Assembly (NCBI GenBank): GCA_028343615.1
Contig: JAOLZA010000006.1
Coordinates: forward strand, 245-64,244
Direction: 5' to 3'
Length of the DNA stretch: 64,000 bases
From: Verrucomicrobiota bacterium
Lineage (GTDB): Bacteria > Verrucomicrobiota > Verrucomicrobiia > Limisphaerales > UBA1100
Both the position numbers and the translations under genes were made by a program. The notes under the pieces were generated by a model that saw nothing but the letters and a program-made list of their open reading frames with translations, was not told where the DNA came from and searched no databases. Positions 1 through 64,000 of the stretch are shown here, piece by piece; position 1 is the first letter of the stretch, and each line of letters begins with the position of its first letter.

Positions 1-323
1 AACGCCGCGGCAAGCGTTACCGCGGGGCAGGTGTCGCGACCGCAGGGCTCGGCGATAACATTATCTTCCGGCACTTGTGGAAGCTGTTTGCGAATAGCGG
101 CGGCCTGCGATTCGTTGGTGATGATGAAAATGTTTTTGGCGGGCACCAGCGCTTTCACGCGTTCAAAGGTGTGTTGTAGAAATGATTTTTTATCAAACAA
201 TGCCAGTAATTGTTTCGGTGTGGACTCGCGGCTGAGCGGCCAGAAGCGTTCGCCTTTACCTCCGGCAAGGATGGCGATATAGCGGTCTTTCGGATTCTGG
301 CCGGCTTTCTTTTTTGCGGACAT
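1..323 (-). CDS. manC: Mannose-1-phosphate guanylyltransferase, N-terminal part (runs off window start)
   Basis: Not in ORF track; my translation from ATG at 323 gives MSAKKKAGQNPKDRYIAILAGGKGERFWPLSRESTPKQLL...EPCGRDTCPA, with the AGGxGxRFWPxSR...PKQ and EPxGRxT motifs of ManC. Confidence 0.9.
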   Translation of the reverse strand, partial: MSAKKKAGQNPKDRYIAILAGGKGERFWPLSRESTPKQLLALFDKKSFLQHTFERVKALVPAKNIFIITNESQAAAIRKQLPQVPEDNVIAEPCGRDTCPAVTLAAA

Positions 324-324
324 G

Positions 325-1125
325 TCAGTTCTTTTTGATGGCATCCACGAGGGTTTTAACAAAGGCCCCCACACGCTCGGGTAAATTACTTTCTGCGCCA
401 TGTTCGGCTATTTGATTCACAATCGCGCTTCCGACTACAACCGCATCGCTGCACGCGGCCACTTGACGGGCTTGCTCGGGGTTTGAGATGCCAAACCCCA
501 CCGCAATGGGCAGCTTGGTGTGTTTGCGAATGACGGCTGTGGCTGCTTCCATATTAACAGCCACATTCTGCTGCATGCCGGTCACACCTTCGCGCGAAAT
601 GTAATAGATAAAACCATTGCCCCGCACCGCAATCTCAGCGATCCGTTCTTCAGGGGTAGTGGGTGCGACTAGCCAAATACTGCACAAATCAGCATCACTC
701 ATGAGTTTTTCGTATTCGTCGGCCTCTTCGGGCGGGAGATCCAGTGTGAGTATTCCATCAACTCCTGCTTTTGAAGCAATATTGATGAATTCAGCCAAGC
801 CGTGCCGGTGAATGAGATTGTAATATATATATAGTACGATTGGGACTTGTGAACGCTTACGGATGTTGGTTACGGAATCCAGTAGTTTGGCGGGAGTAGT
901 TCCGCTGGCAAGGCCTCGTTGGGCGGCGAGTTGATTGACAAGGCCGTCAGCCAGTGGATCGCTGAAAGGCACACCCAGCTCAAGCACGTCTACACCGGCA
1001 GCGTCGAGTGCCACGGCAATGTTTTCCGTGGCCCCAAGATTTGGGTCACCCGCGCCTATGTAGGCTACAAAGCCTTTTTGGCCGGCGGCCTGCAAGTCGG
1101 CAAAGCGTTGGTCGATTCGATTCAT
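325..1125 (-). CDS. trpA: Tryptophan synthase alpha subunit
   Basis: LELGVPFSDPLADG, YYISREGVTG and VGFGIS motifs. Confidence 0.97.
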   Translation of the reverse strand: MNRIDQRFADLQAAGQKGFVAYIGAGDPNLGATENIAVALDAAGVDVLELGVPFSDPLADGLVNQLAAQRGLASGTTPAKLLDSVTNIRKRSQVPIVLYIYYNLIHRHGLAEFINIASKAGVDGILTLDLPPEEADEYEKLMSDADLCSIWLVAPTTPEERIAEIAVRGNGFIYYISREGVTGMQQNVAVNMEAATAVIRKHTKLPIAVGFGISNPEQARQVAACSDAVVVGSAIVNQIAEHGAESNLPERVGAFVKTLVDAIKKN

Positions 1126-1140
1126 TCGCGAGTTAGCTTA

Positions 1141-1884
1141 TCAATTAGCGTGATAGGAAGCGAGTCGGAGTCCTTCGAGCGTGAGTAAGGGTCGCACGGC
1201 AGTGATTTCAGGGCATTGTCGAGCGATGAGCTGCGCTGTTCCGCCGGTGGCCACCACTGGCAATTTCCGAGTGGATAATTCGTGTTTCAGCTCTTTGATG
1301 AGCCCGGTGATAAGTCCACGGTAACCGTGAATCGCGCCGATGCGCATGGCGTTTTCGGTGGTCTTGCCAATGACGGATCGTATGTCACGAATTTCAACAC
1401 GTGGGAGCAGTGCGGTTTTTTCGTACAAATAATCCGTCATCGCGGAAAGCCCGGGGGCGATGATGCCGCCAACGTAACGACCCTTAGTGTCGACGATGTC
1501 GAAGGTAACTGCTGTGCCGAAATCGACAATCACCACCGGCGCACCAAAATGTTCGAGCCCTCCTCGCGCATTGGCCAATCGGTCGGGGCCGATGGTGGCG
1601 GGTTTGGGGTAGTCAATCTCAAGGCCAAAATTGCGATAGGTTATAACTTGAGATGTTATTCCCATCCCATGCAAAGCTTTCCGCGCCGCGCGCGTGGCGG
1701 TCGGCACTACGCTGCATAACGTCGCGTTACTCACAGTTTGTTTTCCAAGAAATCGCTCCAGCCATTTCACAGCGCGGAGGCTTTGCCAACTCGCAGTTGG
1801 GAATATATCGTGTGGAGTAATGCGTTTGCCATGGGTGAGGCCCGCATGGGTATGGGTGTTGCCGATGTCGAGCAGTAGGTTCAT
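1141..1884 (-). CDS. coaX: Type III pantothenate kinase
   Basis: LLDIGNT, GPDR, VDFGTA, GGIIAPG, ATGG and LEGL motifs. Confidence 0.95.
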   Translation of the reverse strand: MNLLLDIGNTHTHAGLTHGKRITPHDIFPTASWQSLRAVKWLERFLGKQTVSNATLCSVVPTATRAARKALHGMGITSQVITYRNFGLEIDYPKPATIGPDRLANARGGLEHFGAPVVIVDFGTAVTFDIVDTKGRYVGGIIAPGLSAMTDYLYEKTALLPRVEIRDIRSVIGKTTENAMRIGAIHGYRGLITGLIKELKHELSTRKLPVVATGGTAQLIARQCPEITAVRPLLTLEGLRLASYHAN

Positions 1885-2858
1885 TTTGTGAGGGTGACTT
1901 CGCCGCCGATGATTCGTTCGATCCGGCCGTGTTCGGTGCGAAGCAGTAGAGCGCCATTTTCGTCCAAGGCCTCAGCACGTCCGCGTACGCGGCGGTCGCC
2001 CATGTCGATGGTGGCTTGTTTGCCGAGCGTGCTGCAGTGGCTGGCCCATTCCTCCGCCACGGCGGCGAAATTACCGCCAAGGATGCGACCGTATTCGTGG
2101 TCAAGGTTGTGCAGCACTGCTTCGGCTAGATCCGGTCGCGAAACTTTTTTGCCCACGGCCAATTTAAGTGAGGTGGCAATTCCGCGTAGATCGTCGGGGA
2201 ATTCGCTGGCTGTTTGGTTCACATCAATGCCGATGCCGAGTACGACCGAACGCACATGCTCCAGTTCGGCGCTCATTTCGGTAAGGATACCCGCGATTTT
2301 CTTGCCTTTAATTAAAAGATCGTTAGGCCATTTAATCTCCGGCGTAATGCCGGTCGCTGACTGAATGGCGCGCACCAGTGCAATGGCTGACGCTGCTGTG
2401 AGTTGGGTGCATTCGCCCGGTGTAAGGCTGGGGCGGAGAAGTGCGGAAAACCACAAGCCGCGTCCGGTGGGTGATGACCAACGACGACCCATGCGGCCGC
2501 GTCCGGCGGATTGAGATTCAGCAAATATTACGAGCCCTTCGGGGTGCCCTTCCAACGCGGCGCGGCTTGCTTCGTCATTGGTGGACGTGGTGTTCTGTAA
2601 AACGCGCACCGTGCTGCCGATGACTTGATCTTTGATGAGTCGTGATTGTAGGTCAACAGCGAGCAAGGCATCGGGCGCGGATACCAGTAGATATCCGCGG
2701 TGGGGGCTGGCGATAATTTCAAAACCTGCTTCGCGTAGTGACTCGATGTGCGACCACACTGCGGCGCGCGTGACGTGTAGTTGCTGGCATAAATCTGTTC
2801 CGGCAACGCCATCGGGATGGGTGCGGAGAGCTGCGAGCAGTTGGGCGGCAGTGGTCAT
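1881..2858 (-). CDS. birA: Bifunctional biotin--[acetyl-CoA-carboxylase] ligase / biotin operon repressor
   Basis: N-terminal HTH; QSAGRGRMGRRW, IKWPND and KIAGIL motifs. Confidence 0.95.
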   Translation of the reverse strand: MTTAAQLLAALRTHPDGVAGTDLCQQLHVTRAAVWSHIESLREAGFEIIASPHRGYLLVSAPDALLAVDLQSRLIKDQVIGSTVRVLQNTTSTNDEASRAALEGHPEGLVIFAESQSAGRGRMGRRWSSPTGRGLWFSALLRPSLTPGECTQLTAASAIALVRAIQSATGITPEIKWPNDLLIKGKKIAGILTEMSAELEHVRSVVLGIGIDVNQTASEFPDDLRGIATSLKLAVGKKVSRPDLAEAVLHNLDHEYGRILGGNFAAVAEEWASHCSTLGKQATIDMGDRRVRGRAEALDENGALLLRTEHGRIERIIGGEVTLTK

Positions 2859-3754
2859 GAGGTGGGAGAAAATTCCATGGCGATATCCACCGCCACTGCG
2901 GAATGCGTGAGCGCGCCAACAGAGATAAAATTTACGCCGGTTTCCGCGACCGCGCGGATACTCTCGAACGTGATGCCTCCGCTGGCTTCGATTTGGCTGC
3001 GGCCATCAATGAGCGCCACAGCTTCGCGCAACATTTCCGGAGCCATGTTGTCCAGTAAAATAATGTCAGCACCCGCGGCAGCAGCGGCTTCGGCTTGTTC
3101 GAGTGTGTCGGCTTCCACTTCCACTTTCAAATCCGGCTCTGCCTCATGCGCGCGCGTCACGGCGTCGGCTACGGGGTTTGGAGCCTCCAAGGCGGCCAAG
3201 TGATTGTCTTTGATCATGATGAGGTCATCGAGTCCACGGCGATGGTTGCGGGCACCTCCGCATTGTACTGCGTATTTTTCGAAAGCCCGCCAGCCGGGTG
3301 TGGTTTTACGCGTGTCGAGAATCAATACGCCAGTGCCGCGAGCGGCCTCCACATAATTCGCCGCCTGCGTGGCAATCCCGGAAAGACGTTGGAGATAATT
3401 CAGCGCCGTCCGTTCAGCAGTGAGTAACGTACGGCAGGGTGCTTCAATTTTCAGCAATGTCGCGCCAGCACCAACTACTATGCCATCTTCAATTACGGTT
3501 CGAAAATTAGTCTTTCCGGATAATTGGGCGAAGGCCTCTTGTGCGAACGCCGTGCCGCACACTGTGAGTGACTCGCGTGCGACAATGGTCGCGCTTCCCA
3601 TTGCTTCTGCGGGCAGTAGCACATTTGTGGTTACGTCACCTGTGCCGATGTCTTCGGCGAGGGCACGTTGCACATGTTGCTGGATTAATTGTTCTTCAAT
3701 TGCGGCCACGGCCCATTCTTGGAGTGTGCCGTGCCAAGTGGCAAACTGTTTCAC
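2855..3754 (-). CDS. nadC: Nicotinate-nucleotide pyrophosphorylase (quinolinate phosphoribosyltransferase)
   Basis: AERTALN, DTRKTTPG, NHRxGL, IKDNH and EASGGI motifs; exact start uncertain. Confidence 0.95.
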   Translation of the reverse strand: MKQFATWHGTLQEWAVAAIEEQLIQQHVQRALAEDIGTGDVTTNVLLPAEAMGSATIVARESLTVCGTAFAQEAFAQLSGKTNFRTVIEDGIVVGAGATLLKIEAPCRTLLTAERTALNYLQRLSGIATQAANYVEAARGTGVLILDTRKTTPGWRAFEKYAVQCGGARNHRRGLDDLIMIKDNHLAALEAPNPVADAVTRAHEAEPDLKVEVEADTLEQAEAAAAAGADIILLDNMAPEMLREAVALIDGRSQIEASGGITFESIRAVAETGVNFISVGALTHSAVAVDIAMEFSPTS

Positions 3755-3813
3755 TCAAAAACAGTGGGTGGAAAAAGATGTCATTTTGGCAAATGCTGTG
3801 GCACATTATTTGC

Positions 3814-4764
3814 ATGGCTAACGTCATTATTCGACCTGATTGGTTTTTGCCTGAGTCTGCTGTGACACCGGAAGCGACCTACAGCAATCGCCGGCAATTC
3901 CTTAAAACAATGGGTTTAGGAGCGGGACTGAGCGGGGGGGTGCTGGCGCGTGACGCCATGGCAGCCGCTACACCGGCGGAAAACCTCAAGCGATACCCGG
4001 GCAAGCGAAACGCCAAATATAGCCCCAACTTCCGACCGACCACCGAAGTGTGGGGCACTGGCTATAATAATTTTTATGAGTTTTCGACGGATAAGTTTCA
4101 GGTGCGACAGTTGGTCGGTGGTTTTCGCACTACGCCATGGCCGGTAACTATCGGGGGCTTGTGCAAGAAACCTTTCAAAATGGACGCACAGGATTTGGTG
4201 GCAAAGTTTGGCATCGAAGAGCGGGTCTATCGTTTTCGTTGCGTGGAAGGGTGGGGGATGATTCTGCCTTGGTCGGGCTTTTCTCTGCGACGGTTGCTTG
4301 AACTGGCCGAGCCCACTAAAGAAGCCCGGTATGTTAAATTCACCACCGCGATGATTCCGGCTCAAATGCCAGGAATTGCGCGGCTGCCACAGTATCCGTG
4401 GCCCTACACCGAAGGCTTGCGCATTGCTGAGGCGATGCACGATCTCACTTTTGTGGCCACTGGTATTTTTGGTAAACCTTTGCCCAAGCAAAACGGTGCG
4501 CCGATACGGCTGGTTGTTCCGTGGAAGTATGGATACAAAAGCATCAAGAGCATTGTGAAGATTGAGTTCGTACGCAATCAGCCCAAGACGTTGTGGAATA
4601 CTCTCTCAGCTGTTGAGTATCCGTTTGAATCTAATGTAGATCCCGCCAAGCCTCATCCGCGATGGAGTCAGGCCACCGAGGAAATGAAAGGAACGGGTGG
4701 TGTGCGCGTTCGCACTCTCAAATATAACGGCTACGGCGCAGTCGCCGGGCTGTACCGTCGTTAA
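3814..4764 (+). CDS. msrP: Protein-methionine-sulfoxide reductase molybdoenzyme catalytic subunit
   Basis: Tat motif SNRRQFLK; YNNFYEF, RFRCVEGW, QNGAPIRLVVPWKYGYKSIK, HPRWSQA; start chosen at MANVII (3814) to avoid overlap with nadC. Confidence 0.93.
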   Translation: MANVIIRPDWFLPESAVTPEATYSNRRQFLKTMGLGAGLSGGVLARDAMAAATPAENLKRYPGKRNAKYSPNFRPTTEVWGTGYNNFYEFSTDKFQVRQLVGGFRTTPWPVTIGGLCKKPFKMDAQDLVAKFGIEERVYRFRCVEGWGMILPWSGFSLRRLLELAEPTKEARYVKFTTAMIPAQMPGIARLPQYPWPYTEGLRIAEAMHDLTFVATGIFGKPLPKQNGAPIRLVVPWKYGYKSIKSIVKIEFVRNQPKTLWNTLSAVEYPFESNVDPAKPHPRWSQATEEMKGTGGVRVRTLKYNGYGAVAGLYRR

Positions 4765-4767
4765 GGC

Positions 4768-6192
4768 ATGCCGCTGCCTGTCATCTCCGTGGCGCAAATG
4801 CGCGAGTGGGAGGGGCGCGCTTGGGCCGCAGGTGTTTGCCAAGAGACGGTGATGAAACTTGCCGGAGAGGCAGTGGCACGCCGTGCCTTCGATCTTGAGG
4901 ATCATTCTGGCTCGACGATGCTGTTTCTGATTGGCAAAGGCAAAAACGGGGATGATGCCCGCATCGCTGCCGAGTTGCTCACGGCGGAGGGGGTGGAGGG
5001 TGTTCAGCTAATGAAGCTGGTGGACGGAACTGAATCTTTGCCGGACTTTTCCGGCGTGTCTCTCATAGTGGATGGGGTTTTTGGAATTGGACTTAATCGG
5101 GAACTATCACCTGATTGGTGTGATTTTATCGAGCGACTGAATGAAAGCACAAAGGGTTTGCGTGTTCCGGTGTTGTCGATAGACGTCCCCTCCGGATTAG
5201 ATGCAGATACTGGTCAACCGCGAGGAGCGGCGGTGCGCGCTGATTATACGTTAACCGTTGGTGCGCCCAAGACTGGCTTAATTTCAGATCATGCCTCAGA
5301 ATTTGTGGGACTCTTGGAAGTGGCTGCGGAAGTTGGTTTGAGCGAAGTGCCACCATTGGGCGAATTGCGATGGGTTGATGCTAATGATTTTAAGAGATTC
5401 GTTCCCAAGCGTCACGCCAACGCACACAAAGGTACCTTTGGGCATGTCGGGATTATCGCCGGTTCCACGGGCTATCATGGCGCGGCGGTGTTGGCTGCCC
5501 GCGGAGCTGCATGTTCCGGCGTGGGATTGGTGAGCGTGTTTACCCCCGCGTATGCGCCTGTGGCTGCACAGTTGCAATCGGCGATGGTGCATCCGTGGGA
5601 TGCTAACGTGATTCACACATTAAGCGCATGCACTGCAGTGGTCATTGGCCCGGGCTTACTCGGGCCCGATGTGCCTGAAAGTTTACGGCGGGTGGTTATT
5701 AACCTTTGGCGGGAATCGAAAAACCCAATCGTGGTAGACGCTAGCGCGCTAGAATGGGTATCTAGCGAACCTGTTCCGGAAAATGCCGTGCGCGTGGTAA
5801 CCCCGCATCCCGGGGAAGCGGCAAGAATGTTGGAAACGACAGCAGGCCAAATCCAAGCCGATCGAGTACAATCCCTCCGTCGGTTTTCCGCCCAATACAG
5901 CGGAGCCGTTACTGTCCTCAAAGGTCGGCATACGCTCATTGGGGCTTTTGAGGGGCCGGTGATAATCAATGGCAGTGGCAACCCGCACCTTGCGCAAGGG
6001 GGTAGCGGGGATGTGCTTTCTGGCTATTTGGGTGGTTGGCTGGCCCGCAAGGATTTAGAGGGGGAACTGGTAAACACAATCGCACTCGCAGTGTGGAGGC
6101 ACGGGGCAGCGGCTGATCATCTTTCCGCCTTTGGTTTCGAGCGGGATGTTGATTCTTTACTCTCAACACTTGAGGGAAATTTTGATTGCTGA
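4768..6192 (+). CDS. nnr: Bifunctional NAD(P)H-hydrate epimerase/dehydratase
   Basis: GKGKNGDD, IDVPSG, AHKGTFG, TPHPGE and GGSGDVL motifs. Confidence 0.93.
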   Translation: MPLPVISVAQMREWEGRAWAAGVCQETVMKLAGEAVARRAFDLEDHSGSTMLFLIGKGKNGDDARIAAELLTAEGVEGVQLMKLVDGTESLPDFSGVSLIVDGVFGIGLNRELSPDWCDFIERLNESTKGLRVPVLSIDVPSGLDADTGQPRGAAVRADYTLTVGAPKTGLISDHASEFVGLLEVAAEVGLSEVPPLGELRWVDANDFKRFVPKRHANAHKGTFGHVGIIAGSTGYHGAAVLAARGAACSGVGLVSVFTPAYAPVAAQLQSAMVHPWDANVIHTLSACTAVVIGPGLLGPDVPESLRRVVINLWRESKNPIVVDASALEWVSSEPVPENAVRVVTPHPGEAARMLETTAGQIQADRVQSLRRFSAQYSGAVTVLKGRHTLIGAFEGPVIINGSGNPHLAQGGSGDVLSGYLGGWLARKDLEGELVNTIALAVWRHGAAADHLSAFGFERDVDSLLSTLEGNFDC

Positions 6193-6223
6193 AACCAATT
6201 TTTTGGTGCACATTAGGTGAGGA

Positions 6224-7495
6224 GTGAGGGGGTGGATTTCATTTTTTGTTTGGCTGTTGGCCGTAGTTCCGGAGACGCGGGCTGCGTTTCTCGTGGAATA
6301 CCAGGGGGCGAGCGAGCCAGTTCAGATACACAGCATCTTATCGGTAAATCCGGATGGCGTCATACTTCGCCCTGAGGGCGCTGGGTTTGGCAATGGCGTG
6401 CGCCACCGTTGGGATCAGTTCACGGTGCGCACTTTGGGCGTGCTGATGAGTGAATTATTGAAGGATCCTCTTTTCAATCAAAAATCACGTGATGCTAAAT
6501 TTAAAATAATGAGTTCGCTTGAGGCAGCCCGGAGTAAACAGGTCCCCGTTGTCATTGCGCCGCCGAATCAACCTGTCCAGCCGATTGCCGCACCGACACC
6601 TCTGCCCGTGGCAGTGATCAATACCCCTGCGCCGCCCGCGGTAAACTCCCAAACAGGAATTCCGAAATCTGTGTCCGCGCCCACTAATAGTTTGCCGGCA
6701 CTGCCTAAGCCCACAAGTCCCACTCCAGTTCGGCCGGCCGCCACCAATGCGGCGTCTCAACCGGCTCCTGCTTTCCAGCTTATTGAACCTCCAGGGGTGG
6801 CGTCTTTCCCTAATCGACGCCCACCGGCCAGTGGTATGAGTACGGAAGTGGTGTTTAATCCCGCTGGGATATTTCTAGCTTTACTGGTTATGGGCCTCAG
6901 TGGTTATGCCGGTTATGAAATTGCACGTTTTAAAAACAGGCCAGTAAAATTGGTGTGTGTCCTGAGTGCCGTTTTGCCTGTTCTTGGTCCTGTGGTTTTC
7001 TTGGTGATGTCGCCGCAACAGGCTACTGGTGCAGCCCAATTTGCCTCGTCAGACGTTCCCGGCTCGGTCGATCTTCCTGGCACCACGCCACCAACGCCTT
7101 TGCCGGCAGTTCGGAGCTTAAAATATGAGGACGACCCGGATTCGCCCTACGCCAATCTTGCTGAAGGGCCGGTGGATGAAACCCAATATGTGGATGAATC
7201 CGCTGCTGATGGCGCTCCGGTTCCGGTTGCGAAGTCGCTCGAGCATTATCACAGTTCTGAATATGAATTCACTCCGGCATTTTTCAGTGAATATTTTGCT
7301 CAGTTTGTGGGTGCAAAGGTCGCCACTAATGAGGCGCTTATCCTGAGAACTAATGCCAATGAATATTCCGTCCGCTACATTTCGGTAGTAGACGCCACCG
7401 GGTTACAATTTATTTTTGCGTCCCAGGGTCAATGGATGGAGGAGTTTTTGGCTTACACTGATATTACCGAAGTGGAGGTGCTTGGTCATGCCTGA
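6224..7495 (+). CDS. Hypothetical membrane protein (signal peptide, Pro-rich linker, 2 TM helices, acidic C-terminal domain)
   Basis: 423-aa ORF filling the gap in an operon-like run; hydrophobic N-terminus and two hydrophobic segments; no recognised motif. Confidence 0.75.
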   Translation: MRGWISFFVWLLAVVPETRAAFLVEYQGASEPVQIHSILSVNPDGVILRPEGAGFGNGVRHRWDQFTVRTLGVLMSELLKDPLFNQKSRDAKFKIMSSLEAARSKQVPVVIAPPNQPVQPIAAPTPLPVAVINTPAPPAVNSQTGIPKSVSAPTNSLPALPKPTSPTPVRPAATNAASQPAPAFQLIEPPGVASFPNRRPPASGMSTEVVFNPAGIFLALLVMGLSGYAGYEIARFKNRPVKLVCVLSAVLPVLGPVVFLVMSPQQATGAAQFASSDVPGSVDLPGTTPPTPLPAVRSLKYEDDPDSPYANLAEGPVDETQYVDESAADGAPVPVAKSLEHYHSSEYEFTPAFFSEYFAQFVGAKVATNEALILRTNANEYSVRYISVVDATGLQFIFASQGQWMEEFLAYTDITEVEVLGHA

Positions 7496-8093
7496 ACAAA
7501 TGAAATACAACGCCGTACTCCTGTTTGGCGCGCCTGGTTCCGGCAAGGGAACTCAAGGTCGCATTTTGCGCAATCTTCCGAATTGTTATTACTTCGCCTG
7601 TGGTGATGCGTTTCGGAATTTACGCCCGGATGATCCGCTGGGTAAAACGTTCCTTGAATACTCCAGTCGAGGCGAGTTGGTGCCCGATGAATTCACCATC
7701 ACCCTTTGGCAAAAAAACATGGAGAGTGCCATCGTAAAGGGGGCATTCCATCCCAAACAAGACTTTCTGGTTCTCGATGGCATTCCGCGCAATCCACACC
7801 AGGTGGAAATGATTGGCGAACATGTCAACGTGTTAGCTGTGCTGCATCTCGCCTGTCCGGATCAGGAGCAAATGATCGAGCGCATCCAGCGCCGTGCCCT
7901 CTTAGAAAGCCGACTAGACGATGCTAACCTAGAAATCATCCGGCAACGCTTCCAAACCTACAAGCAGGAAACCCAGCCCGTGCTGGATTGTTTCGCCGCC
8001 GACATTGTGCATGATATTGATTCCACCCAATCGCCCGTCAAAGTACTTAGCGGCGTAGCGGAAGCGCTGGGGCAACTGGAGTTTTGCAACTAA
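7488..8093 (+). CDS. adk: Adenylate kinase family (short LID)
   Basis: GAPGSGKGTQ, GELVPD, LDGIPR, R..R.DD; start taken at MPEQMKY. Confidence 0.85.
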   Translation: MPEQMKYNAVLLFGAPGSGKGTQGRILRNLPNCYYFACGDAFRNLRPDDPLGKTFLEYSSRGELVPDEFTITLWQKNMESAIVKGAFHPKQDFLVLDGIPRNPHQVEMIGEHVNVLAVLHLACPDQEQMIERIQRRALLESRLDDANLEIIRQRFQTYKQETQPVLDCFAADIVHDIDSTQSPVKVLSGVAEALGQLEFCN

Positions 8094-9034
8094 TGCTTCC
8101 CCGCGTGCTCTACATGGGCACGGCCGAACTGGCCTGTTTGCCGCTCGTCGCCCTCCACGCAAGCCCCGTTGCTGACGTGGTAGGCGTGGTCACCCAGCCC
8201 GACCGACCCGTTGGACGCAAACTGAAACCCCGACCCAGTTTCGTAAAACAATGCGCACTTGAACTGGGCTTGCCGGTTATCCAGCCACAAACACTTCGCA
8301 CCCCTCAGGCCATTGAACAACTTGCCTCCTTTGAGCCAGACCTTTTTGTGGTCACAGCCTTTGGGCAAATCCTTCCTCAGTCAGCGCTCGACCTGCCACA
8401 GCATGGCGCGCTGAATGTGCACGTCTCACTCCTGCCGCGGCATCGCGGTGCGGCCCCTATCCAATGGGCCATCCTCGAAGGAGATGCTGAAACCGGTGTC
8501 ACGCTCATGCGAATGGATGCTGGCCTTGATACAGGCGACATTATTTCCACAGTGAAAACTGAAATTACTGAAGGGGACACCGCCCAAACCTTGCACGATC
8601 GATTGGCGCAATTGGGTGCCGCGCTGCTAGCTGAATCGCTACCCGGTTATCTCGATGGCACTTGTAAGCCAGTTTCACAGGATGAAGCTCGATCGACGTA
8701 TGCGCGAAAAATCCTTAAACAAGATGGCCAAATTGACTGGACAGAATCTGCCGAAACTATTTTTCGAAAGCTGCGCGCTTTTACGCCATGGCCCGGGATT
8801 TTCACGTACCTACCCACAGATAAATTGAGTTTGGTTAAAATTCAATCCGCCAATATATCCATCACGGAAGGAATCGCTGGCGAAGTGTTATCAGCAGGTG
8901 AAGACGGCATCTTGATTGGGTGCGGAAAACAGTCGTTAAATGTTCTTCAGTTACAAAGAGAGGGCGGCCGATCTTTGGGCTCAGGCGATTTCCTTAATGG
9001 TTTCTCTCTGCGCGCTGGGCAAAAACTCAGTTAA
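8093..9034 (+). CDS. fmt: Methionyl-tRNA formyltransferase
   Basis: YMGT, VVTQPDRP, NVHxSLLP, RGAAPIQ, GLDTG; TAATG overlap with adk. Confidence 0.96.
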   Translation: MLPRVLYMGTAELACLPLVALHASPVADVVGVVTQPDRPVGRKLKPRPSFVKQCALELGLPVIQPQTLRTPQAIEQLASFEPDLFVVTAFGQILPQSALDLPQHGALNVHVSLLPRHRGAAPIQWAILEGDAETGVTLMRMDAGLDTGDIISTVKTEITEGDTAQTLHDRLAQLGAALLAESLPGYLDGTCKPVSQDEARSTYARKILKQDGQIDWTESAETIFRKLRAFTPWPGIFTYLPTDKLSLVKIQSANISITEGIAGEVLSAGEDGILIGCGKQSLNVLQLQREGGRSLGSGDFLNGFSLRAGQKLS

Positions 9035-9056
9035 TTTTCAATAACCCAACTCCATC

Positions 9057-9084
9057 TTGACAATTGTATCTCAGCAGTTAAATT
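9057..9084 (+). promoter_or_regulatory. Sigma70-type promoter of TetR-RND operon
   Basis: TTGACA (9057-9062), 16 nt, TAAATT (9079-9084). Confidence 0.6.
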
Positions 9085-9093
9085 GTTCGACTG

Positions 9094-9113
9094 ATTCAAT
9101 CGAACGTATGAAT
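9094..9113. promoter_or_regulatory. Imperfect palindrome, probable TetR (PsrA-like) operator
   Basis: ATTCAATCG-AA-CGTATGAAT between promoter and TetR ATG; resembles PsrA-type TTCAAACGnnCGTTTGAA boxes. Confidence 0.6.
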
Positions 9114-9119
9114 TAATAG

Positions 9120-9755
9120 ATGAAGGCGAATGATACAAAGGGTAATATCTTGGATGCGGCAGAGAACTTGTTTGCTGCGCGTGGACCCCATGCGACATCG
9201 TTGCGTCAAGTAATCAGCAGCGCTAAGGTGAACTTGGCAGCAGTGCATTATCACTTCGGAAGCAAGGAGTCTCTGATTCAGGCCGTGATGGCGCGGCGGT
9301 TGGTGCCGTTGAATGCCGAGCGGTTGGCCTTGCTGGAAGAGCAAGAACGCGCGCATGGACGAAGGGTTGTTCCGCTGTCAAAAGTGCTTACTGCGTTGGT
9401 TGGCCCTGCGTTGCGATTGAGCCGAAACCCAAAAAAAGGAGGGGCGGTATTTATGCAGTTATTAGGTCGTTGCTTTATGGAACCAGATCCAAAAATCCAG
9501 GCGATGCTTGACCGGCAATTACAAGAGGTGGCCGGTCGGTTTATTCCCGCATTGCAACGGGCCGTGCCAAAATTGCCGGAGGAAGATTTTTTTTGGCGCA
9601 TTCATTTTTTAGTCGGCGCCATGGCGCACACAATGGCAGACGCTGAACGACTGCGAACTTTTTCGGGCGACTGCTGCAATCCTGATGACACGGAGGCGAT
9701 GATTGATCATTTGGTGAATTTCCTGACCGCTGGTTTCAAGGCAAAGTCTCGATGA
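9120..9755 (+). CDS. TetR family transcriptional regulator (PsrA-like)
   Basis: ILDAAENLFA...TSLRQV...VNLAAVHYHFGSKE HTH; LNxER and FLTAG C-terminal features. Confidence 0.92.
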   Translation: MKANDTKGNILDAAENLFAARGPHATSLRQVISSAKVNLAAVHYHFGSKESLIQAVMARRLVPLNAERLALLEEQERAHGRRVVPLSKVLTALVGPALRLSRNPKKGGAVFMQLLGRCFMEPDPKIQAMLDRQLQEVAGRFIPALQRAVPKLPEEDFFWRIHFLVGAMAHTMADAERLRTFSGDCCNPDDTEAMIDHLVNFLTAGFKAKSR

Positions 9756-11179
9756 GTGCGCGATGTTTTCATTTTGTGATGATGGTGATTGTTTATTCAC
9801 TCGTGGGGTGCGCGCTGCGATTGCCAGAGCAACAGGGTTTTCCGATGAACCTGCCGGAGAATTGGTCCTCGGGCCAAAGTTCGACTAATGACCCGACCGG
9901 AGAATGGTGGGAATCTTTGGGCAACACGGAATTGACGGGTTTCGTCAAGGAGGCGTTGGTTAATAATCCGAACCTTCAAATGACGGCGGTTCGATTGGAG
10001 CAGTCGCGCTTACGCGCTAGGATTGCGGGAGCAGATCGTCGGCCCACATTGAATGCCTCTCTGGATGCCGGTAAAAAACGCAGCAACTTTATTGGTCTGC
10101 CAATTGGCGACATGTCAGTACTCACTTCGCGTTCTGAGAATTATGGTTTTGCTCTGTCCAGCAACTGGGAGTTGGACGTGTGGGGTCGAATTCGCGCCGG
10201 ACAACTTGCCGCATCAATGGACACCGCCGTGGCGCAGGCTGAGTTGGCCGCGGCGCAGCAATCTCTTGCCGCACAGGCGGTGAAAGTGTGGCTGGCACTT
10301 ACCGAGGCGCGCGAACAATTGGGTTTGGCACAAAGCAATCTCGGCATTCTTGATCTTACTGTACGTCAGGCCGACCTCCGCTATGGACTTGGCGTGGGGC
10401 CGGCGTTGGATTTGCGTTTGGCTGAGACGAATCTGGCCTCCGCCCGCGCGACTGTGGAGCAATGGCGTTCTCCGCTCGCGCAGGCGCAGCGACAACTGGA
10501 AGTCTTGCTGGGCCGTTATCCGGCGGGCGCGCTCGGGGGTATAGCGAAATTGCCGGATTTGCCGCCGCCGATCCCTATCGGCTTACCATCACAACTACTT
10601 ACGCGTCGCCCGGATATTTTGGGTGCGCACGGCCGGTTGATAGCCGCCGATGCTCGCATTGCTGTGGCACAAGCGGAATTGTACCCAAAATTTTCACTCA
10701 CTGCTTCTGGTGGCACTTCCAGTGACGAGTTGGAAAATCTGTTGAACAATCATTTGCTCGTGTGGTCTTTGGGGTCCAACCTCACGCAGCCGATCCTTAA
10801 TGGCGGTCGTTTGCGGGCCCAAGTAAAATTAAGGGAATCTCTCGCAGCGGAAGCGGTGATCCAATATCGGGGCATAGTGCTTAATGCGTTCGCCGAAGTG
10901 GAAATAGCGTTAGTAAACGAACAATTGTTAAGCGCTCGTGAGTCACGTCTAGCGGAGTCTGCCGGCATGGCCGCGCAGGCTTTGGTGCTTGCGGAGGATC
11001 GTTTCGCGCGCGGCCTAGAACCCTTTATCCGTGTGCTTGAAACTCAGCGGCGCGTCAATGGATTGCAGAGCCAGCAAGTGGGGGTGCGGAGGTTGTGCTT
11101 GGAAAATCGCGTGAATCTTCACCTTGCGCTCGGCGGAAGCTTTGGCATCCCAAAGAACGCAACGAAGGGGACACCGTGA
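9752..11179 (+). CDS. Efflux outer membrane factor lipoprotein (NodT/TolC family)
   Basis: Lipobox LVGC; WELDVWGR, PSQLLTRRPDI, ALGG motifs. Confidence 0.93.
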   Translation: MSARCFHFVMMVIVYSLVGCALRLPEQQGFPMNLPENWSSGQSSTNDPTGEWWESLGNTELTGFVKEALVNNPNLQMTAVRLEQSRLRARIAGADRRPTLNASLDAGKKRSNFIGLPIGDMSVLTSRSENYGFALSSNWELDVWGRIRAGQLAASMDTAVAQAELAAAQQSLAAQAVKVWLALTEAREQLGLAQSNLGILDLTVRQADLRYGLGVGPALDLRLAETNLASARATVEQWRSPLAQAQRQLEVLLGRYPAGALGGIAKLPDLPPPIPIGLPSQLLTRRPDILGAHGRLIAADARIAVAQAELYPKFSLTASGGTSSDELENLLNNHLLVWSLGSNLTQPILNGGRLRAQVKLRESLAAEAVIQYRGIVLNAFAEVEIALVNEQLLSARESRLAESAGMAAQALVLAEDRFARGLEPFIRVLETQRRVNGLQSQQVGVRRLCLENRVNLHLALGGSFGIPKNATKGTP

Positions 11180-12435
11180 CACGCCGTGTTTTACAAATTG
11201 CTTTGCCGGTATTGGTGCTTTTGACGGGAGCATATTGTTCTTGGTGGTTGGCGACTAACCGAAAATTAATCTCACCGAGTCCTGTAGTGCGCTTTAAACC
11301 CCGCGTGGAAGCTCTCGCGGTGAAACTGGAAATATTTACACCGGTGGTGGAATCACAGGGAACAGTGATGCCGCGCCGCGAAATTGACTTGGCCCCGGAA
11401 GTAAGTGGCCGCGTAGTTTGGGTTTCCCCTCAACTGGTCGCCGGCGGTCTTTTTGTGCATGAAGAAGAATTGGTGCGGATCGATCCGGGTGATTATGAAC
11501 TGGCATTGCGCCAGGCCACGGCGAACATTCAATCTGCTCTTGCATCCATGACTAACGCTTTAGCGCAAGTAAGTCGCGGTGAAGCGCAAATGGCGCAAGC
11601 GGGGGCACGTATCACTCGTGAAGAAGCAGAGGCCACTGCAGCACGCGCTGAGTGGAAGTTGCTGGGTCGAGAAGGTGAGCCACCCGCGTTATTGGTTCGC
11701 GATTCCCAGTTGCGTGAAGGGAGAGCAGATTTGGCTTCGGCAAAGGCGTTAATTGGAGCTTCGCGCGCGCAATACGAATCGGGCAAAGCTGCGTTAACAG
11801 CTGCGGAGGCGGGTCGGGATCAAGCGCAGGTGAACTTGAAGCGTTGCGTTATGTTCGCGCCATTTGCTGGTCGTGTAAAATCACAGTCAATAGGAGTGGG
11901 TCAATTGGTGTCACGGGCGAGCGTGTTAGCGAAAATTCAACCTGTGGCAGTAGCGGAAGTGCGGTTGCCCTTGCCGATGAAGGACCTTAAATATCTGCGG
12001 CTGGGAGACTCTTTGCGTGGCGGTATGATTGATGGTCCGCTGGTGAGACTCACCACGGGTGACAATGAGTGGTCCGGCCAGATCATTCGTACGGAGGGTG
12101 AAGTAGAGGCGGGCACGCGCATGATGGCGGTGGTGGCACGTGTAGTTGCGCCGTATGCCGAGGGGGGCTCTACGTTGAGTTTTGGGCGTTTTGTGATGGC
12201 ACTCATTGAAGGGGAGCCGATGACGGGTGTGGTTGTTTTGCCTCGCGCGGCATTGCGTGAGGGTGGAGTGGTTTATGTGCTTCGTGAAGGCAAATTGTTT
12301 TCCCGAGTAGTGAAAACTTTGTGGAGCGATCGCGATCGAGTGGTGATTGGCTCTGGCTTGAAAGGCGGCGATCGGGTTTGCCTTTCTGCGCTCGATTCAT
12401 TTGTCGAAGGCATGGAGGTCCGCGCAAGTGAATAG
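11176..12435 (+). CDS. RND efflux periplasmic adaptor (membrane fusion protein)
   Basis: N-terminal TM, PEVSGRV, long coiled-coil hairpin, APFAGRV, GLKGGDRV; GTG start overlapping upstream TGA. Confidence 0.92.
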   Translation: MTRRVLQIALPVLVLLTGAYCSWWLATNRKLISPSPVVRFKPRVEALAVKLEIFTPVVESQGTVMPRREIDLAPEVSGRVVWVSPQLVAGGLFVHEEELVRIDPGDYELALRQATANIQSALASMTNALAQVSRGEAQMAQAGARITREEAEATAARAEWKLLGREGEPPALLVRDSQLREGRADLASAKALIGASRAQYESGKAALTAAEAGRDQAQVNLKRCVMFAPFAGRVKSQSIGVGQLVSRASVLAKIQPVAVAEVRLPLPMKDLKYLRLGDSLRGGMIDGPLVRLTTGDNEWSGQIIRTEGEVEAGTRMMAVVARVVAPYAEGGSTLSFGRFVMALIEGEPMTGVVVLPRAALREGGVVYVLREGKLFSRVVKTLWSDRDRVVIGSGLKGGDRVCLSALDSFVEGMEVRASE

Positions 12436-15400
12436 GGTCATTGAATGGTTCGCAGTCAATCGCGTGGCGGCAAACTTATTGGCAGCATTTATTTTGTTGG
12501 CGGGGTTTTTGGCAATCCCGAAAATCAAACAAGAAGTGTTTCCAGAGTTTGACTCGGATTGGGTTTTGATTGAGGTGCCGTACCCTGGCGCGGCGCCGGA
12601 GGAAACAGAGGAGGGCATCTGCGCACGCGTGGAACAGTCGGTGCAGGGACTGCAGGGCGTAAAGCAAATGGTGTCTACCGCGGCCGAGGGAATGGGCATT
12701 GTGGCCATCGAGTTGTTGCCGCATACGGACGGACAAAAGTTTCTTGATGAGGCCAAGGCAAAGGTGGATGCGATTGACACATTCCCTGAGGATTCAGACA
12801 AGCCTGTCATTAGCGAAATCATCATCCGTAAACAGGTTGTTAATGTTGCCGTCAAGGGAGAAGTGGGTGAAGTGGCACTCAAGCGCGCGGGTGAACGTGT
12901 TCGGGATGAATTACTGGCTCGACCGGGGATCACTCAGGTGGAGTTGGTGAATGTACGCCCCTATGAAGTTTCCATCGAGTTACGCGAAGAGGATTTGCGC
13001 CGTTATGGTCTAACCTTTGATGAGGTGGCAGCCGCCGTACGCGAAAGTTCCCTGAATCTTCCCGGGGGTATGCTTAAGACTGCGGGTGGTGATATTCTGC
13101 TTCGCGCCAAAGCTCAGGCATATGGACAGGTCGACTTCGAATCGCTGCCGGTGCGCACCCATCAAGACGGCAGTCGGCTTACTTTAGGACAAGTGGCACA
13201 AGTTGTTGATGGGTTCGCGGAGGTGGATTCGCACGCTCGCTTTGATGGTCAGCCCTCGGCACTGGTGCGGGTGTTTCGCGTAGGTGATCAAAGTGCGTTG
13301 GAGGTTTCGAGGATTGTGAAAAATTATGTTGCCACTGCGGAGGCTAACATGCCGGTTGGTGTCACACTGGAAACGTGGCAGGACGATTCTTCGTACCTGA
13401 GAAGCAGGCTCGACCTTCTCCTGCGTAACGGCCGGGCAGGACTGATTTTGGTATTCTTCATTCTTGCTTTATTTCTGAGGTTTCGGTTGGCAATGTGGGT
13501 AACCTTTGGGATTCCGGTATCGTTCCTAGGCACGTTGTGGTTAATGCCGGCAATGGACGCCTCCATTAGCCTCATTACACTCTTTGCTTTTATTGTTGTG
13601 CTAGGAATTGTGGTCGATGACGCGATCGTGCTCGGCGAAAATATTTACACTCATCAGGAAAAATACGGCGCTGGTATTAAGAGCACAATTAGCGGTGCGT
13701 TGGAGGTTGGGCGTCCAGTTATTTTTGGGGTGCTCACCACTGTGGCGGCCTTTTATCCATTGCTTGCAATCGAAGGGAATACCGGAAAAATATTGCGCTA
13801 TATTCCGTTGATTGTAATGCCAACTCTTTTGTTTTCACTCGTGGAATGCCTTTTGATTTTGCCGGCGCATTTACGAAATTTGCCTGATGTGAAAAACAAA
13901 AAAAAATCGGGGCTATGGTCACGGTTACAGTCTTTTTTTTCAGGAGGCGTGGAGTGGTTTATTTTGAAAATCTACCAACCCTTTCTCGAGAGCTGTTTGC
14001 GTTGGCGTTACCTCACTCTTTCAATTGGGGTAACGGCTTTGTTTCTCACCTTGGCAGGTTATGCTGGTGGCCACTTCAAATTCATTTTCCTGCCTTCCGT
14101 GGAAGGGGATAACGTGGCTGCGTGGGTGAGTTTTCCGCGCGGAACGCCAGTGCAGGTAACTGAAAAGGCCGTGCGACAGCTGGAAGACGCCGCCGAAGAG
14201 TTGCGTCTCGAGATAGCTGCGAGCGGAAATGATGGGACTAATACAATCCTCCACTCGCTTGCCAGTATTGGGCAGCAACCTTTTCGGATGGAGGCGGAGA
14301 TGGCGGGAGGTAACTACGATGCTAATCATTTTGGCAGTCACAAGGGTGAAGTGCATTTGGAAGTCGCCCCATCTGAGGATCGAACAATCACCAGTCAAGG
14401 CATGGCTGATCGTTGGCGCGAGTTGGCTGGCGATTTTTCCGGGGCCACGGAAGTTGGGTTCAGCGCCAGTATTTTTTCGGCGGGAAAACCAATAAATATC
14501 CGTTTAAGTGGCCCAAGCCTTTCGACGCTCAAGGCCGCAACAGAGGAGCTGAAGTTGCGCTTAAAAAGCTATCCCGGAGTGCAGGATATTTCCGATACAT
14601 TTCGTGCTGGGAAACGTGAGCTCAAAATCAAACTCAAGCCCGAGGCGGAATTGCTCGGTTTGCGTCAAACTGACCTTGCGCGTCAAGTCCGACAGGCTTT
14701 TTTTGGCGAGGAAGCCCAGCGAATTCAGCGCAACCGGGATGATTTAAAAGTCATGGTGCGCTACCCAGCGAACCACCGACGTTCGCTGCATGATTTACAT
14801 GACCTGCGTATTCTTACGCGCGAAGGATTTCGGGTTCCTTTTACTGAAGTCGCCGACACCGTGGAAGGTCGTGGATACGCGAGTATTCGCCGTGTTGATG
14901 GGCGACGGTCGGTGAATGTCACTGCCGAGGTGGACATCACCCGTATTGAGCCCAACAAACTCATCACGAGTTTGGAAGAGAAAGATTTGCCGGAACTATC
15001 TGCTGAATTTCCCGGCCTTCAACACAGTTTTCAGGGTGCGAGGCAGGAACAGGAACTCACGCTTAACAGCATGTATCGTGCGTTTCTTGTGGCGATGGTG
15101 ATGATTTATGCACTGCTTGCGATTCCGTTTGGGTCATATATTCAGCCCTTTATCGTGATGATTGCGATCCCATTTGGGCTTATTGGTGCGGTATTGGGCC
15201 ATCTAATAATGGGGATGGAATTAACTGTACTCTCGATGTTCGGCGTCGTGGCACTCACTGGTGTGGTTGTGAACGATAGCCTTGTGATGGTCGATTTTGT
15301 AAATCGTAATCGACCTAAGCATAATAACCTTATTGATGCCGTGCGCGTGAGTGGTGTGGCACGTTTTCGAGCGATCTTGCTTACTTCGCTGACAACATTT

Positions 15401-15607
15401 GCTGGGCTCACACCTCTGGTGTTTTTTGAAAAAAGTGTACAAGCCCAATTCCTCATCCCAATGGCTGTCTCGATTGGCTTCGGCGTAATGTTTGCCACTC
15501 TCGTTACGCTCGTGTTAGTGCCATCGCTCTATATGATATTGGAAGATCTCCGGGCAAGCTGGCAGTGGCTTTACGGATCAGCGTCCATCAAACCTGAAAA
15601 AGTCTGA
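12428..15607 (+). CDS. RND efflux permease (AcrB/AcrD/AcrF family)
   Basis: GIVVDDAIV and RFRAILLTSLTT proton-relay motifs; ~1060 aa with two large periplasmic loops. Confidence 0.95.
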   Translation: MNRVIEWFAVNRVAANLLAAFILLAGFLAIPKIKQEVFPEFDSDWVLIEVPYPGAAPEETEEGICARVEQSVQGLQGVKQMVSTAAEGMGIVAIELLPHTDGQKFLDEAKAKVDAIDTFPEDSDKPVISEIIIRKQVVNVAVKGEVGEVALKRAGERVRDELLARPGITQVELVNVRPYEVSIELREEDLRRYGLTFDEVAAAVRESSLNLPGGMLKTAGGDILLRAKAQAYGQVDFESLPVRTHQDGSRLTLGQVAQVVDGFAEVDSHARFDGQPSALVRVFRVGDQSALEVSRIVKNYVATAEANMPVGVTLETWQDDSSYLRSRLDLLLRNGRAGLILVFFILALFLRFRLAMWVTFGIPVSFLGTLWLMPAMDASISLITLFAFIVVLGIVVDDAIVLGENIYTHQEKYGAGIKSTISGALEVGRPVIFGVLTTVAAFYPLLAIEGNTGKILRYIPLIVMPTLLFSLVECLLILPAHLRNLPDVKNKKKSGLWSRLQSFFSGGVEWFILKIYQPFLESCLRWRYLTLSIGVTALFLTLAGYAGGHFKFIFLPSVEGDNVAAWVSFPRGTPVQVTEKAVRQLEDAAEELRLEIAASGNDGTNTILHSLASIGQQPFRMEAEMAGGNYDANHFGSHKGEVHLEVAPSEDRTITSQGMADRWRELAGDFSGATEVGFSASIFSAGKPINIRLSGPSLSTLKAATEELKLRLKSYPGVQDISDTFRAGKRELKIKLKPEAELLGLRQTDLARQVRQAFFGEEAQRIQRNRDDLKVMVRYPANHRRSLHDLHDLRILTREGFRVPFTEVADTVEGRGYASIRRVDGRRSVNVTAEVDITRIEPNKLITSLEEKDLPELSAEFPGLQHSFQGARQEQELTLNSMYRAFLVAMVMIYALLAIPFGSYIQPFIVMIAIPFGLIGAVLGHLIMGMELTVLSMFGVVALTGVVVNDSLVMVDFVNRNRPKHNNLIDAVRVSGVARFRAILLTSLTTFAGLTPLVFFEKSVQAQFLIPMAVSIGFGVMFATLVTLVLVPSLYMILEDLRASWQWLYGSASIKPEKV

Positions 15608-15660
15608 TCGGTTTTGCTTCCCCGCAGGGCTCTTGCACGCTAACGTCACGCCCGTCTCGC

Positions 15661-17271
15661 ATGGCACGTAAAGCATCACTGTTGGTTGTTTTCCTAACTG
15701 TCTTCATCGATCTGGTTGGTTTTGGGATCGTGCTGCCTATGTTGCCGCTCTACGCGAAAACTTATGGCGCGGCGGGCATTATTGCCGGGCTCCTCGTGGC
15801 CTCGTACTCATTGATGCAATTCCTTTTCGCTCCTTGGTGGGGCCGCCTTTCCGATCGCATTGGGCGCCGCCCCGTGTTGCTCATTAGCACTGCAGGCGCA
15901 TGTATCTCATATATCTTGTTTGCGTTAGCGTGTTATTATGAATCTTTGTGGGGCCTGCTTGCCTCTCGTATGGCAGCGGGTGTTTGTGGGGCCAACCTGT
16001 CTGTGGCCAGTGCGTATATCGCCGATATCTCCTCGCCGGAAGACCGATCCAAACGTATGGGACTCATTGGCATGGCTTTCGGCTTGGGTTTTATTGTGGG
16101 GCCGGCGTTGGGCGCGCTGAGCGCGGAATGGTTTGGCGTTACCGGCCCTGGTTGGACGGCGGCCACCATTTGTGGCCTCAACCTCATTTTGGCGTATTTT
16201 GTACTGGGAGAAAGCCGCCGGCCTGAGAGCGATCCTGCGCCTCCACCGCCGCGCCTTCAACAAATCACCCGAATGTTGAAACGTAAACAGCTCGCTTGTC
16301 TAATGGGCGTATTTTTCTTGGCCACATTTTGTTTCACTTGTTTTGAATCTACCTTTGTAGTGACCTTCACCGGCACCAAGGAATCTCCTGGTACATTTGC
16401 CTTCAAACAGGATGTTCCTGTGCCGGATATTGATGAACCTTTTCCCGTTCCAAATTGGCACGTGGTTACGGGTGAAGAAGTGCGACGAGGTGAGCCCATT
16501 TGCACTTTGGTCACGTTTGCGAGCACCAATGTCATTAACGCGCCCAAGAGCGGGCGGATCTCCTTAGAGAACTGGGAATTTGCCCCACCAGAAGGCAAGG
16601 TGGCCACCATTGATTATACGCGTACCATTGCCTATTACATGTTGGTATTTTGTGGCCTGATTGGAGCTGTTATTCAAGGAAAGTTTATCGGTCCACTTGT
16701 AAACTGGCTGGGTGAAAAATGGTTGATCGTTGTCGGTCTTGCTTTGTTGGGACTCAGTCTTGCGTGGTTACCACTAGCGAATGCGCCGCACTTTTATTTA
16801 CTGCTCGGTGCATTAGCTTTATTTTCCGTCAGTTCAAGTGTGTACCGCGCGCCAACTTACGGGCTGATTTCCCTCAACGCAGGCCCCAATGAGCAGGGCG
16901 AAGTTATGGGGGTCACTCAAAGCATCGGGAGTCTCGCGCGGATTATTGGGCCGTTGATTGCGTTGGGATTATTGGATGTGTCCATACGATTGCCGTATTT
17001 TATTTGTGCCGCCATCGCAGTGGTGGCGGCTATCGTCGCCGCGGTTTTATTGAAGCCAGCCGACAAGGCTGTACTGGTTGCTGAGGCGGGGCTTCGGGAA
17101 AAGAAAGTTGGGGAGAAGCCTCCCGGAAAAATTAACCTGCGAGGTAAGACGATCCACGAAGAGGGGGTTGAAGGTGAATCTCCAGCACAGGTGGGCCCTA
17201 AACGTATCAATTTACGCGCGAAGCCGACGGAAGATGTGGATTCAGGAGCGAATGAAAAGGAGGGGGGATGA
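15661..17271 (+). CDS. MFS transporter (TetA/DHA1-like) with inserted lipoyl-like domain
   Basis: Motif A GRLSDRIGRR, AYIADIS, GFIVGPALG; ~85-aa hydrophilic insert after TM7. Confidence 0.9.
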   Translation: MARKASLLVVFLTVFIDLVGFGIVLPMLPLYAKTYGAAGIIAGLLVASYSLMQFLFAPWWGRLSDRIGRRPVLLISTAGACISYILFALACYYESLWGLLASRMAAGVCGANLSVASAYIADISSPEDRSKRMGLIGMAFGLGFIVGPALGALSAEWFGVTGPGWTAATICGLNLILAYFVLGESRRPESDPAPPPPRLQQITRMLKRKQLACLMGVFFLATFCFTCFESTFVVTFTGTKESPGTFAFKQDVPVPDIDEPFPVPNWHVVTGEEVRRGEPICTLVTFASTNVINAPKSGRISLENWEFAPPEGKVATIDYTRTIAYYMLVFCGLIGAVIQGKFIGPLVNWLGEKWLIVVGLALLGLSLAWLPLANAPHFYLLLGALALFSVSSSVYRAPTYGLISLNAGPNEQGEVMGVTQSIGSLARIIGPLIALGLLDVSIRLPYFICAAIAVVAAIVAAVLLKPADKAVLVAEAGLREKKVGEKPPGKINLRGKTIHEEGVEGESPAQVGPKRINLRAKPTEDVDSGANEKEGG

Positions 17272-17921
17272 TTCGTAACGTGCTGTTTGATTGGTCCGGT
17301 ACATTGGTGAACGATTTGCCTGCGGTGTGGCGTGCTACCAATTACACCTTCACCCAATCCGGTTATCCGGAAATGAGCCTTGAGGAGTTTCGCTCGAAGT
17401 TCAGTTTACCCTTCGATGAATTCTACGAACGTGTTGCACCAGGAGTGCCATTGCAGCAACTAGAGAAATGGTACAAACTCGGTTTCGCTGTCGAGCAGAA
17501 AACCATCGAATTGCTTCCATTTGCAGAGGATTTTTTTAGCTTTTGTAAGTCAAAGCACCTGCGCACTTTTTTGCTGAGCACCATTCATCCGGATCATTAC
17601 CGCGAGCAGTCTGCGCGCATTGCGTTTGATTTTGATCATGTTTATGTGCGCGTGATGGATAAGCGAGTGCGTATAGCCCAAATTCTCAAAGAACAAAATT
17701 TACTTGCCGAGGAAACGATGTTCATTGGCGACATGCAGCATGATGTGGAAACCGCTTATGCGGGCGGTATTCACTCTTGCGCCGTATTGACCGGTTACAA
17801 TTCTCGCGAACAGCTGGAGGAAGCAGAGCCGGAGCTGATCGTGGAACACTTGGGCGAGTTGGAGGAAATATTGAAGGAATCCGGAATGGAATGGCCCGCG
17901 CCAATTTCTGCTAATGAATGA
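17268..17921 (+). CDS. HAD family hydrolase (phosphoglycolate phosphatase-like)
   Basis: FDWSGTL (DxD variant) and FIGDMQHD motifs. Confidence 0.85.
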   Translation: MIRNVLFDWSGTLVNDLPAVWRATNYTFTQSGYPEMSLEEFRSKFSLPFDEFYERVAPGVPLQQLEKWYKLGFAVEQKTIELLPFAEDFFSFCKSKHLRTFLLSTIHPDHYREQSARIAFDFDHVYVRVMDKRVRIAQILKEQNLLAEETMFIGDMQHDVETAYAGGIHSCAVLTGYNSREQLEEAEPELIVEHLGELEEILKESGMEWPAPISANE

Positions 17922-18264
17922 TACAATCACCATTGCTGATCTTGAAATACACGCCCGTGTGGGCGTGCCTGACGAGGAACGCGCATCTCCACAACGACTT
18001 TTGTTCACTGTCGAAATGGAGCACGACTTTGCCGAAGCCGCCAAGGCCGATGCAATTGGTGGCACGATTGATTACTATGCGGTGACGATGGCTCTCACAA
18101 AAATGGCCGATGCCGGTGAATGGCGGTTGATCGAGAAACTTGCAGAGGATGTGGCGGCGCTGGTGCTTGCAAAATTCCAGCCGAATTGCGTGCGGGTGGA
18201 GGTAAAGAAGTTTATACTGCCTCAAACACGCTTGGTATCCGTGCGTATTGAGCGCCGCCGTTAA
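17914..18264 (+). CDS. folB: Dihydroneopterin aldolase
   Basis: GVPDEER..PQ, TIDY, LIEKLAE, VEVKK. Confidence 0.92.
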   Translation: MNDTITIADLEIHARVGVPDEERASPQRLLFTVEMEHDFAEAAKADAIGGTIDYYAVTMALTKMADAGEWRLIEKLAEDVAALVLAKFQPNCVRVEVKKFILPQTRLVSVRIERRR

Positions 18265-19649
18265 TCTTTCTTTTCTTCCTTCGGCTGCGGCGGGGCGAAG
18301 GGGCGGTTCTCGATGATTAACTCACGGATTTCTCTGGGATTTTTTTGGTGATGTGAGGCAAGCCCGGCGGATAGTCCGCTGATATAAGCTGAGGATGCTG
18401 AAGTTCCACTGATGGCGTATGTGCGGTTTCCAAATCGCGCTGGATGCGTTCCGCGCGCGGCGACATCGATAAAATTACCGCGATTAGCGTATGCCGTCAG
18501 CTCGCCGTTGGGGCGTGTGGCTGTGACGGCCATCACTTGCGGGTGCGCGGCGGGGAAATGTGGCGTGGTCACGGGTTCGTTGCCGGCTGCGCCCACGAAA
18601 AGCACCCCATTTTTATGATGTGTAGTGATGATGCGCTGAAGCAGCGGGCTGGCTTGATAGCTGCCGAGGCTAAGGTTAATTATTGTGGCACCGTTGTTCA
18701 CCGCTTCGGTGATGCCGTTGGCGATGTTGAAAGAGTTGGCGTTTACATTAGCTCCAAACACATCCACCGGCAAAATCCGCACGGGACTGTTTTGCACGCC
18801 CAAGTCTTTATTGGCTAGGCCGCGCAAAATAATCCCGGCCATTGATGTGCCATGGGTGGGTGCGCTGTTCGGGGGAGTGAAAGGATCGGACATTGAAAGT
18901 GCGGGCAAAAGGAATCCGGGTTGGTCAAGTCCGGCGGGTTGCACGGCGGTGTCAATGAGGCCGATGATAAGTTGACCTTTTGTGTCGACTTCTTCCGGCC
19001 GCACGGACACGGGTAGTACGCCCGTGCCGCCTGCCACTAGAACAGGTGTGGCGGGGCGAGGGTATAAATGCACGTCATCGATTATATCCGTGACGCCGAG
19101 CTCGGCCATGGCTTGGCGCGCAGCGGCCATGGCGCGCGGGTCAGTGAACTTAAGCTGTGCGACGTTGGCAATTTTAATGAAACCGAGAAGATTGGCATTA
19201 AAACGCTTGGCTAGGGCGACTGCGTCTTGTTCAGGGCGAAATATGACGGCGAGCTGGTTGGGCGCGACCTTCGGCTTGGAAACCGGTTCTGCCATCGGTT
19301 CGGTTTCGGCGATGATATTAGCTGAGTAAACCTCCAGTTTCCCAGGTTCGCCGGGGCGTGCGCTGAGTGTGTAATGAAGGTCGCCTAGCAGAAACCGCAA
19401 TGCTTCTCCCACGGGCTTAGGTTTGAATTTCACCGAGACAGGCCGGTTAAGACCCGTTTGCATCCGGACTTGCCAGCCAGTTTCGCGTTGTATGCCACCA
19501 AGTACTTCAACCAATGACGTGTCTCGCATGTCCAAGGCGAGGTGCTTGCGAAATGCGTTCCATGTGATTTCCTTTTCGGCAGCGAACAAAGGTTCGAACA
19601 GGGATAGAAATACTGAAACTGCAACTATGACATGGAATTTCAAGAGCAA
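18261..19649 (-). CDS. Secreted S8 subtilisin-like serine peptidase with N-terminal STN/secretin-N0-like domain
   Basis: GLIDTAV (D), THGTSMA (H), INLSLG, AAGN, SGTSASSA (S); signal peptide. Confidence 0.88.
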   Translation of the reverse strand: MLLKFHVIVAVSVFLSLFEPLFAAEKEITWNAFRKHLALDMRDTSLVEVLGGIQRETGWQVRMQTGLNRPVSVKFKPKPVGEALRFLLGDLHYTLSARPGEPGKLEVYSANIIAETEPMAEPVSKPKVAPNQLAVIFRPEQDAVALAKRFNANLLGFIKIANVAQLKFTDPRAMAAARQAMAELGVTDIIDDVHLYPRPATPVLVAGGTGVLPVSVRPEEVDTKGQLIIGLIDTAVQPAGLDQPGFLLPALSMSDPFTPPNSAPTHGTSMAGIILRGLANKDLGVQNSPVRILPVDVFGANVNANSFNIANGITEAVNNGATIINLSLGSYQASPLLQRIITTHHKNGVLFVGAAGNEPVTTPHFPAAHPQVMAVTATRPNGELTAYANRGNFIDVAARGTHPARFGNRTYAISGTSASSAYISGLSAGLASHHQKNPREIRELIIENRPFAPPQPKEEKKD

Positions 19650-19726
19650 AAATTACCCGTTATTTGACTGAAATTACAATGTTTTTGGCTTGCGGATATG
19701 CGTTTTGACTGTTAATAACTTGGGAT

Positions 19727-20485
19727 ATGGCAGCTATCGGACGGTTTCAAAAAGGAGATGACATCTTTTACGCCAAGGTTGTTGACGGTAAACTTTACAA
19801 ACTGAAGGGCGATGTTTTCGGTTCGCCTTCCTTCGTTAAGCGCGGCATCACGCCCACGCGTAGTATCAGAACACTTACGCCTGTTCAGCCGAGCAAGGTA
19901 ATTGCAGTGGGGCTCAATTACGCAGATCACGCACGCGAGTCCAACCTTAACCCCCCAACACAGCCACTCTTCTGGCTGAAGGCTCCCACTTCGTTGATCC
20001 CCGATGGCGGTAAAATTGATTTACCTTTTTCTAGCCACCGCAATGATTACGAGGCGGAATTGGCCATCGTGATTGGTCGTCGTGTGCGCAACGTTACCGC
20101 GCAAGCCGCCGGTCGCTACATTTTTGGCTACACATCGGCGCAGGATATTAGCGATCGCGACATTCAACAAAGCGAAAGCCAATGGGCGCGCGCCAAGAGC
20201 TTTGATACATTCACCCCTTTGGGTCCGTATATCGAAACCAAGGCGGACCCGAATAACCTGACCATTCAACTGTTTAGGAACGGTGAGCTTTGCCAAAATT
20301 CACACACCGGACAAATGATTTTTGACTGTTTTCACTTGGTGAGCTTCATTTCCACGAACATGACGCTTCTCCCCGGAGACATCATCCTCACCGGGACACC
20401 GAGCGGTGTGGGGCCGATCGAAAGTGGTGATCGACTGGAAGTGCGTATCGGTGATATGGCTTCTCTTTGTAATACTGTAAAGTAG
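19727..20485 (+). CDS. Fumarylacetoacetate hydrolase family protein
   Basis: VGLNYADH, DYEAELAIVIG, AKSFDTFTPLGP, GDIILTGTPSGVG. Confidence 0.93.
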   Translation: MAAIGRFQKGDDIFYAKVVDGKLYKLKGDVFGSPSFVKRGITPTRSIRTLTPVQPSKVIAVGLNYADHARESNLNPPTQPLFWLKAPTSLIPDGGKIDLPFSSHRNDYEAELAIVIGRRVRNVTAQAAGRYIFGYTSAQDISDRDIQQSESQWARAKSFDTFTPLGPYIETKADPNNLTIQLFRNGELCQNSHTGQMIFDCFHLVSFISTNMTLLPGDIILTGTPSGVGPIESGDRLEVRIGDMASLCNTVK

Positions 20486-20492
20486 GGCAAGG

Positions 20493-20521
20493 TTGCCGTC
20501 GCGCCCGCTCTCCGCTATTAC
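20493..20521 (+). promoter_or_regulatory. Putative promoter for proS (possibly leaderless)
   Basis: TTGCCG, 17 nt, TATTAC, then 6 nt to ATG at 20528; no Shine-Dalgarno. Confidence 0.45.
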
Positions 20522-20527
20522 TGCCGC

Positions 20528-22234
20528 ATGCGCTGGACCGAAACGTTCATTCCCACATTGAAGGAAGCCCCTGCTGAGGCGGAGATTCATTCTCATCAAC
20601 TTTTATTACGCGCCGGTTTGGTGCGTAAATTAGCCGGTGGGCTATACACGTTTCTCCCATCGGGCATTCGGGTTCTGCGAAAGATCGAAGCCATCGTCCG
20701 CGAGGAAATGGATAGCGCGGGCGCGCTGGAAGTATTGATGCCAGCCGTGCAGCCGCCGGAAATCTGGAAGGCAAGCGGCCGATACGAGCAAGCGGCGGAC
20801 GTTCTCTTTAAAGTGCGCGATAGCAAAAACCGCGAATGGCTGCTTGGCCCCACGCACGAGGAGGTCATCACCACGCTGGCATCGACGGAGCTGCATTCTT
20901 ATCGGCAGGCACCCGTGAGTTTTTACCAGATTCAAACCAAGTTTCGGGATGAAATTCGCCCGCGTTTTGGGCTGATGCGCGCGCGGGAGTTCATTATGAA
21001 AGACGCGTACAGCTTTGATGTTTCCGATGAAGCGGCAATGACTAGTTATCAAAAAATCTACGACGCGTACGTGCAAGTTTTCAAGCGATGCGGCGTGACG
21101 ACGTTTCCGGTCGAGGCGGACACCGGTGTGATGGGCGGTAAGCATTCGCACGAATTCATGGTGCCCGCGCCTACAGGCGAGAGCGAAGTAGCGTATACGG
21201 AAGACGGCTCGTATGCCGCTAATCTTGAGAAGGCAAACAGTCAAGGTGCGACCACCACCACCTCGAGTGAGTGTACAGGGGGTTTGGAGAAGTTTGCCAC
21301 ACCGAATGTGAAGACTATCGAGAATCTTACGCAAGCGCCGTATAACATCGCCGCAGAGGCCCAGATTAAAACGCTCGTATTCATAGCTGAAGAAAAACCG
21401 GTCATCGCGTTGGTGCGCGGCGACGACCAGATTAATGAATCTAAACTTTGTGGTGCGCTCGGCACAGCAATTTTCCGAGCGGCGGAAGCAGGGGAAATTC
21501 ACGCCGCGCTCGGTGCGCATCCCGGCAGTCTTGGAGCGGTGGGCGTGAAGGGCATTCCGGTGTTCATCGATGAACAACTACGCAATGCTGCTGGCATGTC
21601 GACGGGCGCGAATGAGAATGGTTTTCACATCCGCAATGTGAATGTTGCCCGCGATTTGCCGGGTGTGCAATGGGCGGATCTCCGCACCGTGCGCGAAGGC
21701 GAGTTGAGCGAAAGCGGTCAACCGTTGAAGATTCAGCGCGCCATCGAGGTGGGGCACGTCTTCAAGCTCGGCACTAAATACGCCGAGGCGCTCGACGCTA
21801 ATTTTCTCGCGGAAGACGGTAAACAACATCCTTTCGTGATGGGCTGTTACGGGCTTGGCGTTACGCGGACGTTTCAGGCGATTATCGAATGCGGCAACGA
21901 CGAGCACGGCGTAATTTGGCCGCAAGCGGTTGCGCCGTGGCAGGTTTGCCTCACCGTGCTCGACATCGCGCCCGGGGGTGAAGTGATGAAAGCCGCTCAA
22001 GCGATTTACGACGAACTGACTTCTGCGGGTATCGAAGTGCTGATGGATGACCGTGACGTGCGTCCGGGCGTGAAATTCAAAGACTCCGAGCTCATCGGCA
22101 TTCCTGTGCGAGTGAGCGTGGGCGCGCGCTCGCTAAAAGAGGGCAACGTGGAATTCACGTTGCGTGCTGAGGGTGGCCGCGAAAATGTCCCCTTGACCGA
22201 GGCGGTTTCCCGCGTGCAGTCAGAGTTGGCCTGA
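20528..22234 (+). CDS. proS: Proline--tRNA ligase (with editing insertion)
   Basis: PTHEE, KFRDEIRPRFGLMRAREF, IEVGHVFKLGTKY, MGCYG. Confidence 0.97.
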   Translation: MRWTETFIPTLKEAPAEAEIHSHQLLLRAGLVRKLAGGLYTFLPSGIRVLRKIEAIVREEMDSAGALEVLMPAVQPPEIWKASGRYEQAADVLFKVRDSKNREWLLGPTHEEVITTLASTELHSYRQAPVSFYQIQTKFRDEIRPRFGLMRAREFIMKDAYSFDVSDEAAMTSYQKIYDAYVQVFKRCGVTTFPVEADTGVMGGKHSHEFMVPAPTGESEVAYTEDGSYAANLEKANSQGATTTTSSECTGGLEKFATPNVKTIENLTQAPYNIAAEAQIKTLVFIAEEKPVIALVRGDDQINESKLCGALGTAIFRAAEAGEIHAALGAHPGSLGAVGVKGIPVFIDEQLRNAAGMSTGANENGFHIRNVNVARDLPGVQWADLRTVREGELSESGQPLKIQRAIEVGHVFKLGTKYAEALDANFLAEDGKQHPFVMGCYGLGVTRTFQAIIECGNDEHGVIWPQAVAPWQVCLTVLDIAPGGEVMKAAQAIYDELTSAGIEVLMDDRDVRPGVKFKDSELIGIPVRVSVGARSLKEGNVEFTLRAEGGRENVPLTEAVSRVQSELA

Positions 22235-23361
22235 TGTTTGCGCTGCGCAATACCGACGGCGATGCACGGCGTGGTACACTTACCACCACGCATGGCGAAG
22301 TCCAAACGCCAATGTTTATGCCCGTGGGCACTCGCGCCACAGTGAAGACGTTGGACACGCGTGACCTTAACGAGCTTGAAGCGCAAATCATTCTCGGAAA
22401 CACTTATCACCTCAACCTTCGCCCCGGACCGGAAACAATTCACGCCGCGGGCGGCTTGCACACCTTTATGGGTTGGAATAAACCAATCCTCACCGACAGC
22501 GGCGGGTTTCAGGTTTTCAGTTTGGCGAAGATGGCGAAGATTAAAGATGACGGCGTGGCCTTCCAATCGCACATCGACGGCTCGCCATTATTTCTTGGGC
22601 CCAAGAAGGCGATGTCCATTCAGCGTGACTTGGGCAGCGACATCGCGATGGTGTTTGATGATTGTCCGCCGTATCCCGCCGAGCGTGAACGTGTGGTGTC
22701 CGCCGTGGAGCGTACCGCGCGTTGGGCCGCCGAATGCCGCGAACAACCGCGCGCGGATGGGCAATTGATTTTTGGGATTGTGCAGGGCGGATGCCACGCG
22801 GATTTGCGTGAGCGCAGCGCGGCCGACATCATCGCCCTGGATTTTGACGGTCACGCCATAGGCGGCCTTAGTGTGGGCGAGCCGGAACCGGAGATGCTTG
22901 CGATGGCGGCACACACCGCGCCGCTGCTGCCAGCCGGCAAGCCGCGCTATGCGATGGGCCTAGGCACTCCCGCGCAATTGGTGGAGCTAGTGGCTCGCGG
23001 GGTGGATATTTTTGATTGTGTACTGCCCACGCGATTGGCTCGGAATGGCACGGCGTTTACCTATGATGGCGCGTTTGCCCTCAAAGGCGCGGCGTACAAG
23101 GAAGACTTTGGGCCCATTGAGTCTGGCTGCGATTGCTTCACTTGCACCCATCACACACGCGCATATGTGCGGCATTTACTCAACGTGGATGAGATTTCAG
23201 GGCTGCGGCTGCTGACTTTACACAATTTGCGGCTGTATTTGCGTTTGATGAGCGAAGTGCGTAAACACATTGAAGCGGGCACATTTGGCGAGTTTCGGGC
23301 TGAATTCGCCTCTCGTTATACACCCACCACTCGCGTGGAGGCACAGCGAAAAAATGCGTAA
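22234..23361 (+). CDS. tgt: tRNA-guanine transglycosylase
   Basis: FMPVGT, TDSGGFQVFSL, DCVLPTR, CDCFTC zinc site. Confidence 0.97.
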   Translation: MFALRNTDGDARRGTLTTTHGEVQTPMFMPVGTRATVKTLDTRDLNELEAQIILGNTYHLNLRPGPETIHAAGGLHTFMGWNKPILTDSGGFQVFSLAKMAKIKDDGVAFQSHIDGSPLFLGPKKAMSIQRDLGSDIAMVFDDCPPYPAERERVVSAVERTARWAAECREQPRADGQLIFGIVQGGCHADLRERSAADIIALDFDGHAIGGLSVGEPEPEMLAMAAHTAPLLPAGKPRYAMGLGTPAQLVELVARGVDIFDCVLPTRLARNGTAFTYDGAFALKGAAYKEDFGPIESGCDCFTCTHHTRAYVRHLLNVDEISGLRLLTLHNLRLYLRLMSEVRKHIEAGTFGEFRAEFASRYTPTTRVEAQRKNA

Positions 23362-23424
23362 TTTCACCGTAAAAGCTTGCCATTGGGAGCTTTACCCATA
23401 GTCTTTGCCGTCTCATTTTTGACT

Positions 23425-23769
23425 ATGGAAAATCTAATCAGTGACGCGTGGTTCGCGATGGGCGGAGGCGGTGGAGGTGGTCAGCCTGCTTCAGGCAAAG
23501 ACGCCCTTATTCAAATGCTCTGCATGTTCGGCCCTTTGTTCGCCATTATGTACGTGCTTATTTTGCGGCCGCAAAGCCAGCAACGCAAGAAGCTCGAAGC
23601 GATTGTGGGAGCACTTAAGCCGGGCGACAAAGTCATCGCCGCCGGTATCATCGGCACGGTAGTAACGGTGAAAGAGAGGAGCGTGACTCTTCGCTCAGGT
23701 GATTCAAAGATTGAGGTTAGCAAGTCCGCTGTAGAGGCCACAGTGGGTGAGGACGCCGACAAGGACTAA
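23425..23769 (+). CDS. yajC: Preprotein translocase subunit YajC
   Basis: MYVLILRPQ, LKPGDKVI..GIIG; lies between tgt and secDF. Confidence 0.92.
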   Translation: MENLISDAWFAMGGGGGGGQPASGKDALIQMLCMFGPLFAIMYVLILRPQSQQRKKLEAIVGALKPGDKVIAAGIIGTVVTVKERSVTLRSGDSKIEVSKSAVEATVGEDADKD

Positions 23770-23773
23770 TTTC

Positions 23774-26506
23774 ATGGAGCGAAAACAAATCCAAAAACGC
23801 CCGATGCTTTTGCGCTGGGTCATTGTGCTGGCAGTCAGCGTTGGCTTTGGGTGGCAATGGTTGCCACCTGAGGGTCGCCCAATGGTAGATGTCTTTGCGG
23901 AAGAAGCGATTGATAAGAATGACGGCAAGTTCGACTTGATCTTGGAAAATATTAAGACTGCTGAAGCCGCAAGCCCTGCAGGGGATTTGACGCTAGAAAA
24001 ATGGGAGCAAGCGATCGGTTCGGCTAATCTCACCAACTATTTCCCGCTGATTGGAGATTTTAAAACGGATAAAGCCGCGCGTGAGAAAATGGGCCTTAAT
24101 GGAGCTCTGGAATTGGAAATTGCTGATGGTGTTCCTGTTTCGGAAAAAAATAACTTGGCGGAAACATCGCGAAAGGCGGTCAACCGTTTTATCCTCGGGA
24201 AGCTTCAATCAATGGCCGCTGGTAAGGTGAAGCTGGGGCTGGATCTTCGGGGCGGCACTCAATTTACCGTGCGCATTGTCAGTGCCGGAAAACAGGCGGA
24301 TTCCGCCAAGCGTAAAGACCGGCTCGAGCAGGCGATGGCGACCATCCGTAAACGAATCGATAAATTCGGCGTATCCGAGCCCATCATTCAAAGTTCTTCG
24401 AACGATAACGAAGATCATATCATTATTCAAATCCCAGGTCTCTCGAAGGCCGATCGTGATCGCGCTCGTGAGACCATCCAGAAAATAGCCAAACTGGAAT
24501 TCCGGCTTGAACACGCACGTAGCCGCGCGGCACTCAATAGTCGTGAGGATTTTATTCCGGGCGCGGATTTTCTCAACTACACGTTGAAGGACGATGACGG
24601 GCAGAAATACACGCGCAGCCTGTTCGTGGTTACGATGGAAGATCATCCGGAAAAATGCGTTTCTGGAAAACACATCGTGAGTGCCAGCCCAATCCGCGAC
24701 CCGATCAGCGGTATGGCGAAGATCAGCTTCAAACTCGATGCCGCAGGCGCGGATAAATTCGGGAATATCACGGAGGAGCATCAGGTCAGTGGTGATGATC
24801 CACGTGCGCTGTGTATTGTGCTGGATGGTAAATTAATCTCCGCCCCTTCAATCAACAGTCGCATCCATTCGCGCGGTGAGATTAGTGGCGATTTTACCTA
24901 CGACGAAGCCCGTGAGCTGGCCAACTCACTGGAGAACCCGCTGGAAACACCGGTGGAAATAATTGAAGAGCGCGAAGTGGACCCCTCACTCGGAAAGGAA
25001 TCAGTGCTCAAAGGGTTTACCGCCGCAAAGTATGGGCTCATCGCCGTTGCGGTGTTTATGCTGGTTTATTATTTATTGTGTGGCGTTGTTGCTAACATTG
25101 CACTTGCGCTGAATATTCTCATCCTCATGGGTGTGCTTTCTTGGTTTGACGCCACGCTCACACTGCCGGGCATTGCCGGCGTGGTGCTTACTATCGGTAT
25201 GGCGGTGGATGCCAATGTGTTGATCTTCGAGCGCATTCGAGAGGAATTGCGTACCGGAAAATCCTTAAAAGGCGCCATTGGGTCCGGCTATGAAAAGGCG
25301 TTTGGCACAATTTTTGATGCCAACATAACCACATTGATCGCCTCAGTGATATTGATTTATATGGGCAAAGGTCCAGTGCAGGGATTTGGCGTTACTCTCA
25401 CTATTGGTATCCTCACCAGCATGTTCACCGCACTGGTGGCCACGCGGTTGGTTTTGGATTTATTACTGAATATGGGATGGATCGGGTCGGAAAACTCGAA
25501 GCGCGCGATGCACCTGAGGCCCACGACTGACTTGCCGACTATTAATTTTGTGAAATACAAAGTCGGAAGGACGCGTGCAAAAAATGCTTTCTCGAGCCCT
25601 GCAATTTGGGTCACCTGGGTACTTATTCTGTGCTCAACAATTTTTGTGTTCAACCGCGGTTGGGATAAAACAATGGGTGTCGATTTCGCGGGTGGCCAGA
25701 GCCTGATGATGAGTTTTGATAATGACAAAGTTTCAGACGAGACAGAGAAACTTCAGGAAAAACTTTCCGCGAAATTATCATTGGGCGATGAAGGCTTACA
25801 GGCGGAACTGCAATCGGACCAAGCCTCAGGTGAGCAAGTGCTCCGCCTAAGTTACAAAAGCGGGGATGCAACGGCGCTCATCAACGGGCTGAACGAAATT
25901 TATTCCGAAGCAAATTTCGCCCTTCTTTCCAAAGACCTCGTAGGACCAAGCGTGAGCGGAGAAATTCAAAAATCTGCACTCGTGGCCACGGTGCTGGCGT
26001 TGTTCGGCATTCTTATTTATGTGGCGTTCCGTTATGAGTACTCTTTTGCGGTTGGCGCCGTCATTGCAGTTTTACATGATGTGCTGTTGACCGGTGGCCT
26101 GTTTTTCCTGAGTGGTCGCGAGCTGAATGCTCCGATCGTGGCGGCGATTCTCACCATAATTGGTTTCTCTATAAACGACACCATCGTGATCTTTGACCGC
26201 ATTCGAGAGAATCTACGACTTGGCACGCGCGGCTCCTTTTCCGATGTGATGAATGCAGCGCTGAACCAAACTCTCAGCCGTACCATTATCACATCGGGCA
26301 CCACATTGCTTTCGACTGCCACGCTATATTATTTTGGGGGGATGGTAATTAATGATTTCGCCTTCATGTTCCTAGTGGGCATCATTACCGGAACCTATTC
26401 CTCCATCTACATCGCCTGCGCCGTCGTATTATGGTGGCATGAAGGCAAGCGCCCCGAGCTGGCGGCTCCGATTCAGGATGCCGATCCGGTAACGATTCAG
26501 GCCTGA
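23774..26506 (+). CDS. secDF: Fused protein translocase subunit SecDF
   Basis: LGLDLRGG, GMAVDANVLIFERIREE, GVDFAGG, GFSINDTIVIFDRIRE. Confidence 0.96.
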   Translation: MERKQIQKRPMLLRWVIVLAVSVGFGWQWLPPEGRPMVDVFAEEAIDKNDGKFDLILENIKTAEAASPAGDLTLEKWEQAIGSANLTNYFPLIGDFKTDKAAREKMGLNGALELEIADGVPVSEKNNLAETSRKAVNRFILGKLQSMAAGKVKLGLDLRGGTQFTVRIVSAGKQADSAKRKDRLEQAMATIRKRIDKFGVSEPIIQSSSNDNEDHIIIQIPGLSKADRDRARETIQKIAKLEFRLEHARSRAALNSREDFIPGADFLNYTLKDDDGQKYTRSLFVVTMEDHPEKCVSGKHIVSASPIRDPISGMAKISFKLDAAGADKFGNITEEHQVSGDDPRALCIVLDGKLISAPSINSRIHSRGEISGDFTYDEARELANSLENPLETPVEIIEEREVDPSLGKESVLKGFTAAKYGLIAVAVFMLVYYLLCGVVANIALALNILILMGVLSWFDATLTLPGIAGVVLTIGMAVDANVLIFERIREELRTGKSLKGAIGSGYEKAFGTIFDANITTLIASVILIYMGKGPVQGFGVTLTIGILTSMFTALVATRLVLDLLLNMGWIGSENSKRAMHLRPTTDLPTINFVKYKVGRTRAKNAFSSPAIWVTWVLILCSTIFVFNRGWDKTMGVDFAGGQSLMMSFDNDKVSDETEKLQEKLSAKLSLGDEGLQAELQSDQASGEQVLRLSYKSGDATALINGLNEIYSEANFALLSKDLVGPSVSGEIQKSALVATVLALFGILIYVAFRYEYSFAVGAVIAVLHDVLLTGGLFFLSGRELNAPIVAAILTIIGFSINDTIVIFDRIRENLRLGTRGSFSDVMNAALNQTLSRTIITSGTTLLSTATLYYFGGMVINDFAFMFLVGIITGTYSSIYIACAVVLWWHEGKRPELAAPIQDADPVTIQA

Positions 26507-26507
26507 C

Positions 26508-27668
26508 ATGATTGCTGTCAATATCGCCCCTTGGAACTATGGGGTGTTTGTGGTTGGGATGCTGCTGATCCTCTCGCTCGATCTCGGGCTGTTTAACCGC
26601 AAAGCACATAAAGTTGGGTTCAAGGAGGCACTTGGTTGGAGTACATTATGGTTCACTCTGGCCATGGTGTTCGCCTTTGCTGCCATACCGGAAGTGTACG
26701 ATAACGAGTCGAGTGAGCGCTTCCTTGAACTAGATGCAAACCGTAATGGAAAGTTGGAGCAAGAGGAGTGCCTCATTAAACATGATGATGCCAGTTTTGA
26801 AAACCCCGACCCGCTTCGCTTTAACGAAACAATATTCAATCAGTTTAATACTGACGGGAACGGGGTTCTCAATAAAGGGGAATATTCCCTTGTGCTTCAA
26901 CACATCAGCAAGCTGGCGTTCATTACGGGCTACATACTTGAGTTAGCGCTTTCGATGGACAACGTGTTTGTGATCCTGCTTATTTTTTCTTATTTTAAAG
27001 TAAAGCCAATATACCAGCACCGCGTTTTATTCTGGGGCATCATGGGGGCGCTAATCATGAGGGGCTTAATGATTGGCGTAGGTGCGGTTGCGGTGGCCGA
27101 ATTTCATTGGATCCTTTATGTGTTCGGCGCGTTCCTTCTGTTCACAGGCATCAAGATGCTCTTTTACGATGATGAGGACGGGGTGGAGCCCGACAAGAAT
27201 CCATTGGTCAAATTAGCGCGCAAACTCTTCCCGGTACACGATCAATTTGAGGGAGAGCGTTTTATTGTAATAATTGATGGTAAACGAATGCTCACGCCAA
27301 TGGCCATTGTGCTGGTGACGATTGAATACACCGACGTGATCTTCGCGGTGGACTCTATTCCTGCGATTTTTGCTGTAACCACCGATCCATACATTGTGTT
27401 TACCTCCAACATGTTTGCCATTCTTGGATTGCGCTCACTGTACTTTGTTTTGGCGGGCATGATCGAGGTGTTCCATTATCTCAAATACGGTCTGGCGCTC
27501 GTGCTGGCTTTTATTGGCCTAAAGATGCTGGCTGAACCATGGCTCAGGGATTTTGACATACCTGCCTGGGGAGCATTAGTAGTAGTTGTTGGAATTCTGC
27601 TGTTCTCCATCCTCGCCTCTTTGTTGCATAAAAAAAATGACTCGGAAGATTCCGGTGATGCGAAGTAA
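26508..27668 (+). CDS. TerC/Alx family metal transporter with inserted EF-hand pair
   Basis: LSMDNVFV, QHRVLFWG, DVIFAVDSIPA, SNMFAILGLRSLYF; EF loops DANRNGKLEQEE and NTDGNGVLNKGE. Confidence 0.93.
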   Translation: MIAVNIAPWNYGVFVVGMLLILSLDLGLFNRKAHKVGFKEALGWSTLWFTLAMVFAFAAIPEVYDNESSERFLELDANRNGKLEQEECLIKHDDASFENPDPLRFNETIFNQFNTDGNGVLNKGEYSLVLQHISKLAFITGYILELALSMDNVFVILLIFSYFKVKPIYQHRVLFWGIMGALIMRGLMIGVGAVAVAEFHWILYVFGAFLLFTGIKMLFYDDEDGVEPDKNPLVKLARKLFPVHDQFEGERFIVIIDGKRMLTPMAIVLVTIEYTDVIFAVDSIPAIFAVTTDPYIVFTSNMFAILGLRSLYFVLAGMIEVFHYLKYGLALVLAFIGLKMLAEPWLRDFDIPAWGALVVVVGILLFSILASLLHKKNDSEDSGDAK

Positions 27669-27680
27669 CTTGTCCGCGCT

Positions 27681-27950
27681 ATGGGGAAACTGGCGCGCAT
27701 CAAATGGCTGATTGTCGGTGGGGCTTTTGTCCTGCTTGGGATAGTGGGGCTGTTCCTGCCCATCCTTCAGGGCATTTTGTTCATTGTGATTGGCATTATG
27801 TGTTTATCCAAAGGATCGGCCACAGTTCGTGCCCAAAAGATGGGTTTTAAAAAGCGTTTCCCGCGCATTGGGTCCAAGCTTGCCTTTCTTGAAAACAAGG
27901 CCCGCAATTGGCGCGAAAAGAGACGCGCTAAAAAAGAAGCGAAAAAATGA
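27681..27950 (+). CDS. Small membrane protein (PGPGW/DUF454-like)
   Basis: Two hydrophobic helices (GIVGLFLPILQGILF) and basic tail; ATGA overlap with recJ. Confidence 0.75.
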   Translation: MGKLARIKWLIVGGAFVLLGIVGLFLPILQGILFIVIGIMCLSKGSATVRAQKMGFKKRFPRIGSKLAFLENKARNWREKRRAKKEAKK

Positions 27951-29677
27951 AGCATCACTGGCGTATCGCTGAAAACGAGCCCGCTTCTGCCGCGAGCTTA
28001 GCTCGGGCTCTGGGCGTTTCAAATCTGCTCGCCCAATGCTTGATGAATCGCGGACTAACAAACGAGGCGGAAACACGAAGATTTCTTGAGCCGCGTTTGG
28101 CCAATCTATCCGCCCCGGAAGCCATTCCTAATTTACCGGTCGCCGTGGAACGACTGTTTATGGCGCGCGAACGTAACGAACGTATTACAGTTTTTGGCGA
28201 TTACGATGTTGATGGTGTAACTTCTTCTGCGTTACTGGTTGATTGTATGCGCACATTGGGTTGGCAGATGGAAGCATATTTGCCGCATCGAATGGTCGAA
28301 GGTTACGGGCTTACTGTGGAAGGAGTGGTAAACTGCCTCGAGAAACACGAGACTGATTTGTTGCTAGCGGTAGATTGTGGGTCCACCTCGGTGGATGAAA
28401 TTGATCTTCTAGAAAAGAAGGGTGTTCCGGTAATAGTGCTCGACCATCATCAGGTTTCTGATCCCGCGCCACCTGCGCATGCAATTGTGAACCCGCAACT
28501 TGCGAATGAAGACGAATCAGATTTCCGCGAGCTGTGTTCAGCCGGGCTGGCGTTCAAACTCATCCACGGTCTCGTGAAAATGGGCCGCGAAAAGGGACTT
28601 GACGAATTCGTCGAATTTGATGTCCGCACCATGTTGGATCTCGTTGCGCTCGGTACGCTTGCCGACATGGTTCCGTTGCAACGCGAGAACCGCATTCTTG
28701 CCCACGCCGGATTACGCCAGCTCAATCGCACCAAACGGCCCGGCATTCTAGCATTGGCCAAAGCCGCGGGAATCACCGGTTGGATTGGCGCATTTGAGGT
28801 GGGATTCCAAATTGGTCCGCGCCTCAATGCTGCGGGACGTTTGGAGAGTGCGACAATGGCAATGGATTTACTGCGCGAAGCCGATGCAGCAGTCGCAACC
28901 GAACTAGCAGAGAATCTCGACCGCATAAACCGTGAACGTCAACTTGCGGAAAAAGAAATAACGAGGCAAGTGATTGACACAGTTCGCAACCGGTTCGACC
29001 CCGAAACCGATTATGTCATCGTGGAAGGTGAAGCTGGATGGCACATCGGGGTGGTCGGTATCGTCGCGTCGCGCGTGATGCGGGAGTTTTATCGCCCTGC
29101 GGTTATCGTGGGAGGTAGTCCTGACGGCGTTCTACGTGGGTCCGGCCGAAGTGTGGATGGGCTTGATCTTGCTGCCGCGTTGTGCAAATGCGAACGCGAA
29201 GGTCATCTGGAGCGGGCCGGAGGTCACGCGATGGCCGCGGGTGTGAGTTTACAGCCAAAAAATCTTGATGCCTTTCGTGTCCGCCTTAATGAATTAGCAC
29301 GTGAACAGCTTTCAGGGAAGGAACTTATGCCTACGCTACGCCTCGACGCGAGCGTCCCGTTAAGCGTCTTGACTCTTGCCGTGGTCGATTCTTTGGAGCA
29401 ATTGCAGCCCACCGGTCAGGGCAACCACTCAACTCAGTTTGTAGTCCCTCAACTTGAGTTGGATGCTCCAGTGCGGCGAATGGGCAAGGAGAAGCAACAC
29501 GCTAAGCTAAGTGTTACCGACGGCAACACTACCGCCGAAGCGATTTGTTGGAACGCGACCGGGCGCGATCTCCCGGAGGGCCGATTTGATCTTGCTGTGG
29601 AGCCTTCCGTTAATACGTGGCGTGGCGCGCGCTCGTTGCAGTTGAAGATTCTCGACTGGCGACCATCCGCTGGGTAA
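27947..29677 (+). CDS. recJ: Single-stranded-DNA-specific exonuclease RecJ
   Basis: GDYDVDG, VDCG, LDHH, PRLNAAGRL, GGHAMAAG. Confidence 0.96.
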   Translation: MKHHWRIAENEPASAASLARALGVSNLLAQCLMNRGLTNEAETRRFLEPRLANLSAPEAIPNLPVAVERLFMARERNERITVFGDYDVDGVTSSALLVDCMRTLGWQMEAYLPHRMVEGYGLTVEGVVNCLEKHETDLLLAVDCGSTSVDEIDLLEKKGVPVIVLDHHQVSDPAPPAHAIVNPQLANEDESDFRELCSAGLAFKLIHGLVKMGREKGLDEFVEFDVRTMLDLVALGTLADMVPLQRENRILAHAGLRQLNRTKRPGILALAKAAGITGWIGAFEVGFQIGPRLNAAGRLESATMAMDLLREADAAVATELAENLDRINRERQLAEKEITRQVIDTVRNRFDPETDYVIVEGEAGWHIGVVGIVASRVMREFYRPAVIVGGSPDGVLRGSGRSVDGLDLAAALCKCEREGHLERAGGHAMAAGVSLQPKNLDAFRVRLNELAREQLSGKELMPTLRLDASVPLSVLTLAVVDSLEQLQPTGQGNHSTQFVVPQLELDAPVRRMGKEKQHAKLSVTDGNTTAEAICWNATGRDLPEGRFDLAVEPSVNTWRGARSLQLKILDWRPSAG

Positions 29678-29685
29678 GTTTCCAT

Positions 29686-30357
29686 ATGGTTTCAGCCGTC
29701 ATCGTTGCCGCGGGAAGTGGCACCCGTATGGGCGCGGATAAACTTTTCCTCGAAGTTGCGGGCTTTCCTGTAGTGAGCCACACTTGGAGGCGGTTCGATG
29801 CGCATCCGGAAGTTGATGAAGTTGTGATTGTTATTCGTGAAAATGCGCGCGCGGATTTTGAGTTGTTGCGCAAGCAGCTGGCGCTCTCCAAGCCGTATTG
29901 TTTCGTTGAGGGCGGTGTGGAGCGCCAACATTCTGTGAGCAATGGTTTGGCCGCTGTGAATTCGAATTGTGAATGGGTGGTGATTCAGGATGGCGCGCGA
30001 CCTTGCACTGCAAACGAGGCCATCACTGCCACCCTCGCCGCGGCCCGAATGAGTGGGGCGGCAGTTGTCGCCAGCAAAATAACCGACACTCTTAAGTACT
30101 CAGGTGGAACGGGACACATTATCAATAACGTGGAACGTACCCATTTGTGGGCGGTGCAAACACCGCAGGTTTTCGCGCTGGAAGTTATCCGAAAGGCAAT
30201 GCTTGCTGTTAGAGCTCAGGATGCAGTAATTACCGATGACGCTGCTGCGTGCGAGCTCATCGACCAATCCGTTGCGTTAGTGGAAGCTGGTGCGCCCAAC
30301 CCCAAAGTAACAACGGCAGCCGACCTGCCTTTGGTCGGTTTGCTGATCCGCCAATAA
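29686..30357 (+). CDS. ispD: 2-C-methyl-D-erythritol 4-phosphate cytidylyltransferase
   Basis: AAGSGTRMG, DGARP, QTPQ, TDD, NxKVT. Confidence 0.95.
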   Translation: MVSAVIVAAGSGTRMGADKLFLEVAGFPVVSHTWRRFDAHPEVDEVVIVIRENARADFELLRKQLALSKPYCFVEGGVERQHSVSNGLAAVNSNCEWVVIQDGARPCTANEAITATLAAARMSGAAVVASKITDTLKYSGGTGHIINNVERTHLWAVQTPQVFALEVIRKAMLAVRAQDAVITDDAAACELIDQSVALVEAGAPNPKVTTAADLPLVGLLIRQ

Positions 30358-30364
30358 ACCCTCC

Positions 30365-30392
30365 TTGCCATTTTGGCCCTAGACCTTAGGCT
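30365..30392 (+). promoter_or_regulatory. Putative promoter for S41 protease gene
   Basis: TTGCCA, 16 nt, TAGGCT, 8 nt before ATG at 30401. Confidence 0.45.
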
Positions 30393-30400
30393 TTCCCTCT

Positions 30401-31666
30401 ATGAGACAGCGAATTTTTACCGCCGTGCTCGCCATCGCATTGGGCGTGAACCTATACCTTGGCGCGCGCAACCTTGCGACCAGTGCTGAGGTTCGCGGAA
30501 AGGAAGATGTTTATGCCAACATGGAAAAATTCACGCGGGTGCTGGAAACCGTGCGACGTGAGTACGTGGATGAGGATAGGGTTTCGTACGAAGATCTCGT
30601 GCAGGGTGCATTGCGCGGGATGATTCAAACACTTGATCCGCACAGTGAATATATGGATGCCAAAAAATATCAGGCGTTGCAATCGGATACCATGCAACAG
30701 TTTGGCGGCATCGGCGTGGTGGTAAGCATGCGCGACAATTGGTTAACAGTGGTGGCGCCTATGGATGATACTCCGGGCAGTCGCGCGGGGTTGATGCCCG
30801 GTGATCGGATCATGAAAATCGGGGAAAAATCCGCAAAGAATATGAGCCTTAATGATGCAGTTGGAATTATGCGTGGAAAACCCGGCACAGAGGTTACGGT
30901 TGTTTTTTACAGACCCTCTTCCGATAAGGATTTAACTTTCACGTTCAAGCGCGAGATCATTAAAACCAAGAGCGTGAGTGACCTGGACGGTGGTGGGAAA
31001 TATGATTTGTTGGAAAGTGAAATTGGCTATGTGCGAATGTCGGGCTTCTCTGAAAAAACCGCCAGCGAATTGGAATTGGCGTTGGTGAAAATGGAAGAGC
31101 GCGGACTCAAGGCAATTGTACTTGATTTGCGCGATAACCCCGGAGGCCTACTAACGCAATCGGCATACGTTACAGAAAAGTTCATACCCGAAGGGCAGGT
31201 AGTTGTTACTACCGAAGGCCGCGAGCAACGCCAACTCGATAAGTTAGTGGCTGGTGGCCGATTCAAGGAACGCACACTCCCGATGGTTGTTCTCGTCAAT
31301 GGCGGGAGCGCCAGCGCCGCGGAGATTGTTGCCGGTTGCCTGCAGGATCTCGGTCGCGCCGAATTGGTGGGCATGAAAACGTTTGGCAAGGGCTCGGTTC
31401 AAAGCATATTGCCTCTGCATGATGGCTCTGCCTTACGGCTTACAACGGCCAAGTATTATACACCAAAACACAGAACCATTCACGGCAAAGGAATCATGCC
31501 CGATCACGTGGTGGAAATGAGCCCTGAACAAATGGGGCACCTTGCCCTCAAGCGCTCTCCGGGCGGTTTGGGAACCTTGTCGGAAGAAGATCGCAAAAAA
31601 GCCGAAGCCACCATAGATCTTCAACTTAAAAAGGCGCTCGAACTGCTCAAGGCGAAACTGAAGTAA
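30401..31666 (+). CDS. ctpA: Carboxyl-terminal processing protease (S41A, PDZ domain)
   Basis: LDPHS, GGIG, DLRDNPGG, SASAAEI, TFGKGSVQ. Confidence 0.93.
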   Translation: MRQRIFTAVLAIALGVNLYLGARNLATSAEVRGKEDVYANMEKFTRVLETVRREYVDEDRVSYEDLVQGALRGMIQTLDPHSEYMDAKKYQALQSDTMQQFGGIGVVVSMRDNWLTVVAPMDDTPGSRAGLMPGDRIMKIGEKSAKNMSLNDAVGIMRGKPGTEVTVVFYRPSSDKDLTFTFKREIIKTKSVSDLDGGGKYDLLESEIGYVRMSGFSEKTASELELALVKMEERGLKAIVLDLRDNPGGLLTQSAYVTEKFIPEGQVVVTTEGREQRQLDKLVAGGRFKERTLPMVVLVNGGSASAAEIVAGCLQDLGRAELVGMKTFGKGSVQSILPLHDGSALRLTTAKYYTPKHRTIHGKGIMPDHVVEMSPEQMGHLALKRSPGGLGTLSEEDRKKAEATIDLQLKKALELLKAKLK

Positions 31667-31671
31667 CGTTC

Positions 31672-32700
31672 ATGCGGCTGCTTGCCATCGAAACTTCGTG
31701 TGACGAAACAAGCGCGGCAGTGGTTGTAGACGGGTGCGTGGTCAGCATGGAGGTTTCCTCGCAAATAAAAATTCACACCGAGTACGGCGGGGTGGTGCCT
31801 GAGTTGGCCACTCGCGAACATCTTCGCAACCTTTCGCCCGTGGTGCGCAATGTATTACAACAATCCCAAACCAAACCCGCCGACTTAAACGCCATCGCCG
31901 CCACGCGTGGCCCTGGTTTGCCGCCAGCACTAATGGTGGGGTGGAAGGCCGCGCAATCAATGTCTTATGCGCTGGGTGTTCCTTTGATGGGAGTGAATCA
32001 TGTTCAGGCGCATTTGTATTCGCCGTGGTTTACCAGTGAACCGCCGGTTGCAGATTGGGAAAGTTTAAAGCCAAACCTTTCCCTCATAGTCAGCGGCGGC
32101 CACACATTGTTAGTGAAAGTAGATGCGCCCTTGAAACATCAGATTCTAGGTGGCACACAGGACGACGCTGCGGGTGAGTGTTTTGACAAAATTGCCAAGC
32201 TTCTCGGCTTGGCTTATCCGGGTGGGCCCGAAGTTGATAGGCTGGCGCGCACAGGTAACCCCACCGCGTTTGAGTTTGCGCGGCCGATGCTTAATCAGCC
32301 CAATGACGACTTCAGCTTTAGTGGGCTGAAGACTTCTGTCCGGTACTTCCTAGAAAAACACCCTGAATTGGCTGCCGATAACACGCGCCTACCCGACCTC
32401 TGCGCCAGCGCTCAAGCCGCCATCGTGGAAGTGCTTGTCAAAAAAGCCATACGAGCGGTCAAGCGCGAGCGAGTGCAATGCCTCACGCTCTCCGGAGGCG
32501 TCGCCAACAACAGTGAACTCCAAAGAAAATTGCAGTCATCTTGTGAGGAAAACGATTTCACCTTGCACCTTGCATCACCAGATTTGTGCACAGATAACGC
32601 GGCAATGGTCGGTCTACTAGCAGAAAAGCAAATCTCCGAGGGCAAAGAGTTTGCTGATCTTGAAATGGACTTTAAGCCCGGATGGCTTTTAGGCGATTAG
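31672..32700 (+). CDS. tsaD: tRNA N6-threonylcarbamoyladenosine synthase subunit
   Basis: IETSCDET, GGVVPE, HVQAH, SGGHT, DDAAGE, FSFSGLKT, TDNAAM. Confidence 0.96.
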   Translation: MRLLAIETSCDETSAAVVVDGCVVSMEVSSQIKIHTEYGGVVPELATREHLRNLSPVVRNVLQQSQTKPADLNAIAATRGPGLPPALMVGWKAAQSMSYALGVPLMGVNHVQAHLYSPWFTSEPPVADWESLKPNLSLIVSGGHTLLVKVDAPLKHQILGGTQDDAAGECFDKIAKLLGLAYPGGPEVDRLARTGNPTAFEFARPMLNQPNDDFSFSGLKTSVRYFLEKHPELAADNTRLPDLCASAQAAIVEVLVKKAIRAVKRERVQCLTLSGGVANNSELQRKLQSSCEENDFTLHLASPDLCTDNAAMVGLLAEKQISEGKEFADLEMDFKPGWLLGD

Positions 32701-33869
32701 GTGAGTTTTTTTAAAAACAAGGCCAATCGTTTAAGCGCTTCTTTCAGGTTCCCCATGCCAGTGGCGTAACTAATTCGGATGTATTCGTCAGAGCCAAAAG
32801 CAACGCCGGGGACGGCGGCCACTTTAGCTTCGGACAATAGGCGTTCACAAAACTCTGCTGATTTCATTCCGGTGCTGGAAATATTTGGGAACAAATAGAA
32901 CGCGCCCTGTGCGTTGACGCAAGTGATACCAGGCATGGCGTTAAGTTGTTCGCAGGCAAAGGCGCGGCGCTTTGAGAATTCAGTCATCCATTCTACAATG
33001 TGTTCCTGAGGGCCGTCGAGCGCCTGGATGGCACCGGATTGCGCAAAAGAGGTGGGGTTGCTGGTGCTATGGCTTTGGATGGCGCTGATGGCTCTTGCAA
33101 TGGGCAATGGCGCAGCAGTGAAACCAATGCGCCAACCGGTCATCGAATACGCCTTGGCGAGACCGTGGACGATGATGGTGTGATCTTGGTGGTCGGGTGA
33201 GCAGGCGGCCACGCTTTTAAATACGGCATCGCCGTACAGCAGTTTTTCGTAAATTTCATCACTCATGATAAGAACACCTTTTTCCACGCACACATCGCCG
33301 AGAGCGCGCGCTTCGTCGGGGGTGTAAACGCTGCCGGTAGGGTTGCTGGGAGAGTTGAAAACAAAAAGGCGGGTGCGGTCGGTAATGGCGGAACGGAGCT
33401 GGTCGGGTGTTAGCTTGAATTCAGTGGCGTCGGTAGTCTGCACAATCACTGGAGTGGCGCCCGCAAGAGTGACCATTTCTGGGTAGCTCAACCAATACGG
33501 CGCGGGGATGATTACCTCATCACCTTCCTCACAGGTCGCGAGCATCACGTTGTAGCAGGAATGTTTGCCACCGCAAGAAACGATGATTTGCTGAGGGTCG
33601 TACTCGATATTGTTTTCGCGCTCAAATTTGCGAGCTACTGCCGATCGCAATTCAGGCGTGCCGGCAGCCGGCGTGTACTTGGTGAATCCATCAGCCAACG
33701 CCTTGACGGCGGCATCCTTAATATGGCTGGGAGTGTCAAAATCCGGTTCGCCCGCACCCAATCCAATCACATCCTCGCCTGCCGCGCGCAGCTCCTTAGC
33801 CTTGGCGGTAATGGCCAGGGTGAGCGAGGGCGACAGTGAAGCGGCACGTTGAGAAACATGATATTCCAT
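32697..33869 (-). CDS. aspC: Aspartate aminotransferase family (class I/II PLP-dependent)
   Basis: GEPDFDTP, NSPSNPTG, SDEIY, AKAYSMTGWRIG; start at MEYHVS supported by TTGCGC-17-CATGTT just upstream. Confidence 0.88.
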   Translation of the reverse strand: MEYHVSQRAASLSPSLTLAITAKAKELRAAGEDVIGLGAGEPDFDTPSHIKDAAVKALADGFTKYTPAAGTPELRSAVARKFERENNIEYDPQQIIVSCGGKHSCYNVMLATCEEGDEVIIPAPYWLSYPEMVTLAGATPVIVQTTDATEFKLTPDQLRSAITDRTRLFVFNSPSNPTGSVYTPDEARALGDVCVEKGVLIMSDEIYEKLLYGDAVFKSVAACSPDHQDHTIIVHGLAKAYSMTGWRIGFTAAPLPIARAISAIQSHSTSNPTSFAQSGAIQALDGPQEHIVEWMTEFSKRRAFACEQLNAMPGITCVNAQGAFYLFPNISSTGMKSAEFCERLLSEAKVAAVPGVAFGSDEYIRISYATGMGNLKEALKRLALFLKKLT

Positions 33870-33955
33870 TGCGTCGGGAACATGCCGCACACGGCATCGC
33901 GGCGCAAGTGGTTTTCTCCTTTCTATACTGCAGCCCCGAAGGTAAATAAACAGCC

Positions 33956-34507
33956 ATGCGTACGATTTATCACTTGTTGTTGTTGACTTGCGTAGCCTGC
34001 AACAAGAAACCCAAAACCGAATTTAGCCAACAGCTAGAACTGGCTGATGCGGGCGACGTGAGCGCGCAATTCAAGGTCGGCAATTCGTACTATTTCCGTA
34101 ACAGCAAGCGTGAACATGCGTTGGGCCTAGAGTACCTTGAAATGGCTGCTGAGAATGGCCACATGGAAGCTCAATTTCTGGTCGGATTTATGTATGACAT
34201 TGGCGAGGGACAAATAGGTCGTGACAGTAAAAAAGCTGGCAAATTCCTTTTGCGCGCCGCCCTGCAGGGTCACGCCGAGGCTCAACAACGAATGATCTTG
34301 CGTACTCAATACGGAGATGGAGTACCTAAAAGTCCTGCAAAGGCATTTATGTGGGCGGTGCTCGCCACCGCCAGCGGCGACCCTAAGGCAGCGAAACAAA
34401 GGCGAGGCATGGAGGCGGAGTTGTCGGCGCCCCTTGTTGAGGAGGGACGTAAAATGGCCAAAGAATTTAAGGCTAAGCGGGAGTTGATTGGGCAGCAGAA
34501 GGATTGA
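33956..34507 (+). CDS. Sel1-repeat lipoprotein
   Basis: Lipobox-like CVAC; AAENGHMEAQF.VG.MY..G and AALQGHAEAQ repeats. Confidence 0.88.
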   Translation: MRTIYHLLLLTCVACNKKPKTEFSQQLELADAGDVSAQFKVGNSYYFRNSKREHALGLEYLEMAAENGHMEAQFLVGFMYDIGEGQIGRDSKKAGKFLLRAALQGHAEAQQRMILRTQYGDGVPKSPAKAFMWAVLATASGDPKAAKQRRGMEAELSAPLVEEGRKMAKEFKAKRELIGQQKD

Positions 34508-34514
34508 TGTCGCC

Positions 34515-35588
34515 TTATTTGTCGCCCCTCCAGGCCAGCAAATCCAATGCGCGGAGCCCTTTGGTTGTAAGTACCCAGCGCGCGCCTTTTTTGAAAACTA
34601 GCGAACTGCACGGATGTTCGCGGCGCACATCCTCGTTGACCTCGAGTAACTCAAACCGGACGCCGCCTGCTTTTTTCTTCAACCCTTCCTCAAACAAAGG
34701 CTTGAGGCGGATTGGGATGGCATTAAAATTCAGATCAACTTCCCATGCCTTAACGGGAAGTGTTTCATTTTTGGCAGCCTGTATGACTAACCCAGGAAAC
34801 CGTTCCGCCCATTCCAACTGTGCCTGATGAATGCGTACGCGACACAGTAGGGGTTGTTTGGAGATATGGGATGTGAAATTGAAACTTCCAGCTGTGTCTT
34901 GTTGCAAAATATCGGCGGCATCAAGTCCGAGAAGATTTATTCCATTCCATGCGCCGTGGTGATTTTTTCCGCCCCTATACCAATGGTTAAACCAGCTATC
35001 AAACTGCGTGTTGATTTGCAGTCCGATTTCAAAATGCAAATGTGCGCGATCCTTGGAGATAGCGTCTCTCGTATTGGTGGTACGCCCAAGAACTCCAAGT
35101 GTATCGCCGCCGGTCACGGACTGGTCGACTTTTAATCCTTCTCTAATTTTGCTTAAATGGGCGTACAGTGAGTAAGCCTGTAGACCCTCAATTGCATGGC
35201 GCAACACGATATATTTCCCATAATTAGAAGCGCTGACATTGGGGTTAATATACGTCACCACGCCGTCTCGAACTGCTCGCACAAGATCGGTTGGCTCGTT
35301 TTGCTCGTCGCGGTGCAGGGCGCGGATGTCGATCCCTTCATGAATGCGGGTGCGCGTGTTTCTCACACACCCGAAGGCGCCACTGCTCCATGGTCGCCCC
35401 GGACCGGTGGGTGCAAAAAAGTTTATTTCTTCGCCTGAGCGGAGCAGGGTGCGGTTTTCCGTGGGGAACAAAAATTTTGGTTTAGTGGCAGGTAGGGGCC
35501 GGACGGGCAGAACCGGTGTGGATGGCTCAGTGGGTCGCCCGCACCCAATTGCCACCGTTAAGAAGACCAGCCAAAGGCGCGGCCACAT
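34515..35588 (-). CDS. M23 family metallopeptidase lipoprotein
   Basis: Lipobox AIGC; HEGID, YGKYIVLRH, YAHL, HLHFE. Confidence 0.9.
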   Translation of the reverse strand: MWPRLWLVFLTVAIGCGRPTEPSTPVLPVRPLPATKPKFLFPTENRTLLRSGEEINFFAPTGPGRPWSSGAFGCVRNTRTRIHEGIDIRALHRDEQNEPTDLVRAVRDGVVTYINPNVSASNYGKYIVLRHAIEGLQAYSLYAHLSKIREGLKVDQSVTGGDTLGVLGRTTNTRDAISKDRAHLHFEIGLQINTQFDSWFNHWYRGGKNHHGAWNGINLLGLDAADILQQDTAGSFNFTSHISKQPLLCRVRIHQAQLEWAERFPGLVIQAAKNETLPVKAWEVDLNFNAIPIRLKPLFEEGLKKKAGGVRFELLEVNEDVRREHPCSSLVFKKGARWVLTTKGLRALDLLAWRGDK

Positions 35589-35591
35589 ACG

Positions 35592-36122
35592 TTATTGGGC
35601 CCCCACTTTCAAATTTAATTCCTCAACAATGAACTCCAGCTCCATACGGGAAGCATCCGGAATTACATCCAGCACTCGGGCAGCGACAACCCCTTCAACG
35701 CGGTACGTCCCTACGCAGCATGATTTGAATTTCCCATTTTGCTTGGGGTCTGGCAGCGGGTATAGAAAAAACAAATTGCGCTGCAGGTAGCGACTCGTAA
35801 TCCCTTCAAACTGGCGGGATCCAGCCGTGGTTAGCCAGAGCCTCAATATTTCGAATCCCTGCTTATCCACAACCAGCTCGGCACTTTGAAGTCCATCAGC
35901 CACCCAAAACAACGGTTCCGCGTCTATCCATACCGATCGATTTGAAGCGCGAGGAACCTCGATTTGAATCGTAAGCTGCACCCCTGCCGTTGCCGACTGG
36001 CCAAAAATGGCCATCTCATATTCATTGCCAGTATCACGCCCCGGCAATTTGCAACCGGCAAAACCTAGATTCAGGAGTGTTGCCGCCAAAATTAAATTGC
36101 ACGTCCGCTGCATCGGCTTCAT
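35592..36122 (-). CDS. Hypothetical lipoprotein with SecDF P1-head-like segment
   Basis: Lipobox FAGC; segment LRLWLTTAGSRQFEGITSRYL. Confidence 0.7.
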   Translation of the reverse strand: MKPMQRTCNLILAATLLNLGFAGCKLPGRDTGNEYEMAIFGQSATAGVQLTIQIEVPRASNRSVWIDAEPLFWVADGLQSAELVVDKQGFEILRLWLTTAGSRQFEGITSRYLQRNLFFLYPLPDPKQNGKFKSCCVGTYRVEGVVAARVLDVIPDASRMELEFIVEELNLKVGAQ

Positions 36123-36175
36123 ACTCACGGAGGCAACACAGAAAACCAAATTCAGTAAAGAGGAAGTAATTCACC

Positions 36176-36271
36176 ATGGGTCAACAAACCAACAAAGTGC
36201 AAAAGCGCCGGCGGCGCACTGACTACCTTAAGCGTAAAAAAACTACCACCAAAACCAAGGGCGGCAAGTAA
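36176..36271 (+). CDS. Small basic protein, 31 aa (MGQQTNKVQKRRRRTDYLKRKKTTTKTKGGK)
   Basis: Below ORF-track cutoff; purine-rich AAAGAGGAAG upstream; followed by palindrome plus T-tract. Confidence 0.7.
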   Translation: MGQQTNKVQKRRRRTDYLKRKKTTTKTKGGK

Positions 36272-36291
36272 TCCAGTCCAGCCCTTTCCGC

Positions 36292-36310
36292 AACCCCTAG
36301 GGGTTTTTGT
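36292..36310 (+). terminator. Possible intrinsic terminator after small basic ORF
   Basis: AACCC-CTAG-GGGTT followed by TTTGT. Confidence 0.45.
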
Positions 36311-36328
36311 GTGAATCTAATCCCAGAT

Positions 36329-36337
36329 TTATTCACA
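36329..36337 (+). promoter_or_regulatory. DnaA box
   Basis: TTATTCACA (TTATNCACA consensus); weaker TTTTTCACA at 36372 and CTGTTCACA at 36459. Confidence 0.55.
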
Positions 36338-36462
36338 AACCCAAGCACCTTCACCCGGCCTGCTTGAGATTTTTTTCACAAGCGTCTTGTTTGGCCATAA
36401 AAATGTGGGGTTATTTTCATGTGTGACGTTATATTTCTAATTTAATAATGGGAACAATCTGT

Positions 36463-36503
36463 TCACAATAACTAGTGGCCAAACTTAAAAAGTGGGGTAT
36501 CTT
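36463..36503 (+). promoter_or_regulatory. Putative ncRNA promoter with NrdR-like box overlapping the -35
   Basis: TCACAATAACTAGTGG (36463-36478); TGGCCA (36476), 16 nt, TATCTT (36498-36503). Confidence 0.45.
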
Positions 36504-36509
36504 ATCTTT

Positions 36510-37586
36510 AGTTCTGCGAGTGATCGTTAGAGCTAAGGTTCCTTGAAAGAACGGAGTATATTGCCGGGCAACTGGCACGAAACTCTCAGGATAAATCCCA
36601 GGAAACTGGGCGAAAGGGCAGGCGAGGCTGATTCGACTGCCCCCTTTGAAACGCCACGAATTCGCGTTGAGATTCGGCTTGAACGTCACTTCGGTGATTG
36701 GATGGCCCTAAGGGAACGAGGAAAACCGAGCGCAGAAGAGGCACAGTTCACTTGAGTGGACGGTGGCGGTCGCACGCCATCGAATGCGATAAATCCACTC
36801 AAGAGGTTAGGGGCGAAACATACGGGCGCAAGCCCGGCAAGAAGCCGCCCTGATCTGGCTACGGAAAGCGCTGCACGCATCAGGCTCACTTCGGTGAACC
36901 CGATAATCCGTGACAGTTGCCGTACATAGCCCAGTTTGCGCAACCTTCGGGAGGCGTTAAACTGAGTCAAGTAGGTGCGAGCACGTTTCGAGCGAGCATC
37001 GAACGCAGTTGCCCATAGGGTGAAGATTACCTACTGCAGCATCAGCCCGGCGGGAAACGAAAATTGGCCGGAAACGGCCAGCCAGACGAAATCCTCTGAA
37101 AAGAGGGACAAAGCTGGGGTCCCCGTCGGGATGGCCACGAGCCCAAGACAACGGCCGTGAAAACCATCCGACGCGGTGGCGATACAAAAACTGTAGCGCT
37201 GCCATGTGAACGAAATGGTAATCTGAGGGGTAAGAGGCGAGACCCGTGGCAAGGGCCAACGCACCGTCAAAAACGGTGGCCGACCCATGCTATCTGGCTT
37301 GGAAGTGAATAGTTCACATCCGCGTCCAAGCCTGGTCCGCAGGTCAGCGGCCGCAACCACTGGCTGAAGCGGGCTTATAAACCTCACCCAACAATCCAAG
37401 TGCCGAAAGGCCTTGAACGGCCCTGCTATGAGGCCGACAACTCCGCGAGTCACGGAGAATGGCGTCGGGGAGCAACCGACCTGCATTGTGGGTGCCCAAC
37501 GGTTGCATCGGGAAAGAGCGTGTGGCGAACGCCCACCCCCCAATTTGTCCCTGCTGGACTTCGGTCCGGCAGGGACCTTTTGTTTT
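36510..37586 (+). ncRNA. Large (~1.07 kb) highly structured non-coding RNA candidate (possibly MISL-class or novel)
   Basis: No credible ORF; many GNRA/UUCG-capped stems on + strand, long-range 8-10 bp stems, G-U pairs that work in + orientation, strong terminator; boundaries approximate. Confidence 0.85.
37547..37586 (+). terminator. Rho-independent terminator
   Basis: GTCCCTGCTGGAC-TTCG-GTCCGGCAGGGAC then CTTTTGTTTT. Confidence 0.92.
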
Positions 37587-37664
37587 CACGCAGATCATGA
37601 TTTTCAATTGTGCTTGCCCGAAGCTCTTATTCCGTGCTCAATCAGCCCTCACCACTTTCCAGTT

Positions 37665-38672
37665 ATGGGTAAAATCTACGACAACATCGTGCAAACCGTC
37701 GGCGGTACTCCGCTCGTACGGCTCAATAAAGTCACCGAAGGCATCGACGCTACCGTGCTACTCAAGTGCGAATTCTTCAATCCGCTCTCCAGCGTTAAAG
37801 ATCGCATCGGTAAATCGATGATCGAGACGGCGGAAGCCGACGGTACCTTAACAAAGGATACTATCATTATTGAGCCCACTAGTGGCAACACAGGTATTGC
37901 TCTCGCCTTTGTGGCTGCCGCCAAAGGTTATTCACTCATCCTAACGATGCCCGAGAGTATGTCGCTCGAACGCCGCACGTTACTGGCGATGTTGGGCGCG
38001 GACCTTGTGCTTACGCCCGCCGCAAAGGGGATGAAAGGCGCAATTGCAATGGCGGAGAAACTTGCCGCCGAGACGCCCAATGCTTGGGTTCCTCAACAGT
38101 TTGAAAACCCGGCAAACCCCGCCATTCACCGCAAAACTACCGCGGAGGAAATTTGGGAGGATACCGACGGTGAGGTGGATTTTGTTGTCGCCGGCGTTGG
38201 GACGGGCGGCACACTCACCGGTTGCTGCGAAGTTATTCGCGCGCGAAAAGAATCATTTCGGGCCATAGCCGTGGAGCCCGCAGATTCCCCCGTAATTTCT
38301 CAAACCATTGCGGGAGAAGAACTCACTCCGGGGCCGCACAAGATTCAAGGCACCGGTGCCGGTTTCGTGCCGGACAATCTTCACCTCAAGGCAGAGGACG
38401 GAATCGAACAAATCGCTGAGTGTATTAGGGTCAGCAATGATGACTCATTCGCAATGGCCCGTGAGTTGGCCAAAACCGAAGGTATCTTGTGTGGCATTTC
38501 CGCCGGGGCAAACGTAGTTGCCGCGCTAGAGTTGGCCCGTCGCTCGGAGAATTCCGGTAAGACAATTGTGACCATGGCGCCTTCCACTGGCGAACGCTAT
38601 TTAAGTACTCCATTGGCCGAGGAAGCCCGCATGATTGTCACAGAACTACCCGTGCAGGATCCTGCTGCATAA
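37665..38672 (+). CDS. cysK: Cysteine synthase A
   Basis: [43 protein letters not shown]; start at MGKIYD (ORF-track extension runs into the ncRNA). Confidence 0.96.
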
Positions 38673-38831
38673 TATTTACTGAAAAAAGTGTTGCCAGTCG
38701 CACTTGCTTGACCCTAAATGAGGGCGGTTTACGCCTCCGTCACGGATTCAGTCCGCGAAGGGAATCCCCGTTCGATTGTCTCGATTCAGGCCATCCTGTT
38801 TCGTTTCGCTTGCACACACCAATTTTTTATT

Positions 38832-39962
38832 ATGGGAAACAACAATAAAACCGAGTGGCCCGAAGAAGGTGGTGGCTACTTGGAAATCTCTGACAAAGGC
38901 TTTGGCTTTCTGCGTTCTTCGGGCAACCGATTCCAGTCGAAGCCCACCGACATCTTTGTGACGCCTGATACTATCCGGCGTCACTACCTCCGTGAAGGCT
39001 GTCACATTCAAGGCCGACTCGTGCCGCCACACAAGGGGCACAGCCCGCAGCTCAAGGAGATTTACACCGTGAACGAAATGCCGTTTAAGGAATATACCGA
39101 ATGCTCGCGATTTGAAAACCTCACCACCATCGATCCGCTTGAAAAATTCAATCTCGAGACCGAGTCCGACAGCATTGAAACGCGCATTATTGATCTCGTA
39201 ACCCCCATCGGTAAAGGTACTCGCGGCATGATTGTTTCGCCCCCCCGTACGGGCAAGACGACCATTCTTAAGCAAATTTGCAACGCCGTTACCACGAACC
39301 ATCCTGATGTGAAAACCATCGTGATGCTCATCGACGAGCGCCCCGAGGAAGTTACGGACTTCGAGCGTTCCGTGGACGCCGAAGTGGTCGCCTCCTCCAA
39401 CGACATGGATCTCGAAACGCACGTTCGCCTTTCACGTTTCATGATCGAGCGTTGCCGCCGAATGGTCGAGTGCGGGCAGGATGTGTTTATGCTGATGGAT
39501 TCAATCACCCGCATTGCGCGTGCTTACAATAACGTGAACACCGGGAGTGGTCGAACGATGTCTGGCGGCGTTGACGCGCGGGCACTTGAAATCCCTCGAC
39601 GAATGTTTGCTGCTGCCCGCAATATTGAAAACGGTGGCTCACTCACCATTCTTGCCACTGCATTGGTGGACACCGGCAGTCGCATGGACGAGCTGATCTT
39701 TCAAGAGTTTAAAGGCACCGGTAATATGGAGCTCATCCTCGACAAAAAACTCGCCGAACGTCGCCTTTATCCCGCCATAGACATCCCCAAAAGCGGCACT
39801 CGCAAAGAAGAGAAGCTCTTCCCTGAAGAACACCTTGATGCCATCCACAAGCTCAGGCGGACAATGATTGATCTTGACCCTGTCCAAGCAATGGAAACTC
39901 TTATTGGCGCGTTAAAAAAGCACAACACCAACGCGGAGTTGCTTACCAAGCTAAAAACCTAG
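38832..39962 (+). CDS. rho: Transcription termination factor Rho (short form)
   Basis: GFGFLR, DIFV, PPRTGKT, DERPEEVTD, SGGVD, EFKGTGNME, SGTRKEE; the ATG at 38718 overlaps the putative -10 (TTGCCA 38691, TAAATG 38715). Confidence 0.95.
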   Translation: MGNNNKTEWPEEGGGYLEISDKGFGFLRSSGNRFQSKPTDIFVTPDTIRRHYLREGCHIQGRLVPPHKGHSPQLKEIYTVNEMPFKEYTECSRFENLTTIDPLEKFNLETESDSIETRIIDLVTPIGKGTRGMIVSPPRTGKTTILKQICNAVTTNHPDVKTIVMLIDERPEEVTDFERSVDAEVVASSNDMDLETHVRLSRFMIERCRRMVECGQDVFMLMDSITRIARAYNNVNTGSGRTMSGGVDARALEIPRRMFAAARNIENGGSLTILATALVDTGSRMDELIFQEFKGTGNMELILDKKLAERRLYPAIDIPKSGTRKEEKLFPEEHLDAIHKLRRTMIDLDPVQAMETLIGALKKHNTNAELLTKLKT

Positions 39963-39974
39963 ATCATTCCTTCT

Positions 39975-40988
39975 ATGGCACCCACCAAGGGGCGAATAAA
40001 AAAAACAAAACCCGGTCGCCCGACGGAGTTGAAATCGCGTCCGCCTTATGCGCGGATGCTGCAAATTCATGATATGGTACAGCAGGGCAACTACCCCAAC
40101 GCCACCTCGCTTTCAAAAAAACTGGAGGTCACCACCAAAACGATACATCGCGACATCGGATTTATGCGCGACCGATTCACCTTGCCCATTGAATATGATG
40201 CCCTTCGAAATGGCTATCATTACTCCGCGCCAGTTGATTCGTTTCCCATGCTGCAAATAGACGAAGGCGAACTCTTCGCATTGCTCGTAGCTGAAAAAGT
40301 ACTGCAACAGTATCGCGGCACGGTTTTCGAAAAACAACTAAACACCGCCTTTGGAAAAATTTCTAAATCTTTGCCTGACACAGTTTCCATGCGGCTCAGC
40401 GACTGGGATGATGCCCTTGATATTCGTAGCACCGGCAAGGTAAATGTGGATGAGAAAATATTTGACTTGCTGTTCAAATCCGTTGCCAAGGGCCGCCAGT
40501 TAGAAATTCTTTACACCAAGCCCAATGACGCGCCTGAGAAACGCGTAATTGACCCTTATCAAATCGCCAACATTAACAACGATTGGTATCTATATGCCTA
40601 CGACCACAAGCAAAATGACATACGCTGCTTCGTTCCTGCGCGAATGGAATCAGCAGAAATTACGGGTCAAAAATTTAAGCGGCCTGATTCCTTTTCCCTC
40701 GACCAATATCTCGAAGGTGCCTTTGGGCCTTTCTCCAGTGACGAATCCTACGACATTCGGATCCAATTCACCAAGGCTGCCGCGCCCTTCATTCGCGAAA
40801 AAAAGTGGCACCCTTCTCAAGAGCTCAGGGAATTAAAAAATGGGCGCGTTGAAGTTTCGCTCCAATTGAGCCACCTCATCGACATCCGTCGATGGGTTCT
40901 CGGTTGGGGCGGTCAAGCCAAAGTTTTAGCCCCAGCGGAATTGCTGGAATCCGTGCGGGCCGAAGCCAAAGCCATTCTGGCAAAATAA
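39975..40988 (+). CDS. HTH-WYL-WCX transcriptional regulator (PafB/DriD-like)
   Basis: HTH LEVTTKTIHRDI; R.IDPY..NNDWYLYAYD..IRCF..RM; C-terminal WVLGWG...VLAP. Confidence 0.94.
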   Translation: MAPTKGRIKKTKPGRPTELKSRPPYARMLQIHDMVQQGNYPNATSLSKKLEVTTKTIHRDIGFMRDRFTLPIEYDALRNGYHYSAPVDSFPMLQIDEGELFALLVAEKVLQQYRGTVFEKQLNTAFGKISKSLPDTVSMRLSDWDDALDIRSTGKVNVDEKIFDLLFKSVAKGRQLEILYTKPNDAPEKRVIDPYQIANINNDWYLYAYDHKQNDIRCFVPARMESAEITGQKFKRPDSFSLDQYLEGAFGPFSSDESYDIRIQFTKAAAPFIREKKWHPSQELRELKNGRVEVSLQLSHLIDIRRWVLGWGGQAKVLAPAELLESVRAEAKAILAK

Positions 40989-41051
40989 CCGATTTTACGC
41001 TCGCCAATCACCCCGAATCCGCTAAATTAACCGGCGTCTGCTTTGGGCGGG

Positions 41052-41099
41052 AAACCATTTGTAGGGGTGGGTGTGGATAACTCACACATTATCTTGTGG
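41052..41099. promoter_or_regulatory. Two NrdR-like boxes (32 bp apart) flanking a perfect DnaA box upstream of smc
   Basis: AAACCATTTGTAGGGG (41052), TGTGGATAA (41072-41080), ACACATTATCTTGTGG (41084). Confidence 0.6.
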
Positions 41100-41146
41100 G
41101 TTTTTGGTTGCCAGCGTTCCGCTTGAGAAGGCACAAGGAGGTCCAA

Positions 41147-44100
41147 ATGTATTTGAAAAGCCTAAAGGCGATCGGTTTCAAGAGCTTTGCCGATAAAACA
41201 ACGCTCAATTTTGAACCCGGCATCACGGCCGTTGTTGGTCCCAATGGCTGCGGTAAATCCAACATTTCTGATGCTATTCGCTGGGTGCTTGGCGAACAAT
41301 CGGCCAAGGCCCTGCGCGGCGGGGAAATGGCCGATGTCATTTTCACCGGTACAGACGGGCCGCGCGGACGCAAAGCGATCGGGATGGCCGAAGTGTCACT
41401 CACCATTGGTGATGTGGATGAGGCGAATCTCAGCGCCGCAGGTGTGGATTTGGATTTCAACGAAGTAACTGTTACGCGACGCGTTTTCCGTGATGGCGGC
41501 AGCGAGTATTTTCTCAATGGCACTGGCTGCCGACTGCGCGATGTGCAGCAACTTTTTATGGGCACCGGCGTCGGGCGCAATAGTTACAGCATCATGGCGC
41601 AAGGCCAAATCACGAATATTATCCAAAGTCGCCCAGTGGAGCGCCGGGCGGTAATCGAGGAAGCGGCGGGCATCACTAAATTCAAGCAACAGAAAAAAGA
41701 AGCACTGCGCAAACTTGATTATACGGAGCAAAATTTATTACGACTCGATGACACCATTCGTGAAGTGAAGCGCCAGATTGGCTCGCTTCAACGCCAAGCT
41801 GGTAAGGCTCGGCGTTTCCAGAAAACCATGGACGAGCTGAAGCGTCTTGAGACGCAACTTGCCCGCCACGATTTTGATGTTATTGATGCCGACCTGATTT
41901 CCATCCGCGAAGAGTCCGGCCAGATTCGCGATGAACTGGAGAGCCATTCCAGTGGCATCATCGAGGAGGAATCTGCGCTTAAGCATCTGCGCGAACTGCT
42001 GGCCGACCTCGACCGGCAAGTTAACGCCGCGCAAACCAAGGGGCTCGAACTGAAATCCGAAACCGACCGTCATGAAAACCGGATCCAGTTTAACGAGAAG
42101 CGGATGGAGGAATTGGCCGCCCAACACGCTGAAGCTGAGGATGACATCGCCAGCGCTCAGGAGCGCTGCAAACAAGTGGACGCCGATTTAGAAGGCATCA
42201 ATCAACAGCTCGGCGATTCGGGTCATTCACTGGAGCGCGCCATCCAACACGTGGTCGAAAAACGTAATAGGCTGGAGTCCATCGACACCGCCATTCGTGA
42301 ACGCCAAGCCATACAGGAACGATCCCAGAATGAATCTGGCGAATTGCAAGGCCGCCTTACTCACGCGCGTAATCAATTGACGGCGTTGGAAATGCAAAAG
42401 CAAGGTAACTCCGTGCGTCTGGAAAAGCTTTCCGCTGAGAAAATTCAGTTAGAAGAAGAGCGCTCCAAACTAGAGGGCAGTCTTTCCGTTTTCGAAAAAC
42501 AGGTGGCAGGCGACTCGTTGCACGTCCAATCCCATCGCGGCACCGTCGAAGAGCGCCAGGCTAGGCTGGTGCAGTTGACCGACGAGCTGAATGTTGTCGA
42601 TGATGCCCTGGATGCCCGACTCCAAAGCCAAGCCGAAGCCAAGGCGCGGTGTGATGTCTTGAGGCAGCTGATTGAAAATAAAGAGGGGTTCAGTGCCGGC
42701 GCGCAAGCGGTGCTTTCTCATTTTGATTCGGCGCACGGCTCACTGGCTGATCAAATCCGTGTGCCAGATGAGCACGTACGTGCGGTGGAAGCCGCTTTGG
42801 GCGCGAACTTACAGCTTGTGCTCACTGACCAATCTGCGCATGCGAACGATATGCTTGGCCATCTCGCAAGCGGCGAACAGGGGCGCGCGAGTATTGTGGC
42901 GTTGGAATTGCTAAATGAACGCGGCGGGGCCATTCCGCCAAGTGATTTACCTTCGGAGGGAACGGCTGCCTTGCACGTGGTGGAAACGGATGAGCAGAAC
43001 CAATCACTGCTGCAAACGTTGCTGGGGCGCACGATGATCGTCGACACGCTTGAAACAGCAACGCGCCTGTGGCGAGCAAATCCGGGTAGGTTTGATTTTG
43101 TCACGCGCCAGGGTGAGTCCCTCAGTCAGCAGGGCATTTACACCGGCGGTCGCGGGCATTCCGGTGAACGGGATCACACTTCCGTACTTGCTCGGCGCAA
43201 TCAAGTGGATGAGCTGGAGCAGCAGCTCACCTCACTGACGCACGAAATTGATGAATCCAGCCGTCATAAGGGGCAGTTGTTGGCGGAGCAAACGGAATTG
43301 CAGGCGAGTTTACAAAATGCGCGTGACGAATTGAGTGACCGCGAAGTGGCGGTTGCCACCTCGAAGGGTGAATTTAACGTGCTGCAAAATTCGCGTAAGG
43401 TCTTACGCCAGAAGATCGACACCGTGGTTTTTGAGGTGCGCAATCTTGCTGAGCAAGAGGAAGGCGCGAAGGGCCGGTCGCAGGGATTGGGCGCGCGTAT
43501 TCGTGAGATGGAAGAGGGTGCGCACGATTTCCAGGAAGCGCTTGACGGGCATGAGCAGTTCATACACGAACAACGCGAGCGCCGCGAAAACGCCATCGAG
43601 GATTTAACGGAAGCAAAGGTTGCCCTGTCCAAAGCTGAGGAACGTGAGAATTCATTGCTCGAGCGCAAAACCCCGATGGAGCAGCGACTTGAGGAACTGC
43701 AGCGTACACTCGAGCGCGCGCAACAAACCTTGAGCGAAAGTGCCGAGCGAAAAGTGCAGTTTGAAGCTCAGAATGTGGAGTCGCGCCGCGAGATTGATAG
43801 GCTGCGCATCGAGCGTGAGGCTTCCAGTGAGCAATCGGCGGAACTGACGCAGCAGCGTAATCTACAAGCCGCCGGAGCCGAGCGTCGCGAGATGGAGCTT
43901 TCGGACAAACGCAATTCACTCACGGACCTGCAGGAACGTAAGAGCGATATCGAAGTGGAGCTGGCAGAAAAGCGAATGAAACAGGAGCAGCTCGTGGAAC
44001 GTATCCGCGAGAAGTACAGCGTGAACCTCCACGAAGTGCGCGGTGATTGCGTGACAATTAATATCACCGACAACGGCCAAACCACCACCGAAACCGTCAC

Positions 44101-44887
44101 GGCGGAAGAAATGACTGGTGATGCGCAGTCGATAAATTGGGCCGCCGTGGGTGAGCAAGTCTCTGCCTTGCAGGAAAAAATTGACGGGATGGGCCCAGTT
44201 AACCTGGTGGCAATTGATGAGTATGAAGAGATTGAAGAGCGCCACACATTCCTCAGTGCGCAACATGATGATTTAGTGAATGCTAAGGCCGAGCTCCAGG
44301 AAGTGATCGCGCGCATCGATAAACAGTCGCGCGAAATGTTCATGGAAACCTTTGAGAAAGTGCGCGAGAATTTTCAGAAAATGTTCCCTGATCTCTTCGG
44401 TGGCGGCAAAGCAAATCTTGTACTCACGGAGGAAGCGGATGTGCTTGAATCTGGTGTGGAGATCGTAGCCTCTCCTCCCGGCAAACAGTTGCGTAGCATC
44501 AGCTTGCTCTCCGGTGGCGAACAAACAATGACCGCCGTGGCACTGCTGTTTTCGTTATATCAAGTGAAGCCCAGTCCGTTTTGTGTGTTGGACGAATTGG
44601 ACGCCCCGCTTGATGACGCCAACATTGAGCGTTATGTGAAAAAGCTCAAAGAATTCCTCACGTTTTCTCAATTCATCGTCATCACCCACAGTAAGCGCAC
44701 TATTTCGGCGGCGGATGTACTATACGGCGTAACAATGCAGGAACGCGGTGTAAGTAAGATTGTGAGCGTGAAATTCCACTCGTCACACGACAGCTCCCCA
44801 TCTTCGCAGAACCGAAATGATGCCGGTGATTCCCTCAAGGCCAATCCCCGCGCGGATGAAGACGAGGAAGTCTTTCTCGCCAAATAG
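41147..44887 (+). CDS. smc: Chromosome segregation protein SMC
   Basis: GFKSFA, GPNGCGKSN, coiled coils and hinge, LSGGE, LDELDAPLD; start at MYLKSL. Confidence 0.97.
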   Translation: MYLKSLKAIGFKSFADKTTLNFEPGITAVVGPNGCGKSNISDAIRWVLGEQSAKALRGGEMADVIFTGTDGPRGRKAIGMAEVSLTIGDVDEANLSAAGVDLDFNEVTVTRRVFRDGGSEYFLNGTGCRLRDVQQLFMGTGVGRNSYSIMAQGQITNIIQSRPVERRAVIEEAAGITKFKQQKKEALRKLDYTEQNLLRLDDTIREVKRQIGSLQRQAGKARRFQKTMDELKRLETQLARHDFDVIDADLISIREESGQIRDELESHSSGIIEEESALKHLRELLADLDRQVNAAQTKGLELKSETDRHENRIQFNEKRMEELAAQHAEAEDDIASAQERCKQVDADLEGINQQLGDSGHSLERAIQHVVEKRNRLESIDTAIRERQAIQERSQNESGELQGRLTHARNQLTALEMQKQGNSVRLEKLSAEKIQLEEERSKLEGSLSVFEKQVAGDSLHVQSHRGTVEERQARLVQLTDELNVVDDALDARLQSQAEAKARCDVLRQLIENKEGFSAGAQAVLSHFDSAHGSLADQIRVPDEHVRAVEAALGANLQLVLTDQSAHANDMLGHLASGEQGRASIVALELLNERGGAIPPSDLPSEGTAALHVVETDEQNQSLLQTLLGRTMIVDTLETATRLWRANPGRFDFVTRQGESLSQQGIYTGGRGHSGERDHTSVLARRNQVDELEQQLTSLTHEIDESSRHKGQLLAEQTELQASLQNARDELSDREVAVATSKGEFNVLQNSRKVLRQKIDTVVFEVRNLAEQEEGAKGRSQGLGARIREMEEGAHDFQEALDGHEQFIHEQRERRENAIEDLTEAKVALSKAEERENSLLERKTPMEQRLEELQRTLERAQQTLSESAERKVQFEAQNVESRREIDRLRIEREASSEQSAELTQQRNLQAAGAERREMELSDKRNSLTDLQERKSDIEVELAEKRMKQEQLVERIREKYSVNLHEVRGDCVTINITDNGQTTTETVTAEEMTGDAQSINWAAVGEQVSALQEKIDGMGPVNLVAIDEYEEIEERHTFLSAQHDDLVNAKAELQEVIARIDKQSREMFMETFEKVRENFQKMFPDLFGGGKANLVLTEEADVLESGVEIVASPPGKQLRSISLLSGGEQTMTAVALLFSLYQVKPSPFCVLDELDAPLDDANIERYVKKLKEFLTFSQFIVITHSKRTISAADVLYGVTMQERGVSKIVSVKFHSSHDSSPSSQNRNDAGDSLKANPRADEDEEVFLAK

Positions 44888-44923
44888 CTTTCGCAGTTCT
44901 TTGCCTTAGCTGAAAGCTTGCCC

Positions 44924-44952
44924 TTGCCAACGGCGGGGCGGATGCGTAGCGT
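44924..44952 (+). promoter_or_regulatory. Putative promoter for trxB
   Basis: TTGCCA, 17 nt, TAGCGT, 9 nt before ATG. Confidence 0.55.
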
Positions 44953-44961
44953 TCACCTCCT

Positions 44962-45900
44962 ATGCCACAGGAAACTGAACAAGTCGTTATCATTGGCTCC
45001 GGCTGCGCAGGCCTTACCGCAGCGCTTTACTCAGCTCGCGCACAGCTTGCGCCAACCGTGCTCACCGGCACGATGCCGGGCGGGCTTCTTACCACGACCA
45101 GTATTGTTGAAAATTACCCGGGTTTCCCGGACGGTATCGATGGCACAGAGCTGATGATCAACATGCAACAACAAGCCGAACGCTTTGGCGCTAAAGTGAA
45201 ATTCGGCAGCACGGTGGAAGCGGTTGACTTAAGCGAACGCCCCTTCAAGCTAACCGTGGACGGTGAGCTAGCGCTGGCGCAAACGCTCATCATCGCGAGT
45301 GGGGCAGGGCATCGGCATCTCGGCTTAGACAGCGAAGCGCGACTCGACAAAAAAGGCGTTACCTATTGCGCCACATGCGACGGCGCGTTGCCGATGTTTC
45401 GTGACCAGCCGCTTGTGGTGGTCGGCGGTGGCGATTCAGCTTGCGAAGAAGCGACTTTTCTCACGCGGTTTGCCAACAAAGTGCATCTCGTCCATCGGCG
45501 CGACGAATTGCGCGCATCGAAAATCATGGCCGAGCGCACCCTTGGAAACGACAAGATTGAGATGGTGTGGGACTCCGAAGTGGAGGAAATTTTAGGTGAA
45601 GATAAAGTGAGCGGCGTGCGCCTGCGGAACAATAAAACCGATGCGGAGCAAATTGTAGAATGTTCGGGTGTATTTATCGCAATCGGGCACGTGCCTAACA
45701 CGCAAATTTTCAAGGGACAATTGGAAATGGACGACGCAGGATATATCACCCGAGCCGAAGGTGCGCAAACGAGTACGCCCGGCGTCTTCGTGGCAGGCGA
45801 TTGCTCAGACAAAGTATACCGGCAAGCCGTCACAGCCGCCGGAATGGGCTGCGCAGCAGCGATCGAAGCGGAGCGGTTACTGGCGGCCGAAAGCCAATAG
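44962..45900 (+). CDS. trxB: Thioredoxin reductase
   Basis: IIGSG, VENYPGF, CATCDG, GGGDSA, HRRD, YRQAVTAAG. Confidence 0.97.
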   Translation: MPQETEQVVIIGSGCAGLTAALYSARAQLAPTVLTGTMPGGLLTTTSIVENYPGFPDGIDGTELMINMQQQAERFGAKVKFGSTVEAVDLSERPFKLTVDGELALAQTLIIASGAGHRHLGLDSEARLDKKGVTYCATCDGALPMFRDQPLVVVGGGDSACEEATFLTRFANKVHLVHRRDELRASKIMAERTLGNDKIEMVWDSEVEEILGEDKVSGVRLRNNKTDAEQIVECSGVFIAIGHVPNTQIFKGQLEMDDAGYITRAEGAQTSTPGVFVAGDCSDKVYRQAVTAAGMGCAAAIEAERLLAAESQ

Positions 45901-45939
45901 ATATCGCAATTGTATGCATTTTCCACTAAAGCAAACCCA

Positions 45940-46605
45940 ATGAAAGTACGCACGGCGGAGGTTGATCGCGCCACTGGGGAAACCCGGATCCAGCTGAAGT
46001 TGAAAATCGATGGGCGGGGTGAGGCATCGTCGGACACCGGCATTCCGTTCCTTGACCACATGTTCACGCTGTTTGCAAAGCACTCAGTGTGCGACCTCAC
46101 GGTGAAGTGTGCGGGCGATCTTGAGGTGGACGCCCACCATACGGTGGAAGATTGCGGCATCGCACTCGGCCAAGCCTATTATGCGGCGCTTGGAGAGAAA
46201 CGTGGCCTTCGTCGGTACGGCACTGGATTTGATCCGCGCAATCCGATTTGGGGCGACGCGCACGTGCCAATGGATGAAACGCTGGCGCGATGCGTGGTTG
46301 ATTTCAGCGGGAGACCGTATTTGGTTTGGAAGGGAATGGACAAACTCGGCTTTCGTATTTTGAAAAGCGAACAAGCGCAGGACGATGCGTGCGCGTTTCG
46401 GTTTGGGTTGGCGCGCGAATTCTTCCAAGGGTTTACGAATGAGGCGCGATGTAATTTACATTTAGAATTATTGTACGGGCAGGAACCGCATCACGTGGTG
46501 GAGTCGTTATTTAAAGCCTTTGCCAAGGCTGTTGATTTCGCATGCCAAAAAGATCCGCGCATTGGCAAAGCGGTGCCGAGCACGAAAGGTCGATTAAAAG
46601 GCTGA
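45940..46605 (+). CDS. hisB: Imidazoleglycerol-phosphate dehydratase
   Basis: FLDHM, DAHHTVED, PMDE, HHVVESLFKA, PSTKG. Confidence 0.95.
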   Translation: MKVRTAEVDRATGETRIQLKLKIDGRGEASSDTGIPFLDHMFTLFAKHSVCDLTVKCAGDLEVDAHHTVEDCGIALGQAYYAALGEKRGLRRYGTGFDPRNPIWGDAHVPMDETLARCVVDFSGRPYLVWKGMDKLGFRILKSEQAQDDACAFRFGLAREFFQGFTNEARCNLHLELLYGQEPHHVVESLFKAFAKAVDFACQKDPRIGKAVPSTKGRLKG

Positions 46606-46608
46606 GTG

Positions 46609-47211
46609 ATGGCAAGGAAGCTGGATATCCCGAATGCCGACGATGAGTCGTTGGTTCGCGCCGCGCAACGGGGTGCAATGCCGCCTTATGAGGAATTAGT
46701 GCATCGCCACCGAGATAAAATTTACGCGCGGGCGTTTAGCATGTTACGCAATGAGGAAGAGGCGTTGGATCTCTCGCAGGGAGCATGGGTCAAGGGTTGG
46801 CAACGACTGAAGCAGTTTAAGCACAATTCCAGTTTCACCACGTGGATGACGCGAATTTGTATCAATCTCTGCCTTGATTTTTTGCGAAAACGGAAGAGGA
46901 AGCAAACCGATTCACTTGAGCAAATGGAAGAGGAGTCCGGCGGCGTGGAACGGCGTATGCCGGTGGAGGAATTCAACCCAACCGAAAATGTGGAGCGCGA
47001 AGAGCTTCGCTCACAAATTGATGACGCGATGTTGAAACTCAGTTACGAGCACCGTACGGTATTGATTTTGCACGAGTTCGAGCGGCTTGAGTACAAGGAG
47101 ATCGCCAAAGCGATGCATTGCTCCATCGGCACGGTGATGAGCCGATTGTTTTATGCCCGAAGAAAATTGGCCACCTTGCTGATTTCTTTGAAGAAAGAGC
47201 GCCAAAAGTGA
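46609..47211 (+). CDS. ECF RNA polymerase sigma factor
   Basis: Region 2 (SSFTTWMTRI) and region 4 (YKEIA...IGTVMSRLFYAR). Confidence 0.93.
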   Translation: MARKLDIPNADDESLVRAAQRGAMPPYEELVHRHRDKIYARAFSMLRNEEEALDLSQGAWVKGWQRLKQFKHNSSFTTWMTRICINLCLDFLRKRKRKQTDSLEQMEEESGGVERRMPVEEFNPTENVEREELRSQIDDAMLKLSYEHRTVLILHEFERLEYKEIAKAMHCSIGTVMSRLFYARRKLATLLISLKKERQK

Positions 47212-47232
47212 GTCTGAACAGGAGAAGGTAAG

Positions 47233-47802
47233 ATGAAGCACGAAGATAAACTCAGAATACAGGCGTGGATGGACGGAGAATTGGCCCCGAAAGAGGCCGC
47301 GCAGATCGCCACGCTCATCGAGCAAAACCCTGAATCCTTAGCGTTATCCGAGGAATTGAGGGTGGTGGAAAACGCTCTGCATTTCGGAGAAAAACCCGCA
47401 ATTTTGGACGATTCACGCGATTTTTACTGGTCGCAGATTGAACGTCAAATCGATGCTGGGGAATCGCTGCCTGAACCTTACGTGGGTCCGGTGACTGCCT
47501 CGAGTAACCTTTTGCGTTGGATGGTTCCGATGGGGAGCTTGGGTGCCATTGTGATTTTGATGGTAAACTTTGGGGCAATGAGCCCACAGTCCCAGCTTCC
47601 TGTGCCTGACGTTATTTTGGATGCCCCGGTTTCCGCGACTCCCACTGGGCTTACTGAATCTTCGGGTGGGCGCGAAAAAGAGAACACGGAGCCCAACGGT
47701 ATGGGTGTTATCAACTTCCAAGGCATTCAAGGGTCGCGCTATTTATCAGATCCTGAAGATCAAAACACTCTGCCCGAATCCATCGAAAACCCGATTCGCT
47801 AA
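47233..47802 (+). CDS. Putative membrane anti-sigma factor
   Basis: Follows ECF sigma; N-terminal AWMDGEL motif and single TM. Confidence 0.75.
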   Translation: MKHEDKLRIQAWMDGELAPKEAAQIATLIEQNPESLALSEELRVVENALHFGEKPAILDDSRDFYWSQIERQIDAGESLPEPYVGPVTASSNLLRWMVPMGSLGAIVILMVNFGAMSPQSQLPVPDVILDAPVSATPTGLTESSGGREKENTEPNGMGVINFQGIQGSRYLSDPEDQNTLPESIENPIR

Positions 47803-47821
47803 TCGTAAAAGCGACAATTTC

Positions 47822-47854
47822 AAGCGCCTCCAATTAGGGGGTGCTTTTTATTTA
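47822..47854 (+). terminator. Rho-independent terminator
   Basis: AAGCGCCTCC-AATTA-GGGGGTGCTT followed by TTTATTT. Confidence 0.75.
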
Positions 47855-47862
47855 CCGCAAAC

Positions 47863-47918
47863 TTATTCACAGGGCTACATCTTGTTGTTTAGTTTTTGCG
47901 CTGCACCACATCTGGTGT
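47863..47918. promoter_or_regulatory. DnaA box plus tandem NrdR-like boxes (31 bp apart) upstream of gyrB
   Basis: TTATTCACA (47863-47871), GGGCTACATCTTGTTG (47872), GCACCACATCTGGTGT (47903). Confidence 0.7.
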
Positions 47919-47929
47919 GATTTTCCTAA

Positions 47930-50518
<2,589 letters not shown>

Positions 50519-50528
50519 TTTACCTAAT

Positions 50529-53174
50529 ATGGCCAAGAAAAAGAGTTCTGAAGAACTCCCTGTAAATACTACCCCGCTTTTCGCTGCAAACGAGAAGATT
50601 GATCCGATCAATGTCGCCGACGAGATTAAAAACTCGTTCCTTGACTACTCAATGTCGGTCATTATTTCTCGGGCACTACCCGATGCGCGCGACGGCCTTA
50701 AGCCCTCGCAACGACGCATCCTTTATGCGATGCACGAACTGTCGCTGTATCCGCCCAAAAAACACTTTAAGTGCGCCAAGATTTGCGGCGATACCAGCGG
50801 CAACTACCACCCCCATGGCGAAGCTGTTATTTACCCCACGCTAGTTAACATGGCCCAGCCGTGGTCGATCCGAGACACTCTCGTTGACGGACAGGGGAAC
50901 TTTGGCAGTGTTGAAGGCGACCCCCCCGCCGCGATGCGTTACACCGAGGCACGCCTGACTCATCTGGGCGGTTCCCTGATGGACGATATGGACAAGGGGA
51001 CTGTTGATTGGGTAGCAAACTATGATGAGCGCCTCACGGAACCCACTGTATTTCCAGCTGCTTTCCCCAATTTGCTAGTCAATGGCGGCACCGGCATTGC
51101 TGTGGGCATGGCCACCAATATGCCGCCGCATAATCTGGGTGAAGTTATTGATGGAATCACCGCCCAAATTGACAACCCCGAGATCACTCTCAAGCAGCTG
51201 ATGAAGTACGTGAAGGGACCGGACTTCCCGACCGGTTGCACCATCTGCGGGCTCAGCCCCATTGAGCAATATTTCACCACCGGGAAAGGCTCGGTGAAAG
51301 TGCGTGGTCGCCTTGGCGTGGAAGAAATGCGAGGGGGTAAACAGCAAATCGTTATCACAGAAATTCCGTACAACGTAAATCGCGCTACTCTCGTCAGCCG
51401 CGTGGCTGAGTTGGCTAACGAAAAAATTCTCTCGGAAATCACCGCCGTGCGTGATGAATCGGATGAAAACACTCGCGTGGTAATCGAACTCAAACGCGAT
51501 GCTGTGCCGAAGGTGGTTATCAATAATCTCTACAAACACACTCAGCTCGAAACGTCGTTTAGTGTCAATATGCTTGCCATCGACCACGGGAAGCCGAGGT
51601 CTTTGCCGTTGAAGGATGCCATCAATTGTTATATTGAACACCGACGGGAAGTTGTTGTTCGCCGCACGCGATTCGAGTTGGAAAAAGCCGAGCGCCGCGC
51701 CGAATCCCTCGAAGGTTTTCTTATTGCGCTTTCAAATTTAGATAAGTTTATCAAAATCATTCGTGAATCTTCCAATCGCGAAGAGGCGAAAGTCAAATTA
51801 ATGGCGCACGATTTCACCAAAGCAGCGGTGGAAAAGCTTGGTATTCTCATTCGCAAGAAGTCGCGCCTTGTCAGTGGTCGTTACGAATTCAGCGAAGAGC
51901 AGGCCAACGCCATTCTTGAATTGCGCCTATACCAGCTCACCGGATTGGAAATTGACAAAGTCCGCGCTGAGTACAAAGAGCTCGTCAAAAAGATTAAGGA
52001 TCTCTTGGATATTCTTGCCAAGGAGGCCCGTGTGCTGGCAATCATTAAAGATGAGTTAGCCGCCATTCGCGACAAGCACGCCACACCGCGTCGCACTGAT
52101 CTCGCCCCCGATGAAGGCGAAATGTCCATCGAGGATCTCATTGCAAACGAAGCGGTTATTATCACTCTAACGCATAATGGCCTCATAAAACGTACAAATA
52201 TCAGCGCATACCGCGCCCAGCGCCGCGGCGGCAAGGGTGTCATCGGTATGAAAACTCGTAAAGCGACTACTGAGAAGGATGCCAATGATTTCATTGAGCA
52301 CCTCTTCACGGCGAGCACACATGATTATTTAATGTTCTTTACCAACACCGGTCGTGCGTATGTCGAGCGCGTACACGAAATCCCCGACCTAGGGCGTGCC
52401 TCCAAAGGTCGCAGCATCGCCAACGTGCTTGAGCTGAAGCACGGCGAAAAAATTTCCGACGTTATCCGGGTGAAAGCCGCCTACAGTGAAAGCAAGGAAG
52501 ACGTCACTTGGCAACAGGAACATTATATCTTTTTCGCTTCGCGCGAAGGTAAGGTGAAGAAAACTGCGCTTAGCGATTTCGCAAATGTCCGGCGGGGCGG
52601 CATCATTGCCATCAAGATTGTCCCGGGTGACAATCTCATCGAGGCGCGCTTCACTTCCGGCCAAAACGATGTCGTGCTCATCACCAGTAATGGCCAGAGC
52701 ATCCGTTTCCACGAAGAAGACGTCCGCACAATGGGTCGATCAGCGGCTGGCGTGCGTGGCATCCGATTGGTTAAGGAGGATCACGTTATCGCATTGGCTA
52801 TTGCTGATCCTGAGGCCACATTACTCGTGGCTGGCGAAAATGGCGTGGGCAAACGTACAGAGTTTGATGAGTACCGTGTTCAATCGCGTGGCGGTAAAGG
52901 CATCATCACGATGAAGACCACTAAGAAAACCGGCAAAGTAGTTGGCGCTCTGACAGTGCACGATCACGATGAAATAATGGTCATTACTGTCGGCGGGCAA
53001 ATGGTACGCACCAACGTGAAGGGCATCCGCCAAACCGGTCGTAACGCCCAAGGTGTTCGCATAGTCAAACTGGATGTGAATGACCGTCTTCAGGACATCG
53101 CTCCCGTTATCACTTCAGAACGCGAAGATGAAGTTGAGGAGCCTGAAGGAGAGGGCGGAGAAGCGGCTGGCTAG
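50529..53174 (+). CDS. gyrA: DNA gyrase subunit A
   Basis: RALPDARDGLKP, YHPHG, AAMRYTE, GyrA-box QRRGGKG. Confidence 0.97.
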   Translation: MAKKKSSEELPVNTTPLFAANEKIDPINVADEIKNSFLDYSMSVIISRALPDARDGLKPSQRRILYAMHELSLYPPKKHFKCAKICGDTSGNYHPHGEAVIYPTLVNMAQPWSIRDTLVDGQGNFGSVEGDPPAAMRYTEARLTHLGGSLMDDMDKGTVDWVANYDERLTEPTVFPAAFPNLLVNGGTGIAVGMATNMPPHNLGEVIDGITAQIDNPEITLKQLMKYVKGPDFPTGCTICGLSPIEQYFTTGKGSVKVRGRLGVEEMRGGKQQIVITEIPYNVNRATLVSRVAELANEKILSEITAVRDESDENTRVVIELKRDAVPKVVINNLYKHTQLETSFSVNMLAIDHGKPRSLPLKDAINCYIEHRREVVVRRTRFELEKAERRAESLEGFLIALSNLDKFIKIIRESSNREEAKVKLMAHDFTKAAVEKLGILIRKKSRLVSGRYEFSEEQANAILELRLYQLTGLEIDKVRAEYKELVKKIKDLLDILAKEARVLAIIKDELAAIRDKHATPRRTDLAPDEGEMSIEDLIANEAVIITLTHNGLIKRTNISAYRAQRRGGKGVIGMKTRKATTEKDANDFIEHLFTASTHDYLMFFTNTGRAYVERVHEIPDLGRASKGRSIANVLELKHGEKISDVIRVKAAYSESKEDVTWQQEHYIFFASREGKVKKTALSDFANVRRGGIIAIKIVPGDNLIEARFTSGQNDVVLITSNGQSIRFHEEDVRTMGRSAAGVRGIRLVKEDHVIALAIADPEATLLVAGENGVGKRTEFDEYRVQSRGGKGIITMKTTKKTGKVVGALTVHDHDEIMVITVGGQMVRTNVKGIRQTGRNAQGVRIVKLDVNDRLQDIAPVITSEREDEVEEPEGEGGEAAG

Positions 53175-53372
53175 CAAGAAATTGGGCTTCCGCCGGATTT
53201 AATGTCTTCAGTCGCCAGAAATGCAACCGCTCCGCGACTCCGTGTCTTGTTGTAAATTATCAGGCATAACATCGTGCGGCTAATGTCCTTGATCGAATAA
53301 AAGAGATTTCCTCCGCCTGCCCGACATAGCCTTATCGACCCCGGATGATGCCCTCAGTTATTCCAGCAGTGA

Positions 53373-54500
53373 TTATTCGCCGCGATAAATATATGAGAGC
53401 GCGATGACGCTGTAGGCGGTTACTAGTGGCTTTTCGTTCTCCCACCAACGAGCGGATTTTGAATTTATCCATGAGCCATCCTGTTGTTGCAATCCAATCA
53501 GCTTAAGTGCCAAGAGTTTGCGCCAATCTACTTTCTCCCCCTTCACGGTGATGGTTCGGTCACCGGAAAATGAAAGCGCCTTGGCCATGAGGTAGTAATA
53601 ATAATACAACCCCTGGGCGCCCATCGCAGGGTTTTCCTCCAGTGTGAAATTATCAAAGAGCCATTTGCGCACCGCAACCACGCGCGGGTCGTCGGCCTTA
53701 AGGCGGGCGTATGAGTAGCTCATCATCCCAGCATAGCTAATGCTACCGTAACTGCGCAGTGCCGTCTTGCCGTTTTCATCTTTCACGGCACCGGCCATGC
53801 TTTTTCCAGGGAAATAAACCATACCTCCTTTTTGCTTGGGGTCGCTACTGGCCCACGGTTGCTTGTTGTGGCTGGGTAGGTTCTGGCAATTCTGAATGAA
53901 ACTGATGGCTGCCCTCCAGTTGAGGTCATCCTGTGGCGGGGCATCCTTCACGAGATGACGAGTGAAATAAAGTGCTTCGAGCGAGGAAAGGGTGTTGTTT
54001 AAATCGCTGTGCGGATAGCGCCCGCCATAGCCCACGCCGCCGTCGAGCGGATGGTCTTCTTTGCCTTCTTCGCCGAGGTCCCACTGTTGTTTGGTTAAAA
54101 ACGCGCGGGCCTTGAGCAGGGCTGGGTTGTGCTTTTTATCGTTCGCAGCCAGTAACGCCATCATGCACAGAGAGGTGTTGTAATTGGCCAAACCTTTGCC
54201 GGGTACGTAAATGCTGCCGTCGGGCTGCACGTGGGTGAGAATGAAATTGTAGCCTTTCTCAATCCACCTTGGAGTCTGCTTCGGTTTGTTGGGATTACCC
54301 TGCCACGCGATGAGCGCGAGAGCCGTCACTGCCGGGTGCTCCGGGCTCGTCCACCACCCTCTCGGGTTTTGGCTGGCCTTAAGAGAGGCAATGCCGCGGT
54401 CAGCCGAACGTTGCAGCTCGTTCATAAACGAAATGTCGCGCTGCGCCAGCGCCGGCGGCGTGAGAATGAGTAGAGCAAAAAGAGTAAGTGCAGTTTTCAT
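53373..54500 (-). CDS. Secreted prenyltransferase/squalene-cyclase-repeat protein
   Basis: Signal peptide; QNPRGWW, QPDGSI, DGGVGY and QQQDGSW QW-like repeats. Confidence 0.8.
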   Translation of the reverse strand: MKTALTLFALLILTPPALAQRDISFMNELQRSADRGIASLKASQNPRGWWTSPEHPAVTALALIAWQGNPNKPKQTPRWIEKGYNFILTHVQPDGSIYVPGKGLANYNTSLCMMALLAANDKKHNPALLKARAFLTKQQWDLGEEGKEDHPLDGGVGYGGRYPHSDLNNTLSSLEALYFTRHLVKDAPPQDDLNWRAAISFIQNCQNLPSHNKQPWASSDPKQKGGMVYFPGKSMAGAVKDENGKTALRSYGSISYAGMMSYSYARLKADDPRVVAVRKWLFDNFTLEENPAMGAQGLYYYYYLMAKALSFSGDRTITVKGEKVDWRKLLALKLIGLQQQDGSWINSKSARWWENEKPLVTAYSVIALSYIYRGE

Positions 54501-54514
54501 TTTATTTCAAATGG

Positions 54515-55513
54515 TTATTTCGATTCATTGCCGTCTGGATCCCAGGAGCGCTGAGAAATTAGCTTTCCATTTTTGTAGATCAACTCCCAGCGTTTCACGC
54601 CGGAATCGTACCAATGCGTTTCTACGCCAACCTGAATTCCGTTTTCGTAAAAGCGTTCGGATTCCAGCTGTTTATTCTTGTAATACCCCACCACGCGGCC
54701 AGTGTACGACCCAGATCCTCCTCGCTTATACCATAGACCTTTTTCAAGCAAGCCGACCCGGGCGCCTTTGGCGTTACGTTTTTCCACTTCTTCAAACTTG
54801 GACGTTTGCGGCTCTTTGTTTTTTTGTGCGGAGAATTTTAACAGGCGAATCACCACCGTGGCTTTGCTGTCAATCGCCGGAAGTCCTTTGGGTTGGGGTC
54901 GCCACAGTTCGTCATCATCGCGGCCGGGGCGGGGGTTGTTAAATTGGGCGGCGTTGTCGGTGATGAGCGAAATGATAGAGCCATCGCGCTGCGCCAGAAA
55001 CTGTCCCTCGAACACGCGGGACCCATTGAAGATGAACGGCCCCTTTTTTGCCGGTTGTAGTTTTGGGTGTATGGTCTGTACGAACCGTTCGATGCGCTCC
55101 TTCTTTCCTTTACCGTCCTCTTCCCAGTGCAATTCAATATCAACAGGCTGACCGGGGATTGGGGTTTTTGCATCATCAGAAATGAGTTTGCCGACGCTGC
55201 CTTTGGCGTTAAGAAGCAGCATTGCTACTTGAACGTGGTGAGGCTCGGCGGTGGTGACGAACAGGCTCTCATGCACCTTGCCGCGACCGGTGACCACGAG
55301 ATATTCGATGGGCCCTTCGTGCATTTCAATGGTAACCGGGATGTGAACTTCCTTCGCTTTTTTCACTAGTTTCACTGTGCCGACTTGCAGTATGTCCGGC
55401 GTGATTTCTTTGATGACTGGCTGGGGCAAAGGCTCCGGCTTGAAAGGGTCGTCCTGCGCGTGGATGCTCACCAGAGCACTGGATAAAATGAGGGGAAGGC
55501 AGAATCGTTTCAT
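54515..55513 (-). CDS. Secreted YdjY-like domain protein with C-terminal MORN-variant repeats
   Basis: Signal peptide; IEYLVV...KVHESLF...FNGS; YTGRVVGYYKNKQL / WYDSGVK repeats. Confidence 0.7.
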   Translation of the reverse strand: MKRFCLPLILSSALVSIHAQDDPFKPEPLPQPVIKEITPDILQVGTVKLVKKAKEVHIPVTIEMHEGPIEYLVVTGRGKVHESLFVTTAEPHHVQVAMLLLNAKGSVGKLISDDAKTPIPGQPVDIELHWEEDGKGKKERIERFVQTIHPKLQPAKKGPFIFNGSRVFEGQFLAQRDGSIISLITDNAAQFNNPRPGRDDDELWRPQPKGLPAIDSKATVVIRLLKFSAQKNKEPQTSKFEEVEKRNAKGARVGLLEKGLWYKRGGSGSYTGRVVGYYKNKQLESERFYENGIQVGVETHWYDSGVKRWELIYKNGKLISQRSWDPDGNESK

Positions 55514-55603
55514 CGTGTTGCTGATTAGATTGACGGTTTTTTTGGGATTTTGCGACAAAATTCGGCTTGGTTTTTAGGGCAGTCGCCACTACCAATTCCG
55601 TCG

Positions 55604-57712
55604 ATGGAAATTCCTGAAACAGTCATCGCGCTGAACAAACTTGCGCGTAATATTTGGTGGACGTGGAATCAGGATGCGCGCGGCATCTTCGGCGAGCTTT
55701 CGCCGCGTACGTGGCAGAATGTGTATCACAATCCCGTAGCGATCCTGAGGGAGGTGTCGAACACAGAATTGCGCATGCGTTTGCTGGAGCCGGATTATGC
55801 GAAGCGCGTGGCCGATGTGTTGGAGGAATTCGAGAGCTACATGAACGCCAAGGACACTTGGGTGACGCGAGAAGTCCCCGAGCTGAACAATCGGCGCGTG
55901 ACATATTTCTCGGCGGAATTCGGCCTCCACGAAACGCTCCCTATCGCCGCAGGCGGCTTGGGTGTGTTGGCGGGTGACCATATCAAAAGCGCCAGCGATC
56001 TCGGCCTTAACTTTTGCGGCATCACACTTTTTTATCGAGAAGGTTATTTCCAGCAAGCCATTAACCACGACAACTGGCAGGCCGAATATTACAACCAACT
56101 TAATCCGCGCAATCTCCCGATGGACGCCGTAATCGATGTCGACGGCAAACCTATCACTTGCTCAGTGGACATCGCCACAGACACCATCTGCTTCCGCGCC
56201 TGGCGTATCAATGTCGGTCGCTGCCCTTTGTACCTTCTCGATACCAATCTGCCCGAAAACCCTGCTCATTATCGTGATCTAACTTTGCGAGTGTACGGCG
56301 GTGACACCACCACACGCATACAACAGGAAATACTTCTCGGCATCGGCGGCGTAAAACTCATGCGCGCCTTGGGTGAAAAGCCCAGTGTTTTTCATATGAA
56401 CGAGGGCCATGCGGCATTTCTCGCACTGGAACTCATCCGCGAAAAAATGGCTACCGGAGACAGCTTTAATGAAGCACTTACCGCCACGCGTGATCAGTGT
56501 GTTTTCACCACGCACACGCCAGTGCCAGCGGGGCACGACCGTTTCTCTCCGGAGCTGATGAACTATTCGCTCAGTCGCTTCGCGAAACAGCTCGATCTCA
56601 CGCACAAAGAATTGATGGCGATGGGTCGTTTGGATGCCGGCGACGAAACCGAGCAATTTTGCATGACCGTGCTCGCGCTCAACGCCGCGCGCGCTGCCAA
56701 TGGGGTTAGCGAGCTTCACGGCGCGGTTAGTCGCGAAATGTGGCAGGAGAAATTTAACGTGCCCGTTAGTGATGTGCCCATCGGCCACATCACTAACGGC
56801 ATTCACACACTCGGCTGGATGAGCCGCAGCGCTCGCGATTTCTGGCAACCGCGTCTCGGCAATGGCCCGAAATTTTACGAACATATTAATGACGCCAAAT
56901 TCTGGGAGAAGGTGGAGGACAAAGATTTTATTTCCGACGAGGAGCTTTGGGCCTTGCGCTACCGTTTGCGGCGCGAGTTAATCGATTTCACCCGCGGACG
57001 TCTCGTTGATGTGCCGCCTTCGCGAGAGGGTGACTTTATCAGTTATGATCATCTTCTCGATGCTGACACGCTTACTGTCGGCTTCGCCCGCCGCTTTGCC
57101 ACATACAAGCGCGCCCCACTTATTTTCGATCACTTCGAGAAAGTTGTGAAGCTCGCAAAAGACGCCGAGCGGCCTGTTCAATTCATCTTTGCTGGTAAAG
57201 CACATCCTGCCGATGAGGACGGCAAGCGGTTCATTCAAAAAATTGTCCACCTCGCCAAGCACAGCGAGCTGCAGGGGCACTTGGTGTTCATTGAAAATTA
57301 CGATATCCAAGTTGGCAGAATGCTCGTTGGTGGTTGCGATGTGTGGCTAAACAATCCCCGCCGCCCACTCGAAGCCAGTGGCACGAGTGGCATGAAAACC
57401 GCCGCACACGGCGGCCTTAATTGCAGTATAATGGACGGTTGGTGGCGCGAGATTTATGATGGAGATAACGGGTACTCCATCGGCGATGATTCGCATCCGA
57501 ATAACCTCGAGGAACAGGATCGAGTTGATAGTGAGAATTTGTTTCGAGTGTTGTCCGAGGAGGTGATCCCCACTTTTTATAATCGCGATGCTGCAGGCTT
57601 GCCGCGCCAGTGGATTCGCAAAATGCGCCACGCGATGGCGACTGTAACGCCGAAATATAACACTTGGCGAATGGTGCAGGATTATTCGCGCAAATATTAT
57701 TTAGAAGACTAA
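55604..57712 (+). CDS. glgP: Alpha-glucan (glycogen) phosphorylase
   Basis: YFSAEFG, GGLGVLAGDH, HMNEGH, FARRFATYKR, EASGTSGMK. Confidence 0.96.
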   Translation: MEIPETVIALNKLARNIWWTWNQDARGIFGELSPRTWQNVYHNPVAILREVSNTELRMRLLEPDYAKRVADVLEEFESYMNAKDTWVTREVPELNNRRVTYFSAEFGLHETLPIAAGGLGVLAGDHIKSASDLGLNFCGITLFYREGYFQQAINHDNWQAEYYNQLNPRNLPMDAVIDVDGKPITCSVDIATDTICFRAWRINVGRCPLYLLDTNLPENPAHYRDLTLRVYGGDTTTRIQQEILLGIGGVKLMRALGEKPSVFHMNEGHAAFLALELIREKMATGDSFNEALTATRDQCVFTTHTPVPAGHDRFSPELMNYSLSRFAKQLDLTHKELMAMGRLDAGDETEQFCMTVLALNAARAANGVSELHGAVSREMWQEKFNVPVSDVPIGHITNGIHTLGWMSRSARDFWQPRLGNGPKFYEHINDAKFWEKVEDKDFISDEELWALRYRLRRELIDFTRGRLVDVPPSREGDFISYDHLLDADTLTVGFARRFATYKRAPLIFDHFEKVVKLAKDAERPVQFIFAGKAHPADEDGKRFIQKIVHLAKHSELQGHLVFIENYDIQVGRMLVGGCDVWLNNPRRPLEASGTSGMKTAAHGGLNCSIMDGWWREIYDGDNGYSIGDDSHPNNLEEQDRVDSENLFRVLSEEVIPTFYNRDAAGLPRQWIRKMRHAMATVTPKYNTWRMVQDYSRKYYLED

Positions 57713-57713
57713 C

Positions 57714-58796
57714 GTGAGCCGGCCCATTTCATCGCAAACGCCCGAGGCCCTTGGCGCATGGCTGGACGAACGTGGCGAGAAGCCGTATCGCGCCACCCAA
57801 ATCCTCAAATGGGTGCACCAACATTTTGTCGCTGATTGGGCGGCGATGTCCAATCTATCGAAGCCACTCCAAGCCGGCCTCAGCGAGGCATTTGACTTTT
57901 CCACCATTGAGCTGGCTCGCAAAGAGGGCGACGCGGACGCCACCCAAAAGTTCCTCTGGAAACTGCGCGACCATCAACTGGTTGAAAGTGTGCTTATCCC
58001 CGCTAGTCCCGCGCTATACGGAGAGCCCAGTGATCGCCATACGCTTTGCGTTTCCACCCAAGTCGGCTGTGCGTACGGCTGCACCTTTTGCGCTAGCGGA
58101 CTATACGGCTTCAAGCGCAACCTAGAGCCGGCCGAAATCATTGACCAAGTGCTCGCCGTGGAACGTTTGCAGGGCAGGGGAGGGGAGCGTGCCATCAACA
58201 ACCTCGTCATTATGGGAATGGGTGAGCCATTAGCCAATTACGCCAACCTGATGGCCGCCCTCGAAATTCTCAATGCTGATTGGGGTACAAATATCGGCGC
58301 GCGTAAAATTACCATTTCCACTAGCGGACTCGTGCCACAAGTTAAAAAACTCGCTGCCCAGCCTCGCCAGTACCGCCTCGCCATCAGCCTCCACGGCGCT
58401 ACTGATGCCGTGCGCAATCGGATAATGCCGATCAACCGCAAGTATCCCTTGCGCGAACTCACTGCCGCTATCGAAGAATATCAACAATCAAAAAGCGGCA
58501 AGGTCACGCTGGAGTACATTCTCATTGCCGGCGTGAATGATGTCCTCGACCAAGTTGCCCCGCTCGCCGAACTTGCGCACCGCCTTCGTGCAAAAGTAAA
58601 TCTTATTCCTTACAACCATGTTGACGGCCTTGAATGGAGCCGCCCCGATGACGCTGTCCAAGATGTTTTCCACGAGGCGTTGATGTCCCATGGAACTCTC
58701 ACCACCCTCCGCCGCGAAAAAGGCCATGACATCGATGCCGCATGTGGTCAGCTCCGCCTACGAACAGAAAAAGAATTGGCTGAAGCGAATGGCTAA
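57714..58796 (+). CDS. rlmN: Radical SAM 23S rRNA m2A2503 / tRNA m2A37 methyltransferase
   Basis: CAYGCTFC, MGMGEP, ISLH, AACGQL. Confidence 0.96.
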   Translation: MSRPISSQTPEALGAWLDERGEKPYRATQILKWVHQHFVADWAAMSNLSKPLQAGLSEAFDFSTIELARKEGDADATQKFLWKLRDHQLVESVLIPASPALYGEPSDRHTLCVSTQVGCAYGCTFCASGLYGFKRNLEPAEIIDQVLAVERLQGRGGERAINNLVIMGMGEPLANYANLMAALEILNADWGTNIGARKITISTSGLVPQVKKLAAQPRQYRLAISLHGATDAVRNRIMPINRKYPLRELTAAIEEYQQSKSGKVTLEYILIAGVNDVLDQVAPLAELAHRLRAKVNLIPYNHVDGLEWSRPDDAVQDVFHEALMSHGTLTTLRREKGHDIDAACGQLRLRTEKELAEANG

Positions 58797-58811
58797 GCTA
58801 CAACTTTCTAG

Positions 58812-59423
58812 GTGATTGCGTTGCTGGATTATGGAGCGGGTAATGTCCGCAGTGTTCAGAAGGCGTTAATGGCGGCCGGCGGGGAGGTGGCTTTAGTGTC
58901 ATCGCCGGAGGAATTGGCGCGCGCGGATTCAGTTGTGCTCCCGGGCGTGGGGGCATTTGATGATTGTGTGAACGCGATGCAACAGCAGGAATTGTTTGGC
59001 GCGGCAAAAGACTTCATTCAAACAGGCAAGCCATTCCTTGGGATTTGCGTGGGCTATCAGGCGTTGTTCGAGAAGAGCGAGGAGTTTAGTTCATGCGCGG
59101 CGGGCTTAGGCGTTTTCGATGGCAGTGTGGTGCGGTTTGCGGAGAACGGAATTAAGGTGCCGCAAATTGGCTGGAACGAAGTGGAGTTTGAAAAGCCAGA
59201 GTGCCCTATTCTGATGGGGATCGAATCGGGAAGCCATTTTTATTTCGTGCACAGTTATTTCCCGAAGCCCACAGACCAATCTATCGTGGCGACGCGGACG
59301 ACCTATGGCGAATCATTTGCCTCGGCGGCGTGGCGCGACAATGTGTTTGCCACGCAATTTCATCCAGAAAAAAGCCAAAAAGTGGGGCTGAAAATGCTTG
59401 AGAACTTTGTTGGGCTTGCCTGA
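58812..59423 (+). CDS. hisH: Imidazole glycerol phosphate synthase glutaminase subunit
   Basis: DYGAGN, PGVG, GICVG, YFVHSY, QFHPEKS. Confidence 0.96.
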
Positions 59424-59444
59424 TACCCTTACGATTGCTAACGT
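59416..59444 (+). promoter_or_regulatory. Putative promoter for sodA
   Basis: TTGCCT, 17 nt, TAACGT with extended -10 TG. Confidence 0.55.
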
Positions 59445-59460
59445 CCGCCGAACAAAAAAT

Positions 59461-60075
59461 ATGTCTTACGAACTCCCCGACCTCCCGTACGCGCACGACG
59501 CGTTGGAACCCCACATCGATGCGCAGACGATGGAAATCCATCACGGCAAGCATCACGCCACTTACATAGCCAAGCTCAATGCGGCGCTGGGAGGCCACGA
59601 CGATCTTGCCGGCAAAAGCATCGACGATCTTGTGAGTGATCTCGAATCAGTGCCGGATGAGATTCGTGGTGCCGTACGCAACCACGGCGGCGGACACGCC
59701 AACCATTCGCTTTTCTGGAAGATTATGGGGCCCGGCGGTGGCGGAGAACCCACGGGCGCATTGGCTGAAGCCATCGAGGCGGAACTCGGCGGAATGGATT
59801 CGTTTAAGGAGAAATTCGAAGCCGCCGGCGCCACACGTTTCGGAAGCGGTTGGGCTTGGCTTTGCGTCAAGCCCGACGGCACCTTATGTGTTTGCAGCAC
59901 GGCGAACCAAGACACCCCGCTGATGGAAGACCGCACGCCCATTCTCGGCTGTGATGTTTGGGAGCATGCCTATTATTTGAAATACCAAAACCGCCGACCT
60001 GATTATCTTAAGGCGTTTTGGAGCGTGGTGAACTGGGACGCCGTGGCCGGAAATTACACTGAAGCCAAGGGCTAA
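59461..60075 (+). CDS. sodA: Superoxide dismutase (Mn-type signature)
   Basis: [26 protein letters not shown]. Confidence 0.95.
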
Positions 60076-60123
60076 GTTTCCCCTAACAATAAAACCAACA
60101 CGATGGGCAGGATTTATTCCTGC

Positions 60124-61437
60124 TCATTTTTTTGGTCGCCCAAATTGCTTTGGGCGGTTTTTGTATTTTTCGTAGAGACGGGTGTGGCGGCTTTGTAGGC
60201 TGACTTTTACGCCGTCGATCCACATATGTTTTACGTTGGTGCGGATATCGAAAATGTCGCCATCCACCGCGATGAAGGTGGCTTCCTTTTGTGGGGTGAG
60301 CGAGCCAAGGCGGTCGGCCACGTTGAGCATTTGAGCGGGGTGCAGGGTGAGGCTGCGCAGGGCTGCTTCGCGTGGCAGGCCGTGGGCAATGGACTTTGCG
60401 GCGGCGTAGACGATGTTTCGCACGCGGGATGCGCCCCACGAACCCATCGCTTCGCTGTGAGCGATTTTCACGCCGGCTTTATGAAGTATGCCGGCAGCGC
60501 GGAAATGGATGTCATGCGGGTCGGTGTCGCGTTGGGGCAGGGTGAAGACATTGTCGAAAATCACGGGCACCTTTTCCTTGGCGAGCAGATCGGCGATTTG
60601 CCACGCATCGCGTGAGGCGGCGAGTAAAATTTTGAATTTGCGCTGCTTGGCCCACGCCACCGCGGTTTTGATTTGGCGGATCTCATTGGCATGTACCATT
60701 ATCGGTTGTTTTCCCGAAAGGGCGCTGAGCATCCCTTCCCACGCAGGAACCTTCCTGAAGCCCGCACCACCGGCTTTGCGCGCACGGGCGTACGCTTGGG
60801 CCTCATTAAAAAAATCATCAATCGTTTTAATTTTTTTGTCCCGAGAGCGAATTTGCTCCTTGGGCGATTTGTGTTTGTCGGGGTCACGCAGGGTTTCTTT
60901 GGGGCGCGTGTTGAGTGTCATCACGGGCCACCAAAGATGAAGAGCAGCATGGGGTTTTACAGTCATATCCTCCACGCCCCAACCGGCCAGCTTAATGAGG
61001 CCAGAAGAGCCAGTGATACTGCCGCCCATTGGCGCGACGAGTGCGTGAGTGAATCCATTGGCTCGCGCGACTGGGATCAGCTCCGAATCAGGGTTAACAG
61101 AAACCCATGCCTCCACGTCGGGGGTGAACTCGCCCACCTCGGTGGTGTCTTGCGTGGCGCGCACGGCGTTAATCTCTGTGAGCCCCAGCGACGTGGTGGC
61201 AGCGATGAGTCCGGGGTACAGATGCAGCTTGCCTAGATCGACCACTTTTGTCTGGCGCGTTACCCGGAGGTTTTGGCCGATGGCTTGAATGATGCCGTCG
61301 GTGACGAGCATTTGAGCGTTTTCAATCGTGCCCTTATCCGCCGTGTGAATGACGGCTGCTTTATAAAGCACTGTTTGAGGTTGCTCTTGCGCTTGGAGCG
61401 TGGAGGCGGCGAATAGAATTAGTATGAGTTTGTTCAC
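60124..61437 (-). CDS. Secreted amidohydrolase-fold protein lacking the HxH metal motif
   Basis: YPGLIAATTSLG in place of PGxIDxHxH; T.HPA.ML...GSL...K.A; GTG start overlapping upstream TGA. Confidence 0.8.
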   Translation of the reverse strand: MNKLILILFAASTLQAQEQPQTVLYKAAVIHTADKGTIENAQMLVTDGIIQAIGQNLRVTRQTKVVDLGKLHLYPGLIAATTSLGLTEINAVRATQDTTEVGEFTPDVEAWVSVNPDSELIPVARANGFTHALVAPMGGSITGSSGLIKLAGWGVEDMTVKPHAALHLWWPVMTLNTRPKETLRDPDKHKSPKEQIRSRDKKIKTIDDFFNEAQAYARARKAGGAGFRKVPAWEGMLSALSGKQPIMVHANEIRQIKTAVAWAKQRKFKILLAASRDAWQIADLLAKEKVPVIFDNVFTLPQRDTDPHDIHFRAAGILHKAGVKIAHSEAMGSWGASRVRNIVYAAAKSIAHGLPREAALRSLTLHPAQMLNVADRLGSLTPQKEATFIAVDGDIFDIRTNVKHMWIDGVKVSLQSRHTRLYEKYKNRPKQFGRPKK

Positions 61438-64000
61438 GGTTTGACTTTTCGGCATTCGTAGCAGTTGTTAAGTGCGTGCGCCTTCTCGAGGGCGCGAAGA
61501 AAAAAAGCTGAACGCGCAGCAACACCGGCGTTTTCTTTTCCGTCCTTCTTGCGGGCCTTTGCGAGAAGCGCCGTGCGCTCGCCGGCAAGTGCCTTGGCGC
61601 GGGCGGGGGCTTTGGAGCGGGCGTAGTATTGTTTACCTTCGATCCACGTTTGTTCGCAGAGGGCTTGGGTGGAGAGCGGGTGACCGTTCCATAGGACAAA
61701 GTCTGCGTCCTTGCCAATTTCGAGTGAGCCGACCCATTGATCGATGTGGAGTTGTTTGGCGGGGTTGAGCGTCACAAACTTCAGCGCGGCTTCTTCGCTG
61801 GTGCCACCATACTTCACGGCCTTGGCGGCTTCGAGGTTCATTCGGCGAGCGAGGTCGCTCGAATCAGAATTGAAACTCACAACCGCACCGCGCGCATGCA
61901 TTAACGAACCGGCGTAAGGAATGGCGTCATACACCTCAAATTTGTACGCCCACCAATCGCTAAAGGCCGATGCACCCGCACCATGCGCGGCAATTTCATC
62001 AGCAATTTTATACCCCTCTAATACGTGTTGCAGTGTACCAATCTTTACTCCGAAGCGTTCCATCGTGCGCATAAAAATGAGCATCTCGTCCTGCCGATAC
62101 GAATGGCAGTGAACAAGGCGCTTCCCGTTGATGATTTCGCCGATGGCTTCGAGTTCAAGATTGCGGCGTATGGGCGCAACGTCCTCGCGCAGTTGATCGG
62201 AAAGATATTGGCGAGCGGCGGTGAAGCGATTGTTGAAAAACGTCTTCACGCCCATTCGCGTTTGCGGAAAGCGCGTGGTTTTATCGTCGCCCCAGTTAGA
62301 TTGCTTCACGTTTTCCCCAAGGGCAAACTTGATGCCGGATGGAGCTTTGGTAAATTTCATGTCATCCGGCGGCGCGCCATGGCGAAGCTTGATCACTTGG
62401 TTTTGCCCGCCAATGGGATTAGCCGATCCGTGTAACAGATTTGCGGTCGTAAGCCCGCCGGCGAGTTGGCGGAAAATGTTTTCTGTCTCGGAATTGACCA
62501 CATCCCCAATGCGTACCATTGCGCTGGAGGGCAGGGTGCCTTCGTTCACGCCTCCGAGAATCATGCTGTGGCTATGGCAATCGATGAGGCCGGGCGTAAC
62601 GTGCATCCCCTTCGCATTAACCACAATGCCGTCGAAGGATTCCGGTGGGTTAAGATTGCGCCCCACCTCAACAAATCGACCATTGGCGATGCGAATGGAG
62701 CCATTGGTGATCACGCCCTCCGGTCCGCACGTCCAAATTGTGGCGTTTTGTATAATCACATTCTTCGGCGAGAGCAATGGCCCGCGAAAAGCGTCAGGTG
62801 ATTGCGCAATGCGCGGAGCGGGTTTGGAGTCTTTCTTTTTCTTTCCATCCTTTCCATCATTGTCAGATTTCTCAGGCGCGGGGTTATCGTTTGCGAAATG
62901 GCGACCTTCAATCCAGACAGAATCGATTTCATTTTCAGGGTCAAACCAACCACTTCCATCAACAATGGTTAAGTTGGCGAGCTTGCCTTTTTCGATGGTG
63001 CCGATTTGTTTTTCAGCGCCCATCATTCGCGCCGGTTCAGTGGTGAGCGCTGCGAGAGCTTCGTCTTCCTTAAGGCCGCGTTCGATGGCGCGCGCGATGT
63101 TTTTGCGAAACATCTTACGATCGCTCAGGCCATGGGTGGTGAGGGCGATAGCATGGTCGCGCTGGAGCATAGCGGGGATCTCCGGAGCCCAATCCCATCC
63201 TCGCAGTTGGTCGAGTGACACTTGATTCCAATCATCTTCCTCGGGCAACTCGGGGATCGCCGGGAACACCACTGGCACGATGAAGGGTGCTTTGATTTGT
63301 TTCATCAATTGCGGTCTTCGCCATTCCTGGCCGGTAGCGACGAGGATAGGATTGAAGCCCAGCTCCGCAGCGAGCACTTGCGCGCGGTTTAGCATTAGCA
63401 CGCTGCCTGACTCGATAACGATGTGCTGCTGGCCTGTCTTCGCCAGCACTGGGCGCAGGGCTTCGAGCGAGGGATTGTATTCGGGGCGCGCATCGGTTGG
63501 GTGCGCTTTGTGCCACGCTTGCATCGCGTAATAATGCCGCGCATCAAAAACCGTTTGGCGAATGACCGCGATCACACCCATCAGCGAGTTGGGGTAGCCT
63601 TCCGTGCGTTTGGCGGTGCTGGCAAACGCAAGATGCTGCACGGTGTCCGGCCGCAGAACCAGTTGGTTGGGGTTCCCATCGCCGAGCAATGCTAGCGTGC
63701 CCGTACCGCGATAAATGCCCTCGGTAGGAATCACGTTGGCGGCGGTGAAGCCCAACGCGCGCAGGGCGACCAGCTCTTTGGCGTCGGGCGAAAACTGTGC
63801 AGCCACGCGGTGCTCCGGGCGCACGCCGGCTATTTCGTGGCCGGGCCCTTTACGGCCCATATCACTTTTGGTGGTGGGCACCCCGGTAAAACTCACCCCC
63901 GCGCGAGCGTCGATGGGGACCGTCCAGCGATTGGAAACCGGCTTGCCCTTCTCATCACCCAGCGAAAGATAGGGGTCAATGAAACCGGCGTAAATGGTTT
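61434..64000 (-). CDS. Tandem amidohydrolase-domain protein (5' end outside window)
   Basis: Frame stays open to window end (TIYAGFIDPYL...); second domain has PGLIDCHSH, KFALGEN, HCHSY, QHVLE, NSDS. Confidence 0.88.
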   Translation of the reverse strand, partial: TIYAGFIDPYLSLGDEKGKPVSNRWTVPIDARAGVSFTGVPTTKSDMGRKGPGHEIAGVRPEHRVAAQFSPDAKELVALRALGFTAANVIPTEGIYRGTGTLALLGDGNPNQLVLRPDTVQHLAFASTAKRTEGYPNSLMGVIAVIRQTVFDARHYYAMQAWHKAHPTDARPEYNPSLEALRPVLAKTGQQHIVIESGSVLMLNRAQVLAAELGFNPILVATGQEWRRPQLMKQIKAPFIVPVVFPAIPELPEEDDWNQVSLDQLRGWDWAPEIPAMLQRDHAIALTTHGLSDRKMFRKNIARAIERGLKEDEALAALTTEPARMMGAEKQIGTIEKGKLANLTIVDGSGWFDPENEIDSVWIEGRHFANDNPAPEKSDNDGKDGKKKKDSKPAPRIAQSPDAFRGPLLSPKNVIIQNATIWTCGPEGVITNGSIRIANGRFVEVGRNLNPPESFDGIVVNAKGMHVTPGLIDCHSHSMILGGVNEGTLPSSAMVRIGDVVNSETENIFRQLAGGLTTANLLHGSANPIGGQNQVIKLRHGAPPDDMKFTKAPSGIKFALGENVKQSNWGDDKTTRFPQTRMGVKTFFNNRFTAARQYLSDQLREDVAPIRRNLELEAIGEIINGKRLVHCHSYRQDEMLIFMRTMERFGVKIGTLQHVLEGYKIADEIAAHGAGASAFSDWWAYKFEVYDAIPYAGSLMHARGAVVSFNSDSSDLARRMNLEAAKAVKYGGTSEEAALKFVTLNPAKQLHIDQWVGSLEIGKDADFVLWNGHPLSTQALCEQTWIEGKQYYARSKAPARAKALAGERTALLAKARKKDGKENAGVAARSAFFLRALEKAHALNNCYECRKVKP

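What the first reader, a model, noticed from the sequence alone, without database searches (positions are those of the whole stretch)
36510..37586. Giant (~1.07 kb) structured non-coding RNA with its own promoter and terminator
Seen: over 1 kb without a credible protein in a gene-dense chromosome, packed with + strand hairpins. GNRA loops: TGCCGG-GCAA-CTGGCA (36562), CCCAG-GAAA-CTGGG (36597), CGGGC-GCAA-GCCCG (36823), TGGCCG-GAAA-CGGCCA (37065), TCCTCT-GAAA-AGAGGG (37092), GCC-GAAA-GGC (37402). UUCG loops at ~36690, ~36890 and ~36946. Enclosing stems: CTTGAGTGGA/TCCACTCAAG (36751/36794), GTAGGT/ACCTAC (36971/37029), GGCTTGGA/TCCAAGCC (37296/37325), GTGGGTG/CGCCCAC (37488/37530), and possibly CGCCAC (36652) with GTGGCG (37522), closing most of the molecule. 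It ends in a 13-bp terminator. I see no hallmark of RNase P, tmRNA, rRNA or group II intron domain V. Established: large bacterial RNAs of unknown function exist (OLE, GOLLD, ROOL, and MISL, which was described from Verrucomicrobia). Inference: a MISL-like or new giant RNA, possibly a ribozyme or scaffold.
Basis: partly seen in the sequence, partly recalled or inferred. Interest (0 to 1): 0.93.

Follow-up and report, generated by a model that had tools for sequence, protein, structure and literature searches.

The report
MISL RNA gene with DnaA-box promoter
This 1.07-kb non-coding stretch is a full-length copy of MISL, an already catalogued large structured RNA of Verrucomicrobia whose function is unknown; it is abundant in marine RNA libraries and sits behind a conserved cluster of DnaA-box-like sites.

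Summary
Window 36510-37586 (+) has no credible protein gene, folds far better than shuffles (z -6.5) and ends in a 13-bp terminator. It is not a new class. Rfam's MISL model (RF03079) matches 36589-37533 end to end at 502.9 bits against a cut-off of 274.6, E 1.4e-151.

MISL is single-copy here. It was found in 30 of 41 related genomes and in 8 of 150 other genomes sampled from the phylum. An alignment of 33 copies gives 150 consensus pairs, 102 of them with compensatory changes. RNA-library contigs from 3 studies cover only 36562-37572.

Three things go beyond the Rfam entry.
- The conserved RNA starts about 50-80 nt upstream of the model, with a phylum-wide GUUC-N7-GAAC hairpin.
- This lineage carries about 190 nt of insertions.
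- TT[AG]T[TC]CAC boxes, which match the DnaA-box consensus as I recall it, lie upstream of MISL in 30 of 34 loci, about 59 times the density of the flanks.

The same boxes lie upstream of dnaA in 9 of 9 genomes. None were found upstream of 12 RNase P, 6S and tmRNA genes. GC skew shows the site is not a replication origin.

Function remains unknown. DnaA control is an inference.

The parts
36329..36337 (+). Box A: TTATTCACA, a DnaA-box-like 9-mer about 180 nt upstream of the inferred start
   Evidence: Exact match at 36329. A box at this aligned position is present in 30 of 34 MISL loci and in the alignment.
36372..36380 (+). Box B: TTTTTCACA, one mismatch to box A
   Evidence: It lies where other lineages carry an inverted GTGAAYAA box. 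It fails the strict pattern used for the counts.
36459..36467 (+). Box C: CTGTTCACA, a degenerate box about 50 nt upstream of the inferred start
   Evidence: In one search it aligns with TGTGCATAAG / GTGAATAA-type boxes of other families. Two mismatches, so this is a weak call.
36498..36503 (+). -10-like hexamer TATCTT of the MISL promoter (inferred)
   Evidence: A conserved TGnTAnnnT column block in the 25 upstream regions; position. The consensus scan did not detect it.
36510..36534 (+). Genus-specific 5'-terminal hairpin with a GUGA loop
   Evidence: Fold of 36510-36588: z -2.54, 4 of 200 shuffles as good. The hairpin is present in the 7 same-genus copies, with pair changes such as GCGA/UCGU to ACGA/UCGA. 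Other lineages lack it or carry a different GNRA hairpin there.
36538..36552 (+). GUUCCUUGAAAGAAC hairpin, conserved across the phylum and lying outside the Rfam model
   Evidence: Near-invariant in all 33 aligned copies, including another class. It does not vary, so covariation says nothing for or against the pairing.
36553..36586 (+). Covarying hairpin (inner stem 36562-36566/36573-36577, GCAA loop), outside the Rfam model
   Evidence: All 5 pairs show compensatory changes across 33 copies. Fold.
36589..37533 (+). MISL core as matched by Rfam RF03079
   Evidence: 502.9 bits, E 1.4e-151, model positions 1-751 of 751. Covariation.
36661..36717 (+). Expansion E1 (57 nt) relative to the 750-nt form
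   Evidence: Absent in 11 canonical copies, 56-60 nt in genera g1 and g5, 15-24 nt in the rest of the family. Its own fold is no better than shuffles (z +1.33) and its consensus fold is weak.
36815..36835 (+). Expansion E2 (21 nt), the CGGGC-GCAA-GCCCG hairpin
   Evidence: Fold z -2.34, 3 of 200 shuffles as good.
36870..36973 (+). Expansion E3 (about 104 nt) with two UUCG-capped hairpins
   Evidence: 97-106 nt in g1 and g5, 42-120 nt in g2 and g4, 0 nt elsewhere. Fold z -2.16, 4 of 200 shuffles as good. Only 5 of 17 consensus pairs show compensatory change.
37547..37586 (+). Intrinsic terminator: 13-14 bp stem, UUCG loop, U tract
   Evidence: 14 pairs, 11 with compensatory changes, across 33 copies. 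An RNA-library contig ends at 37572 and runs straight into adapter sequence.

Best explanation
Window about 36510-37586 (+) is the single-copy gene for MISL RNA (Rfam RF03079) of a marine Verrucomicrobiota genome.

What the calls show, with the inferred ends marked: it is a stand-alone transcription unit. It has an extended -10-type promoter (TATCTT 36498-36503, inferred). It has a 5' leader of three hairpins that the Rfam model does not cover. The 751-position MISL core carries about 190 nt of lineage-specific insertions. A covarying intrinsic terminator closes the unit. The RNA is non-coding and highly structured, and RNA-library contigs cover it while the neighbouring genes have no cover.

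Inferred: it acts in trans as a stable structured RNA, most likely a protein-binding scaffold or a catalytic or assembly RNA. It is not a leader of cysK.

Inferred, about 55% likely: its transcription is controlled by DnaA. This would work through a phylum-wide cluster of 1-4 boxes of the type (A)GTTRTTCAC(A/C), 50-200 nt upstream, the same boxes that precede dnaA. That would tie MISL level to the replication-initiation state.

The biochemical role is not determined.
For: Identity:
- One search is a full-length hit at 1.8 times the gathering score, and the only family of 4227 over its cut-off in the window.
- One search finds no other family at E<=10 apart from a 13-bit hit.
- the nearest CysK loci are all Verrucomicrobiota MAGs.

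Real structured RNA:
- z -6.48.
- 150 consensus pairs, 102 with compensatory changes, in 33 copies from at least 12 families.

Stand-alone unit:
- A terminator follows every one of the 33 aligned copies.
- The downstream gene is cysK in 23 of 30 loci, but 6 loci have unrelated neighbours.
- No neighbour is shared outside one synteny block.

RNA libraries:
- 9 RNA runs hold at least half of the sampled words.
- In 4 runs from 3 studies the contigs cover only 36562-37572, at word depth 25-232, with no cover on 36100-36561 or 37573-38000.

Boxes:
- 57 hits in 10,200 nt upstream of MISL against 11 in 116,348 nt of the same loci; 30 of 34 loci have at least one.
- 20 hits in 4,500 nt upstream of dnaA against 2 in 21,180 nt; 9 of 9 genomes.
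- The bases flanking the boxes look alike in the two sets.
- 0 hits in 4,800 nt upstream of 12 RNase P, 6S and tmRNA genes.
- In 400 kb of a complete genome, the only two clusters are the ones upstream of dnaA and MISL.
- Closely paired boxes are very rare genome-wide. The convergent pair occurs once in each of G100 and G148, upstream of MISL in both. The divergent pair occurs at 2-3 sites in each of G037 and G028, one of them upstream of MISL.
- The boxes persist where the upstream gene is co-directional, so they belong to MISL and not to a divergent neighbour.
Against: - The window itself has only one box that meets the strict pattern; the other two are degenerate.
- DnaA binding is untested. 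That TTATNCACA is the DnaA box is recalled knowledge, not a call. I did not find the origin of any of these genomes, so the boxes could not be verified at an oriC.
- The related genomes are kin, so the counts overstate independent support.
- Contigs cannot show strand, ends or level. None covers 36510-36561, so the mature 5' end may lie near 36560-36589, or the assembly may simply break at strain variants, as it does at 37440.
- Expansions E1 and E3 are not supported by covariation, and E1 folds no better than shuffles.
- MISL was not found in 11 of 41 relatives. Five of those are at least 90% complete. It was found in only 8 of 150 other genomes sampled from the phylum. It is therefore not universally required.
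- Nothing here bears on what the RNA does.
Confidence: 0.9

Rival explanations
1. The boxes are real, but a transcription factor other than DnaA binds them and co-regulates dnaA and MISL.
For: No binding data exist. The lineage's commonest form, TTATTCAC, differs at position 5 from the E. coli optimum as I recall it. I did not find the boxes clustered at a GC-skew origin.
Against: The motif fits the near-universal DnaA-box consensus (recalled). Perfect TTATCCAC copies occur at the same aligned position in L006 and L030. dnaA promoters carry tandem boxes 11 bp apart, as expected for DnaA autoregulation.
Confidence: 0.25
2. The box cluster is a DNA element in its own right, such as an origin or a datA/DARS-like DnaA-titrating site, and MISL merely lies beside it.
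For: Boxes occur in clusters and in both orientations. An AT-rich stretch lies at 36380-36500.
Against: GC skew does not change sign at the locus in the window. In the complete genome G100 the skew minimum lies near coordinate 0 and the terminus near 2.0 Mb, while MISL is at 2.448 Mb. The boxes keep fixed distances to the RNA start across families while neighbouring genes change.
Confidence: 0.08
3. MISL is a giant cis-acting leader or attenuator of the cysK-rho operon.
For: It has the same orientation as cysK and lies 79 nt upstream of it. The MISL-cysK order is kept in 23 of 30 loci and in 3 of 20 more distant named loci.
Against: 6 loci have unrelated downstream genes, and the f21, f26 and f42 loci share no neighbour. 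A strong conserved terminator follows the RNA. RNA-library contigs stop at the terminator and none covers cysK.
Confidence: 0.03
4. The region encodes a protein on the minus strand (open frame 37031-37543), or is a mobile element or intron.
For: A 183-codon antisense frame stays open in 10 of the 13 copies from genera g1 and g5.
Against: Differences between copies show no third-position excess. There is no Pfam match. The frame is broken to 97 codons or fewer in L002 and L004. The region is single-copy. No intron or other family matches at E<=10.
Confidence: 0.01

Closest known systems
MISL RNA (Rfam RF03079)
   Same: Full-length match well over the curated cut-off. The host phylum, Verrucomicrobiota, is the same (that Rfam places MISL in this phylum is recalled). 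It is a single stand-alone gene with its own terminator.
   Different: The matched stretch is 945 nt against 751 model positions, because of three insertions totalling about 182 nt. The conserved RNA also extends 50-80 nt upstream of the model's first position. Such expanded copies (845-995 nt) are the rule in this family-level lineage.
Large ornate bacterial RNAs of unknown function (GOLLD, ROOL, OLE, raiA)
   Same: It is a very large, heavily structured, non-coding bacterial RNA with many conserved unpaired nucleotides and no known function.
   Different: There is no sequence or structure match to any of them at E<=10. MISL is chromosomal, single-copy and vertically inherited with a fixed promoter architecture. 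GOLLD and ROOL, by contrast, are often near tRNAs and in prophages (PMC5737381, passages seen). RNA-only multimeric cages were reported for GOLLD, ROOL and OLE (10.1101/2024.12.08.627333, abstract start only). Nothing comparable was found in print for MISL.
DnaA-regulated promoters (dnaA autoregulation, nrdAB in E. coli; recalled knowledge)
   Same: There are clusters of 9-mers fitting TTATNCACA upstream of the promoter. The same boxes precede dnaA in 9 of 9 relatives. A cluster of degenerate boxes precedes the ribonucleotide reductase gene in this genome.
   Different: The regulated product would be a 1-kb structured RNA, not a protein. Binding and the direction of any effect are untested.
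Housekeeping RNAs: RNase P RNA, 6S RNA, tmRNA
   Same: Abundant, stable, single-copy, trans-acting RNAs with their own promoter and terminator.
   Different: It is not a member of any of them. The same genomes keep their own copies, and those genes have no boxes upstream (0 hits in 4,800 nt).

Membership tests
MISL RNA (RF03079) | Covariance-model score at or above Rfam's gathering score (274.6 bits) over the whole model | tested here: met
   502.9 bits, E 1.4e-151, model positions 1-751 of 751, not truncated. The whole-genome search gave the same result.
MISL RNA (RF03079) | Consensus helices kept and supported by compensatory changes among homologues | tested here: met
   The alignment shows few non-canonical marks. 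33 copies give 150 pairs, 102 with compensatory change. These come from MAFFT plus RNAalifold, not from Rfam's seed alignment.
   The closest CysK-bearing contigs are titled Verrucomicrobiota, Verrucomicrobiales, Pedosphaera or Limisphaerales MAGs. MISL was found in 30 of 41 relatives and in 8 of 150 other genomes of the same phylum. It was found in 0 of 14 control genomes of other phyla.
MISL RNA (RF03079) | Original published description (consensus drawing, stated properties) | not testable with these tools
   The term MISL does not occur in the main text of PMC5737381 (0 occurrences in the listing).
RNase P RNA / tmRNA / 6S / group I and II introns / GOLLD / ROOL / OLE | A match to the family's covariance model | tested here: not met
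   No match at E<=10 on 36450-37620, either strand, apart from MISL and a 13.1-bit SorX hit.
DnaA-controlled promoter | Boxes fitting the DnaA-box consensus, enriched at the promoter and shared with the dnaA promoter of the same genomes | tested here: met
   5.6 per kb against 0.095 per kb. dnaA upstream regions have 4.4 per kb against 0.094 per kb, in 9 of 9 genomes. Control RNA genes have 0 hits in 4,800 nt. The consensus itself is recalled.
DnaA-controlled promoter | DnaA binds the boxes and changes transcription | not testable with these tools
   This needs a footprint, EMSA or ChIP, plus reporter or depletion experiments.
Replication origin (oriC) | GC-skew sign change at the locus | tested here: not met
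   In the window the skew is positive on both sides. In G100 it is negative throughout 2.17-3.10 Mb around MISL, and the minimum lies near coordinate 0.

The most novel reading that the evidence does not exclude
MISL belongs to the DnaA regulon of Verrucomicrobiota. It would be a 0.75-1.1-kb structured RNA whose synthesis follows DnaA occupancy of its promoter, and which acts in replication-initiation or cell-cycle control, for instance by feeding back on DnaA or on chromosome organisation. That would make it the first large ornate bacterial RNA with a defined regulatory input and a place in the replication cycle.
Probability: 0.15. Interest if true: 0.8.

Novelty: new member of a known kind. 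Interest (0 to 1): 0.45.

Why it matters
MISL is one of the few bacterial RNAs of ribozyme-like size and complexity with no known function, so any handle on it is useful. This copy adds four handles.
- It shows that the conserved RNA is longer than the Rfam model, which has consequences for constructs used in structure work.
- It defines an expanded variant about 1.07 kb long.
- RNA-library contigs show the RNA, but not its neighbouring genes, in marine samples from three studies.
- It gives a concrete, testable regulatory lead: conserved DnaA-box-like sites shared with the dnaA promoter.

If DnaA control is confirmed, experiments on MISL could be aimed at replication and the cell cycle rather than run blind.

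Tried and rejected
- Origin hypothesis for the box cluster: rejected by GC skew in the window and in the complete genome G100. I then tried to find G100's oriC near the skew minimum to verify the boxes there. I found only coding sequence and one near-box, and stopped.
- Box clusters genome-wide in the window's own genome: uninformative. The assembly is 59% complete, has no dnaA, and has few clusters.
- Single-pattern scan of G100: the listing was cut at 100 of 336 matches, so it could not be used to find clusters.
- cysK-leader hypothesis: rejected.
- Antisense protein: rejected.
- Consensus folds of the expansions: weak, because genera g1 and g5 are too divergent for MAFFT. Nothing can be concluded about their structure beyond single-sequence folds.
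This is inconclusive, and the alignment register is poor there.
- A conserved protein partner gene next to MISL: none found.
- Literature: searches for 'MISL RNA', MISL/GOLLD/ROOL, MISL plus Verrucomicrobia, RF03079 and 'DnaA box' plus Verrucomicrobia found no paper on MISL function or regulation. The only relevant paper is Ribonanza, which used MISL windows for chemical mapping (passages). The hits in PMC13324647 ('misleadingly') and PMC9329510 ('ORF03079') are irrelevant. The supplements of PMC5737381, where MISL was probably first described (recalled), are closed.
- Parts of the stretch without RNA-contig cover (36100-36561 and 37573-38000) are reported as seen. No DNA run was laid for comparison.
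Full report
**1. What is there.**
The stretch between hyp185 (start 36149, - strand) and cysK (ATG 37665, + strand) is 1515 nt long and has no credible gene. The 998 nt at 36589-37586 fold to -411.9 kcal/mol, against -361.9 +/- 7.7 for dinucleotide shuffles. That is z -6.48, and 0 of 20 shuffles fold as well. A 13-bp, G+C-rich hairpin with a UUCG loop and a T run lies at 37547-37586.

**2. Identity.**
A scan of the whole window against the 4227 Rfam families gives one match over a curated cut-off. It is MISL (RF03079) at 36589-37533 (+), with 502.9 bits against a gathering score of 274.6 and E 1.4e-151. It covers model positions 1-751 of 751 and is not truncated. A permissive scan of 36450-37620 at E<=10 adds only a 13-bit SorX hit on the terminator. 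Nothing from RNase P, tmRNA, introns, GOLLD, ROOL or OLE appears. The class is therefore known.

The window's genome is a 2.53-Mb assembly that is 59% complete, and it holds one copy. The nearest CysK-bearing contigs in the named genome collection are Verrucomicrobiota MAGs titled Verrucomicrobiales, Pedosphaera, Limisphaerales or subdivision 3.

**3. Distribution.**
- MISL was found in 30 of 41 related genomes, counting the window's own. Among high-quality genomes the count is 21 of 26, and by genus 14 of 21. There is nearly always one copy.
- In an even sample of the phylum it was found in 8 of 150 other genomes. These were 6 of 8 in family f21, 1 of 1 in f26 and 1 of 3 in f42, which belongs to another class. 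It was not found in f20 (0 of 15), f22 (0 of 15) or f29 (0 of 24). Stricter filters applied in that search, so some weak matches may have been lost.
- It was not found in the 14 control genomes.
- MISL-bearing genomes keep ordinary RNase P RNA (4 of 4 complete genomes), 6S (4 of 4 at E<=0.001, 3 over the cut-off) and tmRNA (4 of 5 over the cut-off). MISL is therefore an additional RNA and not a replacement for one of these.

**4. It is a real structured RNA.**
Thirty-three copies were aligned with MAFFT and folded with RNAalifold. This gives 150 consensus pairs, 102 of them with at least one compensatory double change. My own run lists the helices in window coordinates.
- The stem 36751/36794 agrees with the Rfam consensus line.
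- The long-range pairs GTGGGTG/CGCCCAC and CGCCAC/GTGGCG show no compensatory change, with 68% and 47% of cells paired. The first competes with a local hairpin, 37479-37484/37488-37493, that switches A-U to G-C.
- No ORF in the region has a Pfam match.
- The antisense frame 37031-37543 stays open in 10 of the 13 copies from genera g1 and g5. It is broken elsewhere, and it accumulates differences evenly over the three codon positions. It is a shadow of a conserved RNA.

**5. Anatomy beyond the Rfam model.**
Conservation continues upstream of the model's first base.
- A near-invariant GUUCYUUGAWAGAAC hairpin (window 36538-36552) is present in all aligned copies, including the other class.
- It is followed by a hairpin whose 5 inner pairs all covary (36562-36577).
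- The window's genus has one more hairpin, with a GUGA loop, at 36510-36534. Genera g2 and g4 have a different GNRA hairpin at that place.
- Just upstream lies a conserved TGnTAnnnT element (TATCTT at 36498-36503). The start is an inference.
- The generic promoter scan found only a chance-level site elsewhere, and no RNA contig covers 36510-36561.

Relative to the roughly 752-nt form of other families, this copy has three insertions: E1 36661-36717 (57 nt), E2 36815-36835 (21 nt) and E3 about 36870-36973 (104 nt). Copies in this family-level lineage measure 845-995 nt. E2 and E3 fold somewhat better than shuffles (z -2.3 and -2.2), but E1 does not (z +1.3). Consensus folds of the expansions are weak. 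Their structure is therefore not established.

**6. Stand-alone transcript, seen in RNA libraries.**
Every one of the 33 aligned copies ends in a covarying terminator directly after ...CGCCCACCCCC. The block M23 peptidase (-) / hyp185 (-) / MISL (+) / cysK (+) / rho (+) is kept in this family and three others; cysK lies downstream in 23 of 30 loci. Six loci have unrelated neighbours, including TPR proteins, a RecD-like helicase, a GT2 glycosyltransferase and an ABC ATPase. The loci of f21, f26 and f42 share no neighbour at all. Only 3 of 20 more distant named cysK loci have MISL upstream.

Twenty public runs from 11 studies hold at least half of the sampled words of 36400-37700, and 9 of them are RNA libraries of marine samples. 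I laid four RNA runs from three studies. Their contigs cover 36562-37572 at word depth 25-232 and nothing in 36100-36561 or 37573-38000. One contig ends at 37572, inside the terminator stem, and continues into Illumina adapter. Contigs cannot give strand, true ends or level, and I laid no DNA run for comparison. Loose ends at 37040 and 37105 read like the MISL of genus g5, so a related MISL is in the same libraries.

**7. The new lead: DnaA-box-like sites.**
The upstream alignment shows repeated TTATTCACA / TGTGAATAA words in both orientations, and in two genomes perfect TTATCCAC. I recall the DnaA-box consensus as TTATCCACA, relaxed to TTWTNCACA. That consensus comes from no call.
- With the pattern TT[AG]T[TC]CAC on both strands, the 300 nt upstream of the RNA hold 57 hits in 34 loci, or 5.6 per kb, and 30 of 34 loci have at least one. 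The rest of the same loci hold 11 hits in 116,348 nt, or 0.095 per kb.
- Positions are conserved: about -190 forward, -155 reverse and -70 reverse in most families, and -120 reverse and -90 forward in f21.
- The same pattern gives 20 hits in the 500 nt upstream of dnaA in 9 of 9 genomes, or 4.4 per kb, against 2 hits in 21,180 nt of the rest. One site is fixed at -26 to -48, and there are tandem pairs 11 bp apart.
- The flanking bases agree between the two sets.
- Twelve control regions upstream of RNase P, 6S and tmRNA genes hold none (0 hits in 4,800 nt).
- In 400 kb of the complete genome G100, the only two clusters are the ones upstream of dnaA and MISL.
- Closely paired boxes are very rare genome-wide, and the reversed-pattern controls gave none in 13 of 15 genome-by-pattern tests (2 in G085 for the direct pair). 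The convergent pair occurs once in each of G100 and G148, upstream of MISL in both. The divergent pair occurs at 2-3 sites in each of G037 and G028, one of them upstream of MISL. One of the four direct pairs in G028 lies upstream of dnaA.
- The boxes remain where the upstream gene is co-directional, so they go with MISL.
- The window itself has one strict box (36329-36337) and two degenerate ones (36372, 36459).
- In this genome a cluster of degenerate boxes also precedes the class I ribonucleotide reductase gene.

**8. Not an origin.**
GC skew is positive on both sides of the locus in the window. In G100 it is negative throughout 2.17-2.57 Mb and 2.90-3.10 Mb. Genome-wide sampling puts the skew minimum near coordinate 0 and the terminus near 2.0 Mb. 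MISL (2.448 Mb) and dnaA (2.293 Mb) are far from the origin. I did not locate oriC itself, so the boxes are not verified at an origin.

**9. Best reading and its limits.**
- That this is a MISL gene transcribed as an independent, abundant, structured RNA, I hold at about 0.9 or higher.
- That the boxes are DnaA boxes and make MISL part of the DnaA regulon, I hold at about 0.55. The main rival is another factor that binds the same word.
- What the RNA does is unknown. From its size, its many invariant unpaired stretches, its abundance and its lack of a fixed neighbour, I favour a trans-acting scaffold or catalytic/assembly RNA.
- No paper on MISL function or regulation was found. Its original description is probably in a supplement that I could not open.

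**10. Verdict.**
The class is already known. This copy is a new, expanded member. The promoter architecture is a new, testable lead. Interest is moderate.

Noticed in passing
G100:C1 (loci L046, L048-L067, L148-L186): In this complete 4.32-Mb genome, dnaA (2.293 Mb) lies about 0.3 Mb from the GC-skew terminus (about 2.0 Mb) and about 2 Mb from the skew minimum near coordinate 0. dnaA is therefore not origin-linked here. oriC was not located.
   Followed up: partly
G000:C53:19700-20260 (locus L187:700-1260): A cluster of degenerate TTATTCACA-like boxes lies directly upstream of a class I ribonucleotide reductase large-subunit gene (ATP-cone plus RNR domains, Pfam). This fits a DnaA regulon, but only one box meets the strict pattern.
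   Followed up: partly
window 37031-37543 (-): An antisense open frame (170 aa from TTG, 183 codons stop to stop) stays open in 10 of the 13 MISL copies from genera g1 and g5. It shows no codon-position bias and has no Pfam match. It is a conserved-RNA shadow that gene callers could annotate as a hypothetical protein.
   Followed up: yes
window 37040-37105, RNA runs X8 and X12: Short contigs match only this stretch, and their loose ends read like the MISL of a sister genus (the L012 row of alignment A1). A second, related MISL is present in the same marine RNA libraries.
   Followed up: no
window 36292-36305: A perfect palindrome AACCCCTAGGGGTT followed by a T run lies between the divergent hyp185 gene and the MISL box region. 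Its role is unknown: it could be a terminator of the doubtful 71-aa ORF 36007-36222, or a binding site.
   Followed up: no
window 36007-36222 (+) and 35592-36149 (-): A 71-aa ORF with a Lys/Arg-rich tail overlaps the 5' part of hyp185 on the other strand. In same-genus loci hyp185 is always the better conserved of the two (for example 94% against 85%), so the 71-aa frame is probably a shadow.
   Followed up: partly
window 37665-44887: The genes downstream of MISL are cysK, rho, a WYL/HTH regulator and SMC. The cysK-rho pair follows MISL in most loci of this family.
   Followed up: partly
G020 (L029 and C42:23671-24359): In one relative, MISL appears split over two contigs: model positions 8-381 plus 465-498 on one, and 387-750 on the other. 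This is probably an assembly break rather than a split gene.
   Followed up: no
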